Below, one piece after another: positions 1 to 64,000 of a stretch of DNA of 64,000 bases. Under the pieces are notes generated by a model. That model searched no databases, was not told where the DNA came from, and saw only the letters and a list, made by a program, of their open reading frames with translations. The stretch spans positions 1,126,236 to 1,190,235 of the forward strand of contig NW_003314321.1 in the NCBI RefSeq assembly GCF_000143415.4, written 5' to 3'. The DNA is from Selaginella moellendorffii. Its lineage: Eukaryota > Plantae > Lycopodiophyta. Each line of letters begins with the position of its first letter. The stretch's first letter is position 1. A program made the position numbers and the translations under genes.

Positions 1-1
1 T

Positions 2-1573
2 GCTACCAGTAGTGAGTGCGATGTACTCCGCTTCTGCACTAGAAAGGGCCACCACAGATTGTCGCTTGGAGGCCCACGTGATGGCACCTCCTGAGAAGGA
101 AAGGCAAATGCCAGAAGTCGAGCGATGACCTTTGTTGTTGGCAAAACTAGCATCTGTGTAGCATGCTAATGATGCATCACCCCCTGAATAAGCAATGCCA
201 TAGTCCATAGTGCCCCGGAGGTATCTCACGATACGCTTGGCAGCTTGCCAATGTATGGTGGTTGGTGATGTGTTGTACTGACTCAAGGCAATAGTCGCAT
301 ATGTGATGTCGGGGCGAGTCATCAGGGCCAAATATGTGAGGCAACCAATGAGATGCCGATAGGGAGTCCCAGTGGGTAGAGGCTCACCAGACTGCTCAAC
401 TGTGAGGTTGATAGCACCAACGACCATCGGGGTCTTGACGGGGTGGCAATCACGCATACCAAACCGATCCAGCAAGACTTCGACTTTACGTCGTTGGCTA
501 AGCATGTAGCCACCAGAATCAGGATCACGTGTGACTTCAAAGCCAAGAAAGTAGGAGACTCTGCCAAGGTCCTTCATCTGGAATTGCTGGCTGAGAGCAT
601 CTTTCAGAGCAGCAATGGCATCGTTGTCATCACCCATGATGAGCAAATCATCAACGTAGAGGGCCACAATAACCATGCGCTCAGCATGACCATTGACATA
701 CACATTGTGATCAGCATGACAGCGACGAAAGCCTTGAGCACGTAGGGTGGCATCAAATTTTTGATACCAAATACGAGAGCTCTGTTTTAAGCCATACAAA
801 GCTTTCCGCAATTGCCATATAGGGCCACCAGGGGCAACATCGTCCTCAAAACCAGGAGGTATATGCATATAGATGTCCTCTTGCAAATCCCCATTCAGAA
901 ATGCAGTTTTGACATCCATATGGTGGACTTGCCATTTGCGAGCAGCTGCAAGGGCAAAAAGAGTACGGAGGCTGGCCATTTTTACAACCGGTGAGAATGT
1001 TTCATCGTAGTCAAGGCCATGGACTTGGCGAAAACCACGAACAACCAACCGTGCCTTATAACGTACAACCTGGCCATCTTTCCCATACTTTTTGGAAAAA
1101 ATCCATTTTGGATCCAAAACACGTCGTCCCGGTGGCGCTGAATCAACTGGAACATAAGTTCCGTTAGCCCGAATGGAAGAAACTTCTTCCGCAATAGCTT
1201 CCATCCAAGATGAAGCCTCAGGTCCTGAGATAGCCTCATCATAGGTCATGGGGATGCCGATGTCAATAAGGCCACAAAAGTCATCAAGCTCTGCAGCATC
1301 TGCTTCAGCATTTTCCCGGACTTTTAACGAGGGCCGACGTTCCCGGGGGTGATCAAGAACTGGCATCGGATCAGGCATGCCACGACGTCGACAAGGTGGT
1401 GGAGGTGTCGGAGGCGTCGGAGGCCTATCCTCAACTAGAGGAGCATCAGCTGGTTCAAGCATGTCCAGAAGTGGAGGATTCCCCAATGGAATCTCTGGTG
1501 GCAACTCATAAATAGGATCTTGAGGCGGAGGCAAGAGTGGACCATCTCCCATAAGTGGGATCAAAGGAACAAG
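2..1573 (-). CDS. Copia Pro-rich linker + reverse transcriptase + RNase H, same frame as 1574-3808, open to the window edge
   Basis: Manual translation shows no stop from 1573 to 2: ...WMEAIAEEV..KARLVVRGFRQVHGLDYDETFSPV..HHMDVKTAFLNGDLQEDIYM..LYVDD..YTDASFA..SSAEAEY. Confidence 0.9.
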
Positions 1574-3808
1574 TCAAGTCTCAGCAATAAAAGAAGGATC
1601 TTGAAGAGCCTCTGTACGCATGGGAAAGTCGTCTTCATTGAACATGACATCTGTGCTTACAATAGCCTTGTGAGAGGCAAGATCCCACAACTTGTAAGCT
1701 TTTCTCCCGATAGTGTCGTCCTGTGCATATCCCACGAAGATGAATTTTTTACTCTTGGGATCTAGCTTTTTCCGAAGTTGATCAGGGGTATGTGCGTATG
1801 CTGCACAACTGAAGACCCGAAAGTGGGACACATCAGGAGTAGAACCTGTCCAAAATGCCTCAGGGGTTTTTCCATCCAAAGCAGCCGTGGCAAGGCGATT
1901 TTGTACATGCATTGCTGTGGCTATGGCCTCTTGCCAAAACATCTTGTCAAGATGTGCATCAGCTAACAAAGCACGAGCAGCATTGACAAGAGTACGATTC
2001 TTCCTTTCTGCAACACCATTTTGCTGGGGGGTGTAGCGGGCTGTAGCTTGCAGTCGTATGCCTACATCACGACAGATGCCCCGAAGCTCATTGTTGAGGT
2101 ATTCGCCACCACCATCAACTCGAAGAGCTTTTATCTTTCGACCAAGGAGGTTTTCAACGTATGCCTTGTACGTTTGAAAGGCAGCAACTGCATCACTCTT
2201 ACGTATCAAGAAGTGGATGCATGTTCGACGGCTATAGTCATCAATGAATGTGATGAAATATCTTGCGCCATCGTGACTTGGCACGTCCATGGGGCCGCAA
2301 AGATCAGAATGGACTAAGTCCAGAAGTCCAAGTGCTCGATGCTTACTCGGTGAGAAGTTCCGGCGGTGATGCTTGCCTAAAACACAAGCTTCACAAAATG
2401 TAGATGGGATACGTCGGAAATCCAATCCAGTAACGATATCTTGGGATTTCATCCGTTGAAGAGATTGGTAATGAACATGACCGAGTCTTTTATGCCAAAG
2501 CTCCGCACGAGAATCTGCCTCCACAGTCTGAAAGGCTTGAACTGGGTCGACAGCAGTAATCTCATACAAGTCCCCAATGCGTGACCCACGAAGCAACTGT
2601 GTACCAAGCATATGAAAGTCGCTAGAGTCAACTAAAGAGACTCCCTTTGCATCAAAGACTACCACCGCATTTTGATCACATAGCTTGGCGACGGACATTA
2701 AGTTTCGTCGCAAGGTGGAAACATGCATGGCACCATCAAAGGCCATGGTCCTCCCATGATCGAGTGAGAGCCGGAATTGCCCGATGCCGTCCACCGGGAT
2801 GGTGGTATTGTCACCTAAATGAACACCACGTTTTCCAATGCTCGGCTGATAACACTCAAAAAGACTCTTCTTATTGCTCATAAGATTAGTACAACCAGAG
2901 TCTAAGAGCCACCGGCTTGGTGCGGCAATTGCCTCTGCGTTGTAGAGCTCCTCAACAGCCTCATTTGCAGTAGCAATTCCATCACGCTCAAGCAAATTAG
3001 CTTTCGCCAACGTAGCTAGTCGCTTGACAGGCTTGGGAGCAGGGCAATCTCGAGCCCAATGGCCCATCGCCAAGAAGCGAGCACACTGATTCTTAGCAAG
3101 TCTGGGCTTGGCACGCCCAGATGCCACGGAATTTTGCCCTTTCTGGGCATTTGCAGCTGCATGCGGTTTTGCCACCTGGGCATCACCAGAAGCCTGCGAA
3201 GCATACATAGCCTGTGGCATTTCAGCTCTCTCGCTTCGCATGGCCTCAATGTTGCGAAGACTCCTCACGGCATCTGCCCAAGTCATCCCTGGTTGGAGAA
3301 GCAGGCTCTCAACTGCATTCTTCCAGCTCGCTGGCAAGGACCTGTAGAGCCGCAGCCTCTGCTGTTCATCCGTGAGACAGTGCTTCGCCCCAGCAGCTGC
3401 AAGTTGTGTGAAGAAACCCTGGAGCTTGGCAGTGTGAGTCTGGATACTGCCATTTTCCTCTAGCCTCAAGGAATCCATTTGTGAATGGATGTTAAAGACA
3501 TCCATTTCACTCTTGGTGCCATAAGTGTCACTCAGCCACTTCCAAAGCTCTGCCGCAGTGGACTTTGGAATCGATGGGGTAGCAAAGAGAACATTTGAGG
3601 ACAAGCACATTGCAATACTCCCTTTAGCCTTGGAATCCCGAAGGTTCCAATCACGCACCTCAGCAGCGCTAGAGCCTGGAGCCGGTGATGACTCTGTCCC
3701 ATCTACAATCCCCAACAAACCATGAAACAAGAGATAGGATTCAAGATGGATCTTGAATCCCTCAAACCCTTCTCCATCAAACTCGCGGATGGATGGCTTT
3801 CCTTCCAT
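1574..3808 (-). CDS. Copia gag-protease-integrase portion of the polyprotein (ends at an in-frame TGA)
   Basis: 744-aa ORF with the motifs above; Zn knuckle degenerate (CARFLAMGHWARDC, second Cys replaced by Phe). Confidence 0.93.
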   Translation of the reverse strand: MEGKPSIREFDGEGFEGFKIHLESYLLFHGLLGIVDGTESSPAPGSSAAEVRDWNLRDSKAKGSIAMCLSSNVLFATPSIPKSTAAELWKWLSDTYGTKSEMDVFNIHSQMDSLRLEENGSIQTHTAKLQGFFTQLAAAGAKHCLTDEQQRLRLYRSLPASWKNAVESLLLQPGMTWADAVRSLRNIEAMRSERAEMPQAMYASQASGDAQVAKPHAAANAQKGQNSVASGRAKPRLAKNQCARFLAMGHWARDCPAPKPVKRLATLAKANLLERDGIATANEAVEELYNAEAIAAPSRWLLDSGCTNLMSNKKSLFECYQPSIGKRGVHLGDNTTIPVDGIGQFRLSLDHGRTMAFDGAMHVSTLRRNLMSVAKLCDQNAVVVFDAKGVSLVDSSDFHMLGTQLLRGSRIGDLYEITAVDPVQAFQTVEADSRAELWHKRLGHVHYQSLQRMKSQDIVTGLDFRRIPSTFCEACVLGKHHRRNFSPSKHRALGLLDLVHSDLCGPMDVPSHDGARYFITFIDDYSRRTCIHFLIRKSDAVAAFQTYKAYVENLLGRKIKALRVDGGGEYLNNELRGICRDVGIRLQATARYTPQQNGVAERKNRTLVNAARALLADAHLDKMFWQEAIATAMHVQNRLATAALDGKTPEAFWTGSTPDVSHFRVFSCAAYAHTPDQLRKKLDPKSKKFIFVGYAQDDTIGRKAYKLWDLASHKAIVSTDVMFNEDDFPMRTEALQDPSFIAET

Positions 3809-3820
3809 AGCGCTATCCCA

Positions 3821-3832
3821 GCTCCGATACCA
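3821..3832 (-). promoter_or_regulatory. Primer-binding site (tRNA-iMet type)
   Basis: Minus strand TGGTATCGGAGC (canonical TGGTATCAGAGC) directly after LTR-terminal CA, 12 nt before the gag ATG. Confidence 0.9.
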
Positions 3833-4113
3833 TGAGACAAATCGGGATCAAAGCGCACCGCGCTAGCGGACAGAACAGGAAAACCCTAATGGACACGTGG
3901 CGAGGTGTGTCGTGTAACAGTATGTACCTGGTGTGGTTTGTTGGAAGAAGGCAAGATGTCCAACTCGGTGTCGAGACAATGGTGGATGTTCAACGAGGGG
4001 CTTTTGTGAAGGCCAGGATCTTGGGGCTCCCTGTCTCGCAGCTTAGAAGATTCTCGGCCAGGATGATCTTCCTGGCAAGGAAACGTTAGGCTACAGGACT
4101 CTTTACCTTAACA
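3833..4113 (-). repeat. 5' LTR of the copia element (~281 bp)
   Basis: Minus strand begins TGTTAAGG at 4113 and ends TCTCA at 3833 next to the PBS. The outer boundary is inferred because the partner LTR is outside the window. Confidence 0.65.
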
Positions 4114-6090
4114 GGCGATGCAACCTCGGATGGAGTGTGGCTGCTTTCGTGGAGCAGATTAAAATGCGCTAGATCCTGTGGCACACTTTGAATATCCTAG
4201 TCCACCGGAAAAAATTAAAATGCATTGAAAAGGTGAACAAGGATCTCAACACTTCTAATTCACATGATGCTTGAGGGGATTGGGATGTACTAGATGTTCC
4301 ATGACCATGCTCTAAGTTGGTGGATTGAGCTCCCCACGAAAATTCCTCTGTTGCTCACCTCTTGATGGAGAGGCTCTCATTGCTCATCGTTCAAGTTATT
4401 GACTGTACAACCTTGACATTGGACTAGCAGACCAAGAGCATAAGGTGATCCTATATGAAGATGTGAGTTTTCATGCTTGAGGCATCCATGACCAGCACAA
4501 GCTGGAGTTGTGGCAGTTCTAGTTTTTTAGTTGCACGGTGGTGTATCTTCTACACCTCAAATCTGAAGTGTTACAACATTTCTCAGGTTCAAAGCTGTAG
4601 GCAAGAGGGCAGCACTTGAAACTACTCAGGTGTGACGGAGGTGGTGAGTACACATAAGGTGAATTCAATCGAGTTTGCCAAGAGGCTGAAGAATTCACAG
4701 CTGCTTATTCTCCCCAGCAAAACGGTTGCGTTGAGAGGAAGAATCACACTCTGGTGGAAAGTACACGAGCTATGCTACAGGTTAGTGGCCCAGTTGACGG
4801 ACATTGGATGGAAGCCCTTGTTTCACACTTGCGCATGAAGCTTGGGCCACATGAAGAAAGCTTGATGCTAAGAGCGTTGAGTGTAAATTCTTGGGTTACA
4901 GGCTGCTTGGCGTCTCCAAATTCATGCTGCCTGGCATCTCCGGAATCCTGCTACACACATAGTGATTATCAGCAGGTGAACTTTAACAAGCTTGTCTCAC
5001 AGCCTACCTCCTCCAGAAACTGTGGGAGCTTCTTCATCTTTGAGACATCCTCCTGAGGATCTTTGAGTGGGCTCAATCTCCATCTCAGTGACACCAGTGG
5101 TGAATGTCCCCTGGATCTCGTTCCTCCAGATTTGACAGTCCGTGCCAGACAATCGCCTCTACTATTAGAAACTTCTGATGGTGCCCCTCTTATGCTCAAG
5201 CCATGGATTCTCCAGGAGCTAAATTCTAGCTTGCTGCAATGGAGAATGAGATGCATTCGCATTCGCAGAGGAAGAATGGCACGTGTTGGTTTCTTGCATT
5301 CCAAGGCATGCATAAGGCTGACTTTCATGGATTCTTCATGCCTTCTCAAGTTTGCTGGTGCGGGTGACTAGGACATAGAGCAGTTATATGTCACTACTGC
5401 TTATCTCTATGGAGAATTGGAAGAGGAAATTTACATGCAGCAGCCAGATGGATTTGCCAAACTAGGAAAAGAGAGTCGCAGCAATCTTTACATCCAGTTC
5501 TGCGCACCGGATTTCACCATCCTTGGCCTCTATGTTAATGACAGTCTGGTCACTGCCATGTGAAGAAGAACCTGTCGACCCAGTTCGGAATGAAGGCACT
5601 TGTGAGATATTTTCTTGGCATGATGGAGCTGATTGGTGACTGTGCACAAGGAATTATCTATGTCCATCAACATTGACATTCTCTGTCAAACTCTCATCCA
5701 GTCTATCGGGAGCTTGCTATATCGCCTGCTTGTGGTACCAGGGCGGGCAACTTGGCTTTAGTGACGCTGACTGGGCAGGGATACCCACTTCCCATCTCAT
5801 TCCAAAAAGTTAGCCACACATTGTGGACTCCATGTCCCTTACCACTATGAGCCCAATTTCCGTATGAGTCTCTAGGGGGAGTATTTGGCTGCCTCTCATG
5901 CAGCCAAAAAACGAACGTTTGGCTCAGAGCCTTACTTGCAGAGATTGGCCTCCCTCAGCAAGGTCCAACGAGGCTGTGGCGTGACAACCAGCTCAACCCT
6001 CGCTACCATTGCCACACCAAGATCATCACTTGATTCTTGAGATGGCATACTGCACGGCCGATATCTTAGGTATGATTACTCCTTTGGCAT
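4114..6090 (+). mobile_element. Older, heavily degenerate Ty1/copia remnant (integrase, RT, RNase H fragments)
   Basis: Plus-strand fragments GGGEYT and PQQNGCVERKNHTLVE (~4640-4760), DIEQLYVTTAYLYGELEEEIYMQQPDGF (~5372-5458) and SDADWAG (~5760), broken by stops and frameshifts. Confidence 0.88.
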
Positions 6091-6133
6091 AGGAGGCTGT
6101 AATAACTCGACTAAATATTTCCAAAGGGTGCTG

Positions 6134-9100
6134 CTAAATTACAACCTTGTATGGATCTTCAGGAAGCCTAACTAGGCCGCCTTGGTCCTGTACCTGAAAG
6201 GAACATACTTAAAGCATCCGTCTCGAGCTCTTAGCGAATCTCACCTGCTGAATAAGAAGCTCAAGCAATGGAATTGACGAAAGTGCCTTCATGGAGCCAA
6301 TCATAATAAGCTTTTTCTGCAGTTGAACATCAGCTGAGTGGATAGATGTAAGCGCCGGTTTACCTTGGCTCTGGTTATTGCAACATTGATTCGATGCCAG
6401 TCTGTTAGAAGGGATCCTAAAACTCGATGATCTTCGGATAGCGCAAACGATACTAGAATGCAATCCTTGTCTTTTCCCTGACAAACAGATGTTACGTCTC
6501 ATGGAACATAGGAAACCAACCTGGTATTTGTCGATAGTATGGACTTCGACGTCCGCGAGGCCTGCACCATTGTCACTTATCCGTTGCCTGATGTAATCTA
6601 CCTGGCCTTTGTAAGGGCTGATCACCCCCACGGAGCGTGTATCCACTCCACCTTTCTTTAAATTATGGAGTATCTGGGAGCGAACTCTGGGTCTCAGAAA
6701 AGAATGAGGAAACCGATACTCACATCAATCAATACAGAACACTCGACAGAGTTGTGCTTTGCGTGACCATGATGCCTATCTTGTGAGCTAATATTGTCTG
6801 CATTTATCCGAAATCTGTAACCCGACAAAACTAATCAAAGTGAAACATTACCTACGTCCAGGAAAAGTACACTTAGCGCGCAATCTAAAACCTGCAGAGC
6901 ATACTTTAGTAAAATCGTGTCTTAGGAGTACCAGACTCATTTACCTGTTGAGTCCATGGAGGTAATCCCTTTGAAATATCTACATAAAGCCGAGCGTTGG
7001 CGACTTCGGTTGATCCACATCTCAAACGATTGCCATAAATTAAAACATTCGAAAGGTTCATTATGGCTGAGCACATACGATACTGCAAAACACGCAGCTA
7101 ATATCCAGCTAACAGCAGAAAATTTACCTGGAATTCAAGAGCCGCAACAGCAAATGGGTGCGCTTCGGAAAGCTTGCGAAAGAGGCTGATAGCCATTCCC
7201 TTTTCTCTAGCCTCCGCACTCTGCAATGCATGTGTGATGTCACTACAGCAAAAGACTAATTTAGCACCTGAACAAGAGGAGGGAGCTGATAGTGATCACC
7301 AACAAGAACGAAGGCTCGTGCATACCGCAGCGGTCCTAAACAAACCTGGATACACCAGCTTCAGTGATAGTACACTGTCACAAACACTCACAGGTAAAGT
7401 AATCTGTCCAGCCTCGTCAACGATGCAGACGTCGAACTTCCGTCTGGAAAATAAAGCGTGCGTTATGCCAAGGCAAGTCGTTCCAACTACTCGAGCTTGA
7501 CTTATTTTCAAACTCAGCTCGTCGACAGATGTCACGTTTGTCCCTATGGCATGTTGAACAAGCTCGGGATGAATCGTTTCTGGCCTACCCACACGAACGA
7601 AGTCTACGCCCTGCAACACCACGTGCTTGAGGAAAAAAACGACAATATTCATCACACCTGGGACTTCAGTTTCAAAAGTATGTTGTCAATAGCAGAGTTC
7701 GTGTACGACGCCAACAAAATAGACAAGCCTCTTAAGAGCAGAGCCCGTACCGCATAGACGATTGTTGAGGTCTTTCCTGTGCCAGGCATTCCCAGTATTA
7801 GACAGTAGTCTCTGGCTGAGATTATCTGCATGAAACATTCCAGTGAGTACACTTGGGGTGAACATATAAAACCAAGCTTACCTTCCCGATAGCACTGCGC
7901 TGGTCTTTGTTCAGATTTGTTAGTGTATTAACATAAGTTGAAGCAGGGTCTTGGCTAACTCTTAAAAAATTGTCGAACACCGGTGCCTGGTCGAGAACGT
8001 CCACACAGAACATCTAAAATCGTAAATGCTTACCTCAAGATCGACAATAAGTTCGCGGGAACGCCTAGCCCCATCTCTCACAAAAAGTTGTAACACATTA
8101 TATCTTCGAAGGACAAGTTAGAGCAACAAAATTTTACAGATGGCTTACCTCATAACAGCAAAAGAGGAACTACTATCATCCCTATCTAGTCGCCACACTT
8201 CATGAAATATTCTATTTGCCTTGGTAGTTCCAGGCAACCTTAGCGCACGAGATACGGAGACCTGGAAACAATGTAAGTCATAATCAGAGAAGACAAGCAA
8301 GCGTTACCATAACGAAGTCAGGGTTGATACTTCTGACAATACCTCCGGCAAGTGCGAAAAAACCACTTTCCGTGCTCAACAACTGCGGAAAACATCATAA
8401 AGGGCAAAAGAACAACCAAAGCACATACCACGTAATCTCCTAATGTGAATATTTGTTCCTGGTTACCCTTTTGTAGATTACTCGATGATGCTGCCTTTTG
8501 AAAACGATAAATAACGCTTCCAGGCCTTTCCTTGTCATCATTGAAGGATGTTATGACCATTGACGAAAGACATCGATTACGTTCTTCCCGCTGACCACCG
8601 CAAGGTCTCCATATTTCGCTTTGAGTGGACTGAGATAACAAGCAGAATTGAGACCGAAGAAAACGCCATAACGTACTTACAAAATGCAATTGAGCTTCCA
8701 AATCAATCAAATGTTCCCAATGCTGAAGAAATTTCCCATGCTTGTGATTTAGGTGGGCAGTGAATGCATCAAAAACTTCCCCGAGACCACTGGACTCTCC
8801 CGTTCCACCGTCTTGCACCTGGAGCTCATTGTCAGGGTCTCGAAAACATCGACATTTGTGAGCACACACCTTATGGTACATAGTGCACACGTCAAGGAGC
8901 GGGCATCCACGGCACATGTGCGAGCTCTGCATAGAATCGGTTACTTTTTGGTGGAAGAAAGAAACATCTAACCTGCAACATTGGCGGTAAAGCCTGAGTT
9001 GACAAAGCACGAAGCAGATGAGATGCATGCTCGTTCCGCCGCATCAAAAGACCTGTAACGTCCGCACGTTGAGCCTGAATGCCCTGTTTTGAACTTGATC

Positions 9101-11318
9101 AGATTAGACACTACATGAATCATCGAAATACCAGAGTCTGTTTGGTATGCAGGTAATACAGCATTCCTTGATTCACGTCTTGGGAATACCTGCAAGAAAC
9201 TATAAAAGAGTATTTTTAAAGAAAAGCAACGCACCTGTCGGACATCAAAAGCGTGTATAAAATAACCTGGGCACGATGCTCTACTCCAGCCTGTCAAAAT
9301 TGTTCAAGCTTTACGCTTCAAAGCCGAATTCTAGTGTTCATATTGACCTGACCAGTTGTTGCTCTCCCCGTTTTGAACTCAAGGGGCATGTGTTCCTCGT
9401 CGACTCTTACCGATGCATCGATCATTCCTTTCAGCCCGTACTTCGGCGACAAGATCATCTCCTCAATATCTACAACCTGAAAAGAGTGAAAGCGTGATTC
9501 ATACAGCTTAAAGTTTTTGGTGCAGTACCTCTGTAATGGCGACACGGCGTTCACCAGTCCCCATACCAAAGTCAATATTAGCTTCAGATGATTCCTGAAG
9601 GGAAAATGAGTCAAAGCACAGCTGGACTCAGGTTACCTTGGGGTTTCTGTAGGTTTGCAGCCAGTCCAATAGTGGAGGAATGGCGTCAACAAGCTTGATG
9701 AGCGCTTCCTTTTGATTCCCTGCACAATTGATGAATAGAGACCTCCAAAAATAAAATATAACCAGAATTTTACCTGCTAGAGCATACAAACCATCTATAT
9801 GATCCAAAACAATCCTTTTGGCTTGAACTTGCAAATCGTCGTGCGATGGTTTTTCAGCAGTTAACGCTTTCTGCCAAACAGAAGAACAGGACGAAAATGA
9901 GATCACAAAATCAACAGTGTTACACCTGAAAGAGCCGATGAAGCATTGTTCCTAGCAATGCAGCCATAGAACTATCGAACGACTTGAGCCTCTCGTTCAA
10001 GACAGCTCTTCTGGAACAACTGAAACTTGATCCTACCTGAATATACGCATAAAAGAAAAACATCCACGTAGAAAGATAAAAAAGAAAAAACATACCCGTG
10101 ATCCAGAAACAAGCACATCTGGGTGAAGTACAAGCAAATTAGCTTTGTGGTCAACTATGCACTTGTTGTCAGCCCCGAAGTCTCCGATTATGTTTACAGT
10201 ATCACCAGGTCGTACGACACTAGAACTCCTGCACAACGATAACGTGAGCTCTTTAAAATGCAGCAGCTTACAAGCCTACCATTCATCACGAAGGTGAACT
10301 AGTTTCTCAACCGCATTTTTCTCATCGAACAGCCGCAAAACCTGGCAGCACGGTGACGTTTATAAGTTTTTTTCGTAGAAAGAAGTTCAGATACCTTTTG
10401 AGGATAGCAACCAGGACCATGTTCCTTTTGATACTCGGATTCTGTTACCTGAAAAAGAAAAGAATGAAATACGTCTACAAGCAAACTTGTAGCGTACTTC
10501 AAGAACTAGATAATAAATATCCGGCTTAGTGTCCTCCGCGATCCGAGAAACGTTAGTGTGCTGTTCATCGTCATTCTTTGGAATGTGACTTGCCGGTTGG
10601 ACCACACAAGGCTCACTTCCAGGAGCTTTCTTGTCATCAGAAATTACCAGCTCAACCTGATCGAGTAGATCAAGCAGCACCTAAAAGAAACACACCAGAA
10701 ACTTTAAGGGAAAGAGAAAGAAAGCTTCATGTGATACCTTGCGCTTTCCTTGCCGTTTAGATCCATGTTTTATAACAGAGCGCGCCTGGATATGACTAAT
10801 CGGGAAACGGCTGCTGACAAAAGAGAAACCACGTACCTTGCATTGTGGAGCTGGGGACGGGACTCTCAACAGCTGTTGTTTGCTCGTTGGCTGTGTGATT
10901 GGTACATTTTCCTTGTTCGGATCATTCAGCTGGTAGAAATTCCATTAGACGCTCCCTCAAAGAATATAGCTTTTACCTTGAGACGAGGCGAGGTGATGCT
11001 TACACTCACATTCTTCCCTGATTGACAGGGGCGCAAAGCAAGCTTCAAGCCCTGCCATCGCTCGGCAGTGGGGGAGGCTTCCCAGACGATTTCGTCGCTT
11101 CCATCATCAGACCCCTGCGGCGACGCCGAAACCTCGGAAGGCGGCAGCTTGACACGTTTCCTATGACCATTGTCGACATGCTCCTGCTTGACCGGAAGCG
11201 CGATCTCTTGCGGCTGCGAGGAGGGCGATGCTTGGCGCTGGAAGAAATGCTGGATGCCGAACCTCGCTGGCTGCGCTGCCGCTGATGCCTTGGGCGGACG
11301 CTTGCCCTTCCTCGGCAT
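6134..11318 (-). CDS. DNA2: DNA replication ATP-dependent helicase/nuclease DNA2 (JHS1-like), multi-exon
   Basis: Exons give [36 protein letters not shown] (nuclease), Fe-S Cys motif [47 protein letters not shown] and NVAITR. The last exon ends PYKVVI* at 6134. Confidence 0.95.
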
Positions 11319-11355
11319 GGTTGCCGCATAAACCCTAGCTAGGGATTTGGCCAGT

Positions 11356-11364
11356 GGCGGGAAA
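11356..11364 (-). promoter_or_regulatory. E2F binding site upstream of DNA2, next to a telo-box at ~11329
   Basis: Minus strand TTTCCCGCC 38 nt upstream of the DNA2 ATG; AAACCCTA telo-box between them. Confidence 0.7.
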
Positions 11365-11437
11365 CATTTTAAACAGAGGAAAGGAGAAACGCTCCGTTAT
11401 GTTAAAAAGACACTCGAACCAAACAAGAAGCTCTCTT

Positions 11438-12601
11438 TTATCTGCGGCACATCATTCCACCGCTGCCACTGTTGCTGCTACATTGAGTCGCCACTTCCAT
11501 TCGCAATCCCATGTCGGTGATGGTGCTACTAGCGGCGGCCTGGGCCTGGGCCTGGGCCTGGAACACGCACGACTTGCAATCCGCGCTGATCAAAGAGCTA
11601 ACTTGGAACCTGTCCTCCCCGCCCATGATCGGCATGGGAACGCCCACCTTGACCGGGTTGTGAAACTCTGGCCGATAAGTCTGCCCCAGCACTCCATCCA
11701 CAGCGCTCGACAGGTTGAAAAACTTGAACTGGACGTCGAGGTGAGCGAAGCAATCGTCCCGGGTGAGCTCATACTTGTGGATCTTGTTGTCTCTCTCCGT
11801 GATGGGCACCACGGTGATGGAAGCCGACAGCAGCCCCTCCACCGCAAGCTCCACGCTGTTGGTCTCCGCGATGCGCTCCACTCTCACGTCTCCACTGTCC
11901 GAAGTCCACACCGAGTTGGCTCCCGCCGGAACCACGACTGGCTCGCCCTTGTACGTGAACACCAGCTGGTCCACCTCGTCGTCCCACACGCCAACTTTCT
12001 TGGCTCCCACCGTCAAGCTCCTGCTATCCTCGCCAAACATGACCCCCAGAGCTTGTACCCAGGTGAAGTCTCGGCTTCGTCCCTGGACGCGCTTGCCTAT
12101 GAAGTGCGCGTTGATTTGCATGCTGCTGTCCGAGACGATGGCGAAATCCTTGTCCGACATGCCGTGGAAGTAGAACATGACTCCGTCTCCTCCCACGAAG
12201 CGGGGGTCGTAGCAGACGGAGCCATAGCCTCGACAGTTGGGCTTCCGGCCTGTAAAACAAAGCTAGCCGTGAGAAGCAGAAACATTTGCAAAGAGAATAA
12301 GAGGAAAGCACAACTCACGCTTGCACGTAGCCTCGCACTTAGGCGAGCAATCGATGAAGCACGACTGCTTCCCCTGGACGGTGCTCTTCCGGTCGGGGCA
12401 TTGCCACGGGCACTGGAGCACCATCAACCGGCACTTCCTGTTCCTGCCAATGCACTGAGCACGCTCCGGCCCTCTCCTGTACAGGCGGCTGAGAAGGATG
12501 TAGTCCGTCGGCTGGTCCGGATAGCTGTAAGTAGCAGCCGCGGCTGCAACCATCATGAGCACCAAGCTCGACACTAGCACCTGCGCTGCTGCTGCTGCCA
12601 T
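11438..12601 (-). CDS. Root cap / LEA-related secreted Cys-rich protein (2 exons)
   Basis: Signal peptide, Cys-rich region (CPWQCP..CFIDCSPKCEATC), then CYDPRFVGGDGVMFYFHG..INAHFIG..RDFTWVQALG..DDCFAHLD..GVLGQTY..MPIMGG. Confidence 0.9.
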
Positions 12602-12880
12602 TGCTTCCTAAAGTCGATCCTTGCTTGAGGAACTGATGCGGAGTTTGCCACTCTTATAGCCCACTGAGAAGACTTCCGCAATGTTCATGTGCCGCGTCGT
12701 CCAGCACGATGGCATGTTTTCGACATGGCATCACGAGACATGGTGTTTAAAGTCAACCACGACAGAGTTTTGCATTCAAGTACATGAACCTTGCCTGGCG
12801 CACCCTTCCATCAAGCTGGAAGAATCCGAATGTTACATAAATTTACACAGAGATAGCGAAAGGTATGCCACTACCTTGCG

Positions 12881-14006
12881 CTACCGCCGCATGAGGCGGC
12901 TCCTTTCTCGCTTTCGAAAGCGTTCCAGCATGATCTCATCCGTCGCTGCCTGCCTCCTGGTGCGACCTTCGGGTGCACCATCGGGACCACTAGTTGCTTG
13001 CGTATTGTCTTGAGAAGAAACAGCAGCGTCCTTGTCCTTGTACAGCTCGGGATGATCTGCAAAGTGCGCACATACGCGGGCATGAGCTTGTAGTGCAGCC
13101 TAGCCACGAACTGTAGTACCTCTCCGCAGCCTTTCCGCGTACTCACGACCACGTTGGAAATAATCGGCGCTGTAACTGGCAGGAATACTGGACTGGGGCC
13201 TGAAGTGGAACACACCGATAGCTACATGTGTATTTACTGGAGTAAACACGCACCTTGTTCTGCCAACCAGGGGGCGCTTATCTTGAAGCTGCTTCTTTGC
13301 TGCCTCGGTTTCCTCTATATTCCTCAGCTTGTATCTGCAAGCTGACCAGGTTGAGTTGCCCGGAGCAAAACGCAGCAACTCTTGCCATACTTACTCGAGA
13401 GGGAGCTGCACCTCCGCTATACCGGTCGTCCATTGCGTGGAGCTTTCTTCAGAGTTCCTCTTTCGCACCTACACTCGTCCAGTTACGTGCGTGTGTGTGC
13501 GTCCAAAGAAGCAAAAGCGTTACCTTGAGGTGGTCAGGAATAACGTATAAGTCGTCCTCGGCAGGCTTGTCCGCGTCCACTGTGCCTCCAGACTCTTGCC
13601 TCCCTCTCTTCTTTGCAAGCTCCTGCTCCACATATTTGAGCCTGCGTCGCGTTTAGCTACGCATGAAGACCACGGCGAGAGGGACTTACATGTTGGGGTC
13701 TTCCACATTGACAGCGGTCTCCTGGGCGAAGGTGTCCTGGAGCACAAGCTCCTCCTTCTCGCCCTCCACTTCCACCTTGTCCGAGCTCTTGACCCTGTCC
13801 AACCCCGGCGACGCAGCCACCGGATTGGCCATCACGCCACACCGCCGCCCCCGCTGCTTTTGCAGAAGCTTCACCTCCTCCAAAGCGAGCCTGTGAGGGA
13901 TGGAAATGTGAGCCAGCGCCCATGGCGAGCGATTCGATGCTTACCGGCGCTCCTCCTCGTCATCCTCCTCGTCCGACGCCACACGCTTCCGGAACGTCTT
14001 CCCCAT
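12881..14006 (-). CDS. CSU2: Hepatocellular carcinoma antigen 59 / C9orf78 / TLS1 family splicing-associated protein (CSU2-like)
   Basis: MGKTFRKR..LEEVKLLQKQR..LQDTFAQET..EDPNM..YVEQELAKKRG..DDLYVIPDHLK..YKLRNIEETEAAKK..ATDEIMLERFRKRE. Confidence 0.85.
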
Positions 14007-14097
14007 TTGCAGGTAGCCCTAGATGCGATTGAATCTTCCTTCCTCTTTGATCGATAAGGGTGGATTAGTAAGATACCTTTCTTGAAAAGAGATTTTA

Positions 14098-14129
14098 GGG
14101 CTGGCTGGGCTGGGCTGGGTAGGGCAGGG
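14098..14129 (+). repeat. Six GGG tracts (G-quadruplex consensus) in the CSU2/SUA divergent intergenic region
   Basis: GGGctggctGGGctGGGctGGGtaGGGcaGGG read directly. Confidence 0.7.
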
Positions 14130-14225
14130 CAGGCGAAGAGGAGGCGCTGGAGGTGAGAGGCGTGCTTTGTATTGATGCGATAACCTAGAGCTAGAGCACG
14201 GCGAGCTCCGCGGGTGCAGGCTAGC

Positions 14226-17200
14226 ATGGAAGCGAGTGGGCGTTTTGAGCAGCAGCAGCACTACCAGCACCACCATCACCATCATCGTCGATCGGGATGG
14301 GATAATAGCAGCGTATGCCTCCCTACAGTCTCACACTGGCTTTGTGTGTTAGTAGTGTCCCACTCCCACGGACAGTGGAAGAATGTGTCCTCGATTCCTC
14401 ATTAAACAGGAAGCAGGCTGGGACAACAACGTCCAATTTCGCAACCAAGTGCTGACTCCCCTTTTATTCTTTTGGATGCACAGGCTCACGATCAGGGCTA
14501 TGACGAGGCGAACGATCCAGAGCCTCCTGGGTATGTTTCTCATCTCTTCCTCTTCCAATGTCTCATGCTTTTCCTGGCAGAGGGAGTGAGGGGGAGTCGC
14601 GCCATCGCCGCCATTCCAGGCGCCACCACCTGGACGACTCTAGGGGGGACTACAGCTCCTACAGGAGGCAGGATAGCTGCTGGGAGCATGATAAGTTCGA
14701 CGACTCCGACTACAGGCATAGGAGCAGCAGGGACTTTGGTGACGAACGTCGGCGGTCGCACGACTATGATGATCTCGACAGGGAGAGAGGCAGGAGAAAG
14801 GACAAGGATAGAGGAGGCGGTGGAGGAGGAGGTCGACACGGTGGTAGAGATAGGACCACAGATGTCTACACGCCTGATGGATCGCGCTCCCCGTACACGT
14901 CGTGGCAAGAGGAGAGCAGGCCCGTGCAAGAGGAGCAACAGCCTTCCGTGGTAACTCTTTCGTTCTCGGACAACGTTGGTCGTTCTAACTCGTCTTCAGC
15001 AGGTGCCGACGGGAACAATTGTTGTCAAAGGCCTCTCCCAGAAGACAGTGGAAGATGATCTGTATAGGGCACTGGTATTTTGCCGCAGCAACTGGACCTT
15101 GGTTTTTGGATGCTAAACCGGTATGCTGCAGGAAAGATGGGGTCCGCTCAGGCATGTTCGTGTTATAAAAGAAAAGGTATCAGGAGTGTCGCGGGGCTTT
15201 GCTTTTGTCGATTTACCGTCTGTGGTAAGTGGTCCTTGTCTCCCCGGGTGTTTCTTTTCTTAATCAAGGACAACAACTTTGCAGGACGCTGCCGAAAAGT
15301 TGATGGCATCTATTGGGACTGACGGGATAACTGTCAATGGACGGCGGCTTTTTCTGGAATACAGGTAAGGCTGTCGTCTCTTTTCAGTCTGTACTGACCA
15401 AAGAGAATCAGTAGTAGACCATCGGGAGGGGCTTTTCCAGACTACAGATTTTCCGGTCAGGCTAGCAAGCCGTTAGTTGCCGTTCCATCTGACTGGATCT
15501 GCGCACTCTGCGGTTACCTCAACTTTGCTAGGCGTGTAGTCTGTCTGCAGGTACGTATGCGTGGCTTAGAGTTAGATGAGTGCTTACTGTCGGCTCGCTA
15601 CAGTGCAACGAAGCCCGCGGTGAAGAAGCCACTGATCTTTCAACTTCAGGGTATAGGGGACCTGAGCCAGGTGAGTTGTGCTCACCCACGCTCTCTCTTT
15701 TCTAACGCTGTGCTAAGCTGGAGCAGCTCCTTCACATGTTCTTGCCGTCCGTGGGCTTGACGACAATGTTGACGAGGAGATTTTGCACTACGAGTTTTCT
15801 AAACATGCTCCCATCAAGGTGAACTTTAGTCGTTAAGTTTTTCATCGCTTACCGCTGGGTTGCAGGATTTGCGGCTGATTCGTGACAAGTTTACGCACGT
15901 CTCTCGGGGTTATGCATTCATACACTTCCACTCGGTAAGTTGCCAAACAGTCCTGTTTGACCTGTTTCTGATGGATCAGCGGCAGGTCGAGGACGCGGTG
16001 AAAGCGCTCGAGGCCAGCAACGGCACCGCGATCGATAAGAATGGTCAGATTCTGCGGGTTGCATTTGCAAAGAGTCCCTATGGCCTGCACGGTGGGCCGC
16101 TTCTGACTGCTGCTGCATCGTGTGCCCAGCAGGTGCCTTGCTCTGTGTGTTGCGTTTCATCCGGCACTAACTTGGTCGTTGTAGTACGATGCCAGCGGCT
16201 GGGAGCCCAAGGAGTACGACGCCAGGTCAGAGTTGGAAGAGGGTGACAAGAGCTCCGGCTTTGTGTGGGATGAAGCCTCGGGCTACTATTATGATGCCGC
16301 AACCAAGTTCTACTACGACGCCAACAGGAACCTTTACTACGATGGAACTCATGGCGTCTGGTACACCTTCAACCAGGAGCTTCAGCAGTATCAAGCATAT
16401 ACTGCAGCGTCAGCTGAGGAAGCAGAGCCTCCGAAACCCGTTGAAGACGTATCTGCAAGTGAAACCAAGGATAGAGCGAGCAGCAGGAAACAGTACGCTG
16501 CCAGTGCAGTCATATCGGCCCCGGCAGTTGTGCGTAGTGATGCTGCCGCCGACAAGGTGGCGATGTCAGATGCCGCGGCGTCAAGTGCAGCCAAGGACAA
16601 GCTCAAGGAAGTCCGTCTTACGTCCAAGAACTCGGGCAAGAAGAAACTGAACAGCACGTTCAACATTTGGAAGCAGCGAATGAACGAGGCAGCCACGGAG
16701 GGCGAGGAGGCTGTCCGGAGAGAGCAAACATCCGGAGCGGACGAGAGCGAGGCCGTGTTGAGAGCTGAAGCTACTAGCGGGCCAAGGGTGGGATCCAAGC
16801 GGAGGTTTACGGAAACTACGCCTCAGTACAGGGACCGGGCGGCGGAGAGGAGAAGCCTCTACGGGCTTAGCGTGCCGGGAGATCCCCTGGAGGGAATGGC
16901 CAGTGCGGGCGGTGCGCCGGTGCAAAGCTCGGGAGGCTCGGTAGAGAGTTACGAGGCGGTCACGGTGGACAAGGCTCTGGACGAGAGCAACGTTGGCAAC
17001 AGAATGCTCCGGAGCATGGGTTGGCAAGAGGGATCGGTAAGTGTTGTGAGTAGTCTCTTGTGCTTTTGTTTCTAATGCGCCGCTCCTTGGGACAGGGGCT
17101 TGGAAAGGAAGGGACTGGGATCGTAGAGCCCGTGCAAGCACACGTTGGAACTGAACGGGCTGGTCTTGGCAGCCAAAGGAGCCGGTTTGAAGTGCAGCCT

Positions 17201-17263
17201 GGTGATTCCTACAGAGCTATCATCCAGAAGAAGTCTTTCGCTCGCTTCCACGATATGCTTTGA
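14226..17263 (+). CDS. SUA: SUPPRESSOR OF ABI3-5 (RBM5/RBM10-like splicing factor)
   Basis: RRM1 (GTIVVKGL..SRGFAFVDL), RanBP2 ZnF (DWICALCGYLNFARRVVCLQC), RRM2 (RDKFTHVSRGYAFIHF), OCRE (GFVWDEASGYYYDA), YRDRAAERR and G-patch (NVGNRMLRSMGWQEG..GLG). Confidence 0.93.
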
Positions 17264-17372
17264 GGGATCCACTTAAAGAGAGAATAACATATATGATTGA
17301 ACCGAACAGTGTTTATATATTATATACGGAAAATTGGTGCCACTTATTTGTATGAAAGGAAGCTATGGTGGC

Positions 17373-18799
17373 TCACTGCTTTGCCTGCGGCACAACAAGA
17401 ACAAAAACAAGAGATGTCATGGTTATGGTGATGTGTAGTAGTAGGCATTACCTGTGAGTAGAGGAACGTCCCAAGAATGGCGATGGCGGCTCCGACGCCA
17501 TTGATGAGTTGAACAGGCGTGCGGAAGATGATTATAGACGAGACAATGACGCTGACTCTCTTCATCGTGTTCCCAATGCTGAAGGTGAGGGGCGAGATCT
17601 CATCCAGGGACATGTATGACACCTGATTGTAGAGGTGGTAGAAGACGCTCTGGGCCACAACCCACCTGCGAGTCATTTGCAAACGGAGAGTCAGGGTCAC
17701 GCAGAGAGGAGGCAAAGCATACCAGATGAAGTGCGGCCCGACGTTGTGCACGGCGTTCTGCCACCCCGACACCCACAGCTGAGGCCCCTCCATGGCGATG
17801 GAGAAGGGCGTGAGGAGCAGCAGCGACATAATGCTGAGGCAAGCGTAGTAGTTTAGGCCTCCGACTGCCTTGCCAGCCTTCATTCCCTTCTTGGAGAAGA
17901 TGTTTCTAAACACGAACGCAACGTTGGAGATCATCGCCCCCATGAAGCCTGGAAGCCATGAAGGAGTCAGTAACAACAGTGTGTTGGAGCACGTAAGTTA
18001 CCCGTCATGTTGAAGTTGAGCTCCGTGAGTGCGGCAAGGCCGCAGCCACCTATGATGGGCACAAGCGAGAGGTACACCGAGAGGGGGAAGGTCTCTCCCA
18101 TGAAGAGACGCTGGATCACAACACTGAAGGCTGGCTCCGCGCTCTTGATGATATGAGTGAAGGAGACGGCAACCTTGGACATGCTCACCGTGGCGGCAAC
18201 GTGCCCAATGGTATGAGCCAGCGCCACCTGTTCGTGGTTTTAGCGGAAAGTCAAGAGCTCGCAGGTGGAGGACTTACCGGTAGGAGCGCCTTCCAAAAGG
18301 CGAGGTCCGTGTCGGGAGGGGCGACGAGGCCGGTGGCCCAGGACGCGAGCATGAGCGCAGAGCCAGCGGCCAGGGAGAGCGTGGAGGTGAGCCACGGGTA
18401 GGGGTAGGCATTGAGCACCTTCTTGTTGTAGATGTTGAAGACGACGTTGAGCGCCCACCACGTCACGAAGTAGATCCCGATCTTGAGCCGGTTGAGCTGG
18501 GGAGGAGCCTTGGCAGCCGGCTCGTGATCAGCATCAGCTTCGTACGCCTCGGCTCGCACGATCCGCTTGCTCCGTGCCTGCTGTGATGGCTGCTGCTCGA
18601 TCGTTCCTTCCCATCCCAGGAAGAGCTTGCTACTGCTGCTACTAGTCCTAGTTCCACCACTCACTGGAAGCGCGGCTGCGAGCGGAGGGAGCCTCAACGC
18701 AGTAGCAGCAGCGGATCTGGTGCTCCCGACGCCGCCCCACCTGGTGCTACACGGAGATCCAGCGCCGATCTTGGCGGCACAAGCTAGAGAGGCCTGCAT
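17373..18799 (-). CDS. GPT: Plastid glucose-6-phosphate/phosphate translocator, copy A
   Basis: Transit peptide, then LKIGIYFVTWWALNVVFNIYNKKVLN..GHVAATVSMSKVAVSFTHIIKS..YHLYNQVSYMSLDEISPLTFSIGNTMKR; terminal micro-exon AKQ*. Confidence 0.95.
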
Positions 18800-18865
18800 C
18801 CTCGCTAGCTAGCAAATACAAAGCCCTGATTCTCTTTGGTTTAGGGCTTTGGCCACTGCAAATGC

Positions 18866-18943
18866 GACTCCGTTGACTAAACTAAACATAAGAATCCAAA
18901 TGGCTGGGTGAAGTTGGTTGACTCCGTTGACTAAACTAGACAT
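18866..18943. repeat. 24-bp direct repeat (two copies, one mismatch) with W-box and MYB-core motifs upstream of GPT copy A
   Basis: GACTCCGTTGACTAAACTA[A/G]ACAT at 18866 and 18920. Confidence 0.8.
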
Positions 18944-19017
18944 GTCTTTGCCGGATGATAGTTACGTACTAGGACACAAACAACTGTCAGCAACAAATGG
19001 ATGTGGGAAATGGTGAT

Positions 19018-21485
19018 TTAGTCGCACTTAATGTTCCTATAGATCCTCCGAACAAACACGCTCGAGCCCAAGTAGCCCACCGCACCTGCGCATCAAACCA
19101 TCAAAGTTATCAATCCATCCGACCAAGAAAACAATCGGAGTGTATGGTACTCACCACAGAGGCTCCCCAGTCCAACGCAGAGCATCAGAGTGTAGCCGAA
19201 GTAGAAACTCGTTTGGAAAAACCCGGACATCTTGGTCTTCATGAAGTAGTAGTAAACCGAGTAGAGGTACACGTACGCGGCCGTGGATGCAGCTGAGAAG
19301 AAGGACGTCCATTGCCAGTGGTAGTTCTCCGCATTTAGCAGGAAGTACGTGCCCACGATGGTCACACAAACCGTGACAATGAGGAGGATCACAAACACGA
19401 GCAGCATGAAACCATAGACGTAGTAGACCTGCCATGCACCACGGACTCAGATCAGCAGACTGAAAAAACTGGGCTCGACCGGGTTACCTTGTAGTTCCAA
19501 AAGGACGTGAACACGAAATACATCTCTATGAAGATGCTCCCGAATGGGAGTAAGCCTCCCATAAGCGCCACGATGGATGGCTTGAGATACCATTTCTTCT
19601 CCGGTATCGGACGAGGGATGGTCTTCACCCTGCAGGGGTTATCAGGCGTCCCGTTCCAGTTTCGCCCCACAACAGTCCCAAGGAGAGCCAGGGGAAATGA
19701 AATGAATGCCCAGATGACAAAAACAACGACCTGTATAATAAAAGTTCAGGAGAGAAAAGAAAAATCATCTCTACAACGTACCATGGTACCGAAGGGAATG
19801 GCGGCCAACGAGCGATAGAAAATTGCGACAAAGTTGAGAACAAAACCGATGCCAAAGCAGATGAAAGGAAACAACGAGGCCGTTAGTAGCATGGACTTGA
19901 TCCAGTGCTTGCCTGCTCCAAAGCGTGTAAGGGATTGTCAGCACCACAGGTAGAAGCATTACCTACCATCGTTTCGCGAGTAAAACCCGCCACTGACATA
20001 ACCGGAGATGAATGACGTAAGAGCGTAGCATACAATGAAGGTTGTCACTATTGCTCCCCGCCTGCATCAACACAGGGCGAGGCGAGCGATGAGCACCTCG
20101 GCCGCAGGGTGACAGATACTTACCCAACATAAAGCATCCCGACGATGGCCAGCAAGATCACCAGAAAGACTAGCGCAGCCAGTTGAGCACCAGTACCAAC
20201 AAGCGAAGACAGCAAAACAAGATAGCGTGGCGGTCTGAAGACATCACCGTGGACAAGCTTCCATCCAGACTCTTCACTCACGTCCCTTTCCTGGAAAAGT
20301 TCTTTCAAACACTGCAATGCGCAACATAAACGTACCAGAGTCTCGAGATCATCTTCCTCGCGGGCATACTTGGCATAGTCATTTTTCAGCGTTCTCATGA
20401 GTATCATAGACACCAGGCCAGTCAGAAATATGACCATCATGAACGAGTTGAAGAGCGAAAACCAGTGAATCTGCACGAAGATACCACAAGCAGGAGTTTA
20501 AACTTGTACAAAGACAGACAACAACAAACCTGATGCTCAAAGAATGGATAGTCCAGGTAGGCATCAAATCTCTTGTGGAAACTCGTGTTTGTCTCGATCC
20601 ATTTCACGGAGTATGTAAACTCCAGGGATTTGCCAGGCGAAAGTGGCTGCAGACCATCTTGCGTAAGGTTGACTTGGATGATCTACATAGCGGTAAACAT
20701 AATCACCATCACAGAGAGAGGAAAAGAGAGTAAGCACCTGGTTTTTGTTGTACTTGATAACGAGGTGCTTGTGAGTGTAAATGGCTACATTCTGCTCCTC
20801 CGCCTTGCCGTGGTGGTACTCACCGACAAATCCTGCGGGGACTAAGAATCTACTGGACGCAAGAGAGAAATGGAGAAAGACGTACCCCACAGTGGCAAGT
20901 CGTCTGGTTGGAAAAAGGCGCCGGTTAGAGAGTTTTCAAAGAAAGGAAGAATGGCTTACCCATAAAGAACTCGAACCAGTATGTTTCCTCGATGGCCGCT
21001 CTGAATTCCATGGCTTTTCTCTGATCCAGATCCAGCTTGCATATCGTAACCTTGTCAACAGACTCTGCAACACGATGTGCGCTGTGAGTGCCTGCGCCGG
21101 CAGAGCGAAGGCATTGACTTACTCTTGAACTTGATGTCGATCTGGCTGTCGATGAGCTCGTTCCCTTCCAGCACCGCTCCCAATCCCCCCCATTTGTGTG
21201 CGGGATTCGCATTTCCGGGTTGGCAGAAGGGCAGGCTGTAGTAGTTGTAAGTCTCCTGGGGATTGTTGTAGGGGCCGACCTTGTTCACCCACAGCACAAC
21301 AGCGTCGCCAATGTCGTACTGCCCAAGCAAGCACGCACCGCCACAGCACGCGTGAGTCCCCGATCCGGCAAAGCGAGAAAGAGAAATGGGCAAGAAATCT
21401 TCACCTTGTGATCGTATTCGGAAGCTAGGGCGAGCTGCAGCAGGCACGCCAGCAGCAGCCACGCCGGCAGGGAATGCATCCTCAT
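19018..21485 (-). CDS. TMN1: Transmembrane 9 superfamily member (TMN1/TM9SF3-like)
   Basis: Signal peptide, [72 protein letters not shown] and C-terminal IYRNIKCD* (KXD/E Golgi motif). Confidence 0.95.
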
Positions 21486-21629
21486 CGCTCCCACCACTGG
21501 CAGCCCTAGACGCGGACTGCGCTCCCCCGGGCCCCTACAACTCCGATCTGGAGCTCCTTGCCCTAATCGAGAGCACTTTTATTTTTAACTCAAGATCCAT
21601 TTGCATTTTTCGGTACACGATCTAGGTAG

Positions 21630-23634
21630 TCAGTGCTGCATCCGGAAGAATGTGAGTGGCGAATTGTGGCGTAGCTTGTGGTAGCACACGAGCGTCACCG
21701 AGACGACGATGAAGGCTGTGCACAAGACTAGAATGGCCGCCACCAGCGCCGCGTTCACTTTGCTGCTCTTGCGGCCCTTGTCCTCACCACCAACGTAGTA
21801 CACCTGGGAGCGAGTACAAGGTTTTCACTCCATATCGATCGAGGGGTACACATACCTCGGCAGCGCTGCTGTTGGCTGGAAACGTGCCCGGCCTTGTCAC
21901 CGGCTGCAAGCTTGACAAGCGCCCGTTCACAATCCTTCCTTTCAACTGCAAAAAACCACAAGAGAAGCAATCAGGCAAACTCTAGTAGAGCTCCTCCATG
22001 CCTGCCAGGTGCTGCCAGCGTAGGAGACGAGCTCGTAGACTGTCGCAGACGACGTGACGAGCCTGGAGCCAGTATCGGGATCGAATTCAACGCTCCCGGT
22101 GCATCCCTTGTGCGCTCTCCCTGATCTCAGCGCCGCCAGCACACTGCTGGCGTTTACGGCTGCAATGCCTTGTGAGGATGCTTGATTCGCAGCCTCGAAC
22201 AGAGACGTGACCGCGTCGATCAAGTAAGGCACGTACGAGGTGCTCCGGTTCGATGCAAAGCCTGGATACTCTTGCTGACGCTCGCTCCAGTGCTCGTAAA
22301 ACTTCTGGCACACTAGCTCGTCCGACGGGTCACCACCTGCAAAGCGCATTCAATGAATTCATGCTTGGCAAAAGCTATGGCGCTAACTACATACCATATG
22401 GTGCAATGCCAATCTCTCCTTCCAGCCGACCACTCCCTTTGAGCAGGGATTCCCGATTAGATTCAATCCACAGTTGGTGTACGTACAGTCAGAGTATATT
22501 AGTACCTTCTTGTGTTATATCCACTGCAGTGACGCCATCGCTGCCCAAATACCACCAAGGATAAGACGCTTTGCCCTGCTCTGGCTTGTGTAATTGGCAT
22601 CGGAAACCATAATTATACAGAAACGCACCAGCTTAAGCACCAGCTCCCACATTTGCGTGGCTACGGATGGTTGGAGTGCCAAGACGAGGAAGGTGTAAGG
22701 CTCAATCGCGTTGAACATGCCGTCGATTTGCCTCGAGTTCAAGGTGGCGTTCACTCCCATCTCCAGCAGCTCCATCCTGAAGACGTTTCCGTCGCACAGA
22801 GACTGTGCATGCAAGAATATAAATTGAAATCACTCGTTACTTACGCGTATTTGTTGGGCCAGGGGCAAGCTGTATGCGTCGTTGGTGTAGACGATCGTGA
22901 CGTTTGTCGCTTGCAACTGGTTCACCTGTTTGCCACCCACCATTTATTACATGGAGTGCGTATCACCATATGCATGCATGATTGTTACCATTGCGGCGAT
23001 GGAGGAGGCTTGATGGTCGTCACTGTACCTGTAGGTGAAGATCCACGCACAATCGTGAATGGGTGTCACACTGGGTTCTGAAGTGCTTACACTGTCCTGA
23101 AAAGGTTTGGGTATAGGTCCCTGTTGGAGAGGCGAGCAGCTGTGGCCGCAAACGAGACGAGCGGGATCTGATGCTCTTGCAACACCTTGGCTGCTGCAGC
23201 GGCTGCTTGGCTGCAGGCGGGGCCGACGACCCCAAGCAGCGCGCCCGGCCCCCCTTTGCTCCGCGATTCCTCAACCAGCCGTGCCGCCGCGTTCTGGGCC
23301 GATGTCCAGTCGCACCCACACCTCTCCCAAACGCCCTCCAATCTCAGTGCGGAATCCCTGGCCTCGCTGTTGAGGACCTGCACTGCGACTTGGAACGCGG
23401 ATTGCCTATTGGTTTCAGATGGGCGGAGTGAGGAGGACTGTGATTACATCTACCTCTGTATATATCAGCTAAGTTAAAGGTGGATACCGACCATTCGAGC
23501 GAGAGAGATTCCGGAATTGCCCAGTCCGGCTCCGACGACAGGAAGCCAATGTGGAGGGTTTTCGCGCTGCTCGCTCCGGAGAAGGCTGCGGCAGCCATGG
23601 CCATGAGCAGCAAGAGGAAGGCTTGGGGCCGCAT
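21630..23634 (-). CDS. Type I membrane protein: signal peptide + ANF-receptor/LIVBP-like (periplasmic-binding type 1) domain + single TM + 15-aa tail; multi-exon
   Basis: TLHIGFL..AFQVAVQVLN..GVVGPACSQAA..LQEHQIPLVSFAATAARLSNRDLYPNLFRTV|YSDDHQA..VTIVYTNDAYS..YLIDAV..GCTGSVEFD; the last exon encodes AALVAAILVLCTAFIVVSVTLVCY then HKLRHNSPLTFFRMQH*. Confidence 0.8.
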
Positions 23635-23977
23635 TCTCTTGAAATCTTGCGATGATCGCTCGCAAGCGGGCCGGGGCATTCGAATGAAGTACTATTGTCG
23701 AGATCACCACATGATATTATATATCAATCTTTTACTCTGACACAACAGATTAAACTCGGAGACAACAGTTGCTTGCAAGCAAAGTTGGTCCAACCGGGAG
23801 ACGAAGCGAAAAAACCATGTGCAGTGGGTGTGTGTGTGTGTCGAGAGAGGGAATTCCCAAATTTCCAGATCCAGCGGCTGGTGGAGCTGCCACGTGAACG
23901 CGATTTAAAGCCACATCCATCCAGCGGATTAGGGCAAGGCTTAGGGTTTTCGCGCGGAGCAACAGAGATCCACAGCC

Positions 23978-25305
23978 ATGGTGAGCGCGACGGCTTCTTT
24001 GCTAGCAACACCAAGCTGAATATCAATGCTTTGTGATGCCGCAGTACTTCGGGGGATATGGCATCAATTTCTCGGCCTTGCCGTTTGAGCAGAATTATCG
24101 CTGCTATTCCGCCTCCTTCATCGACAAGGTAAGAGACTCTTCTCTCTCTCTCGCTCCACCCGGTTTTGCGACGTGCGCTTCTCCTTGCCAGCCTCATCTG
24201 GAGAACGGCGACAAAGTGATCATGCCTCCGTCCGCCCTGGACCGCCTGGCGTCGTTACGGATCGACTATCCCATGCTCTTTGAGGTGCACAATCCCTCCA
24301 CCTCGCGGACATCACACTGCGGAGTTCTCGAGTTCGTGGCCGACGAAGGAATCATCATCATGCCTTACTGGGTGAGTGTAGCTAGACCAGCATCGTTTTC
24401 ACCCCAAGTGGCTGACACGGCGCTTCCTAGATGATGCAAAACCTCTTGCTTCAAGAGGGCGACCTTGTGAGAGTGAAAAGCGCGACGCTCCCCAAGGGCA
24501 GCTATGTCAAGTTGCAGCCTCACACCAAGGACTTTCTTGACATTTCCAACCCCAAGGCTGTGTAAGTAAGGTGCCACCAGCCTTGTACTTACTCTGCTAA
24601 CAGCTTTCCAAATTCCGTTTCTTCTTGCTTTGCAGATTAGAAACCACGCTGAGGAATTTCTCGTGCCTCACTGTGGGTGACAACATCATGGTGGCGTACA
24701 ACAACAAGAAGTACTACATTGATATTGTGGAAGCCAAGCCTGCACCAGCAATCTCAATCATCGAAACGGACTGCGAGGTTGACTTTGCTCCGCCACTCGA
24801 CTACAAAGAGCCAGAGAGGGCGGTGCCACCACAGCAGCCGCCTGCGGCCGCCACAGGTGACAAATTTGTCCATGCCTTCACTGTCTAGACAACTAGTGTG
24901 TGTGATTCGTGCAGCAGCTGACGGAGAAGCTGAGGCGGCCGAAGAGCCCAAGTTTAACGCTTTTACGGGTGTTGGAAGGAGACTAGATGGGAAGGCACCA
25001 AAGGTGTGGGCTGTGCCTTCCACAGAAGAGGCTCCGGCTGTTTCCGCACCAAAGTCTAAGGTAGTTCCTCCTGCTCCGGATCCCGCACAAAGACCGCATG
25101 GAAAGCTTGTGTTTGGGCCAGCAACGGCAAATGCTGCTGATGCAACTCCAAAGGTAGAGACCACACTCGTTGTTGTTACATCCCTGGTGTGTAATCTATC
25201 TCTTTTTGACAGCCACCCGAGAAGCCCAGTGAGGAGAAAGAAGAAGCTCCCAAGGAAGCAAAGTTTCAAGCCTTTACTGGCAGGAAGTACTCTTTGAAAG
25301 GTTGA
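23978..25305 (+). CDS. UFD1: Ubiquitin fusion degradation protein 1
   Basis: First coding exon is the ATG only; then [73 protein letters not shown] and [13 protein letters not shown]. Confidence 0.96.
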
Positions 25306-25372
25306 GATTTTATAGACATGTAAATTGCGCCTGTGTACATAATTGACACTTTGAATAAGCATACATGTTTGA

Positions 25373-26772
25373 TCACTGCTTTGCCTGCGAGTAAGCAAAA
25401 AAGGTGTCACGACTTGAGTTAAATAGCTAGCGTATGCTGTACCTGCGAGTAGAAAAACGTTCCCAGCACGGCAATGGCAGCTCCTACGGCATTGATGGGC
25501 TGGATCGGTGTCCGGAAGATGATTATGGAGGATACAATGACTGAGACTCGCTTCATGGTGTTCCCAATGCTGAATGTGAGCGGAGATATTTCATCCAAGG
25601 ACATGTATGAGACTTGGTTGTAGAGGTGATAGAACACGCTCTGGGCCATGACCCACCTGCATTGAGTTGAGATGAGATACCATCACTCGCTCCCTAATAC
25701 ACGTACCAGAAGAGTTGAGGCCCAACGTTTTGGACGGCAACATTCCACCCAGAGATCCACTGCTGTGGTGGCTCCACTACGAGCGCAAACGGCGTGAGGA
25801 GGACCAGCGACATGATGCTGAGGCAGGCGTAGTAGTTTAGGCCTCCGACTGCCTTGCCAGCCTTCATTCCTTTCTTGGAGAAGATGTTCCTAAACACGAA
25901 GGCAATGTTGGACACCATCGCCCCCACAAATCCTGAAAGAAAGACGTGAAACTCGGATCGGCTCAATCACTCAGCTCATAGGCGTACCAGTCATGTTGAA
26001 GTTGAGCTCTGTGAGAGCCGCAAGACCGCAGCCACCTACGATCGGTATCAGCGAGAGGTAGACGGGGAGGGAGAAGTGCTCTCCCAGAAAAAGGCGTTGG
26101 ATCACCACGCTAAATGCCGGTTCCGAGCTCTTGATAATGTGCGTGAAGGAGACAGCCACCTTGGACATGCTCACCGTCGCTGCTACGTGACCAATGGTAT
26201 GGGCCAAGGCTACCTGTACAGGAGAACACAATAGAGATTGTTATTTCTCGTTTAGCCAAGCATGAGCGAGAGCTTACCGGGAAGAGCGATTTCCAGAATT
26301 CCACATCTGTGTCGGGTGGAGCGACGAGCCCTGTTGCCCATGACAGAAACATGAGCGTGGAGCCAGCGAGCAAGGAAAGCGTGGACGTGAGCCATGGGAA
26401 GGGGTAAGCGTTCAAGACTTTCTTGTTGTAGATGTTGAATACAACGTTGAGGGACCACCATGTCACGAAGTAGATCCCAATCTTGAGCCTGTTCATGGGA
26501 GCTGCTGGCTCGGCGCTACTTGGCGGCGCCGTCTCGCCTTGGTTGGCTTCATACGTCTCTGCCTTGAATGATGCCCGGGGCTGCTGCCTACTAATCACTC
26601 CGCCGATGAGCAGTGGCTCAAGCTTGAGCTTGTTGGTGGACGAGAACTGAGCTGTTGCTGCTGCTGCTCTTGGCCTACAATAGCGAAGGCCCGAATTGGC
26701 AGCAAGGCACGGCCTGCAGATTGAATCCATCCTGCTCGAAATCATCACGGTCGATGGCATGCTGCTAGCCAT
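25373..26772 (-). CDS. GPT: Plastid glucose-6-phosphate/phosphate translocator, copy B
   Basis: Same core and intron positions as copy A, divergent transit peptide, ends AKQ*. Confidence 0.95.
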
Positions 26773-26952
26773 TCGAGCACCCTCTCGTTGCCACTAAAAG
26801 TCTAGCTGCGCATCGACTACTACTACTGTTACCACTTCAATTGGATTGCGCATTTGTGATCCTCCAGCACGCGCAAGCCCTGGATAGAGCAGCGCCGCTC
26901 CCTCCCCTACCTCTCCACAAGCGCTGGCGATAATGAATGATCCATGTAAGTC

Positions 26953-28815
26953 CTACGTGGCCGAAGATGCCCCCTGGCATATTCCCACCGTTGAAACCAA
27001 TGCCCCAGCTTGCGGCATGCTCCAGGTGTTGGCCAGCAGCACGTAGCCCGCACAGTCTTTGGGCTCCAACGCAAACACGCGGCTGGCCGCAAGCTTGGAG
27101 CCGCTGCTGCTGTTCATGAGCAGGCACCTCCAGTCCTGGGCAGTGGGCACAAACGGCATCGCCGCCACCAGATCGCGGGCCGCCTCCGCATGGCCAGCAC
27201 GGCTTAGCACGTCCACCATGCAGCCGTAGTGCTTTTGTGTGGCATGCAGCAGCTGCAAGTCGCTGGCCATGGATCTGAACAAGTGCAGCCCGGTGGCGAG
27301 TTGGCCAAGGCGGCTGCACGCCAGCAGCGCGCACACGAGGGTGACTTCGTCGGGCATCTCCACCAGCAGCATGCCGTGGAGCACCTCCAGCGCCTCACTC
27401 GCACTGCCGGCGGTACCGCGCTGCGCATACGCCGCCAGCACCGCATTCCACGACACGACGGCTCGCTCTGGCATGCACCCGAACACTTGCCTGGCTTGCA
27501 CCGTGCGCCCCGCCGCCGCATAAGCCGATAGGAGTATGTTCCACGAGAAGAGGTCCCTCTCCTGCATCGAATCGAACATGAGCTGGGCTTGCTCCAGCTC
27601 CCCGCAGCTCGCATAGGCCGACAGCATGCTGTTGCAAGAGACGAGGTCACACTGCTCAAGCTCCTGCAGCACGCTGAACATCCGCTTGGCCTGCCCGACG
27701 TGTCCGTGCTGTCCGTAGCAGCACAGCATGACATTCCAGGAGACGAGGTTGTGCTCCGGCATGCTGTCAAACACGAGCTTTGCCTCCTCCATGCCACCAC
27801 CGTGTTGGGCGTAAGCGGTGAGCATGGCATTCCAAGAGATGACATCCCTCTCCTTTCCTATGGCATCAAACACACGCCGAGCCTCGACAAGGTGCCCGTT
27901 CTGACCATACGCCGTAACCATCGCGTTCATGGTCACCACGTTCCACTCAGGCATCTCATGCAAGAACAGTTGCTTGGCCCGATCCATGCTACCACTGTCC
28001 GCTTCCAGGGACAGGCGTGTGTTCCAAGAGCACAGGTTCTTTTCAGGCATGGAGGCGAACAGGGCCACTGCGTCGCTCACACGCCCGTTTTGAGCATTCG
28101 CCGCCAGCATTGCGTTCCAGCACACTAGCTCCCATTCCGGCATTGCATCAAACACGGCTTTGGCCTGCTCAACGACTGCGTTTTGTGCATAGGCCACCAG
28201 CATCGCCGTCCAGCACACCAAGTCCCTCTCGGGCATCCCATCAAACATTCGCTTGGCCTTGTACAGATGCCGCCTTTGAGCATACGCTGACAGCATAGAT
28301 GTCCACGACACGAGGTTCCTCTCCGGCATCGCGTCAAAGATACGCTTGGCGCAATCGAGCCTCCCATTTGCTACAAAGGCCGCCAGCATCGCTGCCCAGG
28401 AGACGAGGTCCCTCTGGCGCATGCTGCAAAACACTTGCCATGCTTCGCCCAGCATCCCCTCCCGGCCGTAAGCATCCAGGATGCTTGTCCAGGACACGAG
28501 GTCGTGCTCGGGCATGGCTTCAAACACCTGGCGCGCCTGGCGTGTATGCCCACTTCGGGCATACGCGGACAGCATGAGCACCCAGGAGAAGAGATTCCTG
28601 GCCCAGGGCGCGATCCCATCGAACACGGCGCGCGCACGCTCCACGCTCCCGCAGTTGGCATACATGTGAAGCAGCATGTTGGACATTTGCACGTCGGCAT
28701 GGAGAAGGTGCTGGACCTGGGAATGAATGCTCTCCGCCACTGACAAGCTCCGGCACGACTTCATCGCTTGGATGTAGCCTCTCCGGTCCAAGCCCAAGCC
28801 GCCACAAGCATTCAT
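26953..28815 (-). CDS. Intronless PLS-class PPR protein with E domain, no DYW
   Basis: Tandem 31-aa motifs (MPERNLVSWTSMLSAYAQ), then PDEVTLVCALLACS..HYGCMVDVLSRAG..MPFVP..W..LL..YVLLAN. Confidence 0.93.
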   Translation of the reverse strand: MNACGGLGLDRRGYIQAMKSCRSLSVAESIHSQVQHLLHADVQMSNMLLHMYANCGSVERARAVFDGIAPWARNLFSWVLMLSAYARSGHTRQARQVFEAMPEHDLVSWTSILDAYGREGMLGEAWQVFCSMRQRDLVSWAAMLAAFVANGRLDCAKRIFDAMPERNLVSWTSMLSAYAQRRHLYKAKRMFDGMPERDLVCWTAMLVAYAQNAVVEQAKAVFDAMPEWELVCWNAMLAANAQNGRVSDAVALFASMPEKNLCSWNTRLSLEADSGSMDRAKQLFLHEMPEWNVVTMNAMVTAYGQNGHLVEARRVFDAIGKERDVISWNAMLTAYAQHGGGMEEAKLVFDSMPEHNLVSWNVMLCCYGQHGHVGQAKRMFSVLQELEQCDLVSCNSMLSAYASCGELEQAQLMFDSMQERDLFSWNILLSAYAAAGRTVQARQVFGCMPERAVVSWNAVLAAYAQRGTAGSASEALEVLHGMLLVEMPDEVTLVCALLACSRLGQLATGLHLFRSMASDLQLLHATQKHYGCMVDVLSRAGHAEAARDLVAAMPFVPTAQDWRCLLMNSSSGSKLAASRVFALEPKDCAGYVLLANTWSMPQAGALVSTVGICQGASSAT

Positions 28816-28824
28816 CCTTGTTTC

Positions 28825-30318
28825 TTATTGCTTGAAGAAGAATTTCCATATCTCTCTTACATTTGACGATCCATCCGCAAACTCGGCAACGAGATGAGCT
28901 CCTAGGACACCTGGGCCACGAAACCGAGTGTTATTCTTTCTGTTAGCAAACGAGATGCAAACCTTGCTCCTCGACCATGTGCTTAAACAGTCGAGTTCCA
29001 CCGCCCACGCCGAAGTAGTGCTTCTTGCCGGCAACATATGCCACTCCATAATATGGCCGCAGGCACTGAGCAAGCAAAGCCAGATTTTTTTCCTTGTGTA
29101 AAGAAAGACGGTGCGGTGCGGTGCGTACCTTAGCCATCAAAGCATAGAGCTTGGGAAACGAAGACACCGAGTATATGGTCTCCGACATGAGAACAACGTC
29201 GTAGCCGCCCTCGTCCACGCTCTCTTCCCTCCTGCTGTCACAAGCCCGGCTTCCGGACCGCTTTCTACTCCTGCTGAGCTCCGTTTGGCTCTCACTCCGA
29301 ATCATCTCCGGCTCCGAGGCATCCGTGACCGCACTGCTACCGTCGATGGTGTCTCGATCGTCCGCACTTGATTTGACCGTGGAGAGCAGGCAGCCAACGT
29401 TGTCCCAGTCACCAGCAAAGTACTGGACTTCGGGAGCAATCACCGTTGACCTGGTCGGCGTGAGCGCATCAGTGGACTGGGACAGCCGAGCACGAGCGTA
29501 ATCGAGGTTGGCATGCACGTTTGGGATCGTCAAGCACTTCAACACCTCAGCGTTGAAATCTTGAAAGTGGACAACAGAAGCGCCCTGCCACCAAAACACG
29601 AGCAAAGTTTACCACCGGTTGCTTCAAATGACTGACTAGCTAGACCCGAGCTGACCTTGATGCACGCCAAGATTCCCGGGAGACCATGGCCACACCCGAC
29701 CTGGGACAAAGCCAATTTTCCTTACTCTAGAACAGGCAGGCAGTAGACAATATCGTACGTACTTCCAGAACGCGCTTGCCCCGGAACGAGAGTTGCCCGT
29801 CTTGAATCTCGCGCCTCAAAGTGTCCACGAGATCGATGGCGCATTCCCACAGCTTAAAGCCACCTTCAGGAGGAGTGATGGTTGAGAAAAGAAAAATGGG
29901 CCACTTGACACACACACCTTCGTATTTCCCAGGCACGAGGTCCGAGTTGGAGATGCCAAGTATCTCAGACGCATTGATTCGGCCCTGTGTTTGCATGGCG
30001 CGCTGGCTGAGATCACAACGAGGAACAAAGAGGGACTGACCCTGAGAAGCGTGAAGCCGCCATGGAGAGGCACCGAGTCGAACTTGATCTGTTTGGGGCA
30101 GCTCGCGCACTGCAAAGGAGTGCGTGGCGATGAGAATGCCACTCCGCATATGAGAATGTAGAACCTGTTACCTCGTTAGCGGGCACTTGGAGTGGCGCGG
30201 GGAGAGGAGGAGCAGCAGCAGCATCACCAGCAGCATCACCAGCAGCGGCGTCGTCGTCGGAGCCGGGCTGGAGGATGCAATGGTTGGACAGGCACGACAG
30301 GATAGCCGGTGGCTTCAT
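28825..30318 (-). CDS. Histidine protein methyltransferase (HPM1/METTL18-like)
   Basis: SDLVPGKYEGGFKLWECAIDLV..GKRVLE|GCGHGLPG..FQDFNAEVL..YFAGDW..YDVVLMSETIY..GKKHYFGVGGG. Confidence 0.9.
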
Positions 30319-30366
30319 CTTGCTCCCAAAAGCCCTAGTTTCCCGAGCTAGGGTTTATGCCCGTTC

Positions 30367-31004
30367 ATGATCATGTGTTCTTCTGCCGCGACGCGCGCGG
30401 GAGGGGACGATGATCCGCGGCGGCATGTCGTTGTTGTGGAGGGCCTGGCCCCCGCCGTGAGCGCCGCTGCGGTGGAGGCGGCGCTGCGGCAGTTTGGAGA
30501 CGTGCGGGCGGTGGAGCTTGTCAAGAACCCCGTTGATCCCAAGCAGCAGCTGGGGATTGGGCGCGCACTGGTGACCATGGGCAGCGCGGCCGATGCCGAC
30601 AACGTGGTGACGCACCTGCACAAGTTCCTGGTGATGATCGGTGGCACGCCCAGGCCCGTGACCGCCGTGCATGGCAGCGGGCATTTCAGCTGTAAGCAGC
30701 AGCCGAGACGTGGCAGGGAGACGGAGATGAGGGTGGTGAGATCGCCGGAGCTTGCGCAGCTCAAGCGGCTGCATGACAAGCACAAGCGGGAGATGGACAC
30801 GCTTTGCAAGGTCTGGAATCTCTTGGTTCTTGTTTGATGGTCTCAGGAGAAAGCCAGCAGCTTCACGCAGAGGCGGAGGAGGCACTGGCTGAGGCGCAGG
30901 GCAAGCAGATGAGCAGCTACTTCAAGATGTTGCACAGCCTGGAGAATGAGGATGCAAGCGTGGCCAAGCTCAAATCCATGTACCACGTCCAAGACGACGT
31001 TTAG
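30367..31004 (+). CDS. RRM protein, ASI1-immunoprecipitated protein 1 (AIPP1/EDM3)-like, 2 exons
   Basis: RRM (HVVVVEGL..ALRQFGDV..RALVTM), MIGGTPRPV motif and helical C-terminus (LKRLHDKH..EEALAEAQ..Y..). Confidence 0.7.
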
Positions 31005-31079
31005 CCCCTGGAGGTAACTATAAGCGTTTTCGTTCGTCATTGTTGTCGTCACTATCGACATTCTATAGGCATAGCTGCC

Positions 31080-31723
31080 TCACAGCTTGGCTCTGGCCGC
31101 CACAACGTCCTTGAAGTGAGCCCCTTTGGAAGCGTTTGGGAGACCGACCACAAGCGTCACTCTGGAAACCGCAATGACTGAGGAATTGGTGGAGGAAGGA
31201 TCAGAAGAAGAATCCGAAGAAGAAGAAGAAGAAGACGCCGGTGGAGCCCATAGTTTTACCTCCCAGACCTGGGCATAGTGTCATACAGAACAGATGATGA
31301 TGATGATCACACAGGCAAAGAAAGGAAAATTTGGTTGGTTTGTGTCACACCTGTATCCGGCGTCCGACGAGAAGGGGTAGTGCGTCGACGGTCACCCGGT
31401 GGCCCAGGGGTACCGCCCGCAGGTGGTTGATGTTGAGCTCGATTCCCGCGACGCGCTCCCACTTGGAAGCAATCTGGGCACCCATGCTTGCCACGGCCTC
31501 GGCAATGAAGGCCGAGACGCCGCCGTGCAGCACGCCAAACGGCTGATCAACAACGCTCTGCCTGCTTGAGTATGGATTCACGACGGTGGCTCACCTGGCA
31601 CGAGTTGCGGGAGACGACGAAGGTGCCGTGGACGCCCTCGGGTGTCGCGGACGTGAGCTTGAACCCAATGTAGTCGAGCACGGCGAGGCCGGATATGTGC
31701 TGGTCCGATGACGATTCCTCCAT
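31080..31723 (-). CDS. DHNAT: Hotdog-fold thioesterase, DHNA-CoA thioesterase-like, peroxisomal
   Basis: QPFGVLHGGVSAFIAEAVASMGA..VAGIELNINHL..GRRIQVWEV; C-terminal PTS1 AKL*. Confidence 0.88.
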
Positions 31724-32078
31724 AGCCTACCAATGCGTCTAGCCCCAAATTTGACAAAATTGTATCATGATGTGGATAAAGGCAATTCCACTATTTAAAT
31801 TCTACCTACCCTTGGTTCCATTCCATCATCTTCCAGAAGACAAGACCTCTCTTATCATAGTTGCTTGCAAAGGTAAGGAACTTGATGCGCCCTATAGCTA
31901 GCTTTGCATTTTCATGACAAGAGAGAGAGAGTGGGCTTTGTTGCTCCAACACGGTGTCGACGTGTCCACCCGCCGACTGACACGTGGACAGCTAACGGGT
32001 GCCTACAAAAGGGGGTTTAGGGCTGGTGGTGAGAGGGAGAGCGAGAGAGCGAGAGAGAGAGGGAGGAAGCGCGTGTGT

Positions 32079-32376
32079 ATGCCTGCTGCTGCTTGATGCC
32101 CGCCGCCTGCCGCATGACTCCTTTCAATCCTGTCTTCTTTATGTTCCTCTTCCTCGTCTTTCCTTTCAAGTATCTCCACTTGTGTTTGATAGTCAAGCCG
32201 TTAATACAGGGCAGCGCGCCCGTGTCTTAGATTCGTCCATCTGCCAGATCGTTGCACTGCTATATGGCTCCAGCATCGCAAAACAAAGGAGGTATGTGTC
32301 ATCCCTTTCCCGGATCGTTGTTTGCTTGCACACGCTTGCTTACGCTTGGAGACTGCGCAGGGGGCCGCGTCCATGA
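32079..32376 (+). promoter_or_regulatory. uORF-containing leader of PAO: tiny uORF, 44-aa AUG uORF and an AUG-less overlapping frame
   Basis: ATG 32079 MPAAA* overlaps ATG 32096 (TGATG), which runs to TAG 32230. A third frame (..[25 protein letters not shown]..) overlaps the main ATG and stops at 32376. Confidence 0.7.
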
Positions 32377-34353
32377 TGGTCCGCCGTCTGTGATTGTTGT
32401 TGGGGCTGGAGTCGCGGGTCTCGCAGCCGCGAGGGCCCTGCACAAGGCTTCGTTTAAGGTATGGTTGTTTTCCTATATGTCAATCAAGAGCACCGAGCCC
32501 AATGGGGGGGCTGGCAGGTCACGGTTCTGGAATCGCGTGGCCGGATTGGAGGCCGAGTTCACACCGACTATTCGTTCGGTTTCCCAGTTGATATGGGCGC
32601 GTCCTGGTAAGCACTAGCAATCTCTTGCTGCCTGATATTTTAACTTGCCTTTGCGTGTTTGCAGGCTACACGGCGTGAGCGAAGACAATCCTCTGGCGTC
32701 CGTGATTGGGCGCTTGGGCTTGCCTCTTTACCGCACCAGCGGCGATAATTCTGTTCTCTATGACCATGACTTGGAAAGGCACGTTGCTTTGTGTGTGTTT
32801 AGGCTGCATTTGTAGGTGCATTCTCATGAGCATGGTGGCTGGTGGCTATGGTTAGCAGCAAGCCCGAGTAACCACCATTTCTCACAGGTGAAATCTCCAC
32901 CTGCTTACGCCATATCTCCAACCTGAAATCTTGTTGCTGGCTTCGCTGCTCAAGCTTTACTGAACTTTTCCCTTTCCTCCAGCTATGCACTGTTTGATAT
33001 GGACGGGGTCCAAGTTCCACCGGAGCTGGTCTTTCGAGTTGGCGAGTCGTTTGAAGCGCTTTTAGAGATGGTACGCGTTTTTGGGGCTTGCAGCTTCTGC
33101 GACTGACATGTTTTTGTTTCAGACCAAAAAGATTCGAGAAGAATTCCCCGAGGACATCTCTGTGTCCAAGGCATTCTCGGTCGTGCTGGAAAGGCATCCA
33201 GAATTAAGGTAGTGGCGATTTTCTGCATTGGTGTGATGACTACTAACAACTGCATTGTAGACAAGAAGGCCTGGCCAAGAAAGTACTCGAGTGGTATCTA
33301 TGTAGGCTAGAAGGCTGGTTTGGAGCGGACGCTGACCAGATATCTGTGCGATGTTGGGACGAGGTATGTTGTTTGTTGGCCAAGAGGGCTTAGTTATGAA
33401 CACTTTGGTGCACAGGAGGAGCTGCTTGAAGGGGGCCACGGGCTCATGGTCCGGGGGTATTTCCCCGTCGTTCGACATCTAGCGGAGGGTATAGATATTC
33501 GGCTCAACCATAGGTGAGTGAGTTAAGCCCCATTCTCACAGGTTGCTTATGTTTTGGTATGCAACAGAGTCGTTCAAGTGATTCGACATAGTCAAGGAGT
33601 GAAGATTGTTACCGAGGATTCCCAAGTGTTTGAGGCGGACGCTGCAGTTGTGGCTGTTCCCGCGGGTGTTTTGAAGGCCAAAATCATCCGTTTCGAGCCG
33701 CGACTGCCGGCTTGGAAGGAAGAAGCTTTTGCCGGCCTTGGACTTGGCAATGAGAACAAGATTGCTTTGTGCTTTGACGTGGTGTTTTGGCCGAATGTGG
33801 AGTTTCTGGGCGTGGTTGCTTCCACAACGTACGGCTGCAGCTACTTTTTGAATCTGCACAAGCCAACGGGCCATCCCGTCCTCGTGTACATGCCCGCTGG
33901 CCGCCTCGCAGACGATATTGAGAAGCTGTCGGATATGGAAGCTGCGAGCTTTGCATTCGGCCTGTTGCAGAAAATCCTTCCAAATGCCGCCAAACCTGTA
34001 AGTAGTTTCATTCCTCGTGGTTTGTCAAGGTTGACGGAACCCCATTGCAGGTCAAGTTCCTGGTATCACGCTGGGGGTCCGACATCAATTCTCTGGGTTG
34101 CTATACCTACGATATGGTTGGGAAGCAACACGAGCTGTATGAGCAGCTGCGGGCTCCCGTGGACACACTCTTCTTTGCCGGCGAAGCCACTAGCGCGAGC
34201 TTTCCTGGCACTGTGCACGGTGCCTTCGCCACTGGGGCACTCGCGGCGTCAGAGTGTCGCAAGGGCCTCGTTGAGCGCGGCAAGTGCCTGGAGCTCTTCC
34301 AACCTGCAATGGCGGCCGAGGACATGCGACCCTTGCAAATCTCTCGCCTTTGA
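32264..34353 (+). CDS. PAO: Peroxisomal polyamine oxidase (PAO2/3/4 clade)
   Basis: [83 protein letters not shown]; PTS1 ISRL*. Confidence 0.96.
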
Positions 34354-34368
34354 TTCTTCTCTCGTCTA

Positions 34369-36085
34369 TCATTTGTAGTCGAGGCTGGACAAGCACAACG
34401 CAAAAGCCTACGGACACACACATTGCTATTGTTAAGGGAATGTAGTTTAATTCGCTTCAGGAGTTACCTGAAATGCTGATATTGGATATCTGTAGTCCAT
34501 TGTGTAGATATTCTTGTCAACCTGGGTGCCGTGACATTGTCATGCTGCGCACCAAAAGAAATTACAATAATAAAAGCACCTTTATGAACTGGAGAGCAAT
34601 GCAGTTCCTCGCGTTCTCTGCCACCAGCTGGAGCCACCACAGAAGAAGAGCTACAGATAGACATAAAATCACGCAAACCTGAAAGTTCCGTTTCGAGGCC
34701 TGGCCGTTGCACTCTTCAACGTTGCACTTGTTGTGCAAGACCGTCATCCTGTCAAGCTCTCGACCGCTCTTGTACTTGTCAAGGATGGTACTTGAGCCCT
34801 TTGTCAGCGGCTGGAAGACACAAGGCTTGAGGTCCTCAGCCAACGCAGGTATGACGGCCGTCATCCTCCCGCGCCCTCTTCCAAACACATTTCTCCGGTA
34901 AATCACGCCGCCAACCTCCACTCTCACGCTCTTGGACGACAAACTGTCAAGTTACCCAGCGCGCGTTAAAGCCCGAGCAGCCAGCCGAGGTGTTAGAAAG
35001 CCTCAAAGACCAACCATTTACCAGGCTCAAATGACGGGCGCTGGCCCTTGTCATAAACCAAAAACTCGGTCCTCACAAAATTGGAACGCAGCTGCGAGAC
35101 AGGACACATTGTCAAGATGAGCTGAGCGAGGACAAGAGCTCCACCACCTTTCCAAAGTAGTTCCCTGTCTTGTTTGATATGTCGTTCTCGTCTATAGAAA
35201 TGGCATAGTTGCTGGTCCTGCTCTTTTTCCTCTTCCTGGCAGACAAGAGAAAGCGGTCCCTCTCGCCCAGGCAAAGCTTGTACCTGGTAGCAGCACAAGT
35301 TATACGGAGAGAGCGAGCGTAGATGCAATACCTTGAGTAGAGCATGTTAGGCTCGTGCTTTCTGTATATGTGGCACTGGAAGTGGCCACCGCTCTTGGGG
35401 CCCGGAGCATTGAGAAATACTCGAAAGTCCAGGATGTCGGGCACGAGTTGCCTGAAGCACGGAACGTCCCTGTGCGCTGGATCATAAACAGGAGTGATGC
35501 CTTGCTCTAGCAGGCGCCGTTCCAAAGGATCCTACACTTCACAAAGTCAAGCTAGTTGGTTGTCAGCCACCACAGTCGGAAATAGGAATCGCGATGGCGG
35601 CCTCCTTCACCTTGGCTTCGAAGTCCCTGCAGCGATGGTAGGTCCAAATCTCATCTGCGTCATTGGCATCCTGGAGCTTCCGTGCCTGAAGTGGCACTGG
35701 TAACGTTGAGAGGTTTTCTATGACCGTATAGCTTACCTTGTCCTCCATGAACCGGCTGCGAAGGCTGTCTTGCATCAACTCTTTCCTTCTCACCGGCAAT
35801 GGCCTCGACACCTTCCAGGCCTTTTTACTGATGATCACACAAACACACAGATCAAGTAGAAAATGAGAATGCGCAGGGGCGGCTCACCCATCGCAGACCG
35901 AGGCATTCATTCGGGCAGGAGCTGAGACGCTGGACCTCGGGGAGAGAAAGTCATTGAGGACGAGCCCTGCGAATTAAAGAGGTGGGAAAGTTGGAAATGA
36001 GGGAACGAGAGCGCGCGCGCGCGCTCCTACTTGGAGAGACGTGGGCTTGATCGGTGGCAAGCTTGTTGGATGGATGGCTGCCCAT
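34369..36085 (-). CDS. Tubby C-terminal domain protein without an obvious F-box (TLP8-like)
   Basis: [23 protein letters not shown]|[50 protein letters not shown]|[12 protein letters not shown]. Start codon tentative. Confidence 0.85.
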
Positions 36086-36155
36086 GGCGAATGATCCTGG
36101 GTAACGGTGGATGACCTAAAAAATTTGGAGTGTTAGGGTTTTTGCGTGCGCGGCA

Positions 36156-38885
36156 ATGAGCGGGGCGAGGCTGTGCACGCTCCTGGCCGATCTGGGCTAT
36201 GATTCCTGGCAAATGCTGGATCCAGACAGCTACGAGTGGCCCTTCCAGTACGAAGAGACGAGGCCACTCCTCGACTGGCTGTGTACCAATCTGCGAACCT
36301 CCAATGTGCTCGCTGTGCCCGAGCTCCATCACTACACCCAGCTGCTCAGCCAAGGAAAGCTTCTCCAGGTGAGCTTGCGCTTCTTTTCTCGTGCCATTCA
36401 TCCAGCGTGCGCGACTCCAGGGCGAGGACCTGGATTTTGCCTACGGCAGCATCTCCGCGTTTGAGAGCAAGAGATCAACCCAGGAGGCCGTCTTGGGTGC
36501 TGAGGAGTCCCTCAAGGAGATCCGGTAATCCATCCAGCTTCCTCTTGCTTGACTCCCTCGTGTTTCTTTCCCCAGGGAAGGCACGCACTGCCTCAAAGAA
36601 GAGGCTTCCGCATTGCAGCGGAGGGTCCAGCTTCTGCAAGCACACATGGACTCGCTCACTGCCTACACGTCGTCGCTCATGCAAGGGCGAAGAGCCAGAG
36701 TTGCTGTTGCATCCGCTGCAGGCAACCAGATGATGGTCGCCGAGGAGAAGCTGGCTAGTCGCAACTTAGAGGTAACTTTCTCTCGTCTTCTCTCTGCTGG
36801 CTAGGCATTCACAATTCACTCGCAGATGAACACCGTCCTTGACAAGCTTGCCTCGTCCGCTAGAGAGCTTGCGCACTATCACTCGGGGGAAGGTGCTTTG
36901 CTTGTTCTTTCTATGTTTTCTTACGTTTGCACGGGATTTTTGGCGGCTGCAGAGCAAGGGATCTTTCTTTCGTTTGCCGACTTGGGTCATTTCCTGGTTC
37001 AGGATCAAGCTTGTACCAAACAGCTCAACGAGTGGTTTGTGAAGCAGTTTGATGTGGTAAGGCACACTGTGTGCATGAGAACCACGCCGGTTTAACGATG
37101 CTCGCGTGTCACAGGGTCCCTCCCGGTTAGTAGCCGAAGAAGGAAAGTCTAAATGTTCGTGGGTGACACTTGATGATTTGGTAACGCAAGGTAAACACGG
37201 CCGGCACATTTGCTTTCTCCAGACTGACTGGCTCTCCTCGTGTTCAGGAGACTCCGAGAAGAGCCACCATAGGCGAGTTTTGGAACTGCAGCGCCTGCGC
37301 TCCATGTACGCACGTTGTCGCTTCTTATGTGCTAGCTCTGCTGTAACTGCTTGTCTTGTTCTTTCTGGAATAGGACAGTTTCGGCATAAGCGAGAGACAG
37401 TGGATTGACGCTCAGGTTGAAAAGGCGAAGCAGCTGGCAGTGCTTGCGACAGTCAAGTTGCAGGCTTCCGCCGATCAAGCGTATGTCCATTCAGATCTTC
37501 ATTCCTTAAGGTAGGCGGCATTCTCCATTCCAGCTGCGTCGGTTGACGAGTCTAGTAGTGAAGGCGGAGGAATGCAGATGTAGGAAGCGAGCTGCATCCA
37601 CTTGTTTTGAAGGAGGACAAGCTGCTTTCTGAGGCAAGTCTTTGAGTTTTCCAGACCGCGTGTAACTCATGTTGTGCCGCAGGCTGTTCCTTCACTGTGC
37701 TGGGAACTCGCGCAACTTCAAGACACGTATATTTTACAAGGTGATCACCTACACTTTTTATCTGCGGCTAACAGTGCTGGCAATGTGTTTTCAGGAGACT
37801 ATGACCTCAAGGTCATGCGGCAGGAGTACTACATGTCGCAACAGAAACGGGTTGAGCTTTCAAGTTGATGATCTCGCGTTTGTTTTAACGAATTTTGGTG
37901 GGTGCCTGCTAGTTCATCAGCCACTTGGTCTGCCAACTCGCTCGGCATCGTTTCCTTGAGATCGCTTGCCATCTTGAGAGGAGATCTATGAACGGTGCAT
38001 TTGAGCTGCTGAGGGCAATAGAGTCAGAGCTCGACGGGTACACCCAGGCTACCATCGGGCGCATTGTGAGATGGCGCGTGACATTTCCTGACCTGTTTGA
38101 CGGGCACTTGTTTTTGTGGTTTCTCAGGATCGGTGTCTGTCATTGTCGCAAGCGGGTGCCGAAGCACAAGAGCATGGCGCTGTGGATGATCGCGACACTT
38201 TTCTGCATCGCGTTAGAGACCTCTTGAACATATATACATGTAAGGATGCGCCGCAAACGCGAAAGAGACTCATGCCCGGCTTACAGATGAACAGGGAGCC
38301 ATTCCAATCTACGTGTCAGTTCCAGGTCTAGTCCAGCAGGTGAACAACTTGCAGGCAGAGTTGCAATCCCTACAACTGGAGCTTGACAATACTGAGGACA
38401 AAGCGAAATGCATAAGCGAGCTGTGAGTACAATCTATCACAGGTGCCATATTCAATCTACTGCTCGGCTTGTTGCAGCCTGACCATCATCAGAAGAATGC
38501 AGCAGCTTCTCTTTGCGTCATCGACGACTGCGCAACCAATTCTAACTCCTTGGGTATGCAAACCCGCCCGCTCTGCTCGTACTAACACTCAGTTTCGTTC
38601 TGCGCCGCCGAACAGCCATTGATGAAAGAGCTGGCGGACATGGAAAAGGTGAATTCCCAGCTTTCCTTGGCAATAGAGGAAGTGACTCGCGAGCACCGGG
38701 AGAAGGCAGAGGTACGGGCTGATTAGAAAGTCTCACCGTTAATCCATTGCATGCAGATTGTCAAACACCACCCTCATGAGGTTGGCAGGGAGAAGCAGGT
38801 GTTTGTCAACTTTTTCTGTGCTCCTGATCGGCTGCGGAGTCAGGTAAGGGAGCTGGCGGCACGGGTCAAGTCTATGCAGGCTTAG
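36156..38885 (+). CDS. AUG3: AUGMIN subunit 3 (HAUS3)
   Basis: [87 protein letters not shown]. Confidence 0.95.
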
Positions 38886-39484
38886 CCTTCTCTAAGCCAT
38901 GACAAAGGTGTGATTGTAAAGCTTCTACTTTTCTTTGTTTCAATATATTCTCTTCCAGGTGCTGGAGCTGCCATCTGGTGCAGTTTGACTTCCAAGAACA
39001 CAAGCTTGAAAAATTAGGCTTGACATGCGAGAAAACACGAAGCGGTTTGGACCATGGTAACTTTGGTTCCTGCAAGTGCAATCGAGGAGAGATTCAGAGG
39101 CGTTAGGCTATGGGGTTTGTCAACCACACAGCATTAATTTCTAGTGTATAAAATCGACTAGATCCAGTAGATGGATCATGGTTTAAGAAATTTCTGGCTC
39201 AGTGCTGAAGGTCCAAGCTGGAGACTCGTCTCATATGGTAGCGGTGCATTTCTATAGTTGCATGAAGGTACAAAAATCTGATAACAGGCTGATCAAGTTG
39301 ATGCTGTGCGCGCACGGTGGATGTTGGAACAGGCTCCAGACTCCGAACAAAAAGTTTGTTTTTATCTTTTTTAATTTTCATTAAAAATTTTACAATGTAG
39401 TGCCTGGTTTAGGGCTCAAAGCCAGCACCACATTTGTTTTCCTCCAAATAATCCTCCGAGGTCTATACACATTTTAAGAAGCGA

Positions 39485-42135
39485 TCAACTCAATATCATC
39501 GATAGTATCTGTCCCATTGTTCTCTCGTCTTCATCAGCGGACGGCGACGACGACGACACATCGCCCTCGAGAACAGCATCCAAGACGAGCTTCCGCTGCG
39601 CAATCCCATATATGTTCTCATCAACCGTCGACTTGGTCACCAGCCTGAGCCAAGAAAAACATAAGCAGCTTGCAAACACACCATAAAACCATATACCTGT
39701 AGACTGTCACGGACTTGGACTGACCAATTCGGTGGCATCGGTCCTCGGCTTGGCGGTCCATCTGCGGGTTGAAATCCACGTCGTGGATGATGACAGTATC
39801 CGCGCCCGTGAGATTGAGACCCTGGCCACCAGCTCGAGTAGAGAGCAGGAACGCAAATATGTCGAGCTCCTTGTTGAAATCGTCCACCAGGCTCTGTCGC
39901 TCACAAACTTGAGTGCTGCAAGGAGAAAAACAGCTAGCATCATGGATTATTCACTGCAACGCAGAGCTTTGGTACGTACCTCCCGTCCAGACGCCTGTAG
40001 CTGAGATTCATAACCTGGAGCACCCACTCGAGGATATCCAGCATTCCTGTCCACTGGCTGAATATCAAAGGCCGGTGACCTGCGCTCTGCAAGTGAGGGA
40101 GAAGCTTCACCAGGAGCTGCAACAACAAACTCTTTAGACACACAAAACATAACAGAAGGCATGGTTTCACCTGGCATTTTGCAGATTCGAGGGCATCTTT
40201 GTCACGCAATTTGGAGTGGCTCGCCAACATCCCATGCGTACAGCAGAGCTACACCACAAGACACAGTTTATTTTTATATGGGTGCTTGTCGGTACCTTGT
40301 GCAACGTATAGTCATTGTAACTACTGAGCTCCTCGACGATGCGCTCCAGTGTACACTCACTGCCAAAAATGCCATGCTGAAAGCACCTCTTGGCCAGCTT
40401 TTCCACGTCATTATTCGTGTAGATTCGTCGGACGAGCAGCGGGTGGTTCGCCAGCTGCAGCAAGCCACACGCACTCCTGACTTGGACACAAACTCAACCA
40501 AACCTTTCGAAGCTGCGTGAAGATGCTCGAAACCTGCCGTTGGGGACACGAGGACGTAAAAGACTGTCGATACTCCACCAACGCTTCCCTGTATGCAACA
40601 TCTTGGCTTTCCACCATGTCAACAGATTCCACCTGGACATCCGGTAGAACGTAAAAGATGAAATACCGTACCAGATAGGATCAGGTACGCGTACCTTTTG
40701 AAGTTTTGGTGTCAGCTGATCCATCACGGCGGCCTTCACACGACGTAAAACAAATGGGGAAAGTATGGCCTGGATCTGCTTGATAAGGTCGATGTTATCT
40801 GCAGTCAACACCCTTCTCCCATTTCTGTTGTCCAGGATCGCATCGAACTCACAGTTTGTGAAGATGGCCGGCATTGTGAATTCTAGTAATGACCAGAGCT
40901 CCTGGAGGGAAAAAAAAGACAATCGGAGACTCAGCGCAAGTTACATCCACAAACGCACCTGGAGGTCGTTTTGCAAAGGGGTCCCGGTTATCATCAAGCG
41001 GTGGCAAGCCCGCCGGGCTAGCGACTTGAGGTTCCTGTTCCTGTAGCTCGTGCGATCTTTGAGAAGATGCGCTTCGTCCATGACAATACAGCTCCACTTC
41101 CACTTCCTCAGCATGCTGCGATCATCCTTGGACGCTGCACTGGCGAAATGGAAAACTGGTGGGAGAAAGCAAGCCAAGTATCCGCCTACCTCTTTCGCTC
41201 GAAGAGAGAATAGCCGGTCAAGAACACGTGAAACGGGGGTGGCTTGTCGGACCTCGCCGCAGACAGGAGCTCGTCTTTGAAGGCACTGCGCTCGTTACCA
41301 TGGAATGGAATGACAGTGAAGGCAGGGCACCACTTTTCGAGCTCCCGCTGCCAGTTCTCTAGGACCGAAGCGGGAGTGACGATGAGATGCGGACCAGCGT
41401 CGCCATCCAGGTGCTTTATAAGCGCCAGAAACGCAATTGCCTGCAAGCACGATCACGTTTGGCGTATTTCCTAGAGACCAAAGTTGCCTACTTACCTGCA
41501 CAGTCTTTCCTAGGCCCATCTCGTCGGCAAGGATCGCTGCGATGGGCAAAAAGGATGAGAAGCAGCACTGGTACTAGGAAAAGCGGTGCTCACCTCCGCC
41601 TAGACGCTTGCGATAGAGCAAAAGAAGGAAGTTAACCCCCACAACTTGGTAAGGGCAGAGCATTTGATCCTTGTTGGAGCCAGCCATCTGGCACGCTGCT
41701 TGTACCTCGGCCTGCGAGTTGGAAACCAAGAAAGAATCAATCTCGAGCAAGCAAAGAAAGAAAGAAAGAAAGAAAGAGAGCAAATAAACTTACATGAGAG
41801 ACGAGCTTCGCGGCCTCGGTTAGCGCACTCCGGAGCTTGGCAGTGATCCTCTCGCATTTCCCCAGCGTGTGCTTGATCACATCCTGGGGCCTTCCCTGCA
41901 GATGCCGGATGGACGCATCGTCCTCCTCCAAGCCGATCGCCAAGCCATCGTCAGCTCTAGGCCTCAATGCCACGCTCTCCTCCTCATCGTCCTCGTCCCC
42001 CGGATCAATGACAGCCCTGCGACTCCTCTTGCCACTCACGCATTCGCCCTCGCCATCGTCGTCGTCGCTCACCACCACTCTCCTGCGACTCCCACCGCCG
42101 CCTGTGCGCCTTGGGGCGCCCTCTCCCACCTGCAT
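39485..42135 (-). CDS. CHR19: SNF2-family chromatin remodeler, CHR19/ETL1 (SMARCAD1/Fun30) type
   Basis: [79 protein letters not shown]. Start codon tentative. Confidence 0.88.
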
Positions 42136-42237
42136 TCCTCCCAGCTCCAGTACAAAGCCCTAAAGCTCCGCTTTGATCTATCAGCCCTAGACACGAGTAA
42201 AAGGTACCTGTGAGTGATAGTGATATATATATATATA

Positions 42238-43478
42238 TCACTCGATAGTAGTGTTCTTCGTCTTCTTGTTGACACAGGATTCCAGGAAGTTGAAGTATGC
42301 GTATCTGATATCAAACGCCATGTCGTACCCTGGAGAGAGAAAACAAGCCAAATAAAAGAAGAAGCAAAGGAGGGATACGGCGCTAACAAACGACTTACAG
42401 AAATTGATGGCGATTGTCCTGCCTCCCGAGTCGGGCCGCTGAGTGACATGGTGGAACCACATGCTGGGCCTACACACACACGCGAGCAGCGCAGTTAGAT
42501 CATTCAATGGAGTTTGTTTTGAGAGGAGGAGCTCACAAATAAAGGATCTCTCCAGCTCCAACTGTGCAGTGGAACGGCTCGCCACCTCCGCTGCTGAAGT
42601 ACCTGGGAAACTTGTGCTTGTCTTGATGGCGGCACTCGGGATCCACGCTCGCCCACGGCACCATTCTCCGCGGGCGATCGCTCCTCATCACCAGCTTGCG
42701 CTCGTCCTCCTGCTGTGCCTGTTACGCATATATATATCAGCTAGCGAGCAAGGAATTTTACCGGCGATGGCACGTAGCTTGCGGCGGGGTAGTCACGGAT
42801 GTAGAGCCTGTGGACGTCCACGGGTGGCAGCAGCGTGAAGTGCTTCTCCCCCGCCACAACAGCGTACAGGTTCTCGTAGTGATCCTTGTGGAAGGATGTC
42901 ACGGAGTTCTCGTTGCCAATCCAGAGATTGACAGCCTCGGGCAGTGAGCCCAGCGCTTGAGTCGCCCACGGGATGTCGGCCTCCACGTCGTCGATCAGCC
43001 GCGAGTACTCTGTGCGCAGGCAGTCGTTTTGCTGCTGGAGGTACGCTACGTTGCTACTGCTTCTCTTGCCGAGAACAGCTTCCAGAGCTTGGGCGAAAGG
43101 CATCGACTGGACGTGAGCGCTGACGAACATGAGCGTTTCCTGGTCGCCATCGATGGGATCCAGATCGCCGTCGCCACCGCCGTCGGCATCTGGTAGCATT
43201 TCCATGCCGCGCACGTCGACGATTGAGTCTGCGCGGCCATCTGGAGTGAAATGGACGCTGACCTGCTGATCCCCAAGCGCTGCGCGAAGATAATCGTTGG
43301 ACCACTTGCGGAGAGCGCTCCAGTGCTGGATGCCGCCCGTTACAATGCACGGCTTACCCGGCATGACGAAATCGCGAAGGAAACGCAGCGGAGACACTGG
43401 CGCTGCGACGCGCTCCACCTGGCTGCCCAGGGAGAGCTCGCGCGCCTCCCGGGACAGTAGCTCCATGGCCTCCTCCAT
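42238..43478 (-). CDS. JMJ32: JmjC-only protein, JMJD7/JMJ32-like
   Basis: FLRDFV..PC, TPDGRAD, YLQQQNDC, AVNLWIGN..TSFHKDHYENLY, PSMWFHHV, WYDMAFD. Confidence 0.9.
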
Positions 43479-44176
43479 GGCGCCAGAGCCAGAGCGAAGA
43501 ACCCTAGCTAAAACCCTCCAAAGATAAAATGTATGCGCCCCGTGACCGGGAAAATGGGCCACCTCGTAGCGTTGCCGTACGAGCGCCATCATGTCCAAAA
43601 CCCCTGATACGGAGTGGTAAGTAATTTCTTTTTACTGGCCGTGTGTGTTGGGGCGGAGGAGGGAGGAGGAGCCAGCGCCATCGCCATCGCCGCCTCCAAG
43701 CAGTAGTGGCAGTGGGTCTAGGGCTCCAGCGGCGGTGCACGACTAGGCGCCGCGCGTAGGATGTAGAAGAAGGTACTCGCTGCTGAGCCGAGATGGGATC
43801 ATCGGGTCGGGCGGCCGCGAGACATTGATAATCGTGCTCTGCTGCGCAGGTCCTGATCTATCTTTCTTTGCGGGAAATTTGGAGGCTTCTTGGCTCGCAT
43901 GTCGAATCTGTGCCATTGCGCATGGCGAATGAGCCATTTCTTGCGGCCTCCCTCGCAATGCAGGTAGGCTTTCCCTCTTTCCGGGCCTCAGATCTTCCCC
44001 GTTGATCGTCTTTAATTGGCAGCTCCGCGGATCTTAGCAGTGGGGGAGAGATTGGAGAAAGAATGTAGAGCGCGGGGAGGAGGAGAATCCCGGTCGCGTG
44101 TCCGCATGCCCTAATTTAGGGCAGGCCAGGGGCAGATGAGGAAGCGGAAGCTCGGCGATAGCAGCACTGGTTGATC

Positions 44177-46569
44177 ATGGTCGCTGCTTTGTCTTCGTCA
44201 TCACCAGCCACAGCCACAGCCACAGCCACAGGAGGAGTGCCACAACAAAGAGGGGATTCCATCCCAGCTCTGGCAGACAAAGGCTCTAGTGGCAATGGGG
44301 AGATCCTACGCAAGCAACACCGCAGCAGGGAAATCACCTCCAGGTACAAGTCCACCACACCGACCTCCATTCCCACCCCGCCTCCCACCACTCCAGCTCG
44401 CCGCTTTCCTTCTCCTCTCATCGGTCGCAGCTCCAATGGCCCGGAAGGCCCCAAGCGAGCAGTGTCGGCGGAGCGCAAGAGGCCCGACTCGCCAGCCTCG
44501 TCTTCGTCAACCACTAGCGGCAGTAGTGGCAGGCCAGGTACTCCGAGAACGGTGCCGAGAGTTTCTTCTGGGCCGGGGAATGCAGATGCGTTGCGCTCGG
44601 CTCAGCGCTTGTGGCCCTCCACCCACGCTCTATCCGCATCCTTGCAGCTGGATCATACTCTGAGGCCCGCCGAGAATGGCATCCGCAGGAGCTTATCTTC
44701 GGACAAGGCCCCGTCTGACAGGAAGGGGACACCAGAGAGGAAGAGAACTCCTGTTCGGCGGCCAACAACGGATCAGGCTGAGAATGCACGGCCTCAAGAC
44801 AACTCCGGTGTGCACAGGTGGTCTGCTGGAAACTCTCCGAAAGCACTGAGCCGGAGCGTAGATCTTAGCTCCGACAAAGATAAAAGTGGGAAGACGACAG
44901 GTCTAGTGGTGCAGGGACGAGCCATGAATGGTACCACTCGGCCGGTAAAGCGTACACCTCCAATACGCAGTTTGACAAGGTCGATCAACGATGGCCCGTT
45001 GCCTGACTCGCCACAAAGTGTATCTCGGCATATGCTCTCGGAGAGCAGGGGAAGGCCCAAACGGGACCTTGAAAATGGCGGAGGCCGAGACATGGCCCAA
45101 CATCAGCAGCAGGTTGACGAGTCTGTTCGACAGCTTCCTGATGAAACGGAACTGGCAAGTTTGGAGAGCCAACCATCGCTGGATAACCTCTCGGACTGCG
45201 AGAGCCTATCTTCGTCGGGCTCCGGTGCCACCACCGTCACTTCTTCCGGGTCTGTGAAGCGCACTACAGCCAGGTCGAGGCGTCTCTCTCAGGGTGACAT
45301 AGTTGGCTGCTCGCTGACGGACCAAGATTTTTCTACGTTGGGAGGGAAGAATGTTCGCCGGTTGAAGAGTCTGTCGGTTTCGACTGCCTCGCAGTCTACG
45401 GCGATGTCACCCTCCCGTCTGTCGGCGCAGCAGCCACCGTCCCCGTCCCGGATGCTGGTATCCTCCCCATTTCGAAGTATTCCGAGTCCCACCAGGACGA
45501 GGATTCCATCGTTTCAGCTTCCACCAAGCGGGCACAGCAGCAGAGCTAGCAGCATTTCCAGCTTGCTACATTTTCCCATGGACATGCGCAAAGGAAAGAA
45601 AGCTATGAGCCAACAGGAAGAAGCTCAGTATCTGCGTATACTGCACAACCGCTGGCTTCAGTGGTGCTTTGTCAACGCTCGAGCGGAGGCTGCAAAAAAT
45701 GCTCAGAGGGCCATAGCAGAGGTGAACGTCTCTAACTCTTTTTCTTTTCCTGGTGACTGATTCCATTCTATAACATTTGGCAGAGGTCCATCTACAACGC
45801 GTGGCTGCAAACGTCGGAGCTTCGAAAGTCTGTAGCCATGAAACGGATCAAGCTGCAACAAGCGAGACAAGCGAGAAAACTCCAGGCGATTCTCTCGTCT
45901 CAGGTGAAACGCATTATGCTGTTGTCATGTACGTTGAGGCTGACATGTGTATACCACCCAAGGGCCCTCACCTAGAGAGCTGGGCGGCACTTCACGCCGA
46001 GCATTCGGCTGCATTGTCTGGGGCGATGGAAGCTCTAGAGGCTGCAGTACTGAGGGTACCTGTGACTGCCGGTGCAAGGGTAATGAATTCTTTCCTTTTT
46101 CTCCTTCTTTTCCTGATGCGACGAGATTGTTGACGATGTGCAGGCCGACGTCCAAGCTATTAGGGACGCTTTATGCTGTACGGTGGATGTCATGGGATCC
46201 TTGGGGTCGGCTGTTGTGAATCTCATGCCTAAGGTATGCATGCTCCCTGTTTCCTTGTCTTTTAACTTTATTCGCTGTCACAGACTGAGAAGATGGACGG
46301 TCTTATCTCGGGGCTTGCGGAGGTGGCCAAACAGGAAAAGGCTACACTTGAAGAGTGCGGTGCCTTACTGGATAGACTAGCTGCATTAGAGGTGCGTGGC
46401 TTGTGGTTGTTGTATGCGACGTGCTAACTTCTTTGCTTGTGGCATGGAATAGATAGAGGAAACAAGCCTGAGAACACATTTTGTGCAACTCGAGTGCGAA
46501 AAGAGTAGAACCAACCTCAACTCCTCCTGGATCGAAGCTCCACTGAGAACACCAGCAAAGACTTGCTAA
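44177..46569 (+). CDS. QWRF/DUF566 family microtubule-associated protein (AUG8/SCO3-like)
   Basis: SREITSRYKS, RAVSAERKRP, long S/P/R-rich region, LRILHNRWLQWCFVNARAE, then LEAAVLRVPV. Confidence 0.88.
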
Positions 46570-46861
46570 CTCGGCAAAGACGGCAGCAGCAGCAGCAGCA
46601 ACACTTTTGGTTTTCCTCACCATTGCTCGCTTTCCCTCGTGCTCACTCATGCTCCAGCTGCTCGTTCGTTCGTTCGTTCGCGATCACGCTCCCGAAGGTA
46701 TTTGTAAATTAGCTCTAGTCCTCTTTTGTTTTGCAACTGGAGAGAGAAGAGAGCGAGGAGACCTGCCGTCGATGATCTCGCCCTGTCTATACAAGCAAAA
46801 GTTAACTACCACCTTTAATCACTGACTTTTGTGCTAGAAAGATTCGAAGGATCTAGGGTTT

Positions 46862-47275
46862 ATGGCTATGGCACTGTCGCTTGCGCGGGCGTGGGAATCC
46901 AGCATTCTCCCTCGCAGGCTCCTTCCAGCGGGCTATCGACACAAGAAGCTCATCTTCGTGGCCAGCAGCGGCCCACTCTACATCCTCGATTTTGGGCGGT
47001 ACAAGAAGCGGGAGCTGGAATCGGTGCCCAATTCCTATCTCCGCTGGATCGTCACGCAGTCGCCACACAGGAAGCGCGCATACTGGGCGCCGCTAGCCCA
47101 GGCCGTGCTCGACAAGCGCAAGGCGCTCGAGGCATCCAAGTACCCGCCGCTGGTGGATCACATTGGCGTCTTCACAGAGGACCAGCTCGATCATATGTGC
47201 CGCTGTGGCCTCGTTAAGAGGGAGTGTGAGCAGAGGAAGGAGCTCCGCCGCTACTCGCTCTTCCCGCCCGTCTAG
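46862..47275 (+). CDS. Small intronless protein with FGxYK..L..VP.SYLRW motif (DUF3820/ExoX-C-like) and a transit-peptide-like N-terminus
   Basis: ILDFGRYKKRELESVPNSYLRWIV..WAPLAQAVLD; telo-box-like TAGGGTTT just upstream; GC3-rich codons. Confidence 0.6.
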   Translation: MAMALSLARAWESSILPRRLLPAGYRHKKLIFVASSGPLYILDFGRYKKRELESVPNSYLRWIVTQSPHRKRAYWAPLAQAVLDKRKALEASKYPPLVDHIGVFTEDQLDHMCRCGLVKRECEQRKELRRYSLFPPV

Positions 47276-47369
47276 TAAGCTTCCTTGGTCAGCCATAGCT
47301 AGCTAGCTAGATCAAGATGAGGAATGGGAGTAGGGTTGCTTGCTCCTTGGTGGAGTATGCTAGGGCAGA

Positions 47370-49820
47370 ATGGAGGTGGAGCGAGTGGTGGTGGCGGTGG
47401 ACGTGCGGCATTTGATCGGGCAAGCGCGCAGCTATGGCTGTGCCTTGGAGAGCTTGGTGCGCAGGATCTTGGCCATGGTAAGCAGCAGCAACACAATGTG
47501 GGCATTCACCTTCTTGGATTCGCTCGCGTCTGGGGCGTCGACGAGTGTGCTGGGGAGAGCTGGGACGGCGCCGTTCGCGTCGGCGAGAAACGAGCGTAGC
47601 ATCAGGGCATTCCGGGATTGCGTGGACAAGCTACTAGTGGGAGATGCTCAGGAAGATCACGCTGCTGCTGCTCCTCGCCATGCCTGGGCATTCCACATCG
47701 CGAATGCGTTACTGCCGCTTCTCACTGCTTACTCGTGGGATCCGCTGCTCCTCGACGACAATGGTGATCGCGGGAAGTCGATGCTGCTACCCATCACCCG
47801 CCCGAGCTTGTTGCTAGTGCTGTCCACGGCGCCATCCCGGCAAGAGCTCCATGCATTCCTCTCCTCGTCCTCGGACACGGCCGGGCTTCCCGAAGAAGAG
47901 CGAAGAATCGCTTCTCTCCACAAGCTCTTGGAAAAGAAGAACGTACACGCTCTTTGGTTCCAGCCGCCGGGAGAAGCCGCCACCTTGATGGATTTGCTCC
48001 AAGCTGTCAAGAGCTCCTCCTCCTCTTCCTGGGGTTTCTCGTCCGTGGACACCTTCCTCGTCGCCACCCTCGTCATGCCACACCGTCTCCTCCTTCCAGT
48101 GCTTTTGTTGCCGCTAGTTTTCCCACGCACCACCCAGCGCCATCTTACTCCTCCAGCCAAGCTCCGTGTGCGCATCTCGGACAAGCACCGGTTTGTATGT
48201 GACGTTGGCATCACATCACTGGGTGAGAGCACAAGTTTGGACGAGCACGGGTGTTCCAAGATTCGTCTTGCTCTCACTGCCGTGCTTCCACGCAGCGATC
48301 GAACTGTGGCCTCGGCGCAGCAGCACAGAGTAGTCGAGACATACGTCGTGTACCAGCATCGGCAAAGGAGCGGGATCGGCAAGGAGCTTACTGGAAGCGC
48401 GAGACGCGAGTTGCTACAAAGGCTTGAGCACTTGCCCGAGGAGCTCGTCTGCCGGCAGCACCATGAGCTCAGCTTGATCCTGCTCTTCCTGGCACGTCAA
48501 GTTGCTGTTGCTCTCGTGGATATGGAGGTTACGCAGGGTGGGACGACGAGACAGCTGAAAGGATTTCTGGAGCCACTGTCCATCTCGTCGGCCACGTTAC
48601 GTATAGTCACAGGACAAGACGCTCTCACCAGCGCGAGAGTTTCGAATGCCTCGGACGACGCAAAGCAGCCATGCACACGGCTGCTCTCAGGTAGCTGGAA
48701 CGAGGCGTGGAGCTGGTGTATGAAGTTGCTGCTCCAGAATGCAAGTATGGACTGGATGGACCCGGTATTCAAAGAGTCCATGTACCCGGGAGTTTTCAAA
48801 GCTTGGAAGAGACAACGGTGGCAAGAGAGCACGTCTGGACAAGTCGTTGCTGCACCCGACACGGGACCAGGTGATTGCAAGCATCAAGAACAAGATGATA
48901 ATGATCCAGCAATGGACGTCTCGCAGGACATGGCAGAGTCGTATACCTCTTCTCTAGCCGAAAGGCTTGAAGGTTGCATCAGTGCCGGCAACTTCGACGC
49001 AGGGAAGCTCGTGAGGGACACGGCTGCCGCTGTCCAGGCGTGTCGTGCTCCTCCAGAAACGATCCACAACTTGCTCCTCCTGGCTCCCAAGGAGTTGTCC
49101 TTCAAATATACGGAAGGCGGCAGCAGCCATTCGATGGATCACAAACTCAACGAGTATGTTTTCTCGCTTCATGTTTTCTCTCTGACTTGGATTGCCCTCC
49201 AGATACACGCTTCAGATCCAGCTTCGGCTTGAAATGCTAGCCGCTGGCCAAGCACCGGGCATGGAGGCCGAGTTCACGGAGCAAGTCTGTGAGCTTCTGT
49301 ATGACATCCAATTCAGCCTTGGTGGTGATATCTTCACGGAGGAGGCGCCCCTTGTCAAGTTTGCTGACCGAGTCGTGCGCTCAAGGTGACGAGTTTACAT
49401 TCCCTTTTGGTTGGCAGTCCTGTTTACTTTGTGTGTTTACTTTGTGTTTGCAGCTACGAGAAGGTCCCTCGCGTTGTCGACGACATTTACACGCGGATGG
49501 AGTTTCTTGGATACGATAGCCCCGAGCCAAACGCAGTGGAAGAAATGCCGCTAGCAGCAGTGCCATTGGCATTCTCGGAGGAGGTTGTGAGGAGCGGGAG
49601 TGACGTTACGAAGGCCCAGATGGACGTGGAGAGAGCTCGGAGGCTATCACACTTTTCTGGGTTCCAACAAAAGCGTAAATTCGTGAAGAAAGCGCGGCTT
49701 GCTGCTACACCAAGCCACAAAGCAACTGTGGACTCGGTGCTTGAAACACCACACATTCAACTGTGCTCTTCCCGACCCAAGGGGCCGTCTGTGCTACCAC
49801 GGCGCTCAATCTTCCCGTGA
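47370..49820 (+). CDS. Treslin/TICRR-like protein (3 exons)
   Basis: N-terminal vWA-like RVVVAVD..WAFTFLDS; later YTLQIQLRLEML..QVCELLYDIQF..DDIYTRMEFL..ERARRLSHF..VLETP, resembling plant Treslin homologs as recalled. Confidence 0.65.
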
Positions 49821-50519
49821 TTCTTTCTCCAGGATGTTGGACAAACCGAAAGATATACCTTGAGGCGACATTTAAAGGAAGTCATGGATCATCAAGGTCA
49901 AACGGGTGACTCGAAAGATCTTTCCTTTTCAACTGACCGTGCCCAGACCAAACAATTTTGTTATTTCATGAAACTGGAGTCAAAACGGAATGTTGCGGTG
50001 ATCTCTTCGAATTCCATATCCCGGCTGTTCACAAGTAGCCTTGCTTGAACACGCCGCCGAAGCGGTAATCTCCTCTTTCATACTGCTTGCCAAACTTGTG
50101 AGTGATCCAAAAATGCGGCCCTATTGTTCGAGCTAGATCGAACGCTTGCTTCACGCTACTAACGCTGATCAGATTGACACTAGGCCATTAACTAGTTCAG
50201 CTTCGATAATCTTGCACTCGGTGCCAGCCTAGCTGCTTAAACTCTATGGAATGGGATAGCATCGTTCTCTCGTTGGAGCAGGGCTGGAACAATGAGACTC
50301 GCGGCGATCGTGTTGGTGGCCTGGTTCGTCTTCCCGGCCGCGAGAAAAGCTAGCTCCAAGCCATCGAAAGAATTGTGGAAGATGAAGACGATTTAGCAAG
50401 GTTAGAAGAAAGAAAATTGCTCCTCTTGAAGCCGAACAACGAGCATGCCGTGCTTGCTACGAGGTTAAGTTTGTATCATTTTGTGTCAGCTCTGGGTGCA
50501 AAACGAAAAGAAAAGTTAT

Positions 50520-50800
50520 CCATGGTCCACTGCGAGCTTCGAGGCCGCTCTACACCGACGACTTTAGATCTTGGCCGGTATGTTCTGAGAGCGCACAAGA
50601 ATCTGGCTAAGACGAGCAAGCTTTTGACTTCTTGTACTGCGTAGCGTTTGAGATGATGGATGCACAGTGGCTCGCAATGCGTGCTTCCTGGAGGTAAAAG
50701 AACCAGGTGGGATCCCATTCCGGAAGCATCACCGAGGTGTGGTTTCGTCAAGAGGAGTGTGAGGAGCTCTGCCGATACTCGCTCGTGTTCCTTGCTGTAA
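50520..50800 (+). pseudogene. Degenerate copy of the 46862-47275 small ORF
   Basis: LDLGRY vs LDFGRY; tgtggtttcgtcaagaggagtgtgaggagctctgccgatactcgctc aligns with tgtggcctcgttaagagggagtgtgag..gagctccgccgctactcgctc; stops and indels present. Confidence 0.65.
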
Positions 50801-50828
50801 GTTTGGCCACAGAAACCGTAGATAGAAA

Positions 50829-53249
50829 CTAGAAATGTGGCTCGACAATGCTCACGCCAGGTGGTTTCCGGAGCCCTTTGTCTTGCATGCTTCGTCTCAA
50901 GCACGCAGCGTCCTCTCGCCGGCCAACCGCCACAAACATGTTGGACAGGAGCACGTAGTGATTGCTGCAGCTCTCGTCTTGTCTGCCGCGATGCCATTGC
51001 CTATGATGTGACTCTGCTTCCTCACCACGCGTGCTCACTGCAACTCCCATGCAACCCAGCTGCTGCGCTGCTCGGGCTCCGCACTCAACGTCCCCGTGAG
51101 TTCTGCACGCGGCCAGCACCGTCGACCATGCCACAGGATCCGGCGAAAACGGCAGGCCATGAACCAGCCGTTCCGCCTCCGCTACTTCTCCCGCCCTCGC
51201 CACGATGTCAATCATTCTGTAGTAGTGTTGCCGGGTGGGGCTGCGGTAGTGCTCGCTGCTCATCCATGCAAACAGCTCACAGCTCCGCCGCAACATCCCG
51301 ACGTGACTGCACGCTCCCAGGACATGCATGAAGGTGATGCAGTCTGGGGTGAAGCCGGCCAGCACCATTTCCTGGAACAGGTCGAGTGCCTCGTGCCCAT
51401 GCCCTTTGGCGGCATACGCACCGATTATGTTGTTCCACGACGCCAGATTGTGCTGTGGAGTGTTGTTAAAGAGAATCTTTGCATCCTCGAGTCGCCCCTT
51501 GTGTGCAAAGGCAGCCACCATGCAGTTCCACGAGCAAGTGTTGCAGTGAGACATCCTCCCAAAGGTAGAGACTGCCTCCTCAAGTTGCCCGTTTGCCGCA
51601 TAAGCTGCAAGAGCAGCATTCCACGAGAGGTTGTTTCTTTCCGGCATAGAATCAAACAATGTTTTCGCCTCTACCATCTGCCCAGACTGTGCATATGCTT
51701 CTATAATGCTGTTCCATGAACGCACGCTTTTCTCTGGAAATCGATCAAACAACTCCTTGGCCAGCTCTACATGCCCGTTTACGGCATACGCTGAAACCAT
51801 GGCATTCATCACCGCAACATCTTCTGGCAGCCGCTCAAACACCCGTTTCGCCTCCGCCACGTCCCCCAATACCGCATAGCACCCAATCACCGCCGCTACC
51901 GCAGCGGCCGTGCACACGGGCATCTCCTCCAGTGCCTGCTTCGCCTCGACACAGTAGCCATTCCCCGCCAGCGAGGCAACAAGCGCGCTCCACGACCCGA
52001 GGCTTCGCTCCGGCATCCGCTGGAACATCGCCTCCACCTCCTCGATGATCCCGCTAGCTCCCAGCGCGGCGATCATGGCGTTCCACGACACAACCGTCTT
52101 GTGAGACAAGCACTCGTGCAGCCACTGCGCCTCTTCGATCGAACCCTTCGCCGCCATCGCCCCGATGATGGTGTTCCACGACACGGGATCCCACTGCGGC
52201 ATTTTGTGGAAAATGCGCTTGTCGTCCTCGAGCAGCTGCCCGTTCTTGGCCTGCGCCTGGAGCAGCGCGTTCCATAGCACCACGTCGCGGATGCTGGGCA
52301 TGGCGTGGAAGCCGGCACTCGCCTCTTCCAGCAGTCCCGCGTCGGACTGGGCGGTGAGGAGGATCGCCCACGACACGGCGTCCCACTCGGGCATTTTGCC
52401 GTGGATGTGCCGCGCGGTATCAACGTCCCCGCCGTGACTGTGCGCCGCCAGCACCGCGCCCCACGACACGATGTTCCTGCCGCTCGGCATGCGATCGAAC
52501 AGCCTCTTGGCCTCGCCCCAGGTGCTGGGACAATCGCCCCGCGCGTAGGCGGACATCATTGCGGTCCAAGACACGACGTTTTTGTCATCGCCCTCCATGG
52601 AATCGAAGATCGTTCGAGCTTCACACACATGCCCGGCTTGGGCATACGCACACATGACGACCGTCTTTGAAAATACGCAGTGCTCAGGCAAGCGATGGAA
52701 CACTCCTAGCGCGTTTTCCAGTTCCTCAGCGTCTGCGTAGCATTGTAACATAGTCGTCCACGAAATCTCATCTTTGCAAGGCGCCGCATCAAACACCCGC
52801 TGCGCTACTTCTATATGCCCTTGTTGGGCATAGCCTGCAAGCAAGGTGTTCCACGAGACGAGGTTGTGACATGGCATGGCGAGAAAGATCTCCTGCGCCA
52901 GACGTTGTTGCCTGTCCTGTGCATACATCCTCACCATGGTCGTCCACGACACCACGTCTCTGGCGGGCATGACGGAGAAGAAGATCGCAGCCGCGTCGTG
53001 GAGGCGGGCAGAGGTGGCGTGCGCCTGCACGAGGATGTTCCAGGAGAAGGCATCTGGCTGCTGAATGTGCTGGAAGACGCGGCAAGCGTCGTCCAGGCTG
53101 CCGCAGCGCGCATACATCTGGACGAGATGATTGGCGATCAAGGTGTTGGAGGCAACGAGATTCTCGTGCTTGTGCTCGAGCTGCCTGGCGCGGAGCAAGC
53201 TCCTGCACTGGCGCAGCTCACCTGCGATGGCAACCAGCTCCACTCGCAT
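50829..53249 (-). CDS. Intronless PLS-class PPR protein with E/E+ start, no DYW
   Basis: 806 aa of PPR motifs, then PDCITFMHVLGACSHVG..HY..MIDIVARAG..W..VLAACRTHGD..YVLLSN..MQDKGLRKPPGVS. Confidence 0.94.
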   Translation of the reverse strand: MRVELVAIAGELRQCRSLLRARQLEHKHENLVASNTLIANHLVQMYARCGSLDDACRVFQHIQQPDAFSWNILVQAHATSARLHDAAAIFFSVMPARDVVSWTTMVRMYAQDRQQRLAQEIFLAMPCHNLVSWNTLLAGYAQQGHIEVAQRVFDAAPCKDEISWTTMLQCYADAEELENALGVFHRLPEHCVFSKTVVMCAYAQAGHVCEARTIFDSMEGDDKNVVSWTAMMSAYARGDCPSTWGEAKRLFDRMPSGRNIVSWGAVLAAHSHGGDVDTARHIHGKMPEWDAVSWAILLTAQSDAGLLEEASAGFHAMPSIRDVVLWNALLQAQAKNGQLLEDDKRIFHKMPQWDPVSWNTIIGAMAAKGSIEEAQWLHECLSHKTVVSWNAMIAALGASGIIEEVEAMFQRMPERSLGSWSALVASLAGNGYCVEAKQALEEMPVCTAAAVAAVIGCYAVLGDVAEAKRVFERLPEDVAVMNAMVSAYAVNGHVELAKELFDRFPEKSVRSWNSIIEAYAQSGQMVEAKTLFDSMPERNNLSWNAALAAYAANGQLEEAVSTFGRMSHCNTCSWNCMVAAFAHKGRLEDAKILFNNTPQHNLASWNNIIGAYAAKGHGHEALDLFQEMVLAGFTPDCITFMHVLGACSHVGMLRRSCELFAWMSSEHYRSPTRQHYYRMIDIVARAGEVAEAERLVHGLPFSPDPVAWSTVLAACRTHGDVECGARAAQQLGCMGVAVSTRGEEAESHHRQWHRGRQDESCSNHYVLLSNMFVAVGRREDAACLRRSMQDKGLRKPPGVSIVEPHF

Positions 53250-53532
53250 GACATGGTTGTTCTATATGGTGAGAAATCTTTCGATCAATAGATTGTACAA
53301 AGCGTGGTGATCAATCTCAAAAGCGTTAATGCTTTCTTCTTGTCTAGTTCTTCTAGTAGTCAACTTGTAGCACTGTAGTTGCTCGAGGGATCATTGGTCA
53401 GCAACGTGATGCGCATGCGAGCTTAGAAAATGCGATTTTGTATCTCTATACACTCTGGCATATTTTTTCAGTGGCGATAGTTTACACGTGGAATATACGG
53501 ATTTCACTCAAAGAAGAATGATTTTCCTGCCT

Positions 53533-54446
53533 TCAAGTCGAGCCGAATCCTGTCCAGAACAAGTCGTCTTCCTCCAGGAAAGATCCGCCCCGCGACTCGC
53601 TGCTCTGGAGCATTTCGCTGCTGGGCTCCTCGAAAATGTGTGCGAGATCGAAGGGGTCGAGGATGGTTGGAGCGGCAGCAACAGAACCAGCCTCGAAACC
53701 CACCAGACATTGATGACTCCTGGGCTCCTCGTGCTGCTGGCTCTGCGAAACTGGAGAATTTCTGCTGCTGCTGCTGCTAGTACTGCTGCCGCCGCTGTTG
53801 CTGCTGTTTGTGAGTGCCCAAGACATGGATCTGGGAGTAGCAGCAGTCGCGGCAGGAGCTTCGAATTCACTTCTAATAAACCCTGAGGAGGTTGTGTGCA
53901 TAGAGGTTGATCTAGCGTGTGTCACGGGATCAATCCCAAGCGCCTTGAACTTCTTTTTGATGGTCGAGTTCCAGTAGTTCTTGATCTGGTTGTCTGTGCG
54001 ACCGGGGAGCTTTGCAGCAATCTGGGACCATCTGCTCGTTGTATGGGAAAAGTTTCAGGGTTCGTAGCAAACACTGGAAACATGCTCATGAAGTGAAAAC
54101 TCCCACCTGTTTCCCACAATTGCATGCATTTCCACAATGAACTTCTCCTCCTGGGCCGAGAAATCGCTATGGTTGAGCTCCGGCCTCAGATAATTGATCC
54201 ATCGCAGCCTGCAGCTCTTCCCGCATCGCTTGAGACCTGTCAGGATCATCACATGTACGAGATTTCATGAGAGTCACATGATGTTTATATACCCGCATGC
54301 TTTGGAATGTCACTCCATCGGCTGTGGCCGTGCTTGAGCAGGCACTCCATCAATCGCTCGTCTTCCTCTGGCGACCACAGCCCACGGCGTGCCATCAAAG
54401 GTCTCCTTGCTCGAAGATTTGTCTTACCACTGCTATTAACTTCCAT
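53533..54446 (-). CDS. R2R3-MYB transcription factor, copy 1 (3 exons)
   Basis: [21 protein letters not shown]|[23 protein letters not shown]|[30 protein letters not shown]. Confidence 0.93.
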
Positions 54447-55289
54447 TGTCCTGCAAGATCCAAACTTGGGACCTTTGAGTTCCTGGACAGCACTGTGGAG
54501 AAGGAAAATATTCCTCTTCGCCCATAACCTTCTCTTCTCCAGTGACTATATAACACAATTCTCAAAGAACTGTATCGTTTTTTTGTTTCGATTTAACTAC
54601 CATTTGTAACTGCGAGACGTGCTTTTACTTCTCTTTCCCTTGGAAAATCTTTGTATTGTTGGACCCGCCACCATTGGCAGTGTGCAGCTACGAGCCTAGA
54701 TGAAAGCTAGTCTCCGAGGTTGGCGCGATTATCATTTCTTGAGCGCTGTAATAATTAAGCCGGCGGTGGACCAAGTTGAGGCAAAATGCCAAGGCTCTTG
54801 TTTAATCAAGACTGTAAGCATGAAACACGATGATTCGAGGATTTGGTGTGATTTCCAATAAAAGCGCGTCGGCATAGCATCGCCCTCCGAGACTCGACAA
54901 ATGCCCGCAAATAAAATTTGATCGTGCCTGTTGTTGTCCTAGAGAATGAGAGAGACATTATAGACGGGAATTCAAGGGAAAGGTGGACAAGGGACACCAA
55001 GCAAGCTTCTAAAAGAGCTGGCGTTGCCTGTGGCTGCGATGGCGAGCTCGTTCTACATTGCTGACCAGGACGTGTCTCACGCTCGCCTCGCTCGCTCGTT
55101 GCTTTCCCTTGGCTACAACTCAGCCAACTGGGCGACCCATTCCTTGTTTCTTCGCGTTACGTTACGGGGCGAGACTTTGTCAACGCTCAAGGCTGGCCGT
55201 GAGAGACGAGGAGCACTCACTGGAGGGATTGCGGCCAAGCCAGCCTCGAATCTTGGCAGTGGGGGCCTCCAAATCCTCCTTATTTGAAG

Positions 55290-56120
55290 TCTCGGGAAGG
55301 ACGAGCTCGCAAATCTTCTCCAGTCGTGTGGTGCCCACAAAGATGTTGCTCACACAGGATCGGCTGCTTGGGCGACGCCGCTGAATCTCTTATCCTGGAT
55401 CCCATGCTGCTCAGAGACGATGTGTCCTGGAACAACATCTAGACGATGCGACGTACGTGTGTGACAAGATGCCTCTTTGGAGCATTGCAACATTCTTTTT
55501 ATTGTTACGCGGAGCAATGCAGAATAACGAAGGTTGCCCAATGTCGAGGAACTCTAAGCTAGCAGCTTATGCCCCAAATGGGCATCAATCGGCGAAGTGT
55601 TGTTTTGAAGAGCGAGGACGTTATCTCCTGGAACAGTTTGTTTCGAGCTACCAAAACGGGCACCTGGATCACTCTTTCTTTTCATGCTGGAGTGTAGCAC
55701 GGTAACTTGGACCTCCATGATAGTGCATGGTGAGGTCTCGACCGTGCCATGGAAACTTTTAACTCGGTGCGTGAAATTACATATGTATATTTGGCCATTC
55801 GAGTTATCCTTGAGTCATCTCCATCCATCATTGCTTCTGCATATCTTTTCATGGTATCAGAGCCTTGAGGGATATGATAGCAGCGAATGTTCTAAATGGT
55901 CATGTACATAGTGCCACTGTGGTATTTACCTCTACACCCTTACATGAGGCTTTGGGTTGGACAATAATTTGGATCCATGGAAAAAGCACGCGAGATTTTC
56001 CGAAGTGGAACGTTGTTTCATCGAATGCTATGATCCAAGCTTATACCCAAAACGGGCGAAGCTTCGAGGCCGGCGTGGAGCTACGTCGGGCTGCTGCACG
56101 CCATGGTGGAGTCTGCCAAA
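55290..56120 (+). pseudogene. Deleted, frameshifted paralog of the 61418 PPR
   Basis: Colinear fragments matching 61447-62820 (gagctcgcaaa.cttctccagtcgtgtg.tgcccacaa.gatgttgctc; taccaaaacgggcacctggatcac; atgatccaagcttat). Confidence 0.88.
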
Positions 56121-56345
56121 AACTCGTTCGATAATCTTGCGCGCTTGGTTGTTTGTAATCTATATGTTGCGGGGAGAGAGAGCTGGAACAACGAGAAAGA
56201 AGAGCAATGTTCCTGAGCTTTCCTCCTCCTCTTCAGCTGATCAAGACACTTGCCAAGTTGCTGCTCGTCACTGCTGGGAGTTCAGTTTGTATAGCTGGGT
56301 GTATTAGAATTCCCTATCAACCAAAGCGAACAACCCATATCAACC

Positions 56346-56460
56346 ATGGTGCCTGCCGCGCCGCCCACCTGCTGGGCTTCGAGGCGGCTCTACATCCACG
56401 ACTTTAGGAGGTACAAGAACCTGGTGGTGATTTTCGCTAGATCTCCACATAGGAAACATC
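56346..56460 (+). pseudogene. Fragment of the 46862 small-ORF family
   Basis: RLYIHDFRRYK..ARSPHRK vs PLYILDFGRYK..TQSPHRK. Confidence 0.6.
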
Positions 56461-56699
56461 TTCACCGAGGCCTACATGCCCGAGACGAAGAACCCGGGAA
56501 TAGCTGCTCCGTGGACCGAGGCACCGACGGTACCCAGGAAGATACAGAGGACCTACAAGATCCCATTCTCGCAGGCAAAGCAGGACAGTGACGATCTAAG
56601 CTTCGGATCGTGCCATCCGTTTGTCGTCCTCGGAGCGCGCGCGCGCCTGTGCCGGGGATGATCTTCTCTCTGGCGGCTCAGCTACTCGCGACCATTACT

Positions 56700-56986
56700 G
56701 CCCGTTTCTGGAGTCGCGGATGCTGGGATGGCGAGTTGCCTTCTCCTGCAGTCCCGCGTCGAATGAGTGATGAGGAGGATCGCCCACGAAGACACGGGCT
56801 GCTGGATATGGACTTCATGAATCAGCGTCTGCGTGGCATTGTAGAGTCAGGCTGCTACTGGCATACATAGATCTGGACCATCTGGACGAGATGATTAGCG
56901 AGCAGGGTGTTGGCGGGGATGAGATTGCCGTCTTGTTCGCAAGCTGCTGGCGCAGAGCAAGCTCCTGCAACCAGCTCCACTCGCAT
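56700..56986 (-). pseudogene. 5' remnant of the 50829-53249 PPR
   Basis: Shares aaccagctccactcgcatgacatg, catctggacgagatgatt and gaggaggatcgcccacga with the intact gene; large internal deletions. Confidence 0.85.
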
Positions 56987-57148
56987 GACATGATGACCGG
57001 TGTATATGGCGATAAATCTTTCAATTGTTTTGTAGTTCTAGCAGTGAACTTTTAGCATTGTAGGTGCTGAAATGATCATTGATCATGTGATGCGCATGCG
57101 AGCTTAGAAAAAGGAGTTTGTGCATGGAGATAATGGTTTTTCTTGCCT

Positions 57149-58004
57149 TCAAGTTGAGCAGAATCCTCCCCAGAATAAGTAGTCTTCCTCCAGGAAAGAT
57201 CTGCACGACTCGCTGCTCTGGAGCATCCCGCTGCTGGAATCCTCGAAAATTTGTGCGAAATCGAAAGGGTCGAGGATGTTCGTGGCCTCCAGACCATGAC
57301 TTCTGGGTTCTTGATCCTCGTGCTGCTGGCTCTGCGAAGCTGGAAAATTTCTGCTGCTGCTGCAGCTGCTGCAAGAGGCGACTTCAGTGGATCTGGCAGT
57401 AGCGGCACTTGGAGCTTCGAATTCACTTGTAGAGCCTGAGGAAGTTGTGTCTATAGACTGCTGGGTCTGAGAGACTGTCACGGGATCAATCCCAAGCGCC
57501 TTGAACTTCTTTCTGATGCTCGAGTTCCAGTAGTTCTTGATCTGGTTATCTGTGCGACCGGGGAGCTTTGCAGCAATCTGGGACCATCTGCTAGTTATAC
57601 GGCAAAAGTTTCACTGGTTCGTAGAAACATTGGAAGAGAAACCCCACCTGTTTCCCACAATTGCATGCATTTCCGCAATGAACTTCTCCTCCTGGGGCGA
57701 GAAATCGCTGTGGTTGAGCTCCGGTCTCAGATAGTTGAGCCATCGCAGCCTGCAGCTCTTCCCGCATCGCTTGAGACCTGTGCTCACGATCATCACCACA
57801 GATCATTTGTCTCTATGAAACCACTTCTCATGTCAGAGATGTGTATATACCGGCATGCTTTGGAACGTCACTCCATCGGCTGTGGCCGTGCTTGAGCACG
57901 CACTCGATCAATCGGTCGTCTTCATCTGGCGACCACAGCCCACGCCGTAGCATCAGAGGTTTCCTTGCTCGTGGATTTTTCTTACCGCTGCTATTAACTT
58001 CCAT
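57149..58004 (-). CDS. R2R3-MYB transcription factor, copy 2 (possible upstream ATG at 58043)
   Basis: Same 3-exon structure; [43 protein letters not shown]. Confidence 0.92.
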
Positions 58005-58436
58005 TTGCCTGTCTTCTAAAAGAATTGTGTTTTGTGCCACCATTGTGTATAGCCGTTTAACACAACAAACTCGACGACTATCATTAATTAAGCCTAGCCA
58101 TAATTATAGAGACAAAAGCTAGCTAGCTACCAACCGTCACAATTAGAAGTATCACCCTCTCTCCAAGACTTGACAAATGCTCGCAAATAAAATAGGTAGC
58201 GAGGGCAGCTTTGATCGTGCCTGTTGTACATTGTCCTAGAGAATGAGAGAGACACTTGTCGCTGCGATGGCAAACTCTGCCTCATGCTCGTTGGGCCACA
58301 CTTGGCTAGATTCCTCTTCGGTTTCGACGCGACCCATTCCTTGTTTTTCGGAGATCCAGCCATCCCGGGGGCAGGGTGGACACACTTCTGTCAATGTGTG
58401 ATGAGAACTTCGTGTAGATGCAAGGCCTTTTGTGTA

Positions 58437-58830
58437 TGAGATGGCGGCAGAGGCGTCTCAATGCTGCGCAAATCTTCTCCAGTCGTGTGGCGCCCAGAAA
58501 GATGTTGCTCATTTGCAATAGATCGGCATGGTGGATGCTGCTCTATTCTACTGCGAACTCACAACGAGGTGTTCTGGAATGCAAGCGACTGCCCAGAATG
58601 GGCATCCAGAGAATGTGAAGTACGTGTTTGGCAAGGTGCCCGGAGCATTGAACGTGGAACATTCTTTTTTATGCTTACGCGCATCAAGGCATGGTACTGG
58701 AAGCAGTTCGACTCTCGTACAATGCCCGAGCACAACCTCATGTCGTGGAACGCTATGCCGGCAGCTTATTCCGAGTATGGGCATCAATCGGAGGCGAAGT
58801 GTTGCTTTGACAAGATGCCCGAGCGCAACT
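58437..58830 (+). pseudogene. Second remnant of the 61418 PPR
   Basis: Identical start MRWRQRRLNA, then fragments (MPEHNLMSWNAM..CCFDKMPERN) with deletions and frameshifts. Confidence 0.9.
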
Positions 58831-59597
58831 AGAGCAGCCGGAGACAACAGGGAGTGCGCTCCATGAGTAGCCGAGCCTCTTGCAAGTGCCTGCTGAACGG
58901 CATGGCGTGGAACTCATTCTACTCACGGATTGTTAAATTTGGCCCCTATCTTGTTTAGAGAGGCATCCATGATCAACGTGCATGGTCAGCGAGGCTATAT
59001 ATCTCACAGCACCATGGTTGATGCCATGCCGTGACATGGTTGCCTGGATTTCCAGGGTGCCTGGAAATTGTCTATGGATTCCAACATCAAGGGCATAGAG
59101 GTAAACACACCAGGGGGGAAAGACCCATCTGTTATGTTCCTTCTCGGTTAACATGTTAAAATGTTGTGAATCACACCAGGCCACTAGTTGTTTCAGGAGC
59201 CCGACACACAGTTTACATATATCGCCTTGATGTAAGTGGAGAAGGATCAGCGTCACAACTGGATTGTAATGCCAGGAACAACGAAATACTGGCCGAAGTT
59301 CACACTGCCTAGGACGCCTTGTCCAGGAAGTCCGTTGGACTCGAGTGGAGTGGGGTTTTTCATTTCTATGTTGTGGCAAATGGCAGGATTTAACTGCGGA
59401 TTTTGCGAGAGACTGGCTTCAGCTTGGTTTGAGAACAAGAAGCTGACCGTTCAACTTTCTTGACAACGAGAAAGAAGAACTCCTCCTCCAGCTACAAGCA
59501 TGCACCTGCCAAGTTGCTGGAGGCCATGTTCAGTGGATACCAGAGCGAAGCCTCGGGCAGTCGTGTCCCACCCACTGTGTCATCTCGTCTGTCGTCT

Positions 59598-60203
59598 GGA
59601 GTTCCATAGCACCAAGTCGCGGATGCTGAGTCGCCTCCTCCTGCAGTCCCGCGTCGGACTGCGTGGTGATGAGGATCGCCCTCGACTCGGGCATTTTGTG
59701 CCCGTGACAGTGGGCCGCCAGCGCCGCGCCCCACGACACGATGTTCCTGCCGCTCGGCATGCAACAGCCTCTTGGCCTCGCCCTGCTGGGACAAGCGCCC
59801 CGCGTGTAGGCGGCGGTCCAAGACACGACACTTTTGTCGTCGAGTTGAAGATCGTTCACATCCCGGCTTGGGCACCGTTTTTGAAAACACGCAGTGCTCC
59901 GGACGGCAAGCGATAAAACACTCTTAGTCACGTTCTCCAGTTCCTCAGCCTCTGCGTGATAGAGTTGTAGTGGAATCAAACATTGTCCAGTGGAAGAATC
60001 AACACGCGCTGCAGTGCGTCTATGATGCTCACGTTACGCATATGCTGCAAGCAGAGACAATGTCATGACAGGGCATGGCGAGAAATATCTCTTCGGCGAG
60101 ATGATGTTTTCTTGTGCATACACCATCAACACCGTCTCTGGCGGGCATGGCGATTGTCGTGCTTGTGCTCAATCTGCCTGGCGCTTCTGCAACCAGCTCC
60201 ACT
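59598..60203 (-). pseudogene. Second remnant of the 50829-53249 PPR
   Basis: ccacgacacgatgttcctgccgctcggcatgc and gcggtccaagacacgac are identical to 52461-52577; multiple frameshifts. Confidence 0.9.
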
Positions 60204-60339
60204 AGCGGTGAATTTCTTGTTGTGCAGTTCTAGCAGTCAAAGGGATCATTCGTCAGCAACGTGATGCGCATGCGAGCTTAGAAAATGCGATTCTTATCAC
60301 ACACCAAATTATACGGTGTTTATACATGGTGAGAACGGT

Positions 60340-60845
60340 TTTACTGCCTTCAAGTCGAGCCAAATCCTGCCCAGAACAAGTCGTCTTCCCTCCAGGAACG
60401 ATGTGCCGGCCCGTGCTGCACGACTCGTTGCGATCTGGAGCATCCCACTGCTCATGTGTTCCTCTTTTCCCGCTGGATAACAAAGGAAAAGCTCTAGAGA
60501 TCGAAAGTATTCGTAGCCTTGAAACCCAGACATTAATTGATGATTTCTGGATTCTTGATCCTCGTGCTGCTTGCTCTGCGAAACTGGACAGTTTCTGCTG
60601 CCATTGCTGCTGTTTGTAAGAAGCCATTTCAGTGTGGTTGAACTCCGGCCTCAGATAGTTGATCCATCGCAGTCTGCAGCTCTTCCCGCATCGCTTAAGA
60701 CCTGTAGGAGATCCATCACATGAAGAGTCATATGATGTTTATATACCGGCATGGTCACTCCATCGGCTGTGGCCGTGCTTGAGCATACACTCGATTAATC
60801 GAGGTTTCCTTGCTCGAAAATTTGTCTTACGCTATTAGCTTCCAT
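60340..60845 (-). pseudogene. R2R3-MYB copy 3, pseudogene
   Basis: Retains [16 protein letters not shown] and parts of exons 1 and 3, but lacks the RGLWSP segment and the R3 repeat. Confidence 0.88.
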
Positions 60846-61417
60846 TCTTGTGAAATGCAAACGTGCTTTCTCTAATATATCTACAACTTACAAGAGCTGT
60901 GTTTGTTTCTATTTACCTAACATGTCCACAGACCTAGTGTAGACCTTAGTGTCGACCTTTTCCTGTAGTGTTCGACCCACCACCATTGCGTGTAGCCTTT
61001 TCCAGCACAACAAACACGAGGTTGGCAGGATTATCATTCATTAAGCCAAGAAATTAATTATAGATAAACTCTTGTTTAATCAAGGCTGGCAAAAGTGTGG
61101 TGTATTTCCAACCGGCACAAATTAGACGCGTGTCGGACTCAGACAAATTGTATTTATGTATCACTTGTTTTAAATTTTGTGGTGCCTATCTACAAACACC
61201 AACTCAATATGCTCGAGAGCCTGACATTAGCTTTGAAATTAAATAGGTCGCTTGATCGTGTTCTAAAAAATGAGGGAGACAATGCTTGCGTGGCTTGTGG
61301 CTGTGATGACAAACTCATTCTACCGTGGACACACTTTTGTTAGTGCTCAAGGCTGGGCGTGAGCACTTACTGGCAGTGGAATTTTCTCATTTGTAGCTGT
61401 AGATAGGCATTATATGT

Positions 61418-63163
61418 ATGAGATGGCGGCAGAGGCGTCTCAATGCCGAGAAGAACGAGCTCGCAAAGCTTCTCCAGTCGTGTGCTGCCCACAAGGATGT
61501 TGCTCGTACCAGGATCGTTCATCGCACGATAACCGCCAGCGATCGCCACAGCCGCAGTGCCTTTCTGCTCAATCTCCTCGTCCACGCTTATGCGCAATGC
61601 GGCTGCCTGGGCGACGCCGCTGCCGTATTTGCCGCACTGCCGCGGCCAAATCTCTTCTCCTGGAACATCCTCCTCCACGCACACATTTGCAACGGCCAGA
61701 TCCAGTCGGCATGGAAAGTGTTCCACGCCATGCCGCTCAGAGACGCTGTGTCCTGGAACAATATTACCACCGTATATGCCAGCCACGGGCAATTGCAAGA
61801 GGCTCGGCTACTCCTGGAGCGAACTCCCTCTTGGAGCGTTGTCTGTTTGAGCTCTCTCGTTAACGGCTGTGCCCAACTTGGTGACATTGATGCCGCTCTA
61901 TTCTACTTCCATTCGATGCCAACTCGCAACGAGGTGTCCTGGAATGCCATCATCCAAGCGACTACCCAGAATGGGCATCCGGACGACGCGAAGTACGTGT
62001 TTGACAAGATGCCTCTATGGGGCATTACTACGTGGAACATTCTTTTCTATGCTTGCGCGCAGCAAGGCAGGGTATTGGAGGCAGCTCGAATTTTTTGTAC
62101 AATGCCCGAGCACAATCTCATGTCATGGAACGCTATGCTGGCAGCTTTTGCCCAGTATGGGCATCAAATGCAGGCAAAGTGTTGCTTTGACAGGATGCCC
62201 GAGCGCAACATTGGTGCTTGGAACTCTATAATTCTACTCCATGGCAATCTTGGACTGCTAACTTTGGCACACTTGGCCTTCCACAAGATGCCCGCCTGGG
62301 ACGTCATCTCCTGGAACACTTTGTTTCGAGCGATGTACCAAAACGGGCACCTGGATCACGCTACGGAGCTCTTTCTTTCCATGCCGGAGCGTAGCATTGT
62401 AACGTGGACCTCCATGATCGATGTGCATGGTCAGGGAGGCTATCTCGACCGCGCCGTGGAAACTTTTAACTCGATGCCATGCCGCGACGTCGTTGCCTGG
62501 AACGCACTGATAGCAGCAAATGTTCTGAATGGTCATTTGCATGGTGCTGCCGTGGTATTCACCTCTATGCCCCTGCATGAGGCATTTGGCTGGACGACCA
62601 TGTTGGCCACTTACGCAGGTCAAGGATGCATGGAAAAAGCATGTGAGATGTTTGAATCTCTTTCAAAGAGGAATGTCGTTTCATGGAATGCAATGATCCA
62701 AGCTTATGCCCAGAGTGGGCACGGCTTCGAGGCCTTGGAGCTTTACCACGAGATGCTTCTCTGCGGCGTGATGCCTGACGAGGCATCGTTTAAGAGTGTC
62801 ATGGTGGCGTGCAGCTACGTCGGGATGTTGCACGACACTTGCCACGCATTACTTGTGTCCATGGCGAGTGATTTTGACGTTGCTCTAAGCAAAGATCACT
62901 TCAACTGCATCGCAGACATGCTAGGGAGGAGCGGGCAGCTAGATCGAGCTGAGGAGTTTGTCCATAACATGCCAGTGCCACCTCTTGAAAAGGCCACGGC
63001 GTGGAGTGCATTGCTGGGGAACTGCAAGCTCCAGCAGGACACCGAACGAGCAGCTCGAGTGGCAGAGTACGCTCTGGAGCTCAACCCAGGAGACTGCGCT
63101 ACCTACATACTGCTCGCAAATTTGTTTGCATCCTCAGGATGTCTCCAAGACGACAGTGTGTAA
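61418..63163 (+). CDS. Intronless PLS-class PPR protein with E domain, no DYW
   Basis: 581 aa of PPR motifs, then PDEASFKSVMVACSYVG..HFNCIADMLGRSG..WSALLGNCK..YILLAN. Confidence 0.94.
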   Translation: MRWRQRRLNAEKNELAKLLQSCAAHKDVARTRIVHRTITASDRHSRSAFLLNLLVHAYAQCGCLGDAAAVFAALPRPNLFSWNILLHAHICNGQIQSAWKVFHAMPLRDAVSWNNITTVYASHGQLQEARLLLERTPSWSVVCLSSLVNGCAQLGDIDAALFYFHSMPTRNEVSWNAIIQATTQNGHPDDAKYVFDKMPLWGITTWNILFYACAQQGRVLEAARIFCTMPEHNLMSWNAMLAAFAQYGHQMQAKCCFDRMPERNIGAWNSIILLHGNLGLLTLAHLAFHKMPAWDVISWNTLFRAMYQNGHLDHATELFLSMPERSIVTWTSMIDVHGQGGYLDRAVETFNSMPCRDVVAWNALIAANVLNGHLHGAAVVFTSMPLHEAFGWTTMLATYAGQGCMEKACEMFESLSKRNVVSWNAMIQAYAQSGHGFEALELYHEMLLCGVMPDEASFKSVMVACSYVGMLHDTCHALLVSMASDFDVALSKDHFNCIADMLGRSGQLDRAEEFVHNMPVPPLEKATAWSALLGNCKLQQDTERAARVAEYALELNPGDCATYILLANLFASSGCLQDDSV

Positions 63164-63669
63164 AGAGTTTTTTTTGTGCTTTCTGGATTGGAAGAAGTGG
63201 CATTTCTTTTTTTTTGGTGCACTCTGTATCCTAGGTACTCATTGTTGCTCTCACCTGGGATGTCAAGGCAGTGTACTCGTTGATCCACAGGTCAATTCAA
63301 ATGCTTTTTGATGTTCAGTGTTTCTCAATGTTTGCAGAAAACAATAGGTGTTAGAGCCTTCATAAATAAATCAGCAATCTGATTCTTGATTGCCACATAT
63401 TTGAGTGTCAGCTCATGTCCCATCATTCCCCTAACATATGGTGAACCTGGCATGTGCTTTTTATGGTGTTATTTCTCTCTTTTCCTTTCAGCTGTGGAAT
63501 TTAAAGAGTTATTTCATGTTTGTCTTGCAGTAGATTTGCTTGATCTTTTTAGTGCATTAGATACAAAAAACATTGTTTTTCTTTGAATACTACACAGCTT
63601 GATAAAAAAAGAGCCCTAAAGCCTCACAAAATAAAAACTTCACTTATAAACCAGGCCAAAATGAATAAG

Positions 63670-64000
63670 ATCCATTTTAAGGCCTACCAATGTGGCCATT
63701 CTGGGCAATGTCTGGGCAGGTATAGATCAAGCATCCAATGACCTGGTGATAGGGCACAATGCTTTTTATCCTTGCTGGAAGGAGACATGCTTCCATTGGA
63801 GTAACAAAAGGATTGAGGTTCTCAATCCCAAACCTGCTCAGTACTTCTTCCACATAAGCTTAGCCTGAGAGTGTCGTAACTCTTGATCAAGGTTGCTGGA
63901 GTGCTTTATTGTTGGAAACAAAGATCCTATCATCCAGAAAAATGACCAAGGCACCATCCTCCAACTTCATATAGATAGGTCATAGAGAGCCTTTTTCAGC
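63670..64000 (-). mobile_element. Degenerate copia reverse-transcriptase remnant
   Basis: Minus-strand fragments LKKALY, VIFLDD, YVEEVLSRFG..TPME and PYHQVIGCLIY.CPDIA with frameshifts. Confidence 0.75.

What the first reader, a model, noticed from the sequence alone, without database searches (positions are those of the whole stretch)
21630..23634. Stand-alone Venus-flytrap (ANF-receptor/LIVBP) single-pass membrane protein: candidate undescribed plant receptor class
Seen: a signal peptide, a full type-1 periplasmic-binding fold, one hydrophobic helix and a 15-aa tail, with a clean stop ~145 nt from the next gene's ATG, so no room for further domains. Established: in land plants this fold is normally the N-terminal domain of GLR channels (followed by S1/pore/S2). 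In animals it binds ligand in GABA-B/mGluR and natriuretic-peptide receptors, and the domain+TM+short-tail layout is that of the NPR-C clearance receptor. The GPACS motif looks more like those receptors than like typical GLRs (from recall). Inference: a ligand-binding co-receptor, decoy or GLR modulator, possibly for amino acids or peptides. Multiple spliceable introns argue against a decayed fragment.
Basis: partly seen in the sequence, partly recalled or inferred. Interest (0 to 1): 0.85.

Follow-up and report, generated by a model that had tools for sequence, protein, structure and literature searches.

The report
Stand-alone membrane-anchored Venus-flytrap receptor family
This Selaginella gene is expressed and makes a cell-surface-type protein that is only a ligand-binding "Venus flytrap" domain, one membrane helix and a 16-residue tail; it belongs to an uncharacterised family kept from conjugating green algae to ferns, not found in seed plants, with every residue that animal receptors use to hold an amino acid intact.

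Summary
A 10-exon minus-strand gene (CDS 23634..21630) encodes 487 aa: signal peptide, a complete ANF-receptor/type-1 PBP domain, one TM helix and a 16-aa tail. The stop lies 144 nt before the next gene's ATG.

- **Expression:** spliced contigs from four studies confirm all nine introns, one of them GC-AG, and show no splicing into further domains.
- **Identity:** the organism is Selaginella moellendorffii. RefSeq XP_024544740.1 ("metabotropic glutamate receptor-like protein E", an automatic name) matches the RNA-verified protein exactly.
- **Not a decayed GLR:** it is one member of a sharply delimited family. The same architecture occurs in Zygnematophyceae, liverworts, mosses, lycophytes and ferns. 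No seed-plant member was returned.
- **Tree:** the family tree largely follows the species tree.
- **Ligand site:** the five residues that bind the alpha-amino-acid moiety in mGlu1 are conserved in all 32 members (the serine is threonine in three).
- **Other conserved features:** a lobe-1 cysteine pair, a small-xxx-small motif in the TM helix of most members, and a near-C-terminal F-V-R-M-L-like motif.

Most likely it is a dimeric amino-acid (or amino-acid-like) sensing subunit that acts through a partner. I found no paper on it. The scan also noted the other haplotype (s1-394700). Novelty: a new variant of a known kind. Interest 0.62.

The parts
21574..23692 (-). Transcribed span of the gene as seen in spliced RNA-type contigs (5' ends at 23663-23692, 3' end at or below 21574)
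   Evidence: table 8: X4 record 14 covers 23676..21574 with all introns removed; X2 record 9 reaches 23692
23717..23723 (-). TATATAA box about 30 nt upstream of the furthest contig 5' end
   Evidence: sequence reading; promoter function is inferred
23677..23679 (-). Upstream in-frame ATG used by the RefSeq model (adds 15 aa, MPRPACERSSQDFKR); it lies within about 13 nt of the apparent transcript start, so the ATG at 23634 may be the main start
23492..23634 (-). Exon 1: start codon, signal peptide (hydrophobic core aa 5-18, 23622..23581), first beta-strand of the VFT
23091..23405 (-). Exon 2: VFT lobe 1 with invariant W48, C79, GVVGPAC112-S113 (23233..23210), SFAAT136 (23155..23138) and FRT
   Evidence: Pfam ANF_receptor E 8.7e-14 on this exon alone; invariant columns
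22989..23028 (-). Exon 3: YSD156-DHQ motif (equivalent of mGlu1 D208)
22845..22925 (-). Exon 4: conserved N-glycosylation sequon NVT and Y184 (equivalent of mGlu1 Y236)
22629..22802 (-). Exon 5: VFT lobe 2
22506..22575 (-). Exon 6: YPWWYLGSD264G motif (22563..22534; equivalent of mGlu1 D318). The RNA-supported acceptor is at 22575, 9 nt downstream of the old JGI model's
22395..22436 (-). Exon 7 (14 aa, LEGEIGIAPY), missing from old model SELMODRAFT_423282
22002..22336 (-). Exon 8: return to lobe 1, with YPG, SYVPYLIDA and GCTGSVEFDPDTGSR; followed by a GC-AG intron (22001..21946)
   Evidence: Pfam ANF_receptor E 3.3e-4 on this exon; GC..AG joint present in all four runs
21856..21945 (-). Exon 9: last VFT strands (LKGRIVNG) and conserved RPG; start of the linker
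21630..21803 (-). Exon 10: juxtamembrane linker, TM helix aa 446-471 (21758..21681), 16-aa cytosolic tail (21680..21633) with FFRM (21650..21639), and stop TGA (21632..21630)
   Evidence: (helix 463-491 of the 502-aa form)

Best explanation
The gene encodes a type-I membrane protein. Its whole extracytosolic part is one Venus-flytrap (type-1 periplasmic-binding-protein / ANF-receptor) domain with an intact alpha-amino-acid binding site.

It is the Selaginella member of an old, mostly single-copy family found in Zygnematophyceae and non-seed land plants.

The most likely working is this. The flytrap closes on an amino acid or a close derivative in the apoplast or in a lumen. The protein acts as a dimer or a hetero-oligomer, through lobe-1 contacts and a small-xxx-small TM motif. 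The binding event is passed on through the TM helix and the short conserved tail (basic stretch plus an F-V-R-M-L-like motif near the C-terminus), either to a separate partner or to the trafficking machinery. The protein has no output domain of its own.

Shown: the gene structure, expression, fold, architecture, family range, and conservation of the binding-site, cysteine and tail positions. Inferred: the ligand class, dimerisation, topology and location, and the existence of a partner.
For: Gene and expression:
- Spliced contigs in 4 runs of 4 studies confirm all 9 introns and one mRNA form.
- 20 listed runs from 8 named studies hold part of the stretch.
- The protein is identical to RefSeq P0147 residues 16-502.

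Domain and fold:
- Pfam ANF_receptor E 2.9e-30 across profile positions 2-337 of 353; no other domain.
- AF2 pLDDT 83.6, pTM 0.78.
- Foldseek and VIA-align: mGlu, CaSR, T1R, AtGLR3.4 and ligand-bound LivJ/LivK-type amino-acid binders at Z 37-38.

Family:
- Members of 480-590 aa in Closterium, Spirogloea, Mesotaenium, Netrium, Marchantia, Riccia, Calypogeia, Physcomitrium, Sphagnum, Diphasiastrum, Pteridium, Psilotum, Adiantum and Ceratopteris.
- The score falls from 457 to 86 bits at the family edge.
- 27 of 29 members examined have the C-terminal TM helix and a short tail.
- Tree: family 100*, embryophytes 99*, bryophytes 96*, ferns 98*; the branching largely follows the species tree.

Binding site:
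- HMMER alignment to mGlu7 and AtGLR3.4, together with the mGlu1 contact list in PMC2680970, places S113, T136, D156, Y184 and D264 at mGlu1 S165, T188, D208, Y236 and D318.
- Counts in 32 members: S/T 29/3, T 32, D 32, Y 32, D 32.

Other constraint:
- C79 and C112 are invariant; C298 and C367 largely co-occur (21 and 23 of 32).
- Five N-x-S/T sequons lie in the ectodomain and basic residues follow the TM helix.
- Allelic differences are 8 synonymous and 4 non-synonymous, none at a conserved site.
Against: - No ligand, partner or location has been shown for any member.
- Four of the five 'amino-acid' positions are also kept in the AtGLR3.4 amino-terminal domain, which is not established as an amino-acid site. 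Part of the signature may therefore be inherited scaffold rather than proof of ligand.
- The Selaginella tail (FFRMQH) and TM motif (AALVAA instead of GGxIAG) are the most diverged in the family. Diphasiastrum lacks a clear F-V-R motif.
- The closed shape of the AF2 model is a prediction, not evidence of binding.
- The mapping onto mGlu1 numbers goes through mGlu7 and my knowledge of the mGlu1 sequence.
Confidence: 0.55

Rival explanations
1. Auxiliary or modulatory subunit of GLR channels. The membrane-tethered flytrap pairs with the amino-terminal-domain layer of GLR tetramers, or regulates their trafficking. This would be one specific case of the 'partner' in the best explanation.
For: The best solved sequence match of the family profile is the AtGLR3.4 amino-terminal domain, aligned over the full VFT (E 3.5e-27; Z 37.7, 20% identity). 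Flytrap domains of this class dimerise through lobe 1 (established knowledge of iGluR ATDs and class C receptors). Moss, liverwort and Selaginella all have GLRs (PMC11479355).
Against: With the same family HMM, AtGLR3.4 scores 98.6 bits. That is no closer than amoebozoan class C receptor flytraps (98-106 bits) and well below coral tandem-flytrap proteins (168-182 bits). GLRs were kept and expanded in seed plants, while this family was not found there. No co-occurrence or interaction data exist.
Confidence: 0.15
2. Clearance or decoy / binding-protein role, analogous to NPR-C. The protein binds its ligand at the surface and removes or buffers it by endocytosis, or hands it to a transporter. The conserved tail motif would be a sorting signal rather than a signalling contact.
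For: The layout is the same as NPR-C: flytrap, one TM helix, short tail, no output domain. The tail is only about 15-25 aa, and its conserved part sits at or near the C-terminus, a usual place for ER-export or sorting motifs (inference). The best structural matches include transporter-associated amino-acid binding proteins.
Against: NPR-C itself is a distant match (Z 29.6, rmsd 5.1, 14% identity). No recognised endocytic motif (YxxPhi, di-leucine) is conserved in the tail. Binding-protein-dependent uptake is not known in plants (established knowledge).
Confidence: 0.2
3. A recently truncated or decaying GLR or class C receptor copy, or a mis-modelled gene whose real transcript continues into channel, 7TM or kinase exons.
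For: In seed plants this fold is known only as the N-terminal domain of GLRs (PMC11479355). The older JGI models of this gene were mis-spliced.
Against: All introns and the stop codon are confirmed in spliced contigs from four studies, with no other joints. The next gene, 144 nt downstream, is an unrelated TM9SF gene with its own ATG and signal peptide. The same architecture is kept in 27 of 29 homologues from algae to ferns. The family is a 100*-supported clade on a long stem. Allelic changes are mostly synonymous.
Confidence: 0.02

Closest known systems
Amino-terminal domain of plant glutamate receptor-like channels (AtGLR3.4, PDB 7lzh)
   Same: Same type-1 PBP fold. It is the best solved sequence match of the family profile, aligned over the whole domain (E 3.5e-27; Z 37.7, 20% identity). 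Shared motifs are SF-x-AT, F-x-RT and the D of the W-x-x-TD motif. Four of the five mGlu1-type contact positions are kept.
   Different: There is no S1/S2 ligand-binding domain and no pore (Lig_chan absent). GLR3.4 has GPQSS instead of GPACS, lacks the second Cys of the invariant pair, and has Cys instead of the invariant Tyr. At 98.6 bits it is no closer than protist class C flytraps.
Class C GPCR Venus-flytrap modules (mGlu, CaSR, T1R, GABA-B; Dictyostelium Grl proteins, the source of the RefSeq name)
   Same: Fold (Foldseek E about 1e-20; Z 37 for mGlu3 and T1r2a). All five residues that bind the alpha-amino-acid moiety in mGlu1 are kept. A Cys pair of the 'CD...GPxC' type resembles GABA-B, but that comparison rests on my recall and was not tested.
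   Different: No cysteine-rich domain and no 7TM domain (NCD3G and 7tm_3 absent). Instead there is one TM helix and a 16-aa tail, so it cannot couple to G proteins in the class C manner.
Natriuretic peptide clearance receptor NPR-C
   Same: The same overall layout: signal peptide, one ANF-receptor-type flytrap, one TM helix, a short cytoplasmic tail and no enzymatic domain.
   Different: A distant structural match (Z 29.6, rmsd 5.1, 14% identity). NPR-C binds a peptide across a dimer interface rather than a small molecule in the cleft (established knowledge). The plant family keeps the small-molecule amino-acid site.
Venus kinase receptors (VKR) of invertebrates
   Same: A flytrap joined through a single TM helix to the inside of the cell; activated by amino acids; the flytrap is of the class C / GABA-B type (PMC2680970).
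   Different: VKRs carry an intracellular tyrosine kinase domain. This family has no intracellular domain.
Bacterial LivJ/LivK-type amino-acid binding proteins
   Same: The top structural matches are ligand-bound amino-acid binders (Z 36-38, rmsd 2.3-2.6). Pfam Peripla_BP_6 also scores (E 9e-14).
   Different: Those are soluble or lipid-anchored partners of ABC importers. This is a eukaryotic, glycosylation-sequon-bearing type-I membrane protein whose gene has nine introns.
Uncharacterised tandem-flytrap single-pass proteins of corals, sponges and Euglena (P0006/Pocillopora LOC131795997, P0089/Sycon, P0018/Euglena)
   Same: These are the nearest non-family hits of the family HMM (168-182, 140 and 109 bits). 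They also end in one TM helix and a short tail.
   Different: They have three or more flytraps in tandem and different tails. They fall outside the 100*-supported plant clade. Their function is also unknown.

Membership tests
ANF-receptor / type-1 periplasmic-binding-protein superfamily | Significant match to Pfam PF01094 over most of the profile | tested here: met
   E 2.9e-30, 105.9 bits against a cut-off of 25.4, profile positions 2-337 of 353; the exons score on their own too
ANF-receptor / type-1 periplasmic-binding-protein superfamily | Two-lobed alpha/beta flytrap fold | tested here: met
   AF2 pLDDT 83.6; Z 37-38 over 340-372 aligned residues to LivJ-type binders, AtGLR3.4 and mGlu3
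Plant GLR / ionotropic glutamate receptor | S1/S2 ligand-binding domain and pore (Lig_chan PF00060; SBP_bac_3 / Lig_chan-Glu_bd) | tested here: not met
   No such Pfam hit at E <= 0.1 in five family members. The CDS ends 16 aa after a single TM helix, and RNA shows no further exons
Class C GPCR | 7TM domain (7tm_3 PF00003), usually with the cysteine-rich NCD3G linker | tested here: not met
   Absent. Only one hydrophobic segment follows the flytrap
Class C-type alpha-amino-acid binding site | Residues equivalent to mGlu1 S165, T188, D208, Y236 and D318 (PMC2680970) | tested here: met
   S113, T136, D156, Y184 and D264 by HMMER alignment to mGlu7. S/T, T, D, Y and D are present in 32 of 32 members. 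The transfer from mGlu7 to mGlu1 numbering relies on my knowledge of the mGlu1 sequence
Natriuretic peptide receptor family (NPR-C type) | Flytrap + single TM helix + short tail architecture | tested here: met
Natriuretic peptide receptor family (NPR-C type) | Specific sequence or structural kinship with NPR ectodomains | tested here: not met
   NPR-C Z 29.6 and GC-A Z 27.8, at ranks 45 and 50, with 14-15% identity. Neither is among the 60 best PDB sequence matches
Streptophyte VFT-TM family (defined here) | Signal peptide, one VFT with GVVGPAC(S/T), SFAAT, FRT, YPWWYxGxDG and RPG, then one TM helix and a short tail with an F-V-R-M-L-like motif | tested here: met
   All motifs are present in the window protein; the tail variant is FFRMQH. 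It sits inside the 100* clade next to Diphasiastrum

The most novel reading that the evidence does not exclude
This family is a previously unrecognised class of plant surface receptor for amino acids or a related small signal. It arose before land plants, works through a still unknown membrane partner, and was lost as a whole in the seed-plant lineage. It would be a sensing route separate from GLR channels and receptor kinases, and directly testable in Marchantia and Physcomitrium, for each of which the searches returned one gene.
Probability: 0.35. Interest if true: 0.8.

Novelty: new variant of a known kind. Interest (0 to 1): 0.62.

Why it matters
In plants, the Venus-flytrap fold has been discussed only as the poorly understood N-terminal domain of GLR channels. 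How plants sense extracellular amino acids remains an open question.

Here the flytrap exists as a separate membrane-anchored protein. Its amino-acid site is fully conserved, and it has been kept since the common ancestor of Zygnematophyceae and land plants. No seed-plant member was returned, which would explain why work on Arabidopsis never met it.

The searches returned one gene each for Marchantia, Physcomitrium and Selaginella, so knockouts, localisation and ligand screens on the soluble ectodomain are simple. If it proves to be a sensor, it adds a receptor type to plant signalling. It also gives an evolutionary comparison for class C receptors, NPR-C and the tandem-flytrap proteins of corals and sponges.

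Tried and rejected
- **First hand-built gene model.** It had the wrong exon-6 acceptor and a 34-nt GT-AG intron 8. RNA contigs replaced it.
- **Exon 2 in the ESM Atlas by features.** It returned only generic ANF-receptor clusters at scores of 0.90 or below, so it added nothing.
- **Gene neighbourhood in other species.** The Marchantia protein was not on record, and the Diphasiastrum locus showed no called neighbours. This gave no synteny information.
- **Looking for GLRs among the exon-2 hits.** There were none; the hits were class C receptors and tandem-flytrap proteins. I therefore had no GLR amino-terminal-domain sequences for a joint tree. The only GLR sequence seen was printed inside a PDB alignment, and I did not retype it.
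- **Structure search of the ESM Atlas.** It gave only generic class C, GLR and LivJ clusters.
- **Literature.** No paper mentions the gene identifiers or a stand-alone plant flytrap protein. The library holds open-access papers only, so this is not proof that none exists.
- **Rejected readings.** A truncated GLR, a pseudogene, and read-through into TM9SF. One merged contig (X3 record 11) spans both genes, but the stop codon and a separate TM9SF start and signal peptide rule out a fusion protein.
Full report
**1. What is in the sequence**

The feature lies on the minus strand. Reading it gives an ATG at 23634 and a run of short introns. The stop TGA is at 21632-21630.

My first hand model translated without stops but was wrong in two details. 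Contigs of four public runs from four different studies were laid on 20600-24600. They carry the spliced form, so they must derive from RNA. They show nine joints, and each is seen in at least three of the four runs:
- Introns 23491-23406, 23090-23029, 22988-22926, 22844-22803, 22628-22576, 22505-22437, 22394-22337, 22001-21946 and 21855-21804.
- Eight are GT-AG. Intron 8 is GC-AG.
- The exon-6 acceptor is at 22575.

One contig (X4 record 14, 1564 nt) covers 23676 to 21574 with all introns removed. No joint leads out of the gene.

The resulting CDS is 1464 nt and encodes 487 aa. It is identical to residues 16-502 of RefSeq XP_024544740.1 (P0147), which sits on the same 1.25-Mb scaffold. RefSeq starts 15 codons earlier, at the ATG at 23679. 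That ATG is within about 13 nt of the furthest contig 5' end (23692), and a TATATAA lies at 23723-23717. The ATG at 23634 may therefore be the main start. Either start gives a signal peptide.

The older JGI models SELMODRAFT_423282 and SELMODRAFT_450418 are mis-spliced in several places.

**2. Anatomy of the protein (487-aa numbering)**

- A hydrophobic signal core at aa 5-18.
- A complete ANF-receptor / type-1 PBP domain. Pfam PF01094 gives E 2.9e-30 over profile positions 2-337 of 353. PF13458 also scores. Nothing else does.
- A short Ser/Gly/Lys-rich linker.
- One strongly hydrophobic helix at aa 446-471.
- The 16-residue tail HKLRHNSPLTFFRMQH.
- Five N-x-S/T sequons in the ectodomain and a basic stretch after the helix. 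Together these fit a type-I topology with the flytrap outside the cytosol (inference).

The stop lies 144 nt upstream of the ATG (21485) of the next minus-strand gene. That gene is a TM9SF homologue with its own signal peptide. The divergent plus-strand neighbour at 23979 is a UFD1 homologue. Both neighbour names come from my reading of the translations.

**3. Organism and family**

A full-database HMMER search with exon 2 and two word-indexed searches identify the organism as Selaginella moellendorffii. They also reveal a sharply bounded family. The range is extended by a third search with a fern member as query. The members returned are:
- Lycophytes: Selaginella (two alleles) and Diphasiastrum.
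- Ferns: Pteridium, Psilotum, Adiantum and Ceratopteris.
- Mosses: Physcomitrium and Sphagnum.
- Liverworts: Marchantia, Riccia and Calypogeia.
- Zygnematophyceae: Closterium (several paralogues), Spirogloea, Mesotaenium and Netrium.

With the family profile, scores fall from 457 bits (the weakest member) to 86 bits (a class C GPCR). No seed-plant protein was returned, even with the fern query. The database includes NCBI nr and UniRef. Absence from seed plants is therefore likely but not proven, because only the 8000 candidates sharing most words are scored.

Of 29 members examined, 27 have the same layout. The exceptions are two Closterium models without a TM segment.

A maximum-likelihood tree was built from 26 members plus 19 flytrap domains of other proteins (quick search, SH-aLRT support). 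It shows:
- The family as a clade with 100* support on a long stem.
- Embryophytes at 99*, bryophytes at 96*, ferns at 98*.
- The algal members as the other half, at 83.

This matches the species phylogeny as far as it is resolved. It argues for vertical descent since the common ancestor of Zygnematophyceae and land plants. The two lycophytes are not joined to each other, and the root is not inferred.

**4. Constraint**

The window and the transcript contigs differ at 12 CDS positions. Eight are synonymous and four are not (A21G in the signal peptide, S343A, S443N in the linker, T467S in the TM helix). None touches a conserved position. These four are exactly the differences from the other haplotype's protein, P0099.

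Across the first 17 members aligned, 36 columns are invariant.

**5. Fold and nearest relatives**

An AlphaFold2 model of the allelic protein with the family alignment is confident (pLDDT 83.6, pTM 0.78). The flytrap spans residues 39-436 and the TM helix 463-491 of the 502-aa form.
- Foldseek matches class C flytraps (mGlu5, mGlu2, CaSR) and AtGLR3.4 at E about 1e-20 and 16-21% identity.
- An all-against-representatives structural search gives Z 36-38 for ligand-bound bacterial amino-acid binders, AtGLR3.4 (Z 37.7, 20% identity), mGlu3 with glutamate and T1r2a with glutamine.
- GABA-B subunits reach Z 31-33. NPR-C reaches only Z 29.6 (rmsd 5.1).

By sequence, the best solved match of the family profile is the AtGLR3.4 amino-terminal domain, aligned over the whole flytrap (E 3.5e-27, 98.6 bits). 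Next is mGlu7 (81.7 bits, first two-thirds only).

With the same HMM, other proteins score as follows:

| Protein | Score (bits) |
|---|---|
| Coral protein, each of its three flytraps (cluster with Pocillopora verrucosa LOC131795997) | 168-182 |
| Sponge protein (Sycon) | 140 |
| Euglena | 109 |
| Amoebozoan class C receptors | 98-106 |

The GLR amino-terminal domain is therefore not a specially close relative. The idea of a recently truncated GLR is rejected. A proper joint tree with GLR amino-terminal domains could not be made, because no GLR sequence could be fetched with the tools.

**6. The binding site**

[quoted passage not shown] The HMMER alignment of the family profile to mGlu7 and AtGLR3.4 gives these pairings:

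| Family | mGlu7 | AtGLR3.4 |
|---|---|---|
| GPAC-S | GASG-S | GPQS-S |
| FAA-T | YAS-T | FGA-T |
| TVYx-D | VVPP-D | TTQN-D |
| xV-Y-G | GS-Y-G | DE-C-G |
| LGT-D-G | VGS-D-S | IAT-D-W |

Carried over to mGlu1 numbering (my knowledge of the mGlu1 sequence), these are S113, T136, D156, Y184 and D264 of the window protein. In a 32-member alignment the counts are S/T 29/3, T 32, D 32, Y 32 and D 32.

Also invariant are L44, W48, Q159, W259, G265 and the pair C79/C112. A second pair, C298/C367, is present in 21 and 23 of the 32 members and is absent from most Closterium paralogues.

This is the strongest pointer to function: a small ligand carrying an alpha-amino-acid group. One caveat applies. 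AtGLR3.4's amino-terminal domain keeps four of the five positions, so some of this may be inherited scaffold.

**7. TM helix and tail**

Most members begin the TM helix with N-G-G-x-I-A-G, a small-xxx-small pattern. Selaginella has N-A-A-L-V-A-A.

After a basic stretch, the tail ends in F-V-R-M-L or a close variant. Examples are FVRIT, FVRMTR, FNRL and FIRTMH, and FFRMQH here. Diphasiastrum and a few Closterium paralogues are diverged.

Conservation of so short a tail from algae to ferns argues that it does something, such as binding a partner or sorting. Which of these it does is unknown.

**8. How it most likely works, and rivals**

Best explanation (about 0.55): a dimeric, membrane-anchored amino-acid (or amino-acid-like) sensor without an output domain, acting through a partner or through trafficking.

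Rivals:
- A GLR auxiliary subunit (0.15). This is a special case of the partner idea. It is weakened by the lack of special kinship with GLR amino-terminal domains, and by the family not being found in seed plants, which kept GLRs.
- An NPR-C-like clearance or binding role (0.2). The layout fits, but there is no kinship and no recognised endocytic motif.
- A truncated or mis-modelled gene (0.02). This is contradicted by RNA, homologues and constraint.

**9. Novelty**

The gene is annotated in RefSeq under the automatic name "metabotropic glutamate receptor-like protein E". The name does not fit, because there is no 7TM domain.

I found no paper naming any member or describing a stand-alone plant flytrap protein. 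The library is open-access only, so this is not proof.

The same feature was noted by this scan on the other haplotype (s1-394700).

I rate it a new variant of a known kind. The known kind is the Venus-flytrap receptors; the new variant is a flytrap-only, single-pass family of streptophytes not found in seed plants. Interest is 0.62. It is real, conserved and easy to test in Marchantia and Physcomitrium, but its function is still inferred.

Noticed in passing
window 21483-21630 and 21557-21574: The flytrap gene and the downstream TM9SF gene (ATG at 21485, same strand) nearly abut or overlap as transcripts. The flytrap mRNA contig ends at 21574 and a TM9SF contig starts at 21557. One assembled contig (X3 record 11) runs through both genes. 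This could be a very short intergenic spacer or read-through.
   Followed up: partly
window 22001-21946 (minus strand): Intron 8 is a GC-AG intron (GCATGG...TTGCAG, 56 nt), confirmed in all four runs. The older JGI gene models mis-handled this junction.
   Followed up: yes
P0006 / P0151 (Pocillopora verrucosa LOC131795997), P0089 (Sycon ciliatum), P0018 (Euglena gracilis): These are uncharacterised proteins with three or more tandem flytraps, one TM helix and a short tail. The coral flytraps are the closest non-family relatives of the plant family (168-182 bits). The coral tail holds 'GPQVFRQ', which resembles the algal 'GPQFVRML'; this may be chance.
   Followed up: partly
window 23979-24600 (plus strand): This is a divergently transcribed UFD1-like gene (ubiquitin fusion degradation 1). 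Its introns at 23980-24043, 24127-24189 and 24371-24429 are confirmed by the same contigs. About 345 nt separate the two start codons.
   Followed up: no
P0124, P0108, P0121, P0029 (Closterium spp.): These are longer Closterium models (851-1348 aa) that join a family member to other domains, for example OTU (PF02338). They are probably merged gene models. Closterium also has TM-less paralogues (P0134, P0135).
   Followed up: no
window 32071-32376: An earlier first-reader note (s1-399018) reports an AUG-less peptide uORF overlapping a PAO start codon in this window. It is unrelated to this finding.
   Followed up: no
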